Origin: Podarcis tiliguerta | Taxonomy: Eukaryota | Direction: 5' to 3' (one strand) | NCBI GenBank assembly: GCA_965153285.1 | Contig: OZ229119.1 | Length of the DNA: 64,000 nucleotides | In this document: positions 1 to 64,000 of the stretch, piece by piece | How the letters are laid out: every line of letters starts with the position of its first letter | Position numbering within the stretch: position 1 is the first letter of the stretch | Program-made: the position numbers and the translations under genes | Notes under the pieces: model-generated | What the model saw: only the letters and a program-made list of their open reading frames with translations | The model's database searches: none | What the model was told of the DNA's origin: nothing

Positions 1-1817
1 CTCTCCTTATCTGTCTCCCTTTGGCAGCCCTGCCACGTTGTTTACCCGTTCAACATGTAGTAGACCTCAATCATCAGCCACTCCATCCAGTGCCAAGCAA
101 GGCTGAGAGGAGGCTTGGCTAATTAACCACATAGGAATTAGCCAGTTGATTCCCTTTACATCCCACTTCTTTACAAAGGAAGAATCAGAAAGGAATTTGA
201 GGTGGAGGCCGAAGAGGGACAGATTTTAAACAAATTCTGCTTGCAGATTGAGTCCAGTTGATCTATGTTTCAGGTCCAGACATCTTAGCTTCCTCTGGAA
301 ACTTGTACTCTTCACATTGTTTACATAGCTCAGTCAAAATCTTTCTTCAAATGGTCCAGCTCGTAAGCTACCTGCATTTCAGCAAAGAAGATACATGAGG
401 AAACCATTTCTTTCTTAGCGCCAAATATCCCCCTTTAATGTAGGCATAGAGAGTTGTGCCTGTATCACTTTGAAGCAAGTGCTATTCATCACAGTTAGAT
501 TGGTATCCAGGTAATCAATTTAGGATTGCCTGATATAAATAGCAATTGTTTGTCTTTAGAAGAGAGCTTCCATGCCACATCTGGCTCTCAAGCCATGTTT
601 TGATTGATTAGACTGCCATGCAGCTCTTGGAGGGAGCTCTTGTTTAAAATTATCGTTAGGTCCAATTAGCTAGGACAGAGATCAGAATCCGCTTATTCTT
701 AAAATTGGCTCCCATGGGCTTTTTGTACATGACTGAGGAAGGCTGTCATTTAAAGAGACAGTCTGCCACTATTACATCTGGTTTGGCCTCTAGATAATGG
801 AAGTAGAATGCAGAATTCGGGTTTCTGTCTCATGAACTTCATGGAAAGCAACTTTAAATTCCATAATATCACTCACTCTGGACTTGAGACTGAGGATCAA
901 CCAGCCAAGTCTTATTCAGTGTACATTGGCATTGAGATGGTTTTCACAATCTCAGTCTGGTCATACAGCATGGTTACTGGCACTGCTAGGGAGCCTCGCC
1001 TTCCCACCTTCCACTGTAAGGGAACCGTGTGCTATTCTTATATGTGTTTTCCTGCACCCATCTGCAAAAATGCACATATTTGGGCATGATGTGGAAGTTA
1101 AACCTCACACTTGCCTCTTTGCTGTGGCTTTCATTTTATACTTTGGTTCTAGCGGACTCACCTGCCCCTAAAACTCCATATGCTCAGAGTATATAGAGAG
1201 CTCATTCTGAAACAGAACAATAGTAAAAGATATGCTAGACCTCAACATAAAAGGGGGGGGGGGATCCTTTAATAGATGAGGCCCTCCAGAAACATTTGCA
1301 GCCATATGGCAAGGCTTTCACATTTGTTGAAGCAGCAAGGCCCAAATTAACCTTTAATCCTGCATGGTGGATCTCCTCAACTGCCAATTCCCCCTCTTCA
1401 ACCCCCCCCCCCCCAATCTCTTTCATTTGCATGTTAGTTATTATTATCTTCCTTTTTATAATACTAAAAAAAGCTGAAATCTTACACATTTTTCAGTTAA
1501 GCACTGAAGGATGCTATTGTTGGTTAGGGTGTGGTGGCAGTGTGTGGGATTACACTTTAATTTGCCTATATGGGAAAAAGGAAGCGTGACTTCTTCTCTT
1601 TTCCTGATAATGACAATTAATTAAAGTTACCCCCCCCCCCAAAGGTACTGGGGCTTAAGCCTCCCTGGAAGTGACATCCTTGGCTTTTGCTACAGAAGCT
1701 CCTCATAATCATCTCACATGTGCAGGGGCTGTTTGTGGTTGCACAGTTCAAGGGAGCGTCATTCTGCACATACTTAAAGGCACTGAGTAATTAATCAAAT
1801 TACTTTTCTTAGTAGTA

Positions 1818-1881
<64 letters not shown>
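1818..1881. repeat. Compound microsatellite (TCTG)n(TCTA)n
   Basis: Directly visible. Confidence 0.98.
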
Positions 1882-3643
1882 ACCAAGGCTCTTTGCAAAG
1901 CTTGATTAATAGCAAGAGCAACAAAAGGACATTGAAATAACAAACAACAAAGGACACCACTGCAGTACGAACAGAAAAACAGAATCCATAATGGCCACCA
2001 AACTCCTGCATTCCCCCAAGGCCCTCTGGAAAAGATGGATTTTAACAGTGCAGTAAAAACAGAATAGTGATGGAGGCAGGCAAGCTTCTTTGGGGATAGC
2101 ATTCTGAAAAAAGGTGCTAGAACCAAAAAGGTCCTGTTTCTAGTGCTCAAACCTACCAAACTTCAGAAAGCACCTCAAATTAGGCCTACAGATGAATTTT
2201 ATCATTTTGCAACCACAACAGCATTGGAAATTAGTTTCACGACAAAACAATGGTGAGACCTTCCTCAAATGACACTCTGAATGTAAAAAGGCAGGAGGAG
2301 AATATGCTTAGGTTTCCTGGCTCTGATACAGCTGTTGGACTGAACTCAACATAAAATAAAAAAATCCAGAAGTATAGCAGAATATTTAGAAAGGAAAGAA
2401 AGTTGTTCTAATGCTTTCTTAAGCCAGGAGGCTCATCTCCAAGGCCTATCAATATTTCTTTATATAGCAGAAGAACGCTTTCCAGGCTTGCAAAGCCAGA
2501 GTGCTTTGCTGCTGTGCAGACTTTTGGATGTTCCTTTTTTGTGCACAGATATTAGTTCCAAACCCACTTGGATTGGGCCCCAAGTGCTTTATCTGCATCA
2601 CTCACCTATAATTAGAAATTGGTTTGAAGACTGTTTCCATCATCATGGTTCTCTCCGTGATGGACTTATCCCACCATAGTTAAGTGGAGCAGATCATAAC
2701 TTTGCCAGAGAGAGATTGTTTCAGGATGTCTCTGATACTGGCTGAGTTCTCCTGTTTCCTGAGGGAGATTTCTTTTTTTAAGACTCCATGGTATTCACTC
2801 ACATTTGGATTGACGTCAATTTTTTTTTTGTTTTAAAAAGCTGTCATAAAGACTCAAAGTTGAAATACAGATTTTTAAAAGATGCATGGCTACCATGAGG
2901 GTAATAGATTTTATTAAGCAGTAAGCATCCAGCAGCTCACCATGAATCTCTCATCTCTGATCTAACACCAGGCAGACACATTGAATTTTGTAATATGCCT
3001 TGTAGGGTTTGAGTGGGGGAGGGGAGTGTTGTATTAAAACAGACAAGAATTCTGTGGTTCAGGTACTTTATTTCTTTGAAGGTGCTGTTTCACGCATCAG
3101 CCTTCCTATTAGGTGCACATAAATTACTGGTACAAACAAAACTGTATAATGTATTTATAGCAGACCTATCTTTCATGATGGTGGTGCCTCAAGGTAGCGT
3201 ATGCAGGCTTTCCAGGGGTTTTCTCATCTAGTCACTGACCATAAATCTTTGGGGAAAGGCATGTGCTTTAAATGGGCTTTAAATCTATGGTGTGTATGTG
3301 GCCTTAGTTTCAGCAGGGTTGTTGTACCTTCAGAGTACTAAAATGCCTACTAATGGATCCTCTGTGTTATTTAACCATTTGTGGCACATTCATAGCTGGG
3401 AGGGAAAGGACCAAGGCATCTTTGTCTGATTACTTAGAGGCATTTTTAACTCACCACAGGTGATCAAGCCGGTGGCTCTTTTCAAGCTTCATGTGCATCA
3501 TTATCACTCTTTTATATGGGGATATTTTTAATCTACTGAAACATCCTATCTTGGTCAGTTTGCTTTTTCATAGGAGTTGATTTAACTTTATTCTCAGGTT
3601 GGCTTTGTATGTACAGAATTATCTCAAGGCCATTGTACAGATT

Positions 3644-4011
3644 AAAGGTAAAGGTAAAGGTACCCCTGCCCGTAAGGGCCAGTCTTGACAGACTCTAGGG
3701 TTGTGCGCCCATCTCACTCAAAGAGGCCAAGGGCCAGCGCTGTCCAGAGACACTTCCGGGTCACGTGGCCAGCGTGACATCGCTGCTCTGGCGAGCCAGA
3801 GCCGCACACGGAAACACCGTTTACCTTCCCACTAGTAAGCGGTCCCTATTTATCTACTTGCACCCAGGGGTGCTTTCGAACTGCTAGGTTGGCAGGCGCT
3901 GGGACCGAACAGCGGGAGCGCACCCCGCCGCGGGGATTCGAACCGCCGACCTTTCGATCGGCAAGCCCTAGGCAATGAGGCTTTAACCCACAGCGCCACC
4001 CCGCGTCCCCT
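3644..4011 (-). mobile_element. Sauria SINE, full length
   Basis: tRNA-like head (GGGACGCGG..GTGGCGCTGTGGGTTAAA...GGTTCGAATCC) on the minus strand, (ACCTTT)n tail, 12-bp TSD attgtacagatt at 3632-3643 and 4012-4023. CpG-rich, so young. Confidence 0.92.
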
Positions 4012-4490
4012 ATTGTACAGATTTCATAGCAGCAAACCTGGGTTTGCACAGTGTATGCTTGATAGAATTGACTCAGATTAATGTATCTGTACATTTTTCC
4101 AAATGTATTATTTGTCTCCCTCACACATTACATTTTTAGATGCATGGTGTTTTTTATTGTATTAAAAAACCATTACACTAAAAATATAATGATGAAGAAT
4201 ATACAGTGGGGGAAATCTCTCCTCATTTAGATCATTGGCTCTGACGTCCACATTTTCCACAGCAGACTTCAGTTTCAGAGGCATCCAAATTGTGACAGGC
4301 ATTTTCAGATATTGGAAAACAAATTTCAGTCAACATGCTTGCACTCAATTCTGAACCTTGTCTTAACAGCAACTCACATGACATTCTGTAGCCACTGTTA
4401 CAAAATTAATGGACTGTTATACTCCTTACCAGCTTTTCAAATCGAGAAAAAAGGAATTCAGTAATGGGAAAATGGGAGTAGACAAGTGAC

Positions 4491-4507
4491 TGACCACCAG
4501 GTGGCGA
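4491..4507 (+). promoter_or_regulatory. CTCF-like motif, forward
   Basis: TGACCACCAGGTGGCGA matches the CCASYAGRKGGCR core. Confidence 0.55.
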
Positions 4508-4959
4508 ACAAGATGCAAATACATAGTTGCTGCATTCATGCGCTTGTTGGCTTGTGGTGTATATTCTATCTCTCCAACACCACCCTGGCTAAACTAGACA
4601 TAAAGGTCGCATGATGCAACTTGGGTTGTGCCAACTTCCTGTAAAAGTATGTTCCCTCACCCACACACCATCCCGTTGTTTCTTCCCTGTTGTTTTACTC
4701 CTAGTGGGAGTTGCATCCATTATCTGACAAACATCCATCCGAGAAAAATAACATGTGGGCAGTTTAAAGCCCTTACAATGCTGCTTACAAGGAATATAAA
4801 AATATAATCCACATAATCATATAATACAATCTCACCATTACATTGAATAACCTTTTTACACGGTAACATAATCTAGAAGCAAGACCAGTACCATGCCATT
4901 AAAATTAGCTAAAACACTTTAAAGCAATTTGGGGTTCGGTTGGGTGGGTGCACCAAAAA

Positions 4960-5200
4960 ACCTTTTAAGAGAAAGTAACTTGAAATAAATGGACCTTCAG
5001 AGCCTGTTTGAAGGTCTGTATTGGTGGAGCTGTGTGCACACAACAGTCCTTGGGAGAGCCAGCAATGAAAAGGCCCTGTCTCAGGTACCTGCCAACCCAA
5101 TTGATCTTACAGGTGGATCTATGAGCACAGTTTCCATAGGTGATCTTGGGATCTGAGCATTTCTTGTAAGTTGCTCTGATAGGACCTGGATACAATCTTC
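4960..5200 (-). mobile_element. Old L2-like fragment
   Basis: Minus-strand remnant TFKQALKVHLFQVTF resembles the L2 ORF2 C-terminal F-K-x-x-L-K-T-x-L-F motif. Confidence 0.5.
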
Positions 5201-5496
5201 CAGGTAACAGAAAATGGACAGGGAGCCACCATGCTTTAAAGTGTTAGATTAGGTTTAGGAAGACGCAGGTTCAAATGCCCACATAGCTGTGATGTTCATT
5301 ATATCAACCTACCTTACTGGACTGCTATGAGAATGGGCACAGTATAAGAAAATAACAATTAATGATGCTGATGATGTAAGTCCAGTGAGGCTTGCTTCTG
5401 TGCATAAGGTTGCACCAGTTACTGCTTATGTTGTGCCAGATTTTAGTGCTGTTTGAACACTTTGTCTGACCCCACCTTACCTTCTTCCTTCCATAG

Positions 5497-5955
5497 GCAG
5501 TGTACAAGTTGGCCGATGTCTCCTGTAAGTGCCATGGCGTCTCAGGTTCCTGCAGCCTCAAGACCTGTTGGCTGCAGCTGGCTGACTTCCGCAAAGTGGG
5601 AGACCTCCTGAAGGAGAAGTACGACAGCGCCGCCGCCATGAGGATCAGCCGCAAGGGCAAGCTGGAGCTAGTGAACAACCGCTTCAATTCGCCTACTCCA
5701 GAGGATTTGGTGTACGTCGACCCCAGCCCCGATTATTGCCTGCGCAACGAAACCACGGGCTCCCTGGGCACCAAGGGCCGGCTCTGTAATAAGACCTCGG
5801 AGGGTATGGACGGCTGTGAGCTGATGTGCTGTGGCCGAGGCTATGACCAGTTCAAGAGTGTGCAGGTCGAGCGTTGCCACTGCAAGTTTCACTGGTGCTG
5901 TTACGTCAAGTGTAAAAAGTGCACAGAGATTGTCGATCAGTACGTCTGTAAATGA
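5497..5955 (+). CDS. WNT5B: Wnt-5b, last coding exon ([25 protein letters not shown]...[14 protein letters not shown])
   Basis: Pyrimidine tract plus ccatAG acceptor at 5495-5496, phase-0 entry GCA GTG TAC, stop TGA at 5953-5955. Contains the Wnt signature [10 protein letters not shown] (palmitoleoylated Ser) and the C-terminal Cys pattern. Residues such as [29 protein letters not shown] and SVQVERC are Wnt5b-like rather than Wnt5a-like, and adjacency to ADIPOR2 matches known WNT5B synteny. Upstream exons lie outside the window. Confidence 0.96.
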
Positions 5956-7070
5956 AGGGCCCACAAGAGCTACAAATCTATATTATATAAATCTATATAA
6001 ATCTATTTTATATATTTGTATAAATAAATAGATGGCGATGATGATAATAATTAAAGACATTTATTTAAGAGACTTTTAAAAATCTAAAATGTTTCCATTA
6101 GAACAGCTAGATGGTTGGGCTGCTCCTTTGTTATTTAATAGGGGAGCAAAGCGGGGCGGGGGGGGGGGAGGTATTTGTTTGCTGGTTCCCTCCCAACCTT
6201 GACACAATGCATCCAGGATAAAAGGGATTCTTGAGGGTTCTCGAAAAGGATCTACCTACAGCTCCTTTATCACAAAAGCAGGAGGATGGGATATGTTCCC
6301 ATTGCTATCTTGTGGCTGGATTTCACCTTGGGTGTGTTCTGTGCCTTTTTCAACCCAGCCAAAGGAGTGCCCTCCACGCTCAGGTCGATTTCCAAAAGGA
6401 CTTTGTGTCATTTTCTGCTTCTTGTCAAAACACACTGTGGGATTCCAAACTACAAGGCGAATTACCTGTTTTAGATATGGGAAGAATGAATCAAAAGGCA
6501 GTGTCCGTGCCTGCTGTGGTTGATGTGTGGATTGAAGAGAGACTGTTGCACAATGGCAGATGGTCCCCCTGCATCAAGCGGGGGAAGGAAAACATTACCT
6601 TTGACCTAGAAGTGCTGCTTTACCCCTGCATATCCTGACAGAAACCTCGACATCTGATTCTGCTGCATTTTGTGGAATGAAGAAGCGCGGCAGCGGAAGT
6701 GGAGGGGGCTCTGCTGAAGCTTTGGAAAGGCAAAACTGTCAGAAGTGGTTTTGCTGGTTGGTGGATTTTCTCTTCTGTGGAAAAAGTACTGTGTGGTGTA
6801 TTGATCTAACCTCAGGATACATGACAGCTGGTGACTGATCTCTTGGGACTACTTGGATTGTTTTGGGAAAGGGGCTTATTCGGCGTGTCTCTGGACTTGA
6901 GAGAAAAACAGACATGATTCAACACACAGGATTCGACAAACACAGCACCTCCGTCTCTACGCGGACTCAGATGGTCATGGGTGTCACAAGGGCTTTTTCA
7001 TCCCCCTTGCCTCTGACCTAAATGTACAGTTTCTCTTTTAACATTAAATATCCCTTGTTCTTGCCCTCTC
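5956..7070 (+). other. WNT5B: Probable WNT5B 3'UTR with poly(A) signal candidates AATAAA (6023-6028) and ATTAAA (7043-7048)
   Basis: AT-rich block directly after the stop codon. ATTAAA at 7043 is followed by a U/GU-rich tract (cccttgtttttgtgagcacatttgttttgtgttg). The true 3' end is inferred. Confidence 0.6.
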
Positions 7071-8117
7071 CCCTTGTTTTTGTGAGCACATTTGTTTTGT
7101 GTTGCTGCTAATGAATTTCACAGCACAGGGACTTTCTGCCAAGTTGGACTCCTTCCTGGTTTAAAACTTTTATTGCAGTCAGACCCAATTCTTGTGTTAT
7201 TTTTTGATATGGTCAAGTCACCAAGAGGTGACATTTCGAAAGAATTATGTCTGTTGCTGGAAGACCGTTTGATTTGTACACTTCCTTGTGTGCTGAGAGC
7301 TGGTTTTCACCATCCCAATTACGAGGGTCATATTGCATTCTGCAAGTTATCTTGTTACCATTGACTGGCAACAATGTAGCAAGTGCAAGTCATAAGCCAA
7401 AAGAAGAATCAAATATTTCCTTAAAACTATTGTCATTGGTTCTGAAATACAGCATTAGGAAGTTCAGGGGAAATTCTGGAACATTACTCCATTCTTTTCT
7501 CATATCCACAGATTGGCTAGACTGGATGAAAATGGGCCAGAGCCATTTTTTGTTAAGGCAGAAGTGTGTAAGAAGGATGCCTTAGAAAAACCTAATCGGG
7601 GAGGTGAGCAGCAGTATTTTTTGCATCAGAGTAAAGAGAATGATAACAGATGATAATTGCAATAGCCTCCCCCACCCCATCCTGCAAACACAAAAACCTA
7701 ATCTGCTGCAATTAGTAAACCAGCAGAACTAGGTGAGAACCTTTCTCCATGAAATATAGTTTTCCATATGCAAGGGTTGTTGTTGTTGGTATAGAGGAGT
7801 ACAGACCTTAAAAGCCCACATGTATAGATTGAAGCTATCACAAATGCACTCCACATGTGCTGCTTGCAGGCAGCTTGGGTGGTATCCTCTTGTGTCAGCG
7901 ATGCTGTGTTTGCCTAGATGGCAGTAGAGCAGGGTGAGGGGACTAGGTTGAGGAGAGCTCCAAGGCTGTGGCAGACCTGCAGGCATGACTGTGCCAACCC
8001 CAACCTTGTCACCACCACCTCATCCTGCCCCATCCTTGTCCAAAGGAGCATTACATGGCTGCCATGAGGCCATGTTGTTGCTTCCACCCCATGAGTCACT
8101 GCTGGGCTTTGTGAGTA

Positions 8118-8343
8118 CAGTGGTACTTTGGGTTACAGACTCTTCAGGTTACAGACTCCGCTAACCCAGAAATAGTACCTCCGGTTAAGAACTTTGCTTC
8201 AGGATGAGAACAGAAATCGCACGATGGCAGCGCAGCAGCAGCAGGAGGCCCCATTAACTAAAGTGGTACCTCAGGTTAAGAACAGTTTCAGGTTAAGAAC
8301 GGACCTCCAGAACGAATTAAGTTCTTAACCAGAGGTACCACTG
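8118..8343. mobile_element. Tc1/mariner-superfamily MITE, family A
   Basis: TIRs CAGTGGTAC...GTACCACTG, TA TSD at 8116-8117 and 8344-8345. A related inverted copy is at 44026-44220. Confidence 0.88.
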
Positions 8344-8511
8344 TACTGTATTAAGCTTGACACAGCTGCAGGAAAGTTCTGTTTTCTAAAGGCCATGAAT
8401 CCTGCATGTAGTTTGTCAGTATGACAAACACACATGCAAGTCTGTTTTGTACACATAGCAGGTAGCTTGAGGCGGACAGGGGCAAAGAGAAATTTTACAT
8501 GCAATGAAATT

Positions 8512-8771
8512 CAGTGGTACCTCTAGATACGAACGGGATCCGTTCTGGAGCCCCGTTCGCATCTAGAGGTAAACATATCTAGCGATGGCATGTCTGCGCA
8601 CGCGCGTGTCGCTTTTCGCCGCTTCTGCGCATGCGCGTGATGTCATTTTGAGCGTCTGCGCATGCACAAGCGGCAAAACCCGGAAGTAACATGCTCCATT
8701 ACTTCCGGGTTGCTGTGGAGCGCAACTCAAACGCGCACAATGTGAAGCAAATTTAACCCGAGGTATTTCTG
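8512..8771. mobile_element. Tc1/mariner-superfamily MITE, family B (NRF1/ETS-motif rich)
   Basis: CAGTGGTACCTC...GAGGTAtttCTG|TA; related to 42405-42646. Confidence 0.82.
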
Positions 8772-8856
8772 TACATATTTGCATTTGTCACAGGCAATAA
8801 CATATATGTTGGATCCATACAATTTCCTTATGCTCCCTTGGAAAGGGATCATTCTT

Positions 8857-9026
8857 ACCTGCTCTGCATGCAGAAGGTCTCAGGTTCAGTCTTTGGTATC
8901 TCCAGTTAGAGGAGGTCAGGTTGCAGGTGACTTTTTTAAATTTATTTTTTTGCCTTTGACCATTGAAAGCTGCTGCTAGCCAGAGTTCGATGAAGGGCTC
9001 GATGAAGGCCTGGTTCCTATGTTCTA
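8857..9026 (+). mobile_element. tRNA-derived SINE (Squam3-like), degenerate
   Basis: tgcatgcagaaggtctcaggttca...ctccag...gctgctgc...ttcctatgttct; related to the copies at 12738 and 61085. Confidence 0.6.
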
Positions 9027-12000
9027 TATTGGAATGCTTGCCATGCATGAAATCTTCCTGAGCCTGACTTCAGGCTCAACTAGAGTTCTTTCCCCCCCAA
9101 TTAAGCACTAATTATCAAGTATATGTAGTCATCCTACTCCTGATAGCCACCCCGTGGAATACAGGGTCATGAGCAATTGTTGTTTTCTTAACTTCCTTTA
9201 CAGTGAGCGATGGATGAAAAAGGTTTGTTTTTTCAGTACCTACAGGGATCATTTGTACTTGAGCAATAGTCAGAAGGCCCAGCCAAAAACTGGAAACAAT
9301 TACTGAAAATATTATTTGCAATACTTGCTTTTTAAAACAACAACTTTTATATTTTTAAAAAACAAATTGCCAATAGAAATAAGCAAGAGACCTATAAACC
9401 AGAGCTCTGTAAAATACAACTCAGGATTTTTACAAGCTCTGTTTTTCTCCAAACATTTTTAGTCATTTTTTTTTACCATTTCTGCTACTAAAGTTGTCAG
9501 CAATGCATATATTTCATAGGCAACAGATTTGAAGGGTCCAGAATATATAAGAGGGAGAGCATTCTGCTTGCAAATTAACTTGCTTTAAAAAGACTGTTCG
9601 GTTTAAAAAAAAAAAATATTTTAGGGTTTTAAACAAATCATTAATCCATACATTTGTTGGCATCCCAGAGAGCTATTTCTTGGAATACACCAAATGACCC
9701 AGATTTATGTTCTTTTTATATAAAATCCAAAGCCAAAGGTACAATAATTCAAAGTGATGAAAGCTGTTTTCCACCCATGGAAAAACTGAGAGGATAATGG
9801 CCTGATCTAGCTCCCTTAATAACAAACCAGTAATTGGAACGATCCCCAAATCCCATGAAATCTGTGCGCTACAAATGCTTGGAATACAGTATCCTTTTTT
9901 TTCTAAAAAAGAAAAACAGTGTTTTGGCTGCCTGAAAGGTGTTTCCTTCCTTCATATCTCTAACCTTTTATTGTGCAATGACTGCACACTGGCTTTTTTC
10001 ACACACAACACTAAGCCAAACCATGGGTAAGAATGAATATACAGGTGTGCAGATACTTTAAGTGAAAATTCTGCTGCTTTACTCCTCTCTTATTCCTGCC
10101 TGCTGCTCTACCTGAAGCTAAACATACTAAACATGCTTGGCTTAGCATTACATCTGAACCCAGTCATGTCATCTGTCAGTGTTACATGTGAACTAGGGCA
10201 CTGTATGATATTTGTTCTGAGGTCTAGGCTCTTTCTAGAGTTTTTGGTATAAAGTGATATTTAGATATGCTGGGTGATTATGCCCCCATCCCTCATTCTG
10301 GGATATAAAGAAAATCCCTGGAAATTTTGGAGTACAGGAGAGGAGAATGATCTGGAGAATTGTTATCCTTGGGAGATGGCATATTCCCATTTCAACCACT
10401 AAGAAAACAGCAAGGTGTCTCCTGATAAACCCAGTTTTTTGTATTTCTTAATGGAAAGTGTGAGAAATGCTCAGAGAAAATGAAAGGAGTTTCCAATATT
10501 CTGCTAAACATGGTATTATTATTTAAAATGTTATGGATACCCATCTTTCCTCCAAAAAGGACTGGCATTTTCCTTGACAATAACTAGGCTATAACACAGT
10601 GACTTGCCCAACAACAGTCTGTAAACTTGATAGCAGGCAAGATCTGAACAGAGATTTTCCATATCCAGCCTGAAAGTCTAGACGCTGTATTACACGTTAC
10701 ATGTTATCTAAATTGCAGTAAGATAGAAAAGACCAGGAGGCACTGTGAAGAACATAGTGTTGACACAATCTGTATCCATAGGGCCTACACTCGAAAAGTA
10801 CACATGGATGGGACAAAGGTGAAATGTGAGGGGGAAGGCTTTGATGAAGGACTACCAATGATGAGGGTGGGTGTTGAAAGTTTTAACAGGTAGTACAAGG
10901 TGGGTTGATCAGAAAAGACTTTGTAAATGAAAAGGTTTTGAAGGCTTTAAAAGAGAGGTGGGAGTGGTATTTGTTACTGCACTGCAAAGAAGGGGGAAAG
11001 GTGCTTGAAACCAGAGGAGGCCATATAGCTAAGAGGAACAGATAATTTCTCAAATGGTTGGATAGATAGTTGTAGACTTTAAATAGTGCTCTGGAGTATA
11101 CCCAGTAAGGCAGAATTGCATATGACTAAATAAGAAGTTTTGAGCTTTTGCACCAAACCAATCTCTGCTGCTCATACAACAATGGCTGACCATCTTTGCT
11201 TATTTGTACCTCACTTTCTTTATATTGAATTGGGGGTAAGGCATTTCTAAACTGTTTATTCCACTATTGTGAAATGTCACAACACTATATGCAGACTTAT
11301 TTGGGATTGCTAGGGGCATGCTGGAGCCCTCTGGCAAGTAATTCCATGTGGAACCCACCATGGGTTTGAGAGTGAAGGTCTGCAGTGGGGGATGTCTCCT
11401 GCACTTGTTGAGGCTTCCACGATGTTTAGAACCCATATTATGCAAGGTTCTAGATCACACAGGGGGTCTCCATGAGTTCCCACTGCAAATCTTCACCCTC
11501 AAACTCATGGAGGGCTCTATATGGAATAAAGGTGATCCACCATAGCGGGTGGGCCTTGGCAGCATGCTCATTCTCCCACTGCCCTCCCTTGCATGTTTCT
11601 TTACAGGCAAGTACAGTAAATACACAAATAGGGCTTCAGGGGTAGATACCTCTGAGTAAATAACCTAGGCTCAAACTGGAAAAGTGCTGAGGGAATTATT
11701 TGCTTGTAAATCATCTTCCATTTGCCATTATTATCATCCCCTGGCTGTGAGAATATATACTGGAGTGAACTATGTTCAGGGCTGTCTCAAATCAATTTGG
11801 TATCACAAACATCTGCTCTGGATTGCATTACCTGTGAAGTTTGCTCTCCCCAACCCTTGGACTGTTCCAGATGATGTGGTACATTCTTTTGTGACACTCA
11901 GCTGCATTGCTGTCCCAGTGACTGCTTGGCTTGCTTGAGCAACCCAGTCAATTCTGGCTCATTTTTATTCAATGTTGGTTTATTTTGGCCTTTTTCTGCT

Positions 12001-12102
12001 TGCACTGAAAGATCTTGAGCATGTGAAAGATTGGTTTGCCAAACTGCTGATGTAGAAGCTCCAGCTTTAATGTAACACAATAATACTAACACTATAATTT
12101 AA

Positions 12103-12277
12103 GTGTACACCTTATACCTTTAAAGCACATTCAAAGCACATTCTGTCCTTCAAAAAATTATGGGCATTGTAGTTTGCTAATGGCTGCAGGGAATTGTAGC
12201 TCTGAGGGGTAAACTACAGTGCCCAGAATTCTTTGAGGGAAAGAATGCACTTTGAATGTACTGTAAACTGTGTACAC
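12103..12277. mobile_element. Palindromic MITE bounded by GTGTACAC
   Basis: About 50-bp inverted arms (acattcaaagcacattct...tgggcattgtagttt / aaactacagtgcccag...agaatgcactttgaatgt). Confidence 0.7.
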
Positions 12278-12465
12278 AGTATTTGTTCAAACTTAATAAA
12301 CGCATATCCTATACATTTAAGATAATGCTATAAAAATGTGTGATCACAGATTTATTTTGTTATTTGATTCCCCACACACTGTGTCATCAGTGAAACTGTA
12401 TGTTGAGAGATACAGAGCAGGAAAAAGGAGCTACTCTTAAACACACTGTATGGTTGGACTATAGA

Positions 12466-12720
12466 ATTCATTACTGCAAGATGTAGTGATAACCACTAAT
12501 TTGGATGACTTTAAAAGAGGATTAATGGACACATTAATGGAGGAAAGGGCAATCACTAGCCACTAGCCATGATACTGTAATACCTCCAGTATCTGATGCA
12601 GTATGCCTCTCAATGCTAGCTGCTGGGGATCATGGGAGATGGTTAGTGCATTAATTTCTTGCTTGCAGGCTTACCAAGAGTCATCTGCTTTGGAACTGTC
12701 AGAACAGACCAGAAAGGCTT
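12466..12720 (+). mobile_element. Old CR1-type LINE 3' fragment
   Basis: gatgtagtgat...ttggatgactttaaaagaggatt...gacacattaatggaggaaaggg resembles the end of CR1 ORF2 (..F K R G L D.. motif region). Confidence 0.6.
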
Positions 12721-12737
12721 TTGGGGCGATCTATTTT

Positions 12738-12897
12738 AACATAGGGAGCTGCCCTACCTGAGTCAGACCATTTGCATACATAGCTCAGTAGTGTCTACAG
12801 CGGATAGCAGCAGCTCTCTAGAGTTTCAGAGTGCGGTCTTTTCCAGACCTACTTGGATTCTGTATGCAAAGCAGATGCTTCACTGCTGAGCTGTGGT
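12738..12897 (-). mobile_element. tRNA-derived SINE (Squam3-like)
   Basis: aacatagg..gctgcc..gagtcagacca..agctcagta..gtctac..gcagcagctctc...atgcaaagcagatgct..cactgctgagct. Confidence 0.65.
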
Positions 12898-14749
12898 CTA
12901 TTACATTATTTAATCCAATACATTACAATATAAATTAAATATTTAAATCCTATAAATATCACACACACAAGTCTTCAGTTTCTGAATAAGTACCTAAGAG
13001 AGTCCCTTTGCTGGAGGTCATATGTATCAGCTGCCTCTCAAAGTCCCAGTTTGCCATTGGAACCTCACAATCAGGCCACAAAGGCGAGACTGCCCTCTCA
13101 CTGTTGTTGTTTTTCTATAAAAACAGGACATATTCATTTCTGAAATGCCAATAAACCATTTTTGTTTTAAAGAGCACAGTATTTAAATCCAATTTTATGT
13201 TACTATATGAGGTATGATGAATCATGTTTACTAAATCTTTGTGGTTTGCATGGCTTGGCAAGAATGAGGACAACGGCTGTAGAATTCTAAGCATGCTGTC
13301 TCATAAGGAAGTACCATTCAATGTAGGGAGATTTAGGATACTTCCAGATGGGGTCTTTATATTGCAAACAGGTCATTCAAATCTGATTGTTTTGTGTGCA
13401 TAATTTGCATGTTAGCTTCAATGCATTTCCTTTTTTCAGACATGGTATTTGTTGGAATTCTGCTGTTTGCCATCCACATTAGTGGACTGAACTTGATGGG
13501 ATTGGTTTCCCCACCCCACCCCCATAGCTACTCCTTCTCCATCTTTCACTGCCTCCTTCCAGTCTGGGAATGTATTTTGTACCCATGTGCACAGCTTTAA
13601 AAACAAACAAACCTCGTGAAAGTGCGCAGAATCAGAATTACCAGTCCTTCATTATTAAGTTTTACAATAGGCAAAATGGAGTTTTATGCTTTTGGGAGGG
13701 GTTGGGGAAGGGATATCAATTTCCATCACTTCGCCCCCCCCCTTAATATACTGAGGTTTTGGGCAAGAGTGATATAGCTATATTCCTCCAGTAATTTGGT
13801 AGAGGCATGTGAAAATGCTGTATTTAAAATGTGCAATAGGCTCCCATAACATTGAACAGCACAAGCACACATTCCATCACCCAAAAAAACCACAGCAGCT
13901 TTGAAATACTGAAACAAGAGGTCTTATGCAAGCTATATATATACTAAATATAGATATTTCAAAATGTTGTGAAGTAATTCCCCATATGTAGTGTGTGGAT
14001 GAAGAGCAAGGTTGCTGAAATTTGGATGTGGCAATCAGTGAAAATTGGTCTCATTTGGTCTTGGGACTGCCTGTCTGAAAGCATAATTACTGCCTGGTAA
14101 GGATTACAACCTTCCAGTGCAACATTACACATATCTACTCTTGACACGGCTCAAGGTCGCCCACAGAATGTGCAGTTTTGCACCTTAATCTCACTTACAT
14201 CATTGCAACATCCACAGTTGGGCAATACTATTTACTGAGGCAAAACAAAAAATATTGACGACAGTGTGGCAAACTTTGAGTCGTCCAGAACTCTTCACTG
14301 GGCAAAGTTATCACACAAAGCAGAGAAGTGTGCGTGCCTGACGACAAGTTCTGTAGGACTCGGAAGGTTGCGATACTTTTATGACATTTTGGCTGGTCCC
14401 CCCAAAAGCACCGCTCAGCTGTTTTGGGAGGGTGCCGCCAAGAGGGCTACCTTTGCCTTTTAAATTACCGTACTTAAAACCCCAGCATTGTCATGACTGC
14501 AGGAAAAAAGTAGGAGTCTCCTGCTGCTGCTCTAAACAACATTTATTTGGGAAAGAAAGTAATAAAATTAAACACAAGCTTTGGCAACCATGTACATTGC
14601 TGGCCTCAAGCTATATACATACTTTTCTTATCAAGGAGGATATATTATACAGTAATAGGGACCAGTATTGCCACTTTCCCCTTCATCTGTCGCTGCCCTG
14701 AGGTCCTTCCCACTCCTCCTTTTGGAACCTCACCGCCTTCCTCGTACTT

Positions 14750-15640
14750 TGAAATCAACAAACCGCGCGAGCGCGCCGTTGAAAAACAACCGCCGCCTGA
14801 GCAACAGCCCCGCGCGACTCCGCTACTTCCTTAAGCAGCGCTCACCCATTACGCACTTTGCGCGGCGGCGGCCGAACCAGAACGCTTTAAGAGGACGCTT
14901 TAAGAGCCCGCGACCTACTTTCCTACCAATACGGAGGCGGCGCCTTCGGTTTCGGCAGGGTCACGCGCTCAAGCCGCCCGCCTCCGGGAAAACTACACGT
15001 CCCAGGGTGCCCTTGGGCTGAGCCTCCCCGCCCCTCCTCCCCCGAGCACGTCCTCCCGGCGTGGCTGACGCCTGCGCGTCCTCCGATTACGACGCTCCGC
15101 CGCCCATTGGCTGGCCGAGCCTCTTGCGATGATGACGCGCTCCGGGGCAAAGGGGAGGCGACGGGAGAGCTGAAAGAGGTGGCGAGTGAAGGCGGAGGGG
15201 GCGGGATTCCCGGAGGCGCCGGCGGCACCGTGGGGACTCCCTCCCTCCGACCCCCCTCAGCGCCGGACACAGCTGGGCAGCGGAGTGAAGGCCGTCCGGT
15301 AAGCCGGGCTGAGGGGCTGGGGGGCTCCGGGTTGGGGCGCCCCCTGAGGAGCGGGCGGCGGGGCCTCGGCCGGCTTCGCTGCCGGCTGACATAGGCCGCG
15401 GGGTGGGGGGTGCGACCTCCGACCTCCTCGCTCAGGGCCTCCTTAGGCCGCGGGGGTCGTGGTGCTCGCGGGGCGCTCTCTGCCGGATGACCTCGATTTC
15501 CTGCACTCGAGCCCCTCCTCTTGGGCGGCTGCTGCTGACCTTGGGCAAGTCACTTATCGCCTCTTCTCCCACCCCGGGAGCTGTAGTGATAAGTGGCTGC
15601 GAACGGCTTTCGGACTCTCGCGAAACGCCCAAGAGTTTTA
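14750..15640 (+). promoter_or_regulatory. ADIPOR2: CpG island / ADIPOR2 promoter
   Basis: Sharp rise in GC and CpG against an AT-rich, CpG-depleted background. CCAAT at 14926-14930 and ATTGG at 15106-15110, GC box CCCCGCCCC at 15026-15034, ZNF143/THAP11-type ACTACAcgTCCCAGGGTGCC at 14992-15011, TGACGC half-CRE sites, and TCTCGCGAAA at 15616-15625. Confidence 0.88.
15150..15298 (+). other. ADIPOR2: ADIPOR2 non-coding exon 1 (start approximate)
   Basis: Donor CCG|GTAAGC with GT at 15299-15300 inside the CpG island, followed by a G-rich intron start. ADIPOR2 orthologues have a non-coding first exon. The TSS cannot be fixed from sequence. Confidence 0.7.
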
Positions 15641-17265
15641 CTTTTTAAATAAATAAATGACCAACTCCCTTGAGTGTTGTATCCGGTACCTAATACACCT
15701 GTATAGTTTGAGTCTTTGGGTATACTGAAGTAATGGAATTATTAATTAACAAGCAAACAGTGGTATTTTTTTAAAAGGCTTTTCTGCCGCCCTACGTGCT
15801 TAAAGACGCAAAACCAGCGAAGTTTTGTGTAACCTTTTTAAAGGGCTCACGAATTTTATTATGGTGTGTGGCTTTGTGGCCTCTTAGTTGATATCTCTGG
15901 AAGTTTAAGACGAAAAGAAAGAACTCAAAAACCAAGCAACTCCATTCCCGCTCTTCTCCCCCCCTCCCCCGCAAAGTAACCATGGTTATCATCCTAAACA
16001 CACTTAACACACTGCCCCTTGGGCAGCCTGCCTTACTTCTGAGTAAACATGGGCCTGCTCTTGGTTTTCCACACACATTTGGGTAGTCTTAATTGTTAAT
16101 CATCACTTTAGGAGATGTCCCAAATGGTGACAACACTTGAGGTGAAAAGCGCTGGTCATGTTTTTGTAAACTGCTTCACAGCTGTTAGCAGTTTGAGCTA
16201 ATTTGAGGAAATGAAGTGTTAAGTAGTTTTGAGGACTTCCATTTCAATAAACATGCAGAGGGCTACTTGTGAATCTCAACATTTCTATTGAGAATGTCAG
16301 TTGTCTGGGTATTTTGTACTGTACACTAGGTGTAAACCTGGACAAGAAAATGAATCTGATAAAATACTGATGTGAGAAAATACAAGTACAACCAGAGAAC
16401 TATTTTACTCTGGTGGAGAGTGTGCTAGGCTTAAAATATAACTATTATGGACAAGGCTTGGTATCAGCAATTGTGTACTTGTGTCTGTTGGCAGAAGGTA
16501 CAGCTTACACATATTTGAAATATTGGTAAAATGACAACTGTTCGCATGTATTTTATATTTGGAAATACTGCTTTACTCAGAAATCTTAACACACCTGGCC
16601 TTTTGTAAAATTGGTACTGCAATTTTTTCTTGAGAATGTGCAAAACTAATGTTCAAAGCCTATGCACTCCTTGGAGTAAGTGTAATTGAACTTAACATAA
16701 ATAAGTATGTGTATCATAAATGAGAAGTTAATCTACCTAGTTATGGAATCTTGAGCAGATTCTAGAATAGTAACTTATTGGCTGCAGTGGCAAAAAACAA
16801 ACAAACAATGACCGTTTGGCACACCAGAGACCAAGGCTACAATCTTTTTCAGAAACTCAAAGAAGTGTACAACCAACTTCACCAAAACAAAATAAAACAA
16901 TATTTTAAACCTCTATATTCTCATATATGAAACATAGTGTATCTGAAAAGTACAGTGTCACTCAAAGGATTGACAAAACAGAAGTTAAATAATGTTCTTG
17001 CAGTGGCTTGCAACATTGTTTTGGTGGCTTGTATCCATCACTGCTGTTTGTTGGATTAAATCTTAGTGGCTCATAGAAAGGCCCAAATGTGGCCCTAACT
17101 TCAACAGTCCTTTGCATTCACGTATAGGTTTAGGATTCTCCCAAAGTGGTCATCTAATTATTTATAGCTTTGTTACCAAGAAACATATTCCTTGTTTATA
17201 AAGAAACTGCATATATGGTAACTTCACTCTAACAAATATAGCTTTTTATGTTTTCAAACTGTACT

Positions 17266-17465
17266 NNNNNNNNNNNNNNNNNNNNNNNNNNNNNNNNNNN
17301 NNNNNNNNNNNNNNNNNNNNNNNNNNNNNNNNNNNNNNNNNNNNNNNNNNNNNNNNNNNNNNNNNNNNNNNNNNNNNNNNNNNNNNNNNNNNNNNNNNNN
17401 NNNNNNNNNNNNNNNNNNNNNNNNNNNNNNNNNNNNNNNNNNNNNNNNNNNNNNNNNNNNNNNNN
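17266..17465. other. Assembly gap (200 N) in ADIPOR2 intron 1
   Basis: Run of exactly 200 n. Confidence 1.
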
Positions 17466-20400
17466 GCGGCTGATAGGTAACAAACCACCTTTGCTCTTAA
17501 TCTTATGTTCCCAGTTTCTCCTAGGGGCGAAGAGAACTAGAAGTCACCTGCTTCCTGGCAGGTTTTCATTTGTCTTAGAAGGAAAACAAGCACGGGACCT
17601 TTTCTTTATCCAGCTTAGCTAACACATTTAATACCTGAGTAGCACTGCTGCAGATCCTTTCAACTAGAATGCTTGCATGGCCTGATCTCTTTTACCAATG
17701 GCAGACCTCTCTTACCACTGAGAGGGAGCTCCAAAAACATCCTTCGGCATTTTTCAGAGACTATAAGATTGCACCATATGTGTTATATATGTTTATTTAC
17801 TGCTCAGACTGTTAAGACTTACAGCTGAGAGATTTCATCATGTGTTCCTTGGTCAACAGTTTGACTCAAATGACAGAGTTGTTGAGTCAATCAGATGACC
17901 TACATTCTGCTGACCTGAAAAGGTGTGGAAGTGAAAAGAGAACAAATATTGTTAAGTATTTTTAGTGAGAAAGTGAAATATTGCTAAGGATTATTATATA
18001 AGGATTCTTATTAATACCTGTATCCCTGTTCACATAGAGGGTAGGCACCCCAAGGGCTGTATAATTATTATTTTTATTATTACTCACCCTTCACCAGCAG
18101 TAGATCTCCCAGTCCACCTATGCAGAGGGATGAAGGTGATCTTCCCTAGCAGGTCACCACATTGCAGGGAGTGGAGCAGGGGAGGCTTTGGGCTTGCTAG
18201 ATACAAAGCCCTCCAGGTCTCCCAGCAAGCTCCCAGAACACAGGAAAAGTAAGTGAGGCCTGACTCTAATGTATTATTTCAGTCCCATTGGGAGCAGTGG
18301 GAGAGAAAATCCATAAAAAGTGGCTTCAAAGTTAAGAAGGGACCCCCTCTCTCCTGTATACACACACACATTGTGCCATGTTGGTATGAGCCGGGCACAG
18401 CTTTTGATTGGGCAGCTTTTTCACCTTCACATCTTCGCCTTCTGCCTCTCCTGCACTCCCTTTGCTCTGCTCATTCATTGTTAAACAGTAACTTGTGTAT
18501 GCATAGCCGGGGAAGGGAGTGCTATTACACAAGAGTGTCTAGAACAGTTTGCCACCAGTATTGAAGATTCTTTGGGACAAATTTTAGGTGAAAGGGTTGT
18601 TGACTTTAGTTGCATAAAGCACTCGAAATGAGCTTGCCGAGCACTATTTAAAGAGCTTGTTTACCAATGTGTACAGTGCACTGGACTTCTGCCTGTGTGT
18701 TGCGTCCATTTTTTAAAAGGTGTTTACATTTCCCTTTGGAAATAAATCCTCACCCGCTTTAAAAAGTAGAAGTCCATATTGGCCAGTTGACATAAAGTAT
18801 TCCACTAAGAAATTGCAACTCAGCTATTACTTGTTGCATGTTTATGGATCCAAGGCTGTTCGGTCTGAGTTCTAGCCCCTTCTCTGCATTCTGAGATGTC
18901 TTGAGTACTTTGTTTCTGAAGGTGCCCAGCCTGCCATGTCTACCTCTTAGTTAACTTGGATGTTTCAGAGTTGAAATTAAAGATCTAATAAATGTTTAAG
19001 TTAAAATAAAATGATTTTGCTTTTGCCAGCCTACAGTCCTACATAAATAGGTGGAAACACATAGTTCAGTTGTATGCATGTTTATCTGTAAACACCTGGT
19101 CTTTGAGCATTTTTGCATTGGAAAACTTACTCCTGTTTCACTGTCATGGGATTGTTGTCAGAATAATAGTTAAGGGGTTGCTGCTAACCTCAGAGAACTC
19201 TGCCAGAACTAGTAGGCCTCAAAGAAATATTGGTCTCTCCTCCTCTGCCCGCTCCCCCTTGCTGAACCACTGGCAAGGAATTATATTGTACTAATACGAA
19301 AAGTCAGAAGAAACCACTATATTTTTCAACCCTAGGTAAGTAAAGGAAGTGGATCATGCTGCTGGGCATTCCCTGAAATTTAGGCAATGTGGTGTAGTTG
19401 TTAGAGGGCAATCCTACATCCATCACTTGCCTCATCTCACTCACCCTACCTCATGTGGGTAGTATGGGCATGCATGGGCCATCCCTCTAAAACGGATGTA
19501 GAAGTATTGTCCTTAGAACAGCCCATCTTAAAATTCACAAAGACTACAGTCTATGTTTCTAAATACAGCTCTGAAAGGAGACTCACTTCACTGCAAAAAA
19601 CCTCTGTATTTAGGTAAGGACATATTCCCACCACACTACTCTTTGCTGTTTTGCTTTGACTGCTCTAAAGTATTAAAATATACTTGAATACCAGAACATC
19701 ACTTGACTAGATTTACAAAGTCATGCAACAGATATACATATCTTCTCTTCCTCAATCAATCCTGTTGGTCAGGTTCTACCTGTGTCCTTGGAGCTGGGTG
19801 AGCAAAATAAGATGTCCATAGATATTCAATTGAGTAATTTTCAGGTATGGATATTATATATTTGGTTGGCTAAGCTCATGGCTTACAATGGAAGCATCTT
19901 TTGGATTAAGTAAGCCCACATTGTACAACTAAGTAACCAGTTTTACAACATGTCACTTTTAATTACTGTATAGCACTGTGGTGGTGTAATTAAAGTAAAC
20001 AAATATAATAAAGAATTGTTGGGTACATGCATACAGCACCTTCAGTTTGAAGCGTAGCCCTATTAAAGGAGCTGTGATATTTAATGGGCATGCCATATGC
20101 AAATTGAGATCAAACTTGTCCAGTATATTGTAGGGGGGAAACAGCTTGGCAGCCAATGCAGTTTTGCTGTAGGTGGAGTTTTGGCTTTTATCTCCTGAAG
20201 GATCTGGGCATGGGTTGGTAATCTCTTCCACGGTGAATGCCAAGCTCAGTTTTCCCTGAACTGGGTTAAAGTGCAACATCTTGCCTGTATCTGTTTGTCA
20301 AGATAGCAGGGGTAAGAAACTCTGAAAGTGCTACTTGCTAGGATTGTGTAGCATATAATAGATGAAACACTTGCGTTTCATGTTACCCTTATGTCTTGTT

Positions 20401-21217
20401 TTATTGGAGTTTAATATTCAGTCTGTGGTTTAATTTCTTAAACTGTAGTCCTTTGTATTTACCATGAAATATTTTTTGTTGAAATTGGTATAATTTACTT
20501 CTCAGTAACTGTGGATAGGGTATGATTATTAAATGTTTTACCTAACACTTAGTGCAAACTGCAGGATGGGTTTGGTAGCACTGTGGATCTTATTCATTTA
20601 TGAAATCTTATTTGTATACTTCAAATATTCAAAAGTTTTGAATTGCCAGAGAGAATTTTGGTATTTTGGCCTTTTGGGTGATGTGGTGTAGGATAGTGGC
20701 ATTTTCTCCTTCTCCAGCATGATTTTTCTTATTCTTTACACCAAAAGCTACACTACTACTTAATATCTAAGCCTCAGAACTTGTAATGCACATCCATGTA
20801 TGTGGTATGTAGACAGCCTTTGACTTATTTGTATATCCTTCAAGGCCATTAAATGTTCAGTAGGGAGTAAACATGATTCTGTAGTGCTCTGACATGGATC
20901 AACTATCCTTAGTTTTCTTTAATCAACAGTCTGAAATGCTCTGCCTTGCATAGTTAAATAAGCATTGGATTCTGACATATATTAATTCTATGCAGAGTCA
21001 TAGTAGGACAGAACTACTTCAGATTGAACATTCTGTGGTTGCACAGACTTTTGAAGCCTATTCCAGGAGTGTCTCTGTAGATTTTATGTATGGTTTGTAA
21101 TATGGGATTTGTAAATAGTATTTATATTGTAATTGAGCTGTTCTCTCAGTTGCATTTCTTGAAAAACTGGTAGTGAAATTAATAGGGAATGGCTTACTCA
21201 GTTGTTTCTTCTGAGCT

Positions 21218-21246
21218 ACAACAACAACAACAACAACAACAACAAC
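21218..21246. repeat. (ACA)n microsatellite, likely the tail of an adjacent short LINE fragment
   Basis: Directly visible. Confidence 0.95.
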
Positions 21247-21547
21247 TTCATTATTTCTACCCCGCCCATCTGGCTGGGTTTCCCCAGCCACTCTGGGTGG
21301 CTATATCTGCGATATCTCCCATACTTTGAATACCTAGCTTTATAAATTGCATGCCACTGGATAGAAGTTTAAACTTCTAAATTCTGGCATTTTGCTTGTC
21401 TCCCTTAGTGGTCACAATCTCCCATCTGCTTTACATGTAAATGTACATGATTGGACGTATGCATCTTTGAGTTGGTCTGATGGACTAGCAAATGGATTTT
21501 AAGATCCCTATGCTACTTGAAGAGCATAGACAACTACCAAGGACTTA

Positions 21548-21983
21548 CCATATTTTTCGCACCATAGGACACAGTTTTTCTGTTTTAAAAACTAAGGGGG
21601 AAAGTCTGTGCGTCCTATGGAGCGAATGCAGGGGGGGAGGCAGGCAGGAAAAGCCCCCAAGAGCCACACACAAGCTTTGTGCGGCTCTTGCAGGCTTTTC
21701 CCCAGGAGGGAGAAGAGACTGACGCAGTCAGTCAGTCCCTTCTCCCTCCTCTAGAAAAGCCTTGCGCAATCTCTCCAGCCGGGGGGAGGCTGCGCAAGGC
21801 TAAAGAGGAAGCCCGGGCAGCGAGCGCGATCCATCCCCTCGCTGCCCGGGCTTCCTCTTTATCCTTGCGTGCCTCTCCAGTTGCGGGAGGCTGAGCAATA
21901 ATAATATTTTTACCCTTGATTTCCCCCTCTAAAAACTAGGTGTGTCCTGTGGTCCGGTGCGTCCAATAGAGCGAAAAATACGG
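21548..21983. mobile_element. pogo/Tc2-like MITE with internal hairpins
   Basis: TA|CCATATTTTTCGC...GCGAAAAATACGG|TA terminal inverted repeats and a GC-rich interior. Confidence 0.85.
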
Positions 21984-23007
21984 TACTACCCACAAAATGT
22001 TCAAGCTTTCTTAGAGTACAAATGATAATTGTCAATATCATAGTTCTATTTTTTATGATAATATTATTTCTTGGAACTCATTGAGCCAAGTTGTAATCTT
22101 TGCATTAAGGCCAATGTGTACCCATGTAAAAAGCCGCCTTGTCTTTTTTGTGTGTGTGTCCTCTGTCGCAAAATGCTGCTCTAAAAAAGGAAATGAGACA
22201 ATGTTGCATTCTTAAGGGTTGACTTTACTCTGGCTTATGTGGTACTTCAGGCTCTATTATTCTGAAAATAGTCACGTTTGTCAACAGTTCAAACATGGCT
22301 GTGACCAGAGTGCTATTCTTAACCTTGACTGTCTCTTGACAAATACTTTTCCTTCAAACTTCTGCTCACATAATGATATCTGAATGGAGTAAATCTTTAT
22401 ATTTGTTTCATGCTTAAATTAAAGTTATTACAATGTTAATTATAGACTGCTGTTCATTTGTCATGGAAAATGTTTATGCCACAGGTTTTGATCGAATGGT
22501 AAATGTTGTGCCATGACCGTGTTATGTCTGCCCTAGTACTTAAATGAGATAGGTTCTGTGTTTAGCTACAGAGAGTAGTAATACAGAACTGCAACCACTC
22601 TTAATTGTAAATCTCATCATTTATCAATCATGTAGTTAAATATCATCCAATGGCTAGCATGAGTTCAAGTACAACAACATTCCCCCCCGCCCCCGTATTT
22701 GTGTCAGCACAGAACTATAGGCATACTGAAACAGGAGTTTGGGTTGGGAAGCAAAGAAAAATCAACAGGATTTGGGATTTGATACCAGACAGCCAGAGCA
22801 GTGCTGAAGGCTAGAGGAGTGATTCAAAATTATAGTTCTTTTGTGTTTTTGTGATTATAACTTTGACAGCCTATATTGACTCTTGCTGCAAATATTTGTA
22901 CTAGAAGGCTAGGAGGGATATATTTTGATAGATAAACAATGAACTATCTTTCACTGTGACCGCAAACATTTATATACACAAAACAAGAGAGCCTGAAACT
23001 TCTGAGG

Positions 23008-23468
23008 CAGACGTTTTCAACCTTTTTGAGTCCACCGCTCCCTTAACTAACTACATGCTTTCTGTGTCACCCCTGTGGGGCTCAGGAGCCCAGTTAAGTC
23101 ACCCCTTGCTTGCAGAGCTGGCAGCCCCTCACCCTTTTTTGAATATCCTCCCTTGTGGAGTGTTCCCTTCACCGCCTCGCCTCTCCCTTCTCTTTGGGAG
23201 ACCTCTGAGCAGCTGCTGCCGCAGTACCTGGTCTGTGAGCTGCAGCCCCCCAAAGAGAGGTGCCTCCCAGAGGCACCATTTGCCTGCGGAGCTTATAGCC
23301 AGGGCTACTGCAATAAACAGTTGTGCAAGCCTTTGGGAGGCAGAGATGCGAGGGGGCATCAGAGGAGAGAGGGAAGTAAACGGGAGCAGAGACCAGTGTT
23401 GCTGCGGCACCCCTGACCATCATTCAAGGCACCCCAGGGTGCCATGGCACACTGGTTGAAAACCACTG
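23008..23468. mobile_element. hAT (Charlie-like) non-autonomous element
   Basis: TIRs CAGACGTTTTCAACC / GGTTGAAAACCACTG, 8-bp TSD ttctgagg / ctctgagg (7/8). Confidence 0.85.
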
Positions 23469-24634
23469 CTCTGAGGGATATTGTCAGGCCATGCCTGTGA
23501 ATCTTCCATTGGGGTCATTGCTCACAGCCATGCCATATTTGTGCTGCCTAAAGTCCTTTTTTTTTATTTTTTTAAGTGCACCAAGTGATTCTTATCTTGA
23601 TCTGGAATGTGCATATGGGATTAATGTTCAGATAGCATCACTTAATATATTTTCAAGAATGCCCTTCTTTAACTGTAACATTATATTAGAATGACATTAT
23701 ATGGTTCACCCTGTACCAATGGACATGACTTGTACTAATATTAACTTGTGTATTTATCTTTGTGATTCAGCCGTCTTCCATACAAGATTCTAATTGTCTG
23801 AGAAATCTATTATATAAACCACATATCTTATCTCTTGTGTAACTCTACTGCATAAAAAGTACAAAGGGCAGACCTTTTGCAACTCTGAGTTTGCAAACCC
23901 AAGTTATAACTAAAATTAGCACATGACCTCACACTTGTAAGCAGAGCAAACACAGTTCTATATCTGATTCCACATGAAAAAGTTACTAGTCTATAATGGC
24001 TGCATTGCTGGACAGTTGCACCCCTTAATTGCTGTATATGTATGAACTAGTTGTTCAAGGTCTGTTGTTGCATACTCTGAAGTTGCTCTGGTTGCATCAC
24101 TGCGGTATTAAGATAGCTAGTTAATTGAATTTTTAAGATGCTTATACTCTCTTCCCCTAATGGTCAATAATGGCAGTAACTGTTAACAGAAAGTAGGGAA
24201 CAGGAAAGCATTTTTGGAACACTTTTCAAAGCACATTCCTTCTACCAATCATACAAACTTGAGGAAAGGAGAACTGGTGTTTTTCTAGTCATGTGTTTCA
24301 GTTAACATGGGTGATGTAATCTCACTTATCTGCTGCTACAGTCCTTGGTTGTATAACTTAAAATGACTGTAGCACACGGAAGAGCATTTGCATGACCAAA
24401 GGTGCATATGTGCTTCTAGTGCTAAAGGTTAAATATTGTATGCACCTCTATTTACTGCTGACATTATCTGGCAGAAAGGTAATAGCTAACAAGAAAGCCC
24501 TGAAATTGCAGGCTTTGGATCCAAAGTTCTGCAGATCTCCAGGAGATCCTCAGCTACACCAGCCCTGGTGCTGTCATAGTGAAACTCGACCCACCTTCTG
24601 CCCTGGCCAGTGTGAGTTGACAGGGCTTGAGATA

Positions 24635-24676
24635 GTGTGTGTGTGTGTGTGTGTAAGACAGACAGACAGACAGACA
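24635..24676. repeat. (GT)n plus (AGAC)n microsatellite
   Basis: Directly visible. Confidence 0.95.
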
Positions 24677-24736
24677 CTATACACTACTGAGAACTGTTCT
24701 GTAAATAATCTCCTGGCTCTCAAAAGAAACCTCAAA

Positions 24737-24868
24737 CACGAATTATAGAGTTGGAAGGAACCCCAAAAATAATCTAGTCCAACCCCCTACAATGCAGAAA
24801 TCCTGCCCATAGCCATCCCTGGGTGGGCCTGAGCCACTAACCTTCTGGTTAACAGCCAGGCACACTGG
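24737..24868 (-). mobile_element. SINE with a tRNA-like head and CR1-derived tail
   Basis: The left part matches the CR1 3'UTR of the 37.8/55.9-kb copies (gaattatagagttggaagg...ctagtccaaccccct). The right part is tRNA-like (ggctgttaaccagaaggtt on the minus strand). Confidence 0.65.
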
Positions 24869-26231
24869 CTGTCCATATTGCCATTGCATTTTATCAGAGG
24901 CCATGTTGTATGCAAGTTCTGTGTTGGAGACAACTGTGGAATTTTACTAGTCCCTGAACACTTTTATTTTTGTCTGTTAATACTTTGTTGTCTGCCTAGG
25001 CAATTTGCTGTTTGAAAAACTCAGCTATTGTGTTTATCAGCAGTTTACAGGTAACAAAAAGCAGCTGTTGGGGACACACATTCTGTCTGCTGGAGTTTTG
25101 GTATTACTGATGTCTCTTTGTTAGCAAAGTGTTACTTCCCCCATTGACAAAAAGCAACTGCACACATTCTCATTGTTACATTGAAAGTGACCTCAGATGG
25201 GCTCCTCTGCATAAAGCAGAAAGACCTAGGAATTCTTGGTATTAGTATGTCAGGCATTAAAGTTTCCCCCAGGAGACTGGTCTTTATTTGCAGAAGAAAG
25301 GTTGATGGTTGTTGTTTTTATATGGGGGATTGTACACACATTCAGCTTTATGTATGACAAGGCAGAAATGGGGCAGGGATTCAGGAATAATGGCTTTGGC
25401 AATCCCACTTGCTACTGAACCCGATGGATTTTGACTAGGCAATTTTGGCTTTAGGTGTGATCCAGATCATAGCCCCCATATAAATTGCAGACTTACTGTA
25501 CATCAGAACAACCTTGAACAATGGTTAGGTGTCTTCCCTGACTCATCATTAAAATTGCGCTGCCTGATTAATCAGTTAAAGCTTCTTACTAATTAAAGCT
25601 TGAAGATTAGTTACAAGCTATAAAGTCTCTGCAAAACCTTTGTCTTCCATTTGTGACATGCACATGCAATACAGAAGTGGAGACCATTCAAGATAATTGT
25701 TTAAGCTTATGTCAGCTGAGTACAAGATTTTCCTATCAAAATGATGACATTTACAAGTATTTCTGACTAGTCTTTGGTAGTCTTCACTCCCTTTAGGAGG
25801 TGTATAAGACACATGCTTTGGTGTGTTGACAGAACCTTGTGCTATAACCTCTGGTCTTGTGATCATGCTTAACTGAGAACCAAATGTCAAGATAGAGTTT
25901 GCAGTGAACAGTATCCACATTGTTTTGCAGTTGATTGTTGCTACATAATAAAAAGCTCTATATTTAAAGTGAATCATGGAATTGGTAATTTTTACCTTCC
26001 ATAACACCACAGATGCTCCTCTAAAGCTTATTAACTTCAGTCCTAGGGAAATGCGAATTCTCCATGATTGGCTTTCAGCATCTTCAAAAGTGACTATAAG
26101 TTGGATGTTAACATAATTATAGGCTGGCATGTTTATCAATGACAGTTTTGTTTCCTTTTTCAGGACTAGCCAATCTGTCATCGCTTCTTGCCGGAGAAAA
26201 TAAGAACCTTTCTTGAGAAGACCCTGGTCTC

Positions 26232-26399
26232 ATGAACGAATCAACGGATCTCGGGAATGGCAGCATTCTGGAGCCAGCACTACGGCTCAGGAAGGGACAC
26301 ATGCCTGATCCTGCTGGGCAGGAAAGCCTTGATAGAGACCAATCCAGTGAGCAGGGGCCCCTCCTAGTGGAGCCACCTGAATCTTCTGAATTGGAAAAG
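26232..26399 (+). CDS. ADIPOR2: ADIPOR2 coding exon 1 (gene exon 2; exon starts at 26164, ATG at 26232): MNESTDLGNGSILEPALRLRKGH...SELEK
   Basis: Acceptor tttcctttttcAG at 26162-26163. The MNE...EP..RLRKGH motif is characteristic of the AdipoR2 N-terminus. Donor AAG|GTAAAT, 168 nt, phase 0. Confidence 0.9.
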
Positions 26400-27652
26400 G
26401 TAAATAATAATTGGTACTCAGAAATCTAGCCAGGAAGTTGCATCAGACCTCCTTGAACAACTTAGGGATAAGTTAACAATTATAGGGGTATGGTTCTTAT
26501 CAGAGAAGGCAATTCCGCAGTGTCCAAGACCCAGGCCATTAAGGGATTTTAAAAACAACAACACCCCAGCATCTTGAATTTATCCCAGAAATGAGCAGAT
26601 AACCAGTGGTTCTGTTACTGTGTGTGTCAAATATGCTTCATGTTGGAGAATCTTGACAAGTCTTACCACTGTGTACTGGAGCAACTGAAGTTCTTGAACT
26701 GTCTCCAGAGACGACCCTGCACAAGAATCTCAAAAGAAGGTGAACTGATTACCAGGGCTTATAATAAGTTGTAAGGGTTTTGAGAGAGGCCACAATCAGT
26801 CTACCTCCAAAGTTGCTGTAAAGTCCTCTGTCACAGGCAGCTACCTAGGAATCCAAGAGGATTGTTGAATCCAAGAGTTTGGCCTCCACATATGAACACA
26901 GGGTGCAAGTAGAACAGTACCTCCTTCAGTTGTGTGATTGGGAGAAAACCCAAGAAACAATAACCCTTCAATTTAGCTTCCTTGTATCAGTTCTAGTTGA
27001 TGTACCAATATATAAACACACACACAAAACAGTCCAATGATCCTATCCTAGTTTTTCCAACACTCAGCCAAGTGATTTAGAAGGTCTGTTTACTTCCAGG
27101 CAGGAGTGTTAATGGTATCATTTAAATCCATTGCTAGGCTGATGGTTTAGCAGTCAGCATCATAATGACTATAAGGTGCTTAATAAATGTAATTGGCTTT
27201 CTAATCATTACAGGAAATCCCCCTTTTTCTCCTTCCCCCAAATGGGAAGAGAACATATATTTTTGTATGATATGTAATTAAGCATAAGAACTTTTGTAAG
27301 TTCACTCTGACTTTAAGTTCTGTTTGGGACCACTGCTAAGGTTTGGGTGGCATAATACATTGGCATAAACAAATATTACATGTATGTGGAATTGCCTAAA
27401 AACTTTGTAAAGGACAAAAGGCATCTGGCTTCAGGTTCTGTTTCTGTTTCTAACAAAATGTCTAATGTCAGTACTTTGATGTAGGGTTCATTTAAAGCCT
27501 GTTGTGCAACTTCTAAGAATGAAAATAGTTCACTGGCAGATGAACGATTTTTAAGAGTCCTGTTCTGTGGGTAACTGTTATCTGGGTGACTTTAGACTGC
27601 TGAGCTTTGAAGCTTGTGTACAGTCTTTAAGGCCAGAGTATATATAGTACTT

Positions 27653-27899
27653 CCTGCCCATCTAGCAGTTTGAAAGCATGTCAAAGTGCAAGTACCTTCC
27701 CGCTCCAGCGGGAAGGTAAACAGCATTTCTGTGCGCTGCTCTGGTTCTCCAGAAGCGGCTTAGTCATGCTGGCCACATGACCCGGAAGCTGTCTGCAGAC
27801 AAACGCCGGCTTCCTTGGCCAGTAAAGCGAGATGAGCGCCACAACCCCAGAGTCATTCGCGACTGGACTTAACGGTCAGGGGTCCCTTTACCTTTTTTT
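27653..27899 (+). mobile_element. Sauria SINE, 5'-truncated
   Basis: Body homologous to the other copies, ccctttaccttt tail, 10-bp TSD tatagtactt at 27643-27652 and 27901-27910. Confidence 0.9.
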
Positions 27900-28369
27900 G
27901 TATAGTACTTGGTAGCTTGGACTTGCTAAAATGAATACTACTAACACAGCTGTAGTAGTGTAGATTTATATGACTGGTTTAAACAGAATTGATCTGCTAA
28001 ATACAGTGGCCAGTGACAAGTTTTGGCTGCATTCCTGTCACACTTGGTGGTGAAAATGGACTGGATGTACCCATGCTTACTAATAAATTTTGTGCAGGTG
28101 CAGAAAAGAAGTGGCTAAGAGCACAGGAAATAAGCACTGAATTAGTAGTTAGAGAAAGCAAACTTACACAAAGGAACAGATGCTTCAGATGGAGGAGGCA
28201 AGCTTTTGGTTTGTGGGATCTACTCTTTCTTTTTCTTTTGCCACATCTAGTCACTACTGGGAGTGGCTGCTTGGCGAGAGAGCTAGTTTTGATTACTAGC
28301 TGCATCTTCTGATGAAACCATACACTGAAGTGGTCTGCTTGTATGGTAACACAATTTACACCTGTGTTA

Positions 28370-28708
28370 CTTTATTTATGCTTTTCCCTTTTCCCTGATG
28401 GGACTCTCAAGGCAGCTTACAGATAAAAATAGGAACTGTTTAAAACATAGAAAAAACAATCTATAATAAACAATTCAACACTGATAGAATTAAGACTATA
28501 TACATATATAAATCTATTAACATTATACAAATAATTACGATGAAAATAGCACGGTGCTAGCTCTTTCATTAAAAGTAGTCATTTCCCAAAAGCCTGTTGG
28601 AACAAGAAAGTCTTCACTTGCAGGCGGAAGGACAACCAGGAGAGAACAGTCTAACTGCTCTAGGTAGGGGGTTCCAAAGTCTGGGAGCAGCCACCAAGAA
28701 GGCCCTTG
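28370..28708 (-). mobile_element. L2-like LINE 3' fragment
   Basis: tttattta tail, ctcaaggcagcttaca, A-rich 3'UTR complement, then gggttccaaagtctgggagcagccacc..aaggcc. Closely similar to 33515-33810. Confidence 0.7.
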
Positions 28709-31700
28709 GTTTTATTAACACCAAGCTCTAAAATTACTACGTAAAACCTGGTTACAGTGATTATTATTGTTTATATTGTTCTAAGTGCAGAAAGGATACC
28801 TCTTAGAAGTTATCGCCAACTCTCCATTCTTGGATACATCCTCCCCACACTGATTAGCCCAAGTGAAAATATCTGATACTTACTAGTAGAAAAGGAAAGA
28901 ATGAAAGCAGGCATGCTTCATTTTGATATTCTTGCAACCTAATCCTATGCAGGATTCCAACAGGCACTCTCAGAACAGAACCATTATTATTAAATACTAT
29001 TCAGGCATTTTCAGAACCTCGGTCTTGTAGATCTGCTATACTTGGAAGTGTCACAGGATTTTCAAGTGAAAATAATGCTCAGAACCCTCCTTCCCCCTCC
29101 CTCGCCTCCCATCTTGCACACAAATGAGAGTAAGCTGCCTTGAATTCAGCATAACTTACTACTGAGTGAAATACATAGGATTGTGCACTCTTAATCCTCT
29201 TTCTCTTTCCTCCCTCCCCCTTCATTATCAAATGAAAAATACACCATTAAGTAAGAGATTCTGGATCTACAATTTTAGAAGGCAGCCTCGGCCGAAGTGA
29301 GGGGTGGAGGTGTTACAGAAGGTTTTCAACTTTAGGAAGGAACGTCAAATCAAAAGCTGCCTTATACCTGGCCCATGCTATTATGTTGTCTTCCTCCTTC
29401 CTCCTTGAAAATTTATCTGCACTGCTTCCTTTCTTCACTGCATAATCACTTTGTGCTGCTCCAGCACAGGTCCCACCCAGAATAAATGGCACATGTACAC
29501 TGGTGCTAGCTGCTGCTGATCCTTCCCATAGAGACTTGAGGTGAATGGGCTAGTCTGTGATAGTAAGGCAAGCTTGTGGGAGGTGGGTCTAAAGTGGCCC
29601 TCTAATTTTCCCAGTTGATCTTGCCTATCCAGTTTCAAGACAGAAATCTTAACCGTAAAGCATTATGAGTGTTAACAGTGTTGTGACAATGCTAGATCTG
29701 TTTCCTTTGAAGTGTCTGGTTGGGGGGGGGGGCACATCATGGTGATGAAAACCTCTTGTATCAAAATTTTTTATCAGCACCTTTTTGTTAATTCCGACAA
29801 TTGGCATTTTTTATGTTAACGTTCAGGCACTTAACAAAACACTCTTGAAAAAGGAAATGTCAGTTATTCACATTGCGTGTCTAAGCACTGTGAAATGCAT
29901 TTGTATTTGGTACTGCTTGTGTGTTCAGTTTCCTTTTCTATGGAGAAATTGTTTGGCAAGTTTTATTCTGAAGTCTGTCATGCTCAGCATGTTTACTTAA
30001 AATACATTTTGAAATCAGCAAGACTTCCTGTTTTAAAGCTGAGTGACGCTTATTGCATCACCTTTACCCTACCTTGTGTCTGTTTCCCTCTGACGGAGGA
30101 AAGCACATCTTTTCCACAGTGGTATTGGAGTACTTCTCCAAGAAAGAAAGCTTGTGGGGTGCCAGGTGATAATTCATACTGTCTTCAGGCATGCAAATGA
30201 TAGTTGGATTATTTATTGTACACATTTTTATTTTCACTGTGGTGGGTGTAAATCTTCTAGAGGAACCTTTGCTAACCTAGTGCCCCCTTGACGTTTTGCC
30301 CAGTCAGCATGCTGGCTGTGGCTAATGGGAAATTTAGTCCTAAATGTATGGAGGGCACCAGGTTGGCAAAAGTTGCTCTAGTGAATATTCACGTTTTCTT
30401 AAGCTGTTGATGCTTTTTTCTGCCCTGTGCCGGACTGTCTGGCCTCCTTCATGGCATTTATCTTCCTTTGCCCTTTGCTATTTGAATGGTTGGAGTGTCT
30501 TTGTTCTCCCTGCTGTTCTTCAGTCACTGATATCTCCTAAAGAAATGGTTCTCACTGTGACTTTGTTAAACTGACACAATCAAATGCATGTGACTTTTAT
30601 CACCTGATGAATGGGCTTTTTATGTACAGCCCTGAAAACCTGCACTTGACTCTCTCCCTTTTTTCTATAATCCTCCAATGACAGAGAGGGAACAAAAGGC
30701 TGTTTTCTTCACATTTCCCCCCCAGCTCCCACAGCCCTCTGCTCTTGATTGATGGTGGTTTTTGTCTAAAAGTTCCTGCATCTGGGGTGCTCTGTGCACT
30801 TGCAGTGTGTGGCCTAGAAGCGTGTCTGTGAAATTTTGGGTCCTTTGCTCTGAAGCATTTGGTACTGTGCAGAGGATAATGAAGCGCAGCACTTGACTCT
30901 TCAGTCAGTGGAAGGCTTCTTCATGGCAGATACCCAGCTGGAACATTTGTCAAGCAGCCAGGGCCTCCATGACTCTTGAATTCAGCTGTTTGACCTTTTG
31001 GAAAGAATCCATTAGTAAGCCTGCTTTGAAAGTGAAAAAACTGTGCTCAAGCATAGTAAAAATGGGAAGGAAAAGAATAGAAACCAAATAAAAAATACTG
31101 ACATGAATACTTAAGAACAAGGGATTTAGAGTTCACCCTTAAGGAAAGGCATTGGAAACCTGTTGCTTTCTTTTGCATGCTGGTGTGGAAGAGGCAGGTC
31201 AGCCTGCTGTATGCCATTATGTTCTTTGTTTGTTTGTTTATTACAACTATTGCTTTTAACTTGTTTTTAGCTCTTTGTGCTTTTACTATCTAGTTTTGTG
31301 CTTTTATATTGCTATAAACCGCCGTGATACATTTTTATGGTACAGTGGCATATAAACATTTGTATTAAAAAATAAATAATAAAATGTAAGAGACAAGGCA
31401 CGGCAGCTACTCATCTTTGCACCTTATTAAGGTTTTGTATTTCTGTAAATAACATGCTCAGACAATCCTTCTTTCCCTGCCTACATCCCACAATCTCTCA
31501 ATTGCCATGTTTTCTACTTTTTTGGGTTATGATAGGACAACTTCTCCACTTTTAGATCCTGCTTTTGCATTGTTTTAATATAGGGAACTGGTTTTGGAAA
31601 GTAAACGCATAGAATTGTCTCAGTGTCTCGGATACAGCAAAGGCAAGTTCTATATATGCCCTTGGTGTTTTTTTCTCTTGTTGCTGCTTCTCTTCTGTGT

Positions 31701-33514
31701 TTTCTTTTATCCAACGAGTGATGAGCTATTGCTGCTTTCATAGCAACAAATATTATATAAATATTTCTAGGATTCCTTCTCTCTGAACTTTAAAAATATT
31801 TTTTAAAGGCCAGTATCTGAAAGGTAATTATGTGCGGACACAATGCATGGTTCTGCCAATTTATTGGCCTCTTTCAGGGAAGAGGCAGCCATTTTAGAAG
31901 TAAACAGGACCTTACTCTCTATAGAGGTCGGTGGAGTTTTGTTTTTTAATAAATATTTTAATTAAGTTTTTGCATAATGCATCTTAAAAAAACAGGCAGG
32001 TGGAGGTTTGGTGGGTACCCTTTTGTCATTATTTTTACCAAGTTTGCTATGCACTGTCCTGGACTTTTTCACTTAACATAGAAAGTTGTGTAGTGTTGTG
32101 TTGCTTGTGTAGCTTAGTCTAGATTGGCAACTGATCTTTTGCGACTGGATGGAGATGTCCAGGAGCCACACTTGCTGCTTAGCATCTCCACCTGCCTGGC
32201 TGCAGTCAGCTCGTCTTCTGGGCAGAGCGCAGCAAAAAACGAACCTTTTTTGTGCTGCCAGGTGAATCAGGTGTTTGGAAGGACAGTGCAGTAGCAAAAG
32301 ACATGTCTTTTGCTGTTGCACTACCCTGCAGACCCCCTGATTCTCTTGGCAACTACCCCCCCCCCCAGTGAAAAGAAAAGGCACCTAGACATTTTGTTTT
32401 GGTGCCCACAACCTACGTCCCAGGAGCCACATGGCTCCTAGCATTCCTATCCCAGTTTCTAACTGCTGCTCATCAGTTGCTTTTATAAACCATAACTTGT
32501 TGAGATCCTAGTTTGATTGTAGGAGAAAGACAAGAAGGCATTTGGTTCATTTACTCCTGCAATGTAAGACAGGTTACACTGCATCAAGCAAATAGATCAC
32601 ATTTCCATTTTCTGGCAGCAGGTAGAAGGGGGAGCTAGCAAAGGTATTTTGGCAATTACTGGTGGTGAAAGCAGGGTTTTCTGGAGCAGTATAATTTCTT
32701 ATGTATCTTGTTTCCTTTTAGCATGCTTCATAAGCCTGTTTTCTCTCCATTTCCCCATATCCCCCCCCCCTTTGCATATGAAGTGTTGCTTTACTTAGCA
32801 AGTCAAATGCCAGGCAGCCTGTCACTCTCATGCACAGCTGCTTTTGGAATTAGCATATGGACAAAAGAGGTGGGGAAGAGCCTTCTTGGGCAGGTGCTGT
32901 TCTTCAGTCTGCCCAGTGTCAGAATGCCCTAGTCATTCCCCAGATAAGATGCATACACAGCCATCTCTTGCGTTGCTGTTGAACACGAGCAAACAGATTT
33001 GCTGTGACCTGAAATATGTGTGAACACGCAGGAAGAAAGAATTCTTTGCAGCGAAGGAGCTCTTTAATATGTCTGCTTAAGCCCAGACACAAATTATCAT
33101 AAAGCTTGTGATTTGTCGGCTTTAAGAAGAAAAAGGAAAGAAATCCTGAAATATGTAATAAGCTCTCCCATGATCAGAGAACAGTTCTGATTCCTGTTAA
33201 CACATTCCAGAGGGGTAGCTGAGTTTCATGGCTGCCAATGAAAAGCTTATGCCACAATCAATCTGTTAGCCTTTAGGTTGCCTCACGAGTTTGTTGTATC
33301 TTGCAGACATCATATTTTGATCAGTAGATCCATTGTCCTTTTTCTTCATGAGACAGATCCCTCATGACTTCTGTTAAGTTGCATTTATAACTGAAGGAGA
33401 CCAGTTAATGTGATATACTAATACAAGGGCTCTAACTTCATTCTGTCTCACAATTACCCCCCCCCCCCCCAATGTCTAGCTCCTGCCTTTGCCTGTACTA
33501 ATCGGCTATTTATT

Positions 33515-33810
33515 CTTTTATTTATTTATACATAACCTGCATTTTTCCTGACAGGACTCAAGGCGGCTTACAGATAAAAATAAGAACCGCTAAAAACATT
33601 GAAAAAATAATAATGATAAAACAACAAAACCTTGATAGAATTAAAACTGTATACGTATATAAAATATATTAAAACCATACCAATAATTACAATAAAAACA
33701 GCCCTGCACCAGCCCTTTCATTAAAAGCAGTCAGTTCCCAGAAGCCTCTTGGAAAAAGAAAGTCTTCACCTGTCGGCGGAAGGACAACAAGCAGGGAGCC
33801 TGTCTAGCTT
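33515..33810 (-). mobile_element. L2-like LINE 3' fragment
   Basis: Colinear with 28370-28660 (ctcaaggcggcttacagataaaaata...tttcattaaaag..aagaaagtcttcac..gcggaaggacaac). Confidence 0.7.
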
Positions 33811-36800
33811 ATTTTATAAGGAGTATGTGTACACTCCAGTCATGCCAGTTCTCTCCTCTTCCCCATTTCTTACAAAGGGTTTCTGGACTCTCATAACAAC
33901 TCTTGTCCTCACTTCATCCCTCTCTACTCTTTTTGTTATGCCTTCTCTTTTCCATTATTTTTCATCTTGTTTGAATTCTGAATGCCTTTGTCCTGAAGGC
34001 AGGGTGTTCTTCTGAGTGATGTTAGTGCTTAGTCCCATGATGGCTGTTGTCATGGGCAGTTTTTTTATACTAATGGGAGTAGATCTGTGCATAGGTAAGT
34101 ATCCTCAGTCATGCCATGTGTGGGGAAGCTATTTTGATTGGTATGGTAATGCCCACTAGCTACTAGAGTACCATTTACACCCACACCCACACCCTTTTCT
34201 ACAAATCCTAAGCGTTCTTTTAACTGTTGCACTTTGCCTGACTTGTACCGACCTTTCCCCATGAGTTTCTTTCTCCAAAAAAGTAGTGAGACTTAGTTGA
34301 TCTTCTGTAACTTGCAGCATTTAAAAGACTTAATAGTTGAAGGTCAGTATAGATCACTGTGACCTTGAACACCAGTTCTGAAGACAAAATGGCTACACTC
34401 TGCATTTGACTTCAGAATAGCAATTAACTGCATCCAGATGGTCTGCTTGCAGAGTGACATGTTGCCTACTTCACCTCTATTGTGATGAGGCTGCAGAGTC
34501 CCTGGAACCAAACATGCCCATGTAGCCATTTGGCAGCCAATCAAAATATCCTTGTGATCAATTAGATGAACAGCTTCCTTCCAGAGTCACATTGCTGCAA
34601 GATACTGCAATCTCTGTTGTAGGCTTGAAATGTTTCGCTTTGCTTCTCTTTCCCTCTTCCCAATGAACTGCATTGCAATAATGTATCTGCAAATGCAGTA
34701 TTTGGGGAAGAGAACAGAACATGGGTGACCTGTCTGTTCCTGACTTTACTGTTTGTACACTTAAACCACCTACCTCTCTCATTTTTGCCTAATAATTACT
34801 TTCTGTGGCTGAAAGGACGGAGCATGTGGCTGTTAGGTATTGCCATAAAGACCAATGTGAGTTTCTGTACTATAAATATCTCCAGATTAATAGGTCCCTA
34901 GATAATATGTCCCCAGACAAACTATGGAGTAGCTGGCTTAACATTATGCTCAAAGTAGTGCTTGTGGCTTTATACTTTTCAAACAAACCAGCCTAAGGCT
35001 AATGTTTGTTCTAGGCTTCCTGACTATGTTTTTTTGAAGAGAAACAAATCACAAGTGCTGGTTCAGATCCAACACTAAGCCAGCTTTCCCGTGGTCTGTT
35101 TCTCCACTCGTAAGGGAGGAATGAGGTGGAAGAGCTTGAGCTAGGTACACCGGCACAAAGTATGAGCATGTTATGATTAAGACAGACAAACTCCACTTGG
35201 CTTAGCATCATGTGTGAATATGACCAGTATGGTCCAATTTCAAAAGCTAATTGAAGCCAGTAGAGAAGAGGCGAAATCCTCCACAATTGAGATTATGGGC
35301 TAGGTGTTCAGAAACTAGAAAAACTGTGGGGGAAGGGATACTCTGCTGGCCGAACTTGAAACCTAGGCATAGCTTATTAAACTTGGTTTTAAAAGGGTGC
35401 ATCCTTGGTAGACAAGCTCATTGCAGTCTACAAACTGTGTTAAAGGGCTTTAATACACTTGTGGAGAGTTACTGTTTTAATAAATGTTGACAGCTAGATC
35501 CAAGTGCGTAGAGCAAAAGAACCATCTGAATCTTTAATGATGTGGATTGCTGTAGCTGCTATTCAGGCAGGTTTTCATGTAGAGTATGTGGAACTATGCT
35601 TCCATATAGTATAGAAAACTGCTTGCTTCGCTTGCTTGCTTAGGTTCTCTTTTTGTTGTCGGATCTAGTATAGTGAGACTCAAAGTTTGTGCATTATTGA
35701 AGGTGCACAAGGAATCTCCTTTTTTGGAAAGCTCTTTCTGGGTTTTAACGGTTTTGAAGTAGATATATGTTTAAGTAAAATTGCAAGTCTAAACAGCTTC
35801 CTTAGCTGTGAATGAGGGGAAGTGGAAAAGGCTCAGGAATTGTAGGCAGGGCAAACAAACACACGTCCTTTCATCTCTGCTGCACTGCCTTGCATATTTT
35901 AACCAGGAAGATGCCTCTTTGTTTGATGGCAGCAATCCATTCAGTTTATCACATACAACTTTTGTAGAATAACTGGTTGCAGTTTTAGGCAGCACAATGG
36001 ACTCAAGTTCGTATATTTGTATTTGCTGTTAAATTCTGAATTTTCTCAGTAAGCAGTGTGCTTGAATAAGTGTGTGCCAAGTATTCTAGAGTTGCATATA
36101 CGTTCTGATGGGTCATTAGTGACTTTCGAGTGGGTCTCTTAACCAATATAAAGCCTTACGTGGAGGTGAGTTCTAGCATGCGTAAGTGATGATGTATGTA
36201 TGCTGGTTGCTGCTTTAGTGTGAGCAGCTTTGAATAGTACAGAATCTGTAAGCTGGGTTAGTGACCTACTCCAGTGACCATCTTAAGACCTGCTTGAGTC
36301 ACTTACGTAGCTTCTCTGTTCATTCTTGCAGGAAACAAAGGGAAGGAACTGTACCCTTTTCATTTATGTTTGAACTGTTGCTTTCTCCCAGATCTCTTTT
36401 AAAACCAAAAGCAATATATTGACAGATGGGAAGATTGCCAAACTGGTGAGAAGGAGAGAAAGTAAACTCACTAAGAATTGATCTGCCTCTTTCCTCTATT
36501 TTTCCTCTTACCTCCACCACCCAATCTCTTGATTTTTAACCTAGCAGCTTGGCTGTTTTGCAGGTAGGTGTTTATTGTGGAAGAACAGATCCTGCTAAGA
36601 TCACCTTTGGTGCACATTTGTATGTACTTTCAATGATCTCGGATTAAATTATTTTGAATTATAGGATTTTGTATTGGTGATTCTGAATTCTCAATGGACT
36701 CAGGTCCTTCTGGCAGGATTCATAAGCATCTGATAGTCCAGTGTAAGAATGGAATGCTGGGCTACGTAAGCCTTTGGTTTGATCCAGTAGTGCTCTTCCT

Positions 36801-37792
36801 ATGTTGATTAACTTGATTTTTTTTTATAGTGAAAGCATAGTTAGCAAAGTTTTCTCTGAACATTTAATAAGAAAGGTTCTTAACACTGTGTGGGAGCAAA
36901 ACAGTGCTTAAGTGTCTAATCCATATTAAATAACATTGGGCAAATAACTAAGGATTTGTTTTCATTCATGATAGTCAATCTGAAATAAATTATTTGCTCC
37001 CTTAAAAAACCTTAGTATATATAGGGCTTTACCTTTGACTGTCCTTTAAAGTGCATGGTGCTTCTGTACAGTATAGGTAGGATTTTGATCTTGCGCTACA
37101 GTATTGTAAAACTACATTAACGGGCAAAAGATGCATAAATGACTGGAAAAGGAACACTTTCTGTGCCAGCCTCAATGTGAGCCTCCTCAATTAAAAGTTA
37201 CTAATGTTGGCTGGTACAGATGAGAATTGACTAAGTTTCCTGGGTCATTGAAGAGGCTCTTAAATGTTGGAAAGGGACTATCCAATGCTCATATGCTTTG
37301 CCTATAAAAAGTTCCATTTTTAGTGACCAGCATTTCCATTTAAAGACTGTCACATTATTAGACTGGGAAAGGCATCTGCCTCAGACTCTAGGGAACCCCT
37401 GATAGTTGGAGTAGACAACACTGGGCCCAGTGGCTCAGTTAAGTCTACTGCAGCTTCGTGTGCAATCTTACAGTTAGGCAATTGTAAGATGTTTGGGGGA
37501 AAGCAAAGAACAATAAAAAAGAGAATCAGTTTAACATTGAGTTTGCCTGACACTGATTCTTCCTAAAACATTGTTGTAGTTAATAACTGGATTCTCATAA
37601 GCAAAGGCATGCAAATTGTGTTTGTTTAACAGTTCTTTTCTAGTAAATAGGTTGGTGATTGACATAATCTGTGCAAGGGCAACAAACTGCAAAATGCATT
37701 CATGCTGTGTTAACCGCATCTTATTTCACATTGAAAGAAAGGAAAAAGCATGATCAGATTCAGAGTTTTGTCTATCTTTCTAAAAGGGAGTA

Positions 37793-38372
37793 ATAGAATC
37801 ATAGAATTATAGAGTTAGAAGGGACCCAGATGGTCATCTATTCTAACCCCCAGCAATGCAGCAATCTCAACTAATGCATCTATGACAGATGGCATTCCAA
37901 CCTCTGCTTAAAAACCTCCAATGAAGGAGAGTCCACCACCTTCTGAGGGAGTCTCTTCCACTGTCACACAGCTCTTACCATCAGAAAGTTCTTCCTGATG
38001 TTTATTCAGAATCTCCTTTCTTGTAACTTGAAGCTATTGGTTTGGGTCCTAGTCTCCAGAGGAGACAACAGGCTTGGAAGATGGCTGTTACATCTCCTCT
38101 CAGTCTCCTCTTATCCAGGCTAAACATACCCACTTCCCTCAACTGTTCCTCATCAGGCTCGGTTTCCAGATCCTTTGTCATCTTGGTTGCCCTCCTTTGC
38201 ACACATTTCAATATCCTTCTTAAACTCTGGTGTCGGGAACTGGACACAGTACTCCAGGTGTGGTCTAACCAAGGCAAAATAGAGTGAAACTATTATTTCC
38301 CTTGATTGGGACATTATATTTCTGTTGATGCAGCCTAGAATAGCATGAGCCTTTTTTGCTACTGCATCACAA
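37793..38372 (-). mobile_element. CR1 LINE 3' fragment (degenerate ORF2 C-terminus plus 3'UTR)
   Basis: (ATTCTATG)n-type terminus seen as tagaatcatagaat. Remnant peptide VQRRATKM...LREVGMFSLDKRRLRGD is typical of CR1 ORF2. Confidence 0.9.
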
Positions 38373-38625
38373 AGTGGCAGCTAAACCTAATAGTCTCTTC
38401 CCTTCCATAGCACAAATTGGGGACCACCAGCTCCATTGCATTTTGCTCAACAGCATTGGCTAGAGAACCTAATTCTGGAGTATGCAGCTAGAGAACATGT
38501 TTTTTTTTGAACATTCTACACTGGTGTGCTTATCTGGCTTCATATTTGATAGTAGAATTCTGTGTTAAGTCACTGAAAGCAAAACTTGTTTTTGCTTGTT
38601 ATTCAACAATTCTTTTATGTTTCAG

Positions 38626-38739
38626 AGTTCTGATCATGTTGGCAGCGATGATGCAGCTCATGAGGATGAAGGATTTATGGGGATGCTGCCTCTCCAAGCT
38701 CACCATGCCATGGAGAGGATGGAAGAGTTTGTATGTAAG
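38626..38739 (+). CDS. ADIPOR2: ADIPOR2 coding exon 2: SSDHVGSDDAAHEDEGFMGMLPLQAHHAMERMEEFVCK
   Basis: tttcAG acceptor and AAG|GTAAGA donor, 114 nt. EDEGFMGM and LQAHHAMERMEEFVCK are AdipoR2 motifs. Confidence 0.95.
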
Positions 38740-39799
38740 GTAAGAGGCTGCAAAGCAAGTGCCCATCATGCTCTGGTGTGCTTCACACAGCTGTTGGGTC
38801 CTTTGGCTAGCAGTGCATGCACTTCTGGCAACAAAGAGCCAAGTCACAGTGGGTGGCCATCAAGGAGTTCTGTTGTCTTGGCTGATGCTGCCACTGTGCG
38901 TGTTGGGATCTTGCGCTTCCAGTAATTGGATGAATTAGAAAGTTTAGCACGATAGGGATTACACGTTGAAATGTAGGATTAAACATGATGGTACAACTGT
39001 TGAGCCTCTTTTTTGAAACATCTGTGGAAGTCCAAGCAGAATAATGCCCTCTGCTTCTAGTGTTTCTGGGTCAGAGAACTTTAATTTACAAGGTCACCTT
39101 TTTCCACATACTCTCTTTCAGGCCTTTGCAAATCTTTGTTTGGAGATTACCATTTGTCTCCCTTGTGTAGCAGCCTCATTGTGTCCACCGTCCCAAGTGA
39201 AAAAAGCCAGTTCTATTGAAATGCCACCCTGGACAAATTCATTGTGAGCTGTGTAAATATTACTGGTCTTGACTTTCCTTGGCTAATTTTAAAGGGAAAT
39301 AGTTTATGCTCTAACGTCAGAATCAGAACAGAGAATATTATTTTTACCTTGTTTTGCTGCTATCTTTTCATAACTGGAAGGATAAACTTGGAAATGCAGG
39401 ATTTATTAACAACATTTCTACAAATATATGAACCCCAATTTTAATGAATCTCCATTGTTACCATCTTTCTTTTTTCCACCTATCACTGAAGTCTCAGAAT
39501 ATTTGACTTTGGGTGATTCATATTTTAGAATGGCAAACATGCTCCCAAACTTTCATGGAGGGGTGCTTTGGATTGGCTTTTCTTTGCCTTCATGTGTTAC
39601 ACTACAGGGAGCAGTTTTTTCAGTTTCCTGAAACTTCATACTAATTTCAAAATTATTTGTGGTGGTAAAGGTGGATTTTGTGGAAGAGTGCAGTGTCTGA
39701 ACTATTCTCTATACTGCTTTTTCCATTTGAAACTTAATGTGTATTTCCTTGGGAAACTGCCACAGGAGGACTAACACAACCCCTCCTTACTCCCTTTAG

Positions 39800-39971
39800 G
39801 TGTGGGAGGGCAGATGGCGCGTCATCCCCTTCGACGTCTTGCCCGACTGGCTGAAGGACAACGATTACCTGTTGCATGGGCACCGCCCACCCATGCCCTC
39901 TTTCCGGGCTTGCTTCAAAAGCATTTTCAGAATACACACAGAGACCGGCAATATCTGGACACACCTACTAG
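39800..39971 (+). CDS. ADIPOR2: ADIPOR2 coding exon 3: VWEGRWRVIPFDVLPDWLKDNDYLLHGHRPPMPSFRACFKSIFRIHTETGNIWTHLL(G)
   Basis: Branch-like GACTAAC near 39769, ccctttAG acceptor, AG|GTATTG donor, 172 nt. Contains the PAQR/HlyIII motif H-x-E-x-x-N-I-W-T-H. Confidence 0.97.
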
Positions 39972-41226
39972 GTATTGACTTGGATGTAAATGTCATATGA
40001 ATTTATCTTTTATAACTAATAGCTGAGTTAAGAAGCAAAGGAAATAGACTTTGGAACTTACTGCTGATCCAATAGCAAGAGCAAGATTGCCTGGAGCACA
40101 TCTGACTGGACTCTACAGGATATGTTGGGCAAGAGTTTGGGGTGAATTATACTTGCATAGATGGATCCTGGACAAAGGGTTGCATTGGGTTGCAGTGACT
40201 TTCCCCTTCAGTAATCTTACTAAATGCCTGTTCGGTAGAATAACTTCTTTGTTCAGCACCAACTAACTTGGCTTGAATTACTCAGATGTGCAAATTCCCC
40301 CTTTTCTGTTTGTGTTGTACTCCCCTTACCCCATCACTAGTAATGTTTTGAGGATGCTCAGATTGGCTTGGCAGATCTACATGAATCCTCTTCCTGTTGT
40401 CCAGAAAGATAATTCAGATTTCTGCTCCAACACTGCTGTTCACTAATAGCTTTTAGGAAGAAAATGTAAACACTTTGGTACGCATGTGCTGCTCTGAGTC
40501 AAGACCTTGGTCCAAGGCTTCAAGCTGGGACATCTGAATTGCAATGCTGCAGAAAAATTGTGTGCTTTGTACTTCTGTGTGGCTTTCTCACTGCAGCATT
40601 GCCCTTGAAATAAGCTTAATTGCCTGTGCTTACTGGACCTTTCCTGGCTCTTGGGACTAATGATGGAACAGGCCTCAAATTAGCTTCAGTTGGCATTGCA
40701 GTGACCATATTCTGTTTGGCTCATTGGGGAGGACAGAACTAGAGCTAAGCTTGCATACTCTAAACATTATTGTCAGCAACTGTTTTGCTTGGCAGAACAT
40801 TTAGGTTGGAATAAACCTAAAGCCCTTTGGTTCATCGATTGGTCATATTTGTGCCAGCCCAACTTCTGTATGCTACACCACCATGCCTCATAATACTTGG
40901 GAGAAATAATGCAGACAAACAGCAAATTGAATCTGTTTCCAGCTGTATATCAGGCCACCCATTCCACCATGTTCCACTCCATGCACAACACACTAAACCA
41001 TATTTTAACATGATGTGCATAATGTGGCCAGGGGTTTCCCAAAGCTGTTCAAAGCAAATGTAATACCTCACTCAATGATTTGCAAATGTTAAGTCAAATG
41101 ATCTACAGAAATGTGACATGACATTTCTCAAGTGTACTGAATTTGCTGTGATGCTTTTTTGGGGTTCTCCCGCTACACACGCACAAACTTTGGCAGGTCT
41201 TGTAACATTTATTTTTCTTTGTTTAG

Positions 41227-41413
41227 GTTGTGTTTTCTTTCTGTGTCTGGGCATCTTTTACATGTTCCGGCCAAACATGTCCTTTGTAGCACCTGTACAA
41301 GAGAAGGTAGTGGTTGGAGTGTTCTTCTTGGGAGCCATTCTCTGCCTCTCCTTCTCATGGCTCTTCCACACCGTTTACTGCCATTCAGAAGGTGTCTCAA
41401 GACTATTCTCCAA
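41227..41413 (+). CDS. ADIPOR2: ADIPOR2 coding exon 4: (G)CVFFLCLGIFYMFRPNMSFVAPVQEKVVVGVFFLGAILCLSFSWLFHTVYCHSEGVSRLFS(K)
   Basis: tttgtttAG acceptor and AA|GTAAGT donor, 187 nt. Contains the SxxxH zinc-ligand motif (SWLFH). Confidence 0.97.
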
Positions 41414-41842
41414 GTAAGTACTGTAGTGATTCAGTGTGACTTCAGAGCCGGAAAATGTATGTGAAGCACTATGAAAATTGTCAGTGTATAAATGCTTAGC
41501 TGTTGGGTCCAGGCTGAGAAACTGGAATTTGCCTAAGAGCTCTACTTCAGCCATTGATGGGATCCCCATATTCCTGACATTGTGGTTAGCAGGCCAAGAT
41601 TAAAGAATTTAGATCAGAGCTCTTCTCCTAAGGTTTGTCTGCCTTTGCTAATATTTGGAAGTTGCTGTTTAGGGGTGGTCACAGTAGGAACCTTATTAGC
41701 CACAGAAGTCTTGCACCAGAAGCTGGGCAATGATGCAACTAGGCTAGGCTTGTTGGGTGCTGTGGAGGCTGTGCAATCAGTGAGCAGGCTACTTCATGTG
41801 ACCTTCCTGAAACAACTTTCCCCCTCTCTTCCCTTGCCTTAG

Positions 41843-42030
41843 ACTGGACTACTCTGGCATCGCCCTCCTCATTATGGGCAGTTTTGTTCCATGGCTCTAC
41901 TACTCCTTCTATTGCAACCCTCAGCCCTGCTTCATCTACTTGATTGTCATCTGTGTCCTGGGCATCACAGCCATTATAGTTTCCCAATGGGACAGGTTTG
42001 CAACCCCCCAGTATCGAGGAGTACGAGCAG
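41843..42030 (+). CDS. ADIPOR2: ADIPOR2 coding exon 5: (K)LDYSGIALLIMGSFVPWLYYSFYCNPQPCFIYLIVICVLGITAIIVSQWDRFATPQYRGVRA(G)
   Basis: cccttgccttAG acceptor and CAG|GTAAGA donor, 188 nt. Contains the conserved LDYSGI Asp. Confidence 0.97.
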
Positions 42031-42404
42031 GTAAGACTCAAAGGATCACTTTTAAAATGCTTTCCTCCACATGAAGGTATTTGGTTTGAAATTTTATTCC
42101 AAATTGGAACAAAGTGCTGAACTTACTTATGCATGGTGCTAATTTTTTTTATGTAACTTTGAACGGAGTGTGCGCGCGCTCGTAGATTAAAAGTTTGACA
42201 CTCCTAATCTGCCAGTCATGTTTGCATAATGTCAGGTTCTAGAGAGGTAGCCATATCTGTCTGCAACAAAACTTCTTTAATGTTCCATATTCAGATTTAT
42301 AGTGACACACGTTTTTGTGAGTTAAAGTCCCCTTCCATGATGTGTTGCCTTCCATTAGTCATGCTTATAGCATATTTGTGTATATTTGTGTACAGACAGA
42401 TATA

Positions 42405-42646
42405 CAGTGGTACCTCCGTTCCGGAGGCCCGTTAGCAACGTGAAAAGTCCGCAGCCTGAAGCGCTGTATCTGTGCAGGTGCACGGCGCAATTTGGCGCTT
42501 GTGCACATGCATGAAGTGCGATTTAGCGCTACTGCGCATGCGTGAGCGGTGAAACCCGGAAGTAACCCTTTCCAGTACTTCCGGTTGCTGCGGGACGCAA
42601 CCTGAAAAAATGTAACATGAAGCAAATGTAACATGAGGTATGACTG
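42405..42646. mobile_element. Tc1/mariner-superfamily MITE, family B
   Basis: TA|CAGTGGTACCTC...GAGGTATGACTG|TA; shares the ctgcgcatgc and acccggaagtaac...acttccgg core. Confidence 0.85.
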
Positions 42647-44025
42647 TACATACAGCAAAATGTAGTCTCCAAGCAGGCCTTGAAAAGTTTACACTCTGCA
42701 TTCTTTATGTGTACAGAGAATCCACTAGTTGTGGATAGTTAGTACTTCATGCACCTTATAAATGGGCATCCCTTCATGGATACATAATAAATTGGTTGGT
42801 ATTTAGATGTCACAAGATTCCTTGTGCCTGCATCATGTGTGTTTTAATTTGCACTGTTCCCCCCCCCCTTTTTTTTGTATGATTAACTTGTAGTACTCAT
42901 TATGTGACATCTTGTTTGGATGACAGTAAGTTAAGGATTCTGGCTGTAAATGCCAAGTCTGTCCAATGAACACAATTTGTGAAAGTGACTCATCAGCTTA
43001 GCTGGATGCCATCTTTCATAATGGCTCTAAATTCTGGCTGAGTTTGAGGAAGCTAGAAAGTCAGGCAGGAGGATTATTTAGGATAAGGTATTGTTTAAAA
43101 TCAAAACCCTAAATGCATCTTCTAGTACACTAGTTTCCAAATTTTGCCATGAGGGAATGGAAAGAAAAAGAATCTCCTAAGGACGAAAAACATCTGCCTG
43201 CAGGGAAGCTGTTTGCTGTTACAGACATAGAGGCATACAGCATTTTATTTGTATGCCACCTTTCCGTAGTTTAAACCATGCTTAAGGCAGCTTACAACAT
43301 GAAAAAATAATACATAATTACATAGCAAAAGTAATCTTCAACAATAAATAAAACTTCAAAAAGTACACATCCAAATTGAACATTTCCACATAGATCATAA
43401 GATCTAAAATAAGATACAAAAAATTATATCAATAACAGCAACACACACCCCTCCAAACAAAACACCCTAAACAACGCCCCAGCCCAACAGTCTGTTCAGT
43501 AGCCTCAGTTTTTGTAGCTGGAGTCAGGGCCCTGCCTTCCCCGGCCGGGTGGAAAAAAGGCCAGTAAGACGACGGACTCCTAGCCAAGATGCTTAGTCCA
43601 CCGCTCCGGCCTGCCTGCCTTCCTTTCCATCCCATCTTTACAGGAGAATGGAGACTTTGTTCTGTCCATCTCTGCTTTTGGAATGATTAGGTTTTTCTGA
43701 TACTCCAGTGCAGAGGATGCTACTTGCTGAATCTCTACAAAAATTGCTGCTCTGGGCTTTGTCTCCTTCCATTTGGGAGGCATACTTGGAACAGTAACTC
43801 CTGTAGCAGTGCATGGGAAGGACTCCTCTGAGGGAAGGTGAAATTCTTGCATGTCTGAATGCGCGCACACAGAATGTGAATGTAGTCATGAATTCAGGGG
43901 GAGGAGTCTCATTTGCTTGCTGGAAGTTTGAAGAATTTGTTCTAGAATATTTCTGTACCTTCCAGGAAGTTGTAAATTTGTACAGAGGATCAGGAGATGA
44001 AATATATAGCAATTGCAACTTAGTA

Positions 44026-44220
44026 CAGTGGTGTACCTCTGGTTACAAACTTAATTCGTTCCGAAGGTGCGTTCTTAACCTGAAACCGTTCTTAACCTGA
44101 GGTACCACTTTAGCTAATGGGGCCTCCTGCTGCTGCTGTTCTCATCCTGAGGTAAAGTTCTTAACTACGTCCGGGTTAGCGGAGTCTGTAACCCAAAGTT
44201 TGTAACCTGAGGTACCACTG
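44026..44220. mobile_element. Tc1/mariner-superfamily MITE, family A (opposite orientation, internal deletions)
   Basis: TA|CAGTGG...GAGGTACCACTG|TA; reverse-complement match to 8118-8343. Confidence 0.88.
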
Positions 44221-45039
44221 TACTGGGAATACTATTAAGCAAATATTGGTTTTAATTATCGTGAACTGTCAGTTCAATCTGTGGGCTGGAGCAGACAAAA
44301 CACCTTTGAAGTTTATGCTTCCACGACTGATGTAAGTGCTGCACTTTTTTGGTCAATCAGTGGTACACGAAGGCCAAAGTTTCTTTCTGCCACTCACAGC
44401 CCACTGGCAGGGAGTCTTTATTTCAAGGCTTGTGCTACAGTCTCTAGTGTACTTAGAAAGCTAGAGGTATATTAACATATTTTGAACAATTGTACACAGT
44501 GGGTGTGTAGTATACATTTTAGGGCACTTGAGAATGAAATCAGGTTTACTTCATTTTCTACAACAAAAAGAATTTGGTCTGATTAAAGAAATTATAGTTG
44601 GTTGATTTGCAATTTTAAATGATCTGCATAATAAAAGTCACTTGAATAAAATGGTGACTTTGGAATGGAAAAGCATACTTTATCTAGTATTTAAGTGGTG
44701 TGTGTATATCTGCGTGTGTGTGCGCGTGTATGTGCTGCAGCAGGCATAGTATTGAAGGAGGATATGCCTCCTGGTTGCAACAGAAGAGAGAATGCCTCTT
44801 CTAAAATGACATTTGGCACTATGATTAGAAGTACATGGATTATTATTTTTTAATGTGTTCCCAGATTGATCAGGGGCTCCTCTCTAGTTGACCAAATGGG
44901 TTGTGGCCCTAAAAACCAACCACCCAAGTAATCTTCCTGCTCTGCTTTGGGATCCTGAGCTTTGGCAGTTTGCCCTCATCTCTGCCACTGCTTCTCTTGT
45001 GTCCAAGGCTGAATCTGTCCCACTTCCCTTATCTCCTAG

Positions 45040-45233
45040 GAGTGTTTCTGGCTCTGGGCCTTAGTGGGGTCATCCCCACCCTGCACTTTGTCATCACGGA
45101 AGGGCTCCTCAAGGCTGCCACAATGGGGCAGATAGGCTGGCTGGCTCTCATGGCCTGCCTGTATATCACTGGCGCTGCACTGTATGCTGCTCGCATCCCG
45201 GAGAGGTTCTTCCCGGGCAAGTGTGACATCTGG
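45040..45233 (+). CDS. ADIPOR2: ADIPOR2 coding exon 6: (G)VFLALGLSGVIPTLHFVITEGLLKAATMGQIGWLALMACLYITGAALYAARIPERFFPGKCDIW
   Basis: atctcctAG acceptor and TGG|GTAAGT donor, 194 nt. Contains the RIPERFFPGKCDIW motif. Confidence 0.97.
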
Positions 45234-45877
45234 GTAAGTATGGCTAATAGATGGCAGGCACATAATAGGGAGGGTGAGAGGCATTAATCCCTACTGCATA
45301 TCTGCAGTGATGGATCACTGTGGTCTGTGACCGGGCTCCATAAAGACACAGTTCTATAAATGCCTCTTACTGCTCAGTTCTGGGCTAAAATGGAGCCCTG
45401 CTGTGCAACTGCTAACTTTAAAACCCTGTGAAACTCTGCAACCTTCTCTTGGTAGGCATTACAAGAATGAAAAATATTTGCACTGTATCTGCCTTGGCAT
45501 ATCTGGCTCCCAAGAGAGGGAATGGTGCACAGCTGCAAAAATACAACCATTCTGATACAGCGCTGTTAATGCTCTGTGTTTGTTTGTTTATGTGTATGCG
45601 AGCATGTATCTTGTCCTCTAGCCAGTTATGCCAAGTTGACTGGGGCTGGGTGGGTTTAAATTGGCACCTCTTGGTGCTTGCATAGTCTGTTCACACAGAG
45701 AAACAAACAATGGATTCCTAGGATGCAAGAGGGCTTATTCTTTGGCTGGTTGATACTTCACAATCTCTTCTTACTAGCCAGCACCACCTGTGATGCCCTC
45801 CTTTGGTGACTGTTCTGGAAAATGGGAGTCTCCATTACCTAAGGTGAAACGGTGTTCTGTTTTTCTCTCTCCCATAG

Positions 45878-46003
45878 TTCCACTCCCACCAGCTGTTTCA
45901 TGTGTTTGTAGTGGCTGGTGCATTTGCGCACTTCCATGGAGTTTCAAACCTTCAGGAGTTCCGCTTCACAGTTGGCGGAGGCTGCTCAGAGGACGAGATG
46001 TAG
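45878..46003 (+). CDS. ADIPOR2: ADIPOR2 last coding exon: FHSHQLFHVFVVAGAFAHFHGVSNLQEFRFTVGGGCSEDEM*
   Basis: ttttctctctcccatAG acceptor, HxxxH zinc ligands (HQLFH), tandem stops TAG TAA. Exon phases sum to an intact 1149-nt CDS. This frame is absent from the ORF track. Confidence 0.96.
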   Translation, partial: FHSHQLFHVFVVAGAFAHFHGVSNLQEFRFTVGGGCSEDEM

Positions 46004-48505
46004 TAAAACTGACCGCTTGTCCAAGATCGTAACCAAAAAAGCAGAACCGTTGGAGCAGTCAGTCTACACCTGACCCAGGATGGTGTAGAAGCTTCGCAGG
46101 GATTCTAACTAAAACTTGGAAGAGAAATTCATACCTCAAGCATTGGAGTGAATTGATTCTGAAGACCTGGAAGTTCTTAAACCCTAATTTATTCCTGGGG
46201 TCTACAGACTAAGCTACAGAAAGCCCTTTCTTAATCAGCTTCTGTTCAATGCCATATTTATTTGTAGAAAAACAAGAGGGGTTGTCATGGGGAGATGGCT
46301 TAGCATTTTTTTTCTTTTTTAAAATCTAGCTTGATTAAGATTTGTATCTTGTTCAGGTAAGTTGATTTTTAGATGCTCTTTTGGGAGGAAAAATGTAAAT
46401 AAGATTTCTAACATTCTGTTTAATTGAAAAGTTTATATAAATGTTTTAAAATTGTGTGGGAGGGGAGGGTTTTTTTGTATAGATTGCAACATGCAAGTAC
46501 CACACACTGTTTCAAGTTTGCACGAACCCTTTTAAGTGCAAGAGGGCCAGGTGAAACCCCTGCAGCATCTGGGTTCTACAGATTCTTCCTAATGTTTGGG
46601 GATGTGCTGGACAGCTAGACCCAGCAGGCTCAGTCTGCACACAAGGGTTCAGGGTAAGCAAGTGTGGACAACCTTAAATCGGGCTGACGCTTGGGCCCCT
46701 GCACGTTCAGAAGGCAAAGGCAGGAGACATTGTGCAGCTGAGCTCTGCTCCCTTGGCAGGGCGTGCCTTCTAAGATCTCTGCCATTTTGTGGGTAGTCTT
46801 TAGGTGGTCTTTCTTTCCACCAGCCTTTTGCTGTGTTGGGATTTGATGGCTTAAGGCACAATATGGTATGTATCTTGACCTCTTTGGCAGTGGGGTCTCT
46901 TGTCAGTGTTTCACCATTCAGTTGGGCCTGCTATCCTTTTTTATCCAAGTGCAATTGTTAGTGTCAGGCATCTGCCTTCTAGTTGAAAGACAGTAGGAGA
47001 AGATGGTCTGCAGGGAGTGAGGAGGAACATATGAAAAAGCAGCCTAGACTAGCTGTTAATTCATTCTAGAGTATGTTGTGTGCTGCTGAACTACAGTAGC
47101 ACTAAGGTTGCCCGGTATTAAATTCCACCAAGCTCCACTTGGCTGCAATGTAACACTGCCGATCCTTCTTGCTTCCTTCTGGTATATAAGACAACGCTGC
47201 GCACTGGGCTTTTTTCTTTCTTTAAAAAGAAGAGCAGCTTGCAGAATCTGCTTGGATATTACATTTTTGCCTCTCCTCAAAAGAGTGCTTGGTACCCAAG
47301 AGAAGCTTGTTGTCTCTTTAAAAACTTCCCCAGATAGCTTAACTGCTTGTGGGGTAGCCGTACATTCTGAGAAGGGCAAATTGTCACTAAGCAGAACACT
47401 CAGTCAGGCAAGAAGTGTAGTTGCTGTTTTCTCCTGCTAGGCTGGTGAGGCATGTCAGAGATGGAGAGAAATGTTTTGACACAGTGTAGAATTTGTGTTG
47501 TTGAATACTCACAGTGGGGGCAGTTCCTTTGGCCCATAGTATAATTAACTACAAGTGTTGGGAGATGATAGAATTTGTCACATGTTAAACTGCTTTTTTG
47601 ATTATTAGAAGGAGGTTGGTCTTTCTGTCTTTTCTCTCTCCCGCCCTCAAAACAGAACCTTAGTGTTTAGACCTACAAGAGGTGCTTAACGGGTGCTTGT
47701 AGGCAACTTCAGATGAGTATATCCTGGGTAGGATCCTGATGTGCTGAATGCAGATAGGCCAGAATGGCACCCTAACACTTCTGATTGTTCAATCCCATAC
47801 TAAAAAAACAGAACAGTATTAATTGAACCCCTTTAATGGAACAGGAAGGCCAGTAATCATTTAATCTTCCCAGTGGTAAATGTAGCCATCTGGAAGAAGG
47901 GTGGCTTGCCTGATGGGGTAAGTGCTAATACATATCAGACTCAGATCTACTTATCTGAAAAGCATTTTTTTTTTTTTTTTTGAGAGAGAGAGAGGGGTGG
48001 TAGGCTGCTTCTGTATTAGCAGCAGAAATAGCACCTCCCCATTCTAGATCATCCTATGCTCACTCCCAGAAAGGGTTTCTCACAACCTGGTCCTACAGCA
48101 CACAACCTGTACAAAAACACACCCTCCACTTACTCTACCCCTTTGGTCTCTGTTTAGGACATTTTTTTGTGTCCCAATAAGAAAAACTGCTTAGCTGTGC
48201 ACTTTTCCGTGGTGCTTGCTGAGACTTCTTCCCAGGTTGGCACCTGAATGCCTTACTCTCAGCAATCGGAGGTTTGCTTGCTTCCTTTGTGTGTGCAGGT
48301 TTTCAGTGTAGTATAGTTCAGAGTTACAGCTTTCTTTTCCCATTAACTAGTGGCCTTGTTCAGTATTTTCTTTTTTAAAAAATTGCTTACTGTTGGAGGC
48401 GACAAAGCACATCTTGGACTTTGAAGATTGGGGTCTCCGGGCAATGGGATCTCATTACTTGTTGTATTCTTAACTTCTAATAAAAAGAGCAAATGCAATG
48501 GAGGC
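46004..48505 (+). other. ADIPOR2: Probable ADIPOR2 3'UTR ending near AATAAA at 48479-48484
   Basis: Repeat-poor, U-rich 2.5-kb stretch. The canonical AATAAA is followed about 30 nt later by GU-rich gggtgttgtctttttggt. Confidence 0.65.
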
Positions 48506-48599
48506 TTGATGGGTGTTGTCTTTTTGGTCTCATTCATGATCATATAAGAACTGGATGGACGTATAGAAAAGTATGGATGGAAATGTGGCCTGGAAATAC

Positions 48600-50502
48600 A
48601 GAAATTGGTTTGTGTTACATTTAATGGTGAAAGCTGTTCTTCCATGTTTTTGAACCAAGAGTAGAGAACCATAACCCTTCCCGATGTTTGGGGTTTTTTT
48701 TACACTTTTTTCTCAACACACCATGTGCTCATATAGTAAGGTCAGTTTGACAATGTGAAGCTCTTACACTATACTGGAATATTGTAAATACATCTAAGCA
48801 CATTTACTTGTGAATGTAAGTGTGGGTCCATTCTCAGCATAATTCCAGTATGACCTGTGATGGGATTTTGTGGCATATTGTGTATGACAACCAAGAAAGA
48901 CATGAAACAAAAATATAATGAAAATGTCATATTTTAAAAAGAGGCCAAATGTCAAACACATATTACAAAAACAAAAGCAAAAGTTCAACAACTTCTGTAC
49001 TGTCACAAATCTCCCTTGGGGATTTGAGAGGACGACTTTCTTATTGAAATTCTAGTCATGTCAAGGAAATACATACCAGCAGTCCTGTAATATGGCTTCC
49101 TTTGCTTGCTTTCTCCATTTCTGAGGTCTTAAGGTCCTGGCTATCCAACCACCAGCCCACGCCTGGCACGTAAACTACTGGGATCTAGAATCAAAAACTT
49201 CTTGTGGTGAAAATTTTGCCCATAGTTTCGTTCATAAGGCAAAATGGCTTTCAAAAGTTGAGAGAAATTTCACATTGTATTAGCACACCTCTGAGGGGGT
49301 ACTCTCTTCCCTGAAAACTGATAAAGATTGTATTATACAGCTGGTGCATCCATGAAGCCGTCAGCATGTCTGGCAAAATAATATTGCAGGATACAGTAGG
49401 AACTGGAAGGTGACAGTCATATTTCCTGTGCATCTGTAGACTTCCCAAAAGCGTCTGCTTTTAAACATTTGTGTCTAACAAAGCTAATGTGCACACTTAG
49501 CCTCACCATGTTTAATTTTGTAACCTATGCAAGGGAGTTATGGCTAAACTCCTTGTCCAGCGTTGTGAAGCTGAGGGAACTTGAGAGGTGTGGACAGAAG
49601 GAATATTTCTAAGGCTAGAGTTTAAGTTTGCCTTAATAACACAGAAACATAGGTAGAAACGTTATTCCTTTTCGCTCAGTACTGTCTACACTGGCTGGTA
49701 GTAGCCATCCAAGGTTTCAGATGAAATTCTCAACCTGCAACCACTCCCCATAATGCATCATGCCTCTTGAAATAGAACACATGGAGCTATTTTCACATCA
49801 AGCTGATAAATCTAATCATTGTCTGAATCTGCTATTTTAGAGGAAAGCTCTCTGTGTAGCCTTAGAAGAGCTTAAATGTCTGCAGTAGGCAGAGTTGCAG
49901 GAACTCCTTGCCGGATACAGGATTCCCTACCAAAGCCTGGCTTGGCAATATTGTTCTCCAGTTCCTCGACAGTAGAAACGAATCTCTGTTGATGACCATT
50001 ATGTTCTCTAAGAAGGTGATATTCCTGCAGAACTGCCCAGGTGTCTGTTAAGTTAAAAGAAAGGGGATTATGAGATGCTTCTCCTTAGCAGATAGTACTG
50101 ACTGTTCCCATTTTGCAGCTAGGGTAAGTTATAGGTTAAGTCCATCCATTTGGCAAATGCCATCTTCTGTTCCAGGCCTTTCCCCCACCAGTGTAAACTT
50201 TTCCATACTGCTAAGGCAGGGAGGGTAAGCTGTGAGATCACACAGCTTGGTGAGCCTGTTGGTCCATAGCCATAGGTGCCCCACCCTCAGTTGCAAGCTT
50301 CTTGAAGAAAGGAAGCCCCACTTCCAAACACAACACAGCTAGCAAGTTCCTTGGGAGAATGCAGCCGAAGAAGTTCCTGAGCCTCTGTGGCATTGTCCAC
50401 ATGCTCTGGCATGCAGCAGTTGTCTTAAGTGCCCAAGTAGCATGGTCCTCAAAATAGAGCATTTGCCTTTCTGGTCCAAAATAAGGACTTTGATGGGCCT
50501 TG
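48600..50502 (-). other. CACNA2D4: Probable CACNA2D4 3'UTR; ATTAAA candidates at 49516-49511 and 48625-48620
   Basis: Follows the minus-strand stop. The minus strand is U-rich at 48890-49010. I found no canonical AATAAA, so the end is uncertain. Confidence 0.45.
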
Positions 50503-50598
50503 TCACCGCAAGAGAAGAGCTGTGGTTCCCAGAGGAAGGAAGAGCAGGGCTAATGAGGCAGAAATCTCTGCCGCTCCTCCACAGTCCTGGGCGTTTTC
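50503..50598 (-). CDS. CACNA2D4: CACNA2D4 last coding exon: ENAQDCGGAAEISASLALLFLPLGTTALLLR* (GPI-signal-like tail)
   Basis: On the minus strand, ctttgtttttcAG|GAA AAC GCC CAG GAC TGT GGA GGA, stop TGA at 50505-50503. ENAQDCGGA matches the alpha2delta-4 C-terminus, with a small-residue omega site followed by a hydrophobic tail. Confidence 0.92.
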   Translation of the reverse strand, partial: ENAQDCGGAAEISASLALLFLPLGTTALLLR

Positions 50599-51093
50599 CT
50601 GAAAAACAAAGCAAGTATGTGGTCAGCAAGTAGAATTTAGAGGGCAGCAAAAATTAAAGCCTAGCTTCATTTTAACTTGGGCCAAATGATTGAAACTTTT
50701 TTTGCAATGGCGATGGCCAAATCCACCTCCCGATAAAAATTGATCCATTCATAGGGCTGGCAGGATAAACTGTGTCCGTGCAGAATATGCGTGCTCATGA
50801 GTGCCTACCACATGGCAAGGAACCCAATGCACTTGGCTATATGTATAACGTGTGCACAGGCTTGCTGCATACATCACATCAAACACACACTGATGGACAG
50901 GTGGGGGCACTGTGCCCTATTTTTAGGGCCTCCACATAGGCAAACAAGTGAGGCAGCCTTGAGGTGGTTAAAAATGAATCTATGGACTGACATTTCAAAA
51001 CCCAGCTTATTTTATTTAGGCCAGCACATTATCATGGCTGCTGTGGCGCAGAGCCTACTTTGTCAAATGCAACAATTCCTCAACCCGCCTTAC

Positions 51094-51176
51094 CTCAGGA
51101 TGGAATGCATGGCAGGTATCTGGTCGCCGCCTCAGCTTCTGGGAGCGCATCCTGTCACATTTCACTGACGCATTAT
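51094..51176 (-). CDS. CACNA2D4: CACNA2D4 penultimate exon: (Y)[27 protein letters not shown]
   Basis: 83 nt, preceded by an AC acceptor (U12 type) and followed by GAG|GTAAGG. The peptide is nearly identical to alpha2delta-4 as I recall it. Confidence 0.95.
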
Positions 51177-53006
51177 GTGCAGTGCTGTTAAGGTTAATAG
51201 CAGTTTGGGGAAATGGTGAAAATCAGAAACAATCCCATTTATGGAGGAGCTGTGTTGCCCCAGAATTCCAGTTTACAACTAGGCTGTACAAGTCATAAGA
51301 TGTATTCCCATAGAGGTGCCCTTGATTATGAAGCTACTGCAAGGCCTTTACTCACATGGAATGCCATGCACTCATTCTAGCATAAAGGGTGCTGTCACAG
51401 GCAGGACATGTCTCAAAATACTTATGCTACACCTGGTAAGTAAAGGTAACGGTAAAGGGATCCCTGACCATTAGGTCCAGTCGTGGCCGATTCTGGGGTT
51501 GCGGCGCTCGTCTAGCTTTATTGGCTGAGGGAGCCGGCGTACAACTTCCGGTTCATGTGGCCAGCATGACTAAGCCGCTTCTGGCGAACCAGAGCAGCGC
51601 ACGGAAACGCCGTTTACCTTACCGCCGGAGTGGTACCTATTTATCTACTTGCATGTTGACGTGCTTTCGAACTGCTAGGTTGGCAGGAGTAGGGACCGAG
51701 CAACGGGAGCTCACCCTGTTGTGGGGATTTGAACCACCAACCTTCTGATCGGCAAGTCCTAGGCTCTGTAGTTTAACGCACAGCGCCACCTGCGTCCTGG
51801 TAAGTAGGTGGGCTCAGTTAAGATCAGCTAGGATTTTTGAGCATAGTTAATCTGAACACTGCTTAAATTCTATTGAAACTAGTAGGAGTTAATTTTCCCA
51901 TTGATTTCAACATGATTTTAGTTGGAATGGAGCCATCATGGGTGGCTGCAGAACCAAGCAGCAGCTTTCAAGGCTAGTGATCACACTTAATGAGCAAGCT
52001 CCACTCCAGGAGCAGTTAGCCAGGGGTAAGACCTACTGGAAACAATGGGACATAAGTTAGTCACAACCACCTTGAGCATAATTAGGGCTACAATCTACAT
52101 ATTTTTCCAGGACTATTGCTGCAGAGCTTAAATTTGTCTACTGAAGGAGAAACTTACTGTTATATTAACTGTGTCTTCATAGTTTCATGTGTATGCCTTT
52201 AAAAGAAGTATTCCTTGCAAGTTTTTTAAATAACCACTCTTTCCCCCACAAACATACACTCCACTGCCCCAATGTAAATCTCCCTGTTGGTGTCCTATGC
52301 ATCTATGCCATGGTTCTGGTCCAGAACAAGAGTCCCTGCAACTGTAAAAAGCAAACACGTGCCCACATGGGAAGAAGTAGCTCCCGTAATAAGCAGTTTC
52401 ACCCTGGCATTTTGGAGCTGCAATGCACAACATCTTTCTGTACCATTCACTGGCTTACAGCAAATAAGTCCATTGGTCCATCTCACACAGTATTAATGTA
52501 TTATGGTACACAAAGCACATGGTCCACCATTGACCTAGGACTCCTTCCTTAATTAGGCTTCTATTTTGCAAATGCTAATGAAACCAACAGCATCTTCATC
52601 TACACAGAACTGTGTGGGGACATACTTCAGAGTGAAGACTATTTTCAGGTTCTAGAGAGAGTTTAAAAACTAAATAGCTCTTTCCGTCTAAAACTAAATC
52701 TCTTTCTGTCTTATGCCTGGTACCCCTGTGTTTTTTTCTTTCCACCTCCTTTCCAGCAATTGAGGAGGCATCTAGAAAAATGCACACAATCAATCCATAT
52801 AGAACTTACCAAACAACAGTACGCAATCGTAATTAGCAGCACATTAACTTGCCATTGCTTTTGCCATGCTTTCCATTAGAACGTATGCAAATTCTTCCCA
52901 CCCCAAAGAACTACTAAAGCAAACCCTCTGCATCAATTCACTGTTGGAAAAATGTAAAACACAAGAACTGTGCAGCCCAGTACAACCTCTACCGGAAGAA
53001 GGATAT
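51177..53006 (-). other. CACNA2D4: U12-type (minor spliceosome) AT-AC intron of CACNA2D4
   Basis: Minus-strand 5' end |ATATCCTTC (53006-52998), branch site CCTTAAC (51193-51187), 3' end GCAC| at 51177, no polypyrimidine tract. The junction T|AT restores Tyr in EVKYNAS. Confidence 0.93.
51443..51797 (-). mobile_element. Sauria SINE, full length, inside the U12 intron
   Basis: Same head, body and tail as the 3644 copy. TSD cctggtaagta at 51432-51442 and 51796-51806. Confidence 0.92.
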
Positions 53007-53119
53007 ATTTGACTTCTTTAGGTTGCAGTAGGACAGGTGGAAAGATGCTGCAGTCACATACAGCATCCACAACCAGGAGCAGGAGATTGCTGTTGGTAAT
53101 TTGCTGCACCACAAACATC
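53007..53119 (-). CDS. CACNA2D4: CACNA2D4 exon: (K)MFVVQQITNSNLLLLVVDAVCDCSIFPPVLLQPKEVK(Y)
   Basis: cccttacAG acceptor, 113 nt, QQIxNSNLLLLVxDxxCDCS motif of the delta subunit. It lies within track ORF 52933..53145. Confidence 0.95.
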
Positions 53120-53199
53120 CTGTAAGGGCGAGAAGATCCCCCCACCCCAAGAGACTATGGTCAGAACAGAAGGTTACAGAATACTCCCCTTGCCCCTTC

Positions 53200-53318
53200 C
53201 AGAGGTGTCTTTTTCCAGCAGGAACTCAGTTCTGGCACCTCTCAGGTGGGTGCCATTGACATTCTAAGATAACAAGGGAGGTGAGTTCCAACACTTTTTT
53301 TCTAGAAAAATAGCACTG
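53200..53318. mobile_element. Short hAT-like MITE (same family as 55326-55460)
   Basis: Shares gaactcagtt..ctcaggtgggt..aacaagggagg..gtgagtt..tttttctagaaaaatagcactg. Confidence 0.7.
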
Positions 53319-54220
53319 CCCTTCCCTTCCCACCACCACAAACAAGCACATGGTTCAAGCAATAGGAAACAGCAAGAATTAAAGCAAATGGGAAGGGGGC
53401 AGAGGAAAATATATTTAGTTAATAAATGGGAATACTATTAGGGAATACTCAGAACTGAGTTGAAGACTGCCATTTTCAATTACACAAATACAATGTTATT
53501 GCATTGGAGGCAGAATGGTTGAGAAACTTAAGCTGTGGGTTATAAAGCAGGGACAAATCCTGCTTTAATACTGTAGTGCAGCTCTTGTGTAAATGGATTG
53601 ATATGATACTTGACTCTGGATGGGAATGTAGCATCTACATACATAGTGTGTGTGTATCCATGCACAATTCAGAGGTTGTAGGTTTTTGAGTGTTCATCTT
53701 CAATCTACTCTGCATTATAAGCATAGTGCTCATGCATGGAAGGGCCTGCAGAAGAACTAATTGTGTATGTATAGAAGCACATTGACTTAAGTACAACACA
53801 GTTATGTGTGCCAAGGTAGGATTGCAGATTCAGAGTGTGTGTTCAAGCCAGTGTAAATGTATGTACAGGACTGACCTGTGTATTAAAGTGTATGTGTGGG
53901 GAGATCAACCCTAAACAGCTATGCCCATGTGTCCTGACTTCCATGCAAGTGGCCGAATACTGAGGGATCAGCTTGTGATGTGGACAGACTCTGCCCACAT
54001 GACACTGAGGCTACAACTCCTCCATTCTGTGTCTGCTCGCTTCTCTAGCCATGAATACCATGCAGTATTTGGACCGCGAGCTTGAATTCTCATTTATTGT
54101 ATATGTGTCATTTTCATAGTTACTATTAATTATTTTCTGACAACTTAAAGTGTTCATGTTCAACTAATATGGAAAATGCATCCTAAGCATGCCTATAGCC
54201 AAAAAAACCAATAGTCCTCT

Positions 54221-54238
54221 ACTGCCCTCTGCTGGGGG
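54221..54238 (-). promoter_or_regulatory. CTCF-like motif, reverse
   Basis: Minus-strand CCCCAGCAGAGGGCAGT matches CCASYAGRKGGCR. Confidence 0.55.
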
Positions 54239-54454
54239 GCTATGAGTGGTGTGTACTTAGCTAAAAGCTAAAAGTTCCATCTTAATATTTAGCACCTGAG
54301 TTTTAGTTCTTAGATCACCTCTTGTGGGCTTGTGGAGCCTTTATTCAAATGGCCATCTCTGCAAACAGAATCCTGGCAGCTGTACCCAGCTGGGTACCAT
54401 GTCTGAGTTAATGGAATCATTTAAAAGCAGCTTGTGTAGGTAAGCTAGTTTCAT

Positions 54455-54483
54455 TAAAATAAAATAAAATAAAATAAAATAAT
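54455..54483. repeat. (TAAAA)n
   Basis: Directly visible. Confidence 0.93.
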
Positions 54484-54583
54484 ATGCTTCATGTGCATAA
54501 TCTTAGGGCTGGTTCAAATGTTACATTTGAGTGATAAGCTTTTCCTTCAGCAACACTCCCTACAGAAGTGGCAATATCTAGAA

Positions 54584-54858
54584 CAGTAGTTCTCAAACTC
54601 CACCCCCCAGTCCACTTGAAATTTGCTGAGGGTCTTGGGGAACCACTTAATGATATTTCTACCTGCTGTAGCAGTTGCAATTCCACAGAATTCAATTTGT
54701 AATACAGTATTAAGAAAATAAAGGAAGTGATAACAATGCAATTAAAAATTGACACAAAACTAAATGCAAAGGATGTATGATTTCCCATCTTCAGCCACAA
54801 ATTCACAGACACCTTGAGAACCACTTGTGGTCCACAGACCACACTTCAGGAATCCCTG
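54584..54858. mobile_element. hAT (Charlie-like) non-autonomous element
   Basis: Degenerate TIRs CAGTAGTTCTCAAAC / CTTCAGGAATCCCTG, 8-bp TSD atctagaa / atctggaa (7/8). Confidence 0.75.
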
Positions 54859-55325
54859 ATCTGGAAGCTTCCTACCTGCTTCAACCACCCAAGTGAATGA
54901 AGCATCCAACTCCCAGCACCATAATTCCCAATGGTGTAAGTGTGGGATGCTGCAATAAGAAGCTTTTAGATATTAGAGCTGTGAACATTACATGAAAATA
55001 CTAATGTCTGAATTAGTCCTTAGCTTCCTTACAATAATCATGTAAGGTAGATCAGTTAGGGGGCAAGAGGGGAGGGAGAGAGAGAGAACAATTTTCTGGA
55101 GATCACTTGCTGAGTTCATGCTGAGCTAAGAAATTGCCCCATGTGATTTATCCATTATGTTTATACCAACCATCATAGGAATTGCTTCAGAAACTATCTG
55201 GTATTAGTAGCTACACAGGAGAGACATGTGTTGCTAAGAGCAAGGCTGAGCTTATTTGCACAAGACAAAGTATTCAAATCTAATTTGCTCCTAGTATGAT
55301 GTACCTGCAACCAATGCCCTGACAG

Positions 55326-55460
55326 AAGGGCTTTTTTCAGCTGGAACTCACCAGAACTCAGTTTCAGCACTGCTCAGGTGGGTACCCTTGCCATTAGAAG
55401 AGAACAAGGGAGGAATTCATGGTGAGTTCTGGCACCTCTTTTTCTAGAAAAATAGCACTG
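55326..55460. mobile_element. Short hAT-like MITE
   Basis: Ends aAGGGCTTTTTT / AAAAATAGCACTG, 8-bp TSD cctgacag / cttgacag. A second copy is at 53200-53318. Confidence 0.75.
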
Positions 55461-55942
55461 CTTGACAGTATAAATGAGAGAGGAGAAAAGATAATGCCTA
55501 AGGCAGGGCTGACAGTTCTCAAACTCACTATAGCCAGACTTGAGTCTGTCTGTTTTTTGGAAACAGCATCAAATGCTCAGATATTCTGGTGTCAGTATTC
55601 AGTGTTTAGGCACACTGAGTAGTTTAATGTTGGCAAAGTAGAGTTCTTACAGGTAAACATGCCTCTCAGCCCTTGCATGCAGTTTAGAATGAGTGACGTA
55701 AGTTCTCTAAATGAGGGACAATCTCACATGGGAAAACACTCTATGGAGAGCTTTGTGTGAAAAGAAGATTGCCTTGAAAAGAAATGGATGTTGAACAGAA
55801 TTAACTTATCTGTGGGCCCTTATGGATATGAATTATTTGGAACAGGAATGTTCTACACTGAAGCAAATGCCCTAACCTATAAAGAAAAAAACAGAAAAAA
55901 ACATGATCATGTTCAGTTTTGCCTATCTTTCTAAAGGGAATT

Positions 55943-56700
55943 CACAGAACCACAGAATTGTAGAGTTGGAAGGGACCTCAAGGGTCATCTAGTCCAACCC
56001 CCTGCAATGCAGGAATCTCAGCTAAAGCATCCATGGCAGATGATCATCTAGATAAAGGTAAAGGACCCCTGACAGTTAAGTCCAGTTGGGTGCTGGTTGT
56101 GGTGCTCATCTCGCTTTACTGGCCGAGGGAGCCGATGTTTGTTTGCAGATAGTTTTTCCGGGTCATGTGGCCAGCATGACTAAGCCACTTCTGGCGAAAC
56201 CAGAGCAGCGCACGGAAACACCGTTTACCTTCCCGCCAGAGCGGTACCTATTAATCTACTTGCACTCTGACGTGCTTTCGAACTGCTAGGTTGGCAGTAG
56301 CTGGGACCGAACAACGGGAGCTCACCCCATCGTGGGGATTCGAACCACCAACCTTCTGATCGGCAAGCCCAAGGCTCAGTAGTTTACACCACAGTGTCAC
56401 CCGTGTCCTCTGTTTAAAAACCTCTGAGGAAGGAGAGTTCACCACCTTCCAAAGGAGTCCATTCTACTGTCTACTGTCTTACTGCCAGAAAGTTCTTCCT
56501 GATATTTAGATGGAATCTCTTGTAATTTGAATCCATTGGTTTGGGTTCTACCCTCCAGAGCAAACAAGTTTGCTTCAACTTCCAATATTCCTTTAGATAT
56601 TTGAAGATGGCTATCATCTCTTCTCTTAGTCTCCTTTTTCCCAGGCTAAACATACCCAGCTCCTTCAACCATTCCTCATAAGGTTGGTTTCCAGACCCTT
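55943..56700 (-). mobile_element. CR1 LINE 3' fragment, split by a Sauria SINE
   Basis: cacagaaccacagaat terminus and [24 protein letters not shown] remnant. Colinear with 37793-38372. Confidence 0.88.
56053..56408 (-). mobile_element. Sauria SINE nested in a CR1 fragment
   Basis: taaaggtaaagg tail and a conserved body. It interrupts CR1 sequence that is contiguous in the 37.8-kb copy. Confidence 0.9.
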
Positions 56701-57102
56701 ACAAGGCCTGGTTTCCAGTGAAGAGTGTGGCTGAGGAGAGTTCTAAGGACCAGACAGAGAGACTAGGAGGGCAAAATGTGGTTCTGGGTCTGAGGTCCCC
56801 CACCTGTGCACTAGGCAAAGAGTGTGTTCAAGGCAGACCTTGGTACCTGGCAGGTTCATGCAGAAGGAAGTGGTCTGTGAGGGACCTGGGTCCTAAGCAA
56901 TTGTCACTACTATTGTTATTAACGGACACTTGAATTGAGGTTGGAATAGTTCATAGTTGCAGGCAATTCAGAAGAAATTGTGGAAAATAAGAGGCATTGC
57001 AAGGATAACAAGGGACAGTTAGTTTGCTTGGAGATCAGACTAACCAGGGACAATTGAGAGGCACAGGTAGGAGAAAAGGAAGAAAGAGAGCACATTTCTT
57101 AC

Positions 57103-57220
57103 TTCTGACAGTCTCCGCATTCAATAATCCCATTGGTCTCTTTGATGGCAGGTTCATATACAAACACTGGGTATTCTGTGTCACATGGCTGTAGCATGTC
57201 GTGCTTCTTGTGCTTGTGAG
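57103..57220 (-). CDS. CACNA2D4: CACNA2D4 exon: (A)[38 protein letters not shown](K)
   Basis: cctctttttccccatctcAG acceptor and AA|GTAAGA donor, 118 nt, [11 protein letters not shown] motif. Phases match the flanking exons. Confidence 0.95.
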
Positions 57221-57326
57221 CTGAGATGGGGAAAAAGAGGCTGAGTGAGAAAATCAGGTGAAGGAAACAAATGAGGTGTGGAAAAAAGAAGCGGAAAAAT
57301 GTTGACCCAAAAACGAAGATTACTGG

Positions 57327-57343
57327 CAGCCACTAGGTGGTGT
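57327..57343 (+). promoter_or_regulatory. CTCF-like motif, forward (one core mismatch)
   Basis: CAGCCACTAGGTGGTGT. Confidence 0.4.
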
Positions 57344-60300
57344 GGGAGACTCAGTGTATGAGGATGCCCTAGAAGCATGAATATGGCCACCCTTCAGCCA
57401 ATGGTCGGATTATGTAGCTATCAGTCTGACAGGCTGTTTACTGCTAGAAAGTCAAAATACACAAACAAGTGGGAAACCACTTGCAGTTAGTTCATGGTTA
57501 GAATCAAACCAGCTGGCCAAGACATTACTAGGTGGCTCATATGGGGGAAACAGGAAGACTTTTTACTAACGACAGTGACTGCGTGAAATATAGCGGGCTG
57601 AGCTGGGCTAGTACAGCACCAATCTTTAGTAACTGCAGCTAAATACCTAAGAAGGAAGCTTTACTAGAAAGAAAGTCCACTACCCAGCTCCCACTAGCCA
57701 ACATAGGAACTGACTACTTGCAGTGGAAAGATCTACATTTTGGGGACCCTGAAGCTTGAACTGTTACGGGGGCCCTTCGGCATCAGCAACAAAGCCTGAG
57801 TAACCACTGTTATCTTCTTCAATGGGGTTGTTCCATGACAGATCACCAAACCTTTACAACACCTGTGCTACTGACTTTCAGACTTTGGAATTGTTGAAAT
57901 ATATACAAAAATAATAATAATCACTTTTGAAGTTTCTGGAAAGCTGAAATCCAAAACATTTAAGAAAGCATAAATATTGTTAATTTTGTTGCATGTCAAC
58001 ATTTTTAACATTTAGGTGCATTATTTATTTATTTTAAAGAAACACCAGGTGTCATTGTGATATTTTGAAGGACAATGTATGATGTTTAGATTTGAGGATA
58101 GCTGAGATAATGCATGGATATGTTTGCACAGAGAAAAAAATAATTAGCTGCCAGATAGTCAGGGAGTGGGTGAACTGGTTGGTTACCAATAACAGCAGAA
58201 GTTTGCATTTGATAAAACTAACTGTGGGGCTGCTGTTCTTCAAACAGAGAAATGCCTAAAATGCTGTTGGACATTTGCATCACACTGGCCTGAGGGAGAA
58301 AAGCTGTGCTGGCATTTATTCTCTTGTGTGATGACGACAACTCAGAGACGCAAAGATACTGCAAATGTCACACAAACACGTATAGAGTCTGTGTCACTCA
58401 TTGGGAGTCGAGACAGTGACAAATATCCAAAAAACACACCTTTTTCTAGTTTGTTTTTAATCTATCCATTTTTATCTCCCTGCCCTTCAAGGAGCTCAGG
58501 ATCCTCTTATCATCACAACTCCCTTCTCAGGTAGGTAAAACCTGTGAACTCTTGGAATTGGAATCAAGCAGGTGGTTGAGCTTGTCCAACACTCTAACAA
58601 TCCTGGCTCTTTCACAAATCTGTGACTGTAGCTTTTGTGAAAATTGCAGTGCTCTCTAATCTGGACACAAAGCTTGCAACACCATTGCACACAAAATGAA
58701 GACTTGTGTAGCCCATCTGTCAAGCACCAGTGAAGCGGGGAGAGAGAACGGGACTCGCCTTTCCTTGTTGCTTCCTGCTGGGAAGTGAGTATCAGAGCTC
58801 CCATTGCTTTGTCACAATGGCACCTGTCCTTCCTGAGGGGTTTGCAGGTGACTGAATCTCTGCTTCAGTGAAACCATCACTGACAATCTGATTCCTCCCG
58901 TTGCTTTTCTTTGCCTGTAATGTTGTTCACCAAGTTTCCCTCAACGTAGCTATGCAGCAGATTCCCTGTTCTAATCTTTCAACTATGAAGCAGGCTATTT
59001 TAACACAACCTCCCTCAACTGGGATTAAAACCGAAATAAATTTATGCCAGATGGTGCAATGAGTATTGCAAACAACACCTATTTCTTCTTCCTAGGTCTT
59101 ATTAAGTTTCCATGCTGTATAGCAAGGATTTGTCCGGTCCTGCATATGTCACCCTGATGTTTTGCATTACCCCTCTGCCCTAAATTGGTTGTCTTGTCTA
59201 AGGTCTTCTAGATAAGATTCCAACCTGGAACCCCTCAACTCACCAACTCCCTAAAAACTAATAAAGGCAGCTGATTAGACAGCTTGTTTACAATGTGACA
59301 AAATGTAGGTGGGCAGGAGTCTTAACCACAGTGCAATCCTGATTGGGGGAGCCAGATTTAGCATCTGTATAGATAGACCCCATATTCAGCACTCAATATA
59401 TTTTCTAGGTTTCTCTTCTAGTGCACCTTACTAAAACCTAGAAATTACCCAACATGGAAAATATGTGGCCTATCCAGGATGCAAAACTGTGAGTTACAGC
59501 CGTGCAGTTACATGTCCACAACCAGCTCACTTTACATATCCAAACTTTGACTCTCCCTCTCCTCAAGGTAGAACTGCATCAGTGTCATGTATGGAAGGGA
59601 AGATCCACAGCATGCTTTCCATCTTCTTATTGTGTTTCATTCACAAATAACATTTGCTCTTGGAGCCACAGAGATTCATTCTGTTCAAACTCCCTTTTGT
59701 CTCTCTGTTAAACCACACTTTAACTGGATCGGAAGTGAATTTCCTCATACCCCAAACAGTTCCTTGGACCCAGAGCAATAACAGCAATAAATTGAGCCTG
59801 GGGAGAGGGAACAAATCCAGTCAGCTTCAACAGCGCAGAACACAGTGAAGCCACGGCTACATTTGGGGCAGGGCATTCCCTTCCCCCCTCACCCCCCAGC
59901 TTCATTCCACAGATGAGCATGAATTAACACCTGAGCAGCATCGGCAAAAGGGAGCAAAATGTCACTGCCATCCTGATATTTGCAGTCACATTGATCTGGA
60001 AAAATAACAACAGAGATAGGTTTTTAAATTGCTGGCATTTCACTGTCAGCAGGGCAGCCCAAAGATATTTTTTTTCTAGCCCAAGCAGCCGTCCATGTGA
60101 CCAGAGATCGGCACCTCTGCACCATTTTATGATATAGCAAAGGGCATTGAGTTTCTGTATCTCTGCTTTCCTAAGTCATATATTATTAAATATACAAGAC
60201 CACTGAGTGGTTTACATAAAACACAGTAAAATTGTATGAAATCTCTCTCACAGATTGCTAGATGTTACGGCACGTGCACAGGACAGCTGCTCCCCAGCGG

Positions 60301-60728
60301 GGGGGCTGGTGTCTATTGGGATAGGCAGGCCGTAAGGCATGGATGCCAACAGTAGGAGGAGCCAGAGCTGATGATAGGCAGAACTAATTCTAGTTTAACC
60401 CCAATCCTCCTCCATAGAAGGGCAACAGTGGCACTTCTAAGAAACCAGCAGGCAGGGCCAGCCCCTGGACTGGTTGTGAGAAAGAAGGCAGTTGGGAGCT
60501 GGTTGCGGTTGGTAGGGCAGTGCCCTATTGGCCTAACAGATCAGCGCCCACTGCCTTCGGAAGCAATCTGTGCTCCCTTCTCTGTCTTCCAGCCCTCATG
60601 GGGAAATAACTAAACCCCCAAATATTACTCTCCACCAGTTACTCCTATGCCCCTGTCCTACTTCCCCAATTCCTCCGAGGCTTATAATCCACCAGCAAGA
60701 GTCTGGAGGATTGGAGCCTCTTAGCCCC

Positions 60729-60772
<44 letters not shown>

Positions 60773-60792
60773 ATCTATTTATTTATTTATTT
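60729..60792. repeat. (TCTA)n(TTTA)n microsatellite
   Basis: Directly visible. Confidence 0.97.
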
Positions 60793-61084
60793 GAATTTAT
60801 ATACCGCCGTCTCAGGGCAGTTCACCCTTACCTACCTGTAGGCCATCCTGGCTGATTACCGGCTGGGCTACTCATGAGCAAGCAAGCAGTTTAACAGCTT
60901 CTTCTCCACAGGAGCTTTAGCAACTGCTGATGTTTGGAATTTGGGAAGGAAATACTACCTCTTGCCAGGATATCATAGAGAAGGTTTTTTCTCTCCTTGA
61001 CTAAGGGCAGGCTGGTGCTCAGCTGACCTGGGAAGTACCCTCACATGCCCCAGCTCTTACATGTTGAAGCTTTAGTGACATACT

Positions 61085-61252
61085 GGAACATGGGAAGTTA
61101 CTGGACTGTCTAGCTCAGTATGGTCTACACCAATTGGCAGCAGCTCCTCAGGGTTTCAGCTCGAAGCTATTTTCAGCCCTACCTGGGAAATAAGGATTGA
61201 ACTTGGTGTCTTCTTCATGCAAAGCAGGTGCTACACCACGGAGCTATGGCCC
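61085..61252 (-). mobile_element. tRNA-derived SINE (Squam3-like)
   Basis: Same family. Minus-strand head gggccatagctccgtggtgtagcacctgctttgcatg with a B-box-like gttcaatcc. Confidence 0.7.
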
Positions 61253-62800
61253 ATCCCCTGTTGTTGGGTTTACTGGTAGCTAATCATGATGACAAATAGT
61301 GTAAACGATGCAAAGAGTTTTAATATTTATCTTGGTTAGCTATATCTTATTGACATAAGGGCAGCTCCCATATTCCTTATTTCTATAGACAAGCCATTTA
61401 TCAGCCAGCCTTTGTCTGAATGGTGGAGGGGGAATAAAGGGCTAGAGCTGCTTATTCAGCCAACCTGTAATCATATCTGCTTCTCTAACATAAATAAATT
61501 ATGAGAAAGTTGAATGAACTTATTTATTGAAGTTGCTCTAGCCATCAGAACCTGACTATCTGCAGTTGTCTGAATAATACAGTTTTGCTGGATTTCCAGT
61601 TGAGTGATTACCACCTGTCCTCATGCAATTCTGCAAACAGGCTGAAGTTTCTTTCGGATAGATTCTTGCCCACCTCTAGCTAATTATCTCTACTTGCATT
61701 TTGTACCTACTGAGAATGCAAGAATGTCCTCTCATGTTTCTTTCTGAGCTCCATATTTGACCTGGATCCTCTGATTATTATGGATCCTTTTAGAGCAACC
61801 ATAGTACATGGGAGCTCTGCTTGGGGCTCAACTAAGGTTACCTCCCTTCCTGCATGATGCAACCACCACCATGTCTTTTCTCTTGCACGAGTGGCACCTC
61901 CCTAGTCCACCCTTCCTCCTTTCTTCATCATCCTGTTGTTGGGTTTACTGGTAACATGCTAATTATCATGCAAACACTTAGGCCTGGCCTGATTCAATTA
62001 CCACTCATGAACAATTGAACAGAGGAAATAACTCCTTGAAGTTCTTACTCTACCTCTAGACCTTGGGATACTAAGCATTATTTGAGACATCAGGCGCCAA
62101 CTCCAGAAGCAGCACCTATTGGTCTGGCCTAGTATGACAGATAGCAAGATCAGACTGTAGATTAAAAGCACCATAGGAAGGCCTATGCATTTGTATAATG
62201 TGTAAATGTATTGAGAATGATATGGGGGGGAGGGAGGGGGTAGAATAGAAGATGGAATGCTGATAAACCTTGCAACTTTTCAAATACTAATTTGTTCCTT
62301 TATAATGGACCAGGCTTGTTGTAAAATATCATTAATATTGAAGGGCAAGATTTGCAAATATCAATATAAGATTCACTTTAGCAGTGTACAACAGAATTCT
62401 CCACCCATTGCCTATTTCCCAGTAAGAACTGCTGCCATGCAACCTTAGTTCATTTCAGCAAGGCTTATATGGGTGAACCCACATGCTTTGCACAAGCTGC
62501 TGTTGTTTGCACATATTGGCACATCCCTAGAGCTGCTGTACATCTTTATATTCAAGGTTACAGCTGGACCAGCAAGTGCAGAAACGTGCAGTGAAGTATG
62601 CCAATCACAAAGTGAGTGGTAGCCCAATAATTAAACAAGTAGTGATATCTCTGTTTTCAACTAGGCAGTCGCAGCTAATTCCTGAACAGCTGTGAAGTGG
62701 GAAAGAAATTGCCCCCAGTTTTCTGGGCAAATCTGCTTGGGTGTTCTCCTGTTTCCAGAAAATGGAGATCTTTTTGCCGCACTATAATGATTCTACTTAC

Positions 62801-62821
62801 CATGATGGAAAACAGCCTTAG
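62801..62821 (-). CDS. CACNA2D4: CACNA2D4 21-nt microexon: (A)KAVFHH(A)
   Basis: On the minus strand, tatatAG|CT AAG GCT GTT TTC CAT CAT G|GTAAGT, phase 1-1. It corresponds to the AKSVFHHS segment that precedes HKHKK in mammalian alpha2delta-4 as I recall it. Confidence 0.88.
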
Positions 62822-63442
62822 CTATATAGGTTGCATGGCATAACATGTGATGCAGATGAATCCATGATGATGATCACAAGATGGTGGTAGAATTCCATGG
62901 TGAAGACACATGAATAGGAAGAATGGGAAATGAAGAAAGAAAGAGGAAGAATGACATGGTGGTGAAATGAAGAAATAATTGTTCACAATAGCAACAATGA
63001 GTGTGAGACTACTCCTTAAAATTCACCTGCCTTTACAGTTAACTAAACTGCTGTTTCATGAAAAATATGTTTTATTGTCTTATATCCTTCTTTCCTTCAC
63101 ATAAGCCTATGTGAAGTGAATGTGATTTACTTAAAAATACGAGAATATTTGACACTGAAAGCTTTGGCCTGCACACTCCTAAATGTTTAGGAGCAGGCAA
63201 TGCTTTCAGAAACAAGTACAATATTGGAAGTACACCCTGGACTAGAGAGAGACAGCTATTCTATCTGGTTAAAATATGTGTAAGCAACATAATGTATGTA
63301 ACCAGCATATTACTGTTGCCAAACCCTAGCAGGCAGTACCATAAGTAACATTTGCTGTATGAGATTGTGCTTTTGAAATGATTCCTGCCATTTATTATTA
63401 TTTTTAAACGAAACGAATTAAGAATTAATTATATTTAGAAAG

Positions 63443-63443
63443 T

Positions 63444-63495
<52 letters not shown>

Positions 63496-63497
63496 TC
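63443..63497. repeat. (TTTC)n microsatellite
   Basis: Directly visible. Confidence 0.98.
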
Positions 63498-64000
63498 ACA
63501 AAAGACTGCCTGTGTTTTTCTACTTTTAGCTTACATTGCTGTTATGTTTCAAAAATTATCTCCAAGAAACGAAGGACAGGAATGGAAGGAATAAAGTTTC
63601 GTAATTTTAAGAGCTCATAGTCAAAGCGACACTTGCTCAGAGCGCATGTGATCCACAGACCACAAGTTACCCACATTGCTGTTTTAGACACTGTACCACA
63701 GGCTTTTAGGGGTCTTAACACTGACACCCTTCCCTGCACGTTCCAAGCAAAGTGCATGTAGATGAAAGAACTGGCCCACTGCTTCAGCAAATAGTTGTTA
63801 GTAGTCTTCCATCCACCTCATGGGATACCCCAACACAGATCACATATATGAGCCGACACAGTTGACAGTGTTATTAAACCTTGCCAGTATATTCCAGGGT
63901 GTCTCAATAAAGGTGAGATGGAAGCTGGCGAATAGATTCTCAGTGCCAACAGGGTGACAATGTCTCTGGATTGTGCTAAATTGCATTCGTATGTGTGATT

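Follow-up and report, generated by a model that had tools for sequence, protein, structure and literature searches.

An AG-free, YCAY-rich intron segment upstream of a 21-nt CACNA2D4 microexon in the lizard Podarcis tiliguerta: a candidate extended 3′ splice-site region of the SRRM3/4-dependent kind

The minus strand of the 64,000-nt stretch of Podarcis tiliguerta DNA analysed here (the window) contains a 21-nt microexon preceded by a zone that is free of AG and rich in YCAY motifs, an observation that is confirmed. With a probability of roughly 0.55, judged by analogy with published exons, the 187 nt before the microexon constitute a regulated 3′ splice-site region of extended length, like those associated with SRRM3/4 (eMIC)-dependent microexons. 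The analysis demonstrates the anatomy of the region (Table 1) and the identity of the gene, and it shows that the peptide is conserved and that isoforms with and without it exist.

Table 1. Coordinates of the microexon, its splice sites and the surrounding sequence features in the window; signed numbers are distances in the introns from the microexon.
Feature	Position	Strand	Basis
CACNA2D4 alternative microexon, 21 nt	62801..62821	minus	sequence; homologues with and without 7 residues
Acceptor AG, weak proximal context	62822..62823	minus	sequence; 57.5% pyrimidine in last 40 intron letters
Donor GTAAGT, consensus	62795..62800	minus	sequence
Next CACNA2D4 exon, 118 nt, first delta-part exon	57103..57220	minus	phmmer, tblastn, contigs lie exactly on exon
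AG-free zone, 185 nt, T76 C52 A40 G17, 20 YCAY	62824..63008	minus	sequence count
Chain of 13 YCAY, gaps of at most 12 nt, between pyrimidine tract and acceptor (-14 to -112, 99 nt)	62835..62933	minus	chaining
Second YCAY cluster, 5 motifs, with candidate branch A at 62968 and 62963 (-147, -142)	62951..62970	minus	
Uninterrupted 20-nt pyrimidine tract, 6 chained YCU/UCY (PTB/U2AF-type), -111 to -130	62932..62951	minus	
Branch-like CUCAC and CUCAU, A at 63004 and 62998 (-183, -177)	62998..63004	minus	
Proximal YUNAY candidate branch A (-36), pyrimidine-poor downstream	62857	minus	
Three UGC: 62854-52, 62840-38, 62835-33 (-33, -19, -14)	62833..62854	minus	
Two UAG past donor, starts at intron +6 and +17	62782..62795	minus	
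(GAAA)n microsatellite, as read on the pre-mRNA; complements the zone's pyrimidine tract	63443..63497	minus	

Re-reading of the minus strand returned the same coordinates for the exon and its acceptor as the initial annotation. The exon is very short and keeps the reading frame; both of its ends lie one letter into a codon, it adds seven residues (K-A-V-F-H-H plus the split Ala codons) and it is joined in frame to the 118-nt exon that follows, placing these residues where the alpha2 part ends, immediately ahead of the first delta exon. Judged by consensus, the donor is strong (G/GTAAGT), and the acceptor does, as had been noted, lack a pyrimidine tract of its own.

When searched with phmmer, the neighbouring exon matched 77 alpha2delta fragments, at best with 95% identity, whose source records name the protein alpha-2/delta-4 and which divide into those with and those without a 7-residue insert precisely at the microexon junction. 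Four downstream CACNA2D4 exons were located in the window by tblastn, with squamate sequences as the closest proteins, and the homologue P0111 has the domains VGCC_alpha2, VWA_N, VWA and dCache_1. Based on this homology and on the insert at the same junction, the gene is CACNA2D4 (alpha2delta-4), which bears out the assignment made initially. The window also contains, on the plus strand, a wnt-family exon (5497-5952) and a HlyIII/AdipoR-type exon (44913-45284), both assigned at family level only; in the human genome the neighbours of CACNA2D4 at 12p13.33 are presumably WNT5B and ADIPOR2. Among solved structures, the 38-residue exon as sole query had no match, and full-length P0111 matched alpha2delta-1 chains only, with no alpha2delta-4.

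The insert pattern was matched in 164 of 203 full-length relatives and is absent from 23, of which 21 are clean skips. Isoform pairs from the same species that differ by exactly these seven residues are found in Cavia, Sapajus and Bufo, and pairs from related rodents (Peromyscus, Mastomys/Arvicanthis) have the same 7-residue gap. The insert is also present in shark and ray proteins, the peptide being kept from sharks to mammals. These homologues and isoform pairs, with and without the insert, establish the microexon as real, conserved and alternative, as had been proposed. RNA contigs assembled from sequencing runs of relatives point the same way. Two of them (X1 record 1 and X9 record 25) are placed precisely at 57102/57117-57220 and each has 19 more letters in the bin 62650-62849, a placement obtained by depth arithmetic (12.2 x 19/200 = 1.16 for X1; 3.29 x 19/200 = 0.31 for X9). 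A further contig, X3 record 24, spans 62572-62819 and then leaves the genome sequence, and three contig records end at 62819. The contig listing has no joint row linking the microexon to the neighbouring exon; judged from the depth arithmetic and these three ends, spliced contigs of relatives appear to carry the microexon.

The statement that, on the minus strand, no AG occurs between the acceptor and 63010-63009 was reproduced: the nearest upstream AG is at that position, leaving 185 AG-free letters (63008-62824). Leaving aside runs across the N gap at 17266-17465, this is the longest AG-free run on either strand of the window, followed by runs of 158 nt (minus) and 121 nt (plus). A transposon origin of the zone was considered and set aside because blastn found no further copy in the window, only an inverse match to a (TTCT)n array, and TRF reported nothing inside the zone. 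Long AG-free zones are described as a mark of regulated exons with distant branch points (Gooding 2006, PMC1431707), and, according to the available text of that paper, zones of at least 150 nt are present in 165 of 67,334 human introns. The length of the present zone exceeds the 100-150 nt or more that is taken to indicate such exons, and the likeness extends to a pyrimidine tract with an adjacent candidate YUNAY towards the 5′ part of a zone of at least 150 nt, upstream of an alternative exon. Unlike the exons described there, the lizard intron has no strong UACUAAC-like site and does have a proximal branch candidate. There are eight YUNAY candidates between -36 and -183, one of them proximal; two, at -142 and -147, border the tract, and more lie at -177 and -183, where the branch-like CTCAC and CTCAT of the initial annotation were located as sequence motifs. 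All are weak, agreeing with a UACUAAC-like site in three or four of seven letters (best 4/7).

The zone could instead be a neutral relic, a decayed microsatellite-like tract with no regulatory role, in which the branch point would be the proximal one (-36) and AG would be missing as a result of G-poor composition. The zone is indeed rich in T, C and A, with just 17 G, most of its YCAY motifs are accounted for by dinucleotide make-up (see below), contig comparison with a related species reveals a 4-nt slip within the tract, and an inversely oriented (GAAA)n array is found 450 nt further upstream. Moreover, the share of AG-free zones of at least 100 nt that mark distant branch points was estimated at no more than one-fifth to one-half (Gooding 2006, PMC1431707). 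However, just 1.1% of 5000 mononucleotide shuffles of the zone are AG-free, and the zone adjoins a real alternative microexon in a layout that corresponds, feature by feature, to the microexon design described in the available literature. We regard a neutral origin as unlikely.

That design is the one reported for eMIC exons, in which long AG exclusion zones are accompanied by UGC near the 3′ splice site, by a strong 5′ splice site and by a pyrimidine tract and branch point well removed from the AG (PMC9303857; PMC8797185; bioRxiv 10.1101/2024.09.17.613571). SRRM3/4 act through UGC close to the acceptor (Ciampi 2022, PMC9303857). The lizard microexon resembles the exons in these accounts in its short, in-frame length of 21 nt, in its UGC motifs, its long AG exclusion zone and distal tract, and in its consensus donor; it differs in that the 185-nt zone and the tract-to-UGC distance of ~60-95 nt are at the long end. 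That distance is greater than the 1-50 nt of the published bipartite enhancer, in as far as the available text describes it, and this speaks against an SRRM3/4-type arrangement. So does the proximal YUNAY, since all three UGC lie behind it and it could itself be the branch point; if so, the far part of the zone would be unnecessary.

Under the SRRM3/4-type reading, the pyrimidine tract and the adjacent branch candidates far upstream (-111 to -147), followed by a ~95-nt AG-free spacer, the three UGC, the weak acceptor and the consensus donor would together make up one splice-site region. The microexon would presumably not be recognised by default and would require an activator bound to UGC, for which SRRM3, high in photoreceptors, is the candidate. 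Elsewhere, proteins on the spacer and tract would block the exon: NOVA, bound to YCAY, might do so in other neurons and PTBP1, bound to UCUU, outside neurons.

UGC motifs just upstream of the acceptor and UAG just downstream of the donor were both pointed out in the initial annotation, and both are found at these sites. The role suggested for Musashi at the UAG motifs is, in contrast, weakened. The first 200 letters downstream of the donor contain four UAG, against ~3 at uniform composition, and the available text of the relevant mouse study does not name the Cacna2d4 exon as one of those reduced in the Msi1/Msi2 double knockout (PMC9509328). Among retina microexons, 71% are reported to respond to SRRM3/4 versus 9% to MSI1 (PMC9303857).

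The pyrimidine tract is open to a further interpretation, in which PTBP1/2 bound to its UCUU-rich sequence would block U2AF and use of a distant branch point outside neurons and photoreceptors, with the YCAY motifs being incidental. The zone holds eight UCUU and six UUCU, and one cluster of six chained YCU/UCY coincides with the 20-nt tract, although such PTB-type clusters are common, 21 being present on the minus strand of the window. In the parts of the literature available, every experimentally studied distant-branch-point exon is PTB-regulated (PMC1431707), exons whose splicing differs in photoreceptors show an enrichment of PTBP clusters upstream (PMC4991804) and PTBP1 antagonises SRRM4 at many microexons. 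Loss of PTBP1 is, however, common to all neurons and therefore insufficient on its own to explain photoreceptor specificity (PMC4991804), and we hold this interpretation only tentatively.

It is doubtful, too, that the same tract serves an RNA-structure switch. Here, the (GAAA)n microsatellite upstream would pair with the pyrimidine tract and hide it. The predicted duplex has an energy of -34.9 kcal/mol, a value that neither 300 shuffles nor 58 other intronic windows equalled, and the minimum-energy fold of 741 nt pairs both stretches with a z-score of -4.85. But the pairing is lost in the centroid structure and both partners belong to common types of simple repeat, which makes such a switch the least credible of the alternatives, with very little probability attached to it.

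The zone is the densest YCAY stretch on either strand of the window. Its 20 motifs (9 UCAU, 5 CCAU, 4 UCAC and 2 CCAC), together with two more in the exon, agree with the ~20 versus ~3 expected, plus two exonic, that had been counted initially: the window background is 3.1 +/- 2.0 YCAY per 185 nt, and the next independent peak on either strand reaches 12. With gaps of at most 12 nt, the longest chains elsewhere in the window have five (minus) and six (plus) motifs, compared with 13 here. Chance was evaluated with 5000 shuffles of the zone of each of two kinds. Mononucleotide shuffles gave 5.4 +/- 2.05 YCAY and none reached 20, whereas dinucleotide-preserving shuffles gave 16.5 +/- 1.7 and reached 20 in 4%. 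Most of the excess can thus be put down to how often the dinucleotides CA (25 of 40 A), AU and UC occur in a G-poor tract. In part, the zone would be dense in YCAY for compositional reasons, since a sequence poor in G and rich in CA/AU is also what keeps AG out of it. That shuffles come this close to the observed count also speaks against the SRRM3/4-type explanation. The two exonic motifs follow of necessity from the conserved Phe-His-His codons. Ule and colleagues, in 2006, reportedly used conservation of clusters as a criterion. The RBFOX motif GCAUG does not occur in the zone.

These motifs could be a NOVA silencer, with NOVA1/2 on the spacer and exon forcing skipping in non-photoreceptor neurons and NOVA-free photoreceptors including the exon, a reading that is compatible, and can coexist, with the SRRM3/4-type explanation. 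The chain of 13 motifs, with five further upstream, is by far the largest in the window and 13 of the 20 motifs are UCAY; but, as described above, dinucleotide shuffles yield almost as many motifs and the His codons dictate those in the exon. In the RNA map of NOVA, YCAY clusters located upstream of, or in, an exon silence it (Ule et al. 2006, summarised in PMC10987577). The dense YCAY directly upstream of, and inside, the present alternative exon resemble that arrangement, with the difference that the cluster is largely explained by composition and is known from sequence alone. Photoreceptors lack NOVA (Murphy 2016, PMC4991804), and motifs for NOVA, RBFOX and ELAVL are found upstream of retina microexons; the YCAY enrichment at such exons, which the lizard microexon shares, accompanies an identical repression model that is already in print, although its own authors call it untested (Ciampi 2022, PMC9303857). 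The elements invoked as background in the initial annotation, NOVA-poor photoreceptors (PMC4991804), SRRM3/4 acting through UGC (PMC9303857) and long AG-free zones (PMC1431707), are thus all published in the available texts, and its inference is a restatement of the printed model with nothing new in mechanism. On the other hand, none of the papers listed in a search of the literature ties NOVA, SRRM3/4 or an AG exclusion zone to the CACNA2D4 microexon, although details such as the identity, length or regulators of the exon may be given in the supplements of PMC9509328, PMC4991804 and PMC9303857; the main text of Ciampi 2022 (PMC9303857) does not name Cacna2d. Because alpha2delta-4 is mainly a retinal protein, there may be few targets for NOVA to repress in NOVA-rich brain neurons, and inclusion of the exon in zebrafish muscle also argues against the silencer. 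On balance, a NOVA silencer is possible but is not what we would expect.

In mouse, a Cacna2d4 microexon is switch-like and photoreceptor-specific (Murphy 2016, PMC4991804; Matalkah 2022, PMC9509328), and the lizard microexon is very probably its counterpart. This identification is by elimination rather than by coordinates, the main text of the mouse papers giving no coordinates, length or exon number. Both exons have at most 30 nt, belong to the same gene, are conserved to cartilaginous fish and are alternative. In rodent isoform pairs (Cavia, Peromyscus, Arvicanthis), the 7-residue cassette is the only differing cassette of at most 30 nt, the remaining differences being 1-residue or 25-residue events. 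Other small alternative segments of alpha2delta-4, of five and six residues in amphibians, birds and fishes, were considered as the published exon and set aside because the mammalian models examined are without them and the rodent isoform pairs are identical there. The copy described here differs in coming from a lizard and in being known from its sequence, and its AG-free zone and YCAY array are not described in the available text of the mouse papers. The initial proposal of a switch that is on in photoreceptors draws support from the mouse microexon, very probably the same exon, which is documented to be photoreceptor-specific and switch-like, but in zebrafish the Cacna2d4 exon is highly included in muscle too (PMC4991804/PMC9509328), and vertebrates thus do not share one uniform switch.

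The most far-reaching interpretation is that the 99-nt chain of 13 YCAY, in the spacer from branch point to acceptor, is a dedicated silencer for NOVA, together with PTB, perhaps reinforced by pairing of the tract with (GAAA)n, and that it would form, with SRRM3-bound UGC, a cell-type switch for seven residues at the presumed alpha2/delta cleavage region, through which splicing would control proteolytic maturation of this calcium-channel subunit; we consider this improbable. The microexon does lie beside the region where alpha2 and delta are presumed to be processed, in a subunit that photoreceptor synapses require. The physiological stake looks small, because mice with the microexon deleted had a normal electroretinogram and normal retinal morphology, with no detectable phenotype reported (PMC9509328). 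The practical value lies mainly in the correct annotation of a 21-nt exon overlooked by gene finders, and also in the warning that new AG dinucleotides anywhere in the sensitive 185-nt zone matter. If the YCAY array does act, the lizard microexon would offer a single-exon test of the published model in which loss of NOVA-type repressors and high SRRM3 together account for retina-only microexons.

Three genes are present in the window, a wnt-family gene, a HlyIII/AdipoR-type gene and the 3′-part of CACNA2D4, which encodes alpha2delta-4. When the exon immediately downstream of the 21-nt microexon was used alone as a phmmer query against 1.84 billion representatives, there were 77 matches, all alpha2delta fragments, with a top identity of 95%; fragments named alpha-2/delta-4 came from Varanus, Grus, Xenopus, Castor, Chiloscyllium, Perca and others. 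The CACNA2D4 exon preceding the microexon lies outside the window. The AdipoR-type gene and CACNA2D4 are arranged tail to tail, and polyadenylation signals for each strand occur between 47 and 50.7 kb. Ahead of the 3′-end of CACNA2D4, along with the wnt-family and AdipoR-type exons, there is a GC-rich island (14000-16000, 54% GC). The CACNA2D4 intron at 51177-53006 (minus strand), both flanking exons of which were mapped by tblastn, is of the AT-AC (U12) type, with donor ATATCCTT at 53006 and a branch-like CCTTAAC motif ~10 nt ahead of the AC acceptor at 51177.

Features of the CACNA2D4 microexon region and of the genes in the window
Feature	Coordinates	Strand	Basis or remark
wnt-family last exon	5497-5952	+	
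HlyIII/AdipoR-type exon	44913-45284	+	
Further AdipoR-type exon	about 45887-46010	+	
CACNA2D4, 3′-part	about 50.5 kb to window's end	minus	
CACNA2D4 last exon	about 50604 to stop near 50506	minus	tblastn
CACNA2D4 exon	about 51176-51094	minus	tblastn
CACNA2D4 exon	53119-53007	minus	tblastn
CACNA2D4 exon, next after microexon	57220-57103	minus	tblastn
Donor GTAAGT, consensus	62800-62795	minus	sequence
Microexon, 21 nt	62821-62801	minus	sequence
Acceptor AG	62823-62822	minus	sequence
AG-free zone, 185 nt	63008-62824	minus	next upstream AG at 63010-63009

Both boundaries of the microexon fall after the first letter of a codon. It is in frame with the downstream exon, and the seven residues that it contributes match positions 965-971 of an Anolis sagrei protein (P0111) exactly. 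Some of the 77 alpha2delta fragments have a seven-residue insert exactly at the microexon junction and others read straight through. Two word-indexed searches with insert-bearing queries, which may favour insert-bearing matches, provided 203 sequences of at least 600 residues. The insert pattern was matched in 164, most commonly as KAVFHHS (61) and then KSFFHHS (24), and was missing from 23, with 21 clean skips and 2 having other letters in place. The other 16 fell outside these patterns and, by eye, comprise 8 variant spellings of the insert, 1 shorter form, 4 sequences lacking the anchor and 3 that are irregular. Sharks and rays also have the insert. Its seven residues are exactly what distinguishes paired isoforms within Bufo gargarizans, Cavia and Sapajus, and the same gap separates two Peromyscus species, and Mastomys from Arvicanthis. 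Judged from these protein sequences, the microexon is real, old and alternative. Annotated isoforms of alpha2delta-4 among the homologues, outside the window (P0124/P0125, P0175/P0171, P0108), also have two more very small alternative segments, one of 5 residues kept from sharks to birds and lizards and absent from the mammalian models examined, and one of 6 residues found in frogs and a falcon.

For mouse, a photoreceptor-specific Cacna2d4 microexon has been described (Murphy et al. 2016, PMC4991804; Matalkah et al. 2022, PMC9509328). It measures at most 30 nt, can be followed back to Chondrichthyes and is present in almost all photoreceptor transcripts; zebrafish use it in the eye and, at a high rate, in muscle (Matalkah et al. 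2022, PMC9509328). The main text of PMC4991804 and PMC9509328 does not give the length or position of the exon. Among the rodent pairs, no cassette of up to 30 nt differs except the seven-residue one, the rest being 1-residue or 25-residue events, and it is therefore very probable (roughly 0.9) that the lizard microexon is the published mouse exon.

Contigs from four sequencing runs of relatives (X1, X3, X9 and X10) were aligned to 57050-63049. Record 1 of X1 (2847 letters) matches exactly 57102-57220, with zero differences, and extends past both ends, X9 record 25 aligned to 57117-57220, and a loose end of X3 at 57102 continues into the 53119 exon. This behaviour identifies the contigs as spliced RNA, the runs not being recorded as such. 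No row joining the 57220 exon and the microexon is among the matches listed. The depth in bin 62650-62849 corresponds to 19 letters of the same contigs (X1, 12.2 x 19/200 = 1.16; X9, 3.29 x 19/200 = 0.31), and all eight X9 records are listed, none with a listed piece in this bin. X3 record 24 (623 letters) follows the genome at 62572-62819 and continues with 375 letters unlike it, and X3 has no depth over 62850-63049. From depth and contig ends, we infer that the microexon is part of the assembled mRNA in three studies, on two related organisms, and that in X3 the upstream intron has already been spliced out with the downstream intron retained. That the contigs share an end at 62819 instead of 62821 could be explained by a third-codon-position difference at 62820. 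In X3, the 5.6-kb intron following the microexon (57221-62800, minus strand) is covered nearly throughout, the intron preceding the microexon has no depth and a contig leaves the genome at the microexon acceptor. This pattern suggests either earlier removal of the upstream intron or retention of the downstream one. X10 record 16 is unspliced across the whole region. Three intron stretches (57794-57848, 60334-60382 and 61109-61158) are the only match of many contigs from all four runs, with unrelated sequence beyond, and are probably interspersed repeats.

The AG-free zone directly before the microexon (T76 C52 A40 G17) is the longest AG-free run on either strand of the 64-kb window, N-gap runs (17266-17465) excepted; the runners-up are 158 and 121 nt, and just 1.1% of mononucleotide shuffles of the zone are AG-free. 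Within it, a tract of 20 consecutive pyrimidines occupies -111 to -130 (negative positions are upstream of the microexon), and pyrimidines make up 57.5% of the last 40 intron letters. UGC motifs (SRRM3/4-type) start at -14, -19 and -33, and UAG motifs (Musashi-type) at +6 and +17 in the downstream intron. Twenty YCAY (NOVA-type) motifs are present in the zone (9 UCAU, 5 CCAU, 4 UCAC, 2 CCAC), with a background of 3.1 ± 2.0 per 185-nt sliding window. The sequence statements of the initial annotation, namely the limits of the AG-free zone, the CUCAC and CUCAU (A at 63004 and 62998), UGC before the acceptor with UAG after the donor, and ~20 YCAY where ~3 were expected, were all correct on recount.

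In microexons dependent on SRRM3/4 (eMIC), the AG exclusion zone is long, a strong pyrimidine tract and branch point are distant from the AG, with UGC in the interval, and the proximal 3′ splice site is weak and the 5′ splice site strong (PMC9303857, PMC8797185, 10.1101/2024.09.17.613571). The counterparts in CACNA2D4 are the 185 AG-free letters, the 20-nt tract with branch-point candidates (YUNAY) just upstream at -142 and -147, the three UGC, a purine-interrupted acceptor region and the GTAAGT donor. In human introns, AG-free zones of at least 150 nt occur in 165 of 67,334, and such exons tend to alternative use (Gooding 2006, PMC1431707). Given this layout and this rarity, the zone may be read as an extended, regulated 3′ splice-site region, in which the spacer between tract and acceptor would be where activators (SRRM3/4 on UGC) and blockers act.

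The zone contains eight YUNAY (-36, -80, -90, -110, -142, -147, -177 and -183), none with above 4/7 letters of the strong branch consensus. Of these candidates, the pair at -142 and -147 is followed by the most pyrimidine-rich sequence (85% of 40 letters), and a distant branch point is plausible. All three UGC are downstream of the YUNAY at -36, which could be usable with SRRM3/4 help. In X10, 4 letters are missing at 62933 (minus strand), within the 20-nt tract, a microsatellite-like slip in a related organism. A (GAAA)n array of the pre-mRNA (63443-63497, minus strand) complements the pyrimidine-tract part of the zone (62893-62985), with a duplex energy of -34.9 kcal/mol that beats 300/300 shuffles and 58/58 other intronic windows; the two are paired with each other in the minimum-energy fold but not in the centroid.

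When gaps of up to 12 nt are allowed, 13 YCAY form a chain from 62933 to 62835 (minus strand) and 5 a second, from 62970 to 62951; the biggest chains elsewhere in the window have 5 (minus) and 6 (plus) motifs, and the best independent 185-nt peak outside the zone, on either strand, is 12. Mononucleotide shuffles of the zone have 5.4 ± 2.05 YCAY and reached 20 in 0/5000, whereas dinucleotide-preserving shuffles have 16.5 ± 1.7 and reached 20 in 4%. The excess is therefore carried by CA (C precedes 25 of 40 A), AU (26) and UC (27) dinucleotides, a make-up that fits a NOVA cluster and also a CAU/UCAU-rich low-complexity tract. Within the microexon, the conserved Phe-His-His makes the two YCAY unavoidable, as the His codons are CAY and follow UUY, and these two are therefore not independent evidence. 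As these overlapping motifs are necessarily encoded, conservation of protein and of NOVA motif are inseparable there. The 13-motif chain is the one locally striking feature, and may or may not act.

NOVA, RBFOX and ELAVL motifs are enriched upstream of retina microexons, with repression outside photoreceptors proposed (Ciampi et al. 2022, PMC9303857), a model labelled untested in the authors' own 2024 review (Ciampi et al.). Photoreceptors were shown to lack NOVA and RBFOX, and photoreceptor-regulated exons were found to be preceded by PTBP motif clusters and followed by UAG clusters (Murphy et al. 2016, PMC4991804). PTB is also a candidate blocker on the spacer, but there are 21 PTB-type clusters on the minus strand of the window. 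As the YCAY chain is far more exceptional, NOVA is favoured over PTB as the specific reading, although composition accounts for most of the YCAY. The initial annotation had proposed a cell-type switch, with inclusion in photoreceptors and skipping elsewhere, on the basis of NOVA repression, SRRM3/4, Musashi and a distant branch point. The Musashi part is weakened: UAG is unremarkable (4 in 200 nt downstream), retina microexons are responsive to SRRM3/4 in 71% of cases, against 9% for MSI1 (Ciampi et al. 2022, PMC9303857), and the exons named as down in the Msi1/Msi2 double knockout are Ttc8, Cep290, Cc2d2a and Slc17a7, not Cacna2d4 (PMC9509328).

Published work already covers the microexon, its switch in photoreceptors, its architecture and the proposed role of NOVA at the class level and, for mouse, at the gene level. 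CRISPR deletion of the mouse microexon left the ERG and retinal morphology unaltered (Matalkah et al. 2022, PMC9509328), and a knockout with no visible phenotype counts against a high stake for this exon. The original observation is accurate, and the lizard CACNA2D4 microexon is a well-formed example of a published microexon class.

What the first reader, a model, noticed from the sequence alone, without database searches (positions are those of the whole stretch)
62801..62821. The microexon encodes the residues at the predicted alpha2/delta proteolytic site
Seen: both this microexon and the next exon (57220) begin with CT in phase 1, so skipping cleanly removes 7 codons, turning xKAVFHHAHKHKK into xHKHKK (x is Ala if the upstream exon ends in G). 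Known: alpha2delta precursors are cleaved into disulfide-linked alpha2 and delta (LEA/VEM in alpha2delta-1), and cleavage is needed to enhance CaV currents. By position, about 20 aa upstream of PCDTEYP, the alpha2delta-4 site falls at the start of this exon. Inference: splicing could tune proteolytic maturation of alpha2delta-4, and inclusion also lengthens a His-rich patch (HHAHKH) that might sense metal or pH.
Basis: inference. Interest (0 to 1): 0.7.

Follow-up and report, generated by a model that had tools for sequence, protein, structure and literature searches.

The report
Known photoreceptor microexon beside predicted cut
This 21-base exon of a lizard calcium-channel subunit gene (CACNA2D4) is real and matches an exon already known from mouse photoreceptors; it adds seven amino acids just after the place where the protein is predicted to be cut in two, and it likely changes the loose end left by the cut rather than whether the cut happens.

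Summary
62821-62801 (minus strand) is a 21-nt, phase-1 exon of CACNA2D4. The upstream exon ends in G, so x is Ala, and skipping removes 7 codons. Spliced contigs of related organisms include it. It is the orthologue of a published photoreceptor-specific exon: inclusion 0.82-0.90 in mouse retina, 0-0.12 without photoreceptors; zebrafish has it too. The exon lies in the disordered alpha2/delta linker, at the intron that in alpha2delta-1 coincides with the mapped cut. But the residues before the cut and the first Ala after it are the same in both isoforms, and the skipped linker is as long as those of cleaved paralogues. Teleost versions of the exon lack the histidines. Mice lacking the exon had normal a-waves and histology. 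That test is weak, because a-waves stay normal in one full alpha2delta-4 knockout. I found no paper that maps the alpha2delta-4 cut. Verdict: known exon; the cleavage-tuning idea is untested, about 20% likely, and cheap to test.

The parts
62801..62821 (-). 21-nt phase-1 cassette microexon of CACNA2D4; completes the Ala codon and encodes KAVFHH plus the first base of the next Ala
62795..62800 (-). consensus 5' splice site GTAAGT, the only one between the flanking exons
62822..63021 (-). intron upstream of the microexon: 20 YCAY motifs (NOVA type), UC-rich tract (PTBP type), UGC at -19 and -14, acceptor AG with a weak proximal pyrimidine tract; regulatory role inferred
57103..57220 (-). downstream exon, 118 nt, begins with CT; encodes the His/Lys stretch, PCDTEYP and the first strands of delta
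62822..64000 (-). intron running to the window's edge; the upstream exon (56 nt, ends in G, encodes the end of alpha2) lies 68-123 bases beyond the window, at G000:C10:56484068-56484123
50503..53121 (-). three further delta-chain coding exons to the stop codon (inner edges approximate, from tblastn)

Best explanation
This exon matches the known photoreceptor-included 21-nt Cacna2d4 microexon and adds seven residues to a linker predicted to be disordered, just after the predicted alpha2/delta cut; both isoforms are likely cleaved, so the exon likely lengthens the free N-terminal tail of delta, with little effect on channel maturation. Shown here: exon, frame, inclusion in spliced contigs, shared intron position with the alpha2delta-1 cut. 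Shown in papers: photoreceptor-specific inclusion in mouse and no a-wave or histology phenotype on deletion. Inferred: position of the cut in alpha2delta-4; cleavage of both forms; repression outside photoreceptors by NOVA/PTBP proteins on the upstream YCAY/UC tract, with SRRM3/4-type activation through the UGC motifs.
For: Orthology: the mouse exon is 21 nt, followed by a 118-nt exon, in the 3' part of the gene; the lizard has 21 and 118 nt. The upstream exon is 53 nt in mouse and 56 here, and the two mammalian loops are one residue shorter. The mouse reverse primer matches the lizard downstream exon at 15 of 20 bases (compared by eye). Linker: in the AlphaFold model of a lizard orthologue (pLDDT 88.6, pTM 0.85) residues 951-972 are the only long internal stretch under 50, and the microexon is 962-968. 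Intron homology: in this genome the alpha2delta-1 exon starts exactly at the Val of VEM, in phase 1. Residues from that split codon to the conserved Cys: alpha2delta-1 17, -2 15, -3 11, -4 skipped 13, -4 included 20. So the skipped form lies within the range of its paralogues; -1, -2 and -3 are reported fully cleaved in vivo (PMC5092059). ADAM17 has no absolute consensus and acts on the unlike sites of -1 and -3 (PMC9016415). Exon-deleted mice: normal a-waves and H&E to 12 months (PMC9509328).
Against: The knockout paper reported a-waves only, and a review lists a normal a-wave with lost scotopic b-wave for a full alpha2delta-4 knockout (PMC11938310), so a synaptic effect could have been missed. 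The exon keeps its 7 codons, the Ala-Lys start and mostly an aromatic residue at position 5 from teleosts to mammals, which suggests constraint. Replacing six residues across the site abolishes cleavage of -1 and -3, so local sequence can matter. No skipped joint was seen in the 4 runs laid. Downstream UAG and total UGC counts are at background, and the splicing factors are inferred from motifs alone.
Confidence: 0.6

Rival explanations
1. Inclusion tunes proteolytic maturation: the seven residues form the prime side of the site (or a second site before Val/Phe), so photoreceptors cleave and activate alpha2delta-4 more efficiently than cells that skip the exon.
For: The exon begins at the intron that coincides with the alpha2delta-1 cut. 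The phmmer alignment to rabbit alpha2delta-1 places the bond between the split Ala and the first exon-coded Lys. In this lizard the exon holds an Ala-Val pair 16 residues before the conserved Cys, the spacing of the alpha2delta-1 site. Cleavage is required for current enhancement by -1 and -3. A salamander retina blot shows 150 and 130 kDa bands, read by its authors as whole and cleaved forms (PMC3548577).
Against: Ala-Val occurs in 9 of 26 distinct non-teleost loops and 0 of 28 teleost loops; rabbit alpha2delta-1 itself has Ala at P1'. Five of the six positions aligned to MTAKAQ are unchanged by skipping. The skipped linker is longer than that of alpha2delta-3. No gross phenotype on deletion.
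Confidence: 0.2
2. The exon acts apart from cleavage: the longer delta tail alters contact with a synaptic partner or the matrix at the ribbon synapse.
For: Photoreceptor-specific switch; alpha2delta-4 organises rod synapses with ELFN1 (review); splice variants of alpha2delta-2 change wiring without changing currents (review PMC7351808); disordered, exposed position.
Against: No partner was tested here; only three of seven positions are well kept across vertebrates; H&E was normal in the knockout; zebrafish also includes the exon in muscle (bioRxiv legend).
Confidence: 0.14
3. Inclusion completes a His-rich metal or pH sensor.
For: Inclusion raises linker His from 4 to 6; the first exon His is present in 26 of 26 distinct non-teleost loops and the second in 22.
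Against: 27 of 28 teleost loops have no His in the exon; four His remain after skipping; the segment is predicted disordered, with no site geometry.
Confidence: 0.06

Closest known systems
Mouse Cacna2d4 photoreceptor-specific 21-nt cassette exon (mm10 chr6:119,345,430-450; PMC4991804, PMC9509328) and its zebrafish homologue
   Same: Length 21 nt, frame-preserving, followed by a 118-nt exon, same gene region; traced to cartilaginous fish by the authors.
   Different: Longer introns here (1.2 and 5.6 kb against 0.33 and 1.7 kb); upstream exon one codon longer; tissue specificity in the lizard not shown. The passages I saw do not relate the exon to the cleavage site.
alpha2delta-1 cleavage site LEA/VEM and the alpha2delta-3 predicted site MTAKAQ (PMC5092059, PMC9016415)
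   Same: Same linker and same phase-1 intron; flexible region, described as not completely resolved in the alpha2delta-1 structure.
   Different: Different sequence; no in-frame microexon candidate of this quality in the lizard alpha2delta-3 intron, and the alpha2delta-1 intron is under 100 nt; the alpha2delta-4 site is not mapped in anything I could read.
Neural microexons regulated by SRRM3/4, PTBP and NOVA
   Same: 27 nt or less, frame-preserving, strong donor, UGC close to the acceptor, inserted in a surface loop.
   Different: In mouse it is skipped in the photoreceptor-less retina; the gene appears only in expression tables of the Srrm3 retina paper's supplements.

Membership tests
alpha2delta-4 (CACNA2D4) | best sequence matches are alpha2delta-4 and the fold is that of alpha2delta | tested here: met
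   98-100% identity to lizard alpha2delta-4 entries; top 11 matches are alpha2delta-1 chains or chains of calcium-channel complexes, TM 0.71-0.74 by query length
Cacna2d4 photoreceptor microexon orthologues | 21 nt, in frame, before the 118-nt exon | tested here: met
Cacna2d4 photoreceptor microexon orthologues | spliced into mRNA | tested here: met
   full inclusion in X9 and X10, one joint in X5, none in X1; runs are of related organisms, tissue not on record
Cacna2d4 photoreceptor microexon orthologues | skipped outside photoreceptors | tested here: inconclusive
   no skipped joint in 4 of 4 runs laid, but contigs drop rare variants; skipped database proteins may be gene-prediction misses; shown for mouse in PMC4991804
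alpha2/delta cleavage site | lies in the flexible linker between the last alpha2 helix and the first delta strand | tested here: met
   pLDDT under 50 at 951-972, helix 926-951, strand 978-990
alpha2/delta cleavage site | position homologous to the mapped alpha2delta-1 bond | tested here: met
   within one residue of the split Ala at the 5' edge of the exon
alpha2/delta cleavage site | conserved Ala-Val scissile pair inside the exon | tested here: not met
   9 of 26 non-teleost and 0 of 28 teleost loops
alpha2/delta cleavage site | delta N-terminus mapped by sequencing or mass spectrometry | not testable with these tools
   none found in searches; a database annotation starting human delta-4 at the split Ala is recalled, not from a call
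SRRM3/4-type microexon | UGC close upstream of the acceptor and a strong donor | tested here: met
   UGC at -19 and -14, GTAAGT; total UGC count is at background
SRRM3/4-type microexon | inclusion depends on SRRM3/4 | not testable with these tools
   the gene was shown only in expression tables among 18 supplementary files of PMC9303857 (3 of 4 occurrences seen)
Musashi-activated photoreceptor exon | UAG clusters in the downstream intron and loss in Msi1/2 knockout | tested here: not met
   4 UAG in 200 nt, reached by 26% of 739 gene windows; the mouse exon is not among those named as downregulated

The most novel reading that the evidence does not exclude
Photoreceptors use a conserved microexon to rewrite the prime side of the alpha2delta-4 maturation site, so splicing sets how much alpha2delta-4 is cleaved and how much CaV1.4 current is switched on at ribbon synapses; the published knockout missed this because it scored only a-waves.
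Probability: 0.2. Interest if true: 0.62.

Novelty: already known. Interest (0 to 1): 0.28.

Why it matters
The exon is known and was called dispensable. What this check adds is its exact place, right after the homology-predicted alpha2/delta cut, and the point that the knockout was scored with a readout that can stay normal without alpha2delta-4. If inclusion changes cleavage or the delta tail's contacts, it would link splicing to the proteolytic checkpoint of calcium channels and explain why the exon is conserved. The mouse line and a retina proteomics data set already exist, so the test is cheap.

Tried and rejected
PDB sequence search with the 39-aa downstream exon found nothing; longer queries found alpha2delta-1 and no alpha2delta-3 or -4 chain. 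The run search listed no holder on record as RNA ('no RNA holder listed'); spliced joints in the contigs were used instead. Only 4 of 20 listed runs were laid, so skipping in lizards and the tissue remain open. X1 gave a contig that runs from the downstream exon into the intron, with no joint. The first AlphaFold run (58 close orthologues) had pLDDT 43.6 and was not used. A scan of most of the lizard alpha2delta-3 intron gave 7 AG..GT candidates; the one with GTAAGT has an in-frame stop, and none was taken as real. Counting back from the conserved Cys was rejected as a way to place the cut, because the distance varies from 11 to 20 residues among paralogues. Skipped forms among database proteins were not taken as proof of skipping. 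Three primary papers on retinal alpha2delta-4 (Lee 2015, Wang 2017, Kerov 2018) were not held; their content is cited only through a review. Earlier findings of the scan: none.

Full report
Setting. The window is G000:C10:56420001-56484000 of a 1.46-Gb genome. The exon at 57220 matches alpha2delta-4 proteins, best those of wall lizards at 100% identity. tblastn with two orthologues traces CACNA2D4 on the minus strand from about 201,000 (extended coordinates) to the stop near 50,503.

The observation. 62821-62801 is 21 nt between AG and GTAAGT. The downstream exon is 118 nt. The upstream exon lies just outside the window, at 64123-64068, is 56 nt and ends in G. Both later exons start with CT, so the split codon is Ala either way and skipping removes seven residues in frame. 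The donor is the only GTAAGT in the 6.8 kb between the flanking exons.

RNA. I laid 4 of 20 listed runs, all assembled contigs guessed to be RNA, from related organisms of unrecorded tissue. X10 (depth 92.6) joins the flanking exons through the microexon, in a version that reads Ser at the third position. X9 has one 176-nt contig with 21 letters between the flanking exons. X5 shows the joint from microexon to upstream exon. X1 shows only a contig reading into the intron. No skipped joint was listed; contigs drop rare variants.

It is a known exon. PMC4991804 (passages and supplement rows seen) lists a 21-nt Cacna2d4 cassette, flanked by exons of 53 and 118 nt, with inclusion 0.82-0.90 in four wild-type retinas and 0-0.12 in four photoreceptor-less retinas. 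PMC9509328 (section 10, passages, supplement rows; its figure alignments not seen) gives the zebrafish exon as 21 nt, deletes the mouse exon and finds normal a-waves and histology to 12 months. The preprint legend traces it to cartilaginous fish and notes inclusion in zebrafish muscle. Orthology rests on lengths, gene position, the primer match in the downstream exon (15 of 20 bases, by eye) and the peptide in mammalian proteins.

Where the cut falls. PMC5092059 and PMC9016415 (passages seen) place the alpha2delta-1 cut in LEA/VEM, show that replacing MTAKAQ blocks cleavage of alpha2delta-3, and implicate ADAM17, which has no absolute consensus. The term alpha2delta-4 had no occurrence in either main text. 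I read the same exon boundary in the three paralogues of this genome. All have a phase-1 intron here, and in alpha2delta-1 it splits the Val codon of VEM, so the intron marks the cut. That gives three placements for alpha2delta-4: before the split Ala (intron homology), after it (phmmer against rabbit alpha2delta-1), or one residue earlier than the first, inside the upstream exon (alignment to the middle of the alpha2delta-3 hexapeptide). In all three the residues before the bond are the same in both isoforms. A fourth placement, anchored without gaps on the conserved Cys, falls on an Ala-Val pair inside the exon, but that pair is poorly conserved. From split codon to Cys there are 17, 15 and 11 residues in alpha2delta-1, -2 and -3, and 13 or 20 in -4. 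Skipping therefore does not make an unusually short linker. Searches (listings only, apart from the papers named here) gave no paper that maps the alpha2delta-4 cut or links the exon to it; subscription papers are not covered. A salamander blot suggests partial cleavage in retina (PMC3548577, passages).

Structure. A model of a lizard orthologue with the exon, from a 70-sequence alignment, has pLDDT 88.6 and pTM 0.85 and matches alpha2delta-1 chains best. The exon is residues 962-968, in the middle of the one long low-confidence internal segment, 951-972. An earlier model from close orthologues only was poor and was set aside.

Conservation. A pattern that requires Ala/Gly-Lys at the start picked 90 of 219 proteins, so those two positions are partly conserved by construction; in the length-based set 30 of 31 distinct loops also had Lys there. 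Among 26 distinct non-teleost loops, position 5 is Phe or Tyr in 26, position 6 His in 26 and position 7 His in 22. Among 28 teleost loops (group assigned by hand from the hit names), 27 have no His in the exon and 24 keep Phe or Tyr at position 5. So length, the Ala-Lys start and one aromatic residue are old; the His pair is not universal.

Regulation (inferred). The 200 nt before the acceptor hold 20 YCAY motifs; 1 of 739 gene windows reaches this, the next highest of 29 other acceptors has 11 (positions partly approximate), and 6 of 2000 dinucleotide shuffles reach 20. The stretch is also UC-rich, with UGC at -19 and -14. PMC4991804 reports that photoreceptors lack NOVA1 and PTBP1. That NOVA bound upstream represses an exon is recalled knowledge. 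Downstream UAG is at background, and the mouse exon is not named among the Musashi-dependent ones.

Against my reading. The knockout was scored by a-wave only. A review table lists a normal a-wave and no scotopic b-wave for one full alpha2delta-4 knockout, while a frameshift mutant does show a reduced a-wave (PMC11938310, passages). So the exon's dispensability is not settled for synaptic output. Conservation across jawed vertebrates also argues for some role.

Verdict. Real, already described exon; correct placement next to the predicted cut; cleavage tuning unproven and less likely than a small or neutral change to the delta tail. Interest 0.28.

Noticed in passing
window 62822-63021 (minus strand): Dense YCAY cluster and UC-rich tract upstream of the microexon, the highest of 30 acceptors counted in the gene; a candidate NOVA/PTBP silencer that could explain photoreceptor-specific inclusion without Musashi.
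   Followed up: partly
window 57221-57420 (minus strand): The acceptor of the downstream exon has the second-highest YCAY count (11) and the same pyrimidine fraction.
   Followed up: no
teleost proteins such as P0173 and P0129: The teleost exon keeps 7 codons but is Ser/Pro-rich with no His, and both loop lengths occur in the same species' database entries.
   Followed up: partly
window 62816: An AG inside the microexon could act as a 16-nt, frame-shifting alternative acceptor; no contig showed its use.
   Followed up: no
L042:202-414 (window 57102-57314): Run X1 has a low-depth contig that reads from the downstream exon into the intron: unspliced RNA or DNA.
   Followed up: no
L002, 70958-71033 in extended window coordinates: Two exons before the upstream exon, the gene encodes a second His run (four His after the conserved Cys), on the alpha2 side of the linker helix.
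   Followed up: no
window 17266-17465: A 200-base run of N far from the finding.
   Followed up: no
window 52212-53121 (minus strand): Database protein P0001 reads through the intron after the 53121 exon into a non-homologous tail, apparently a gene-prediction error.
   Followed up: no
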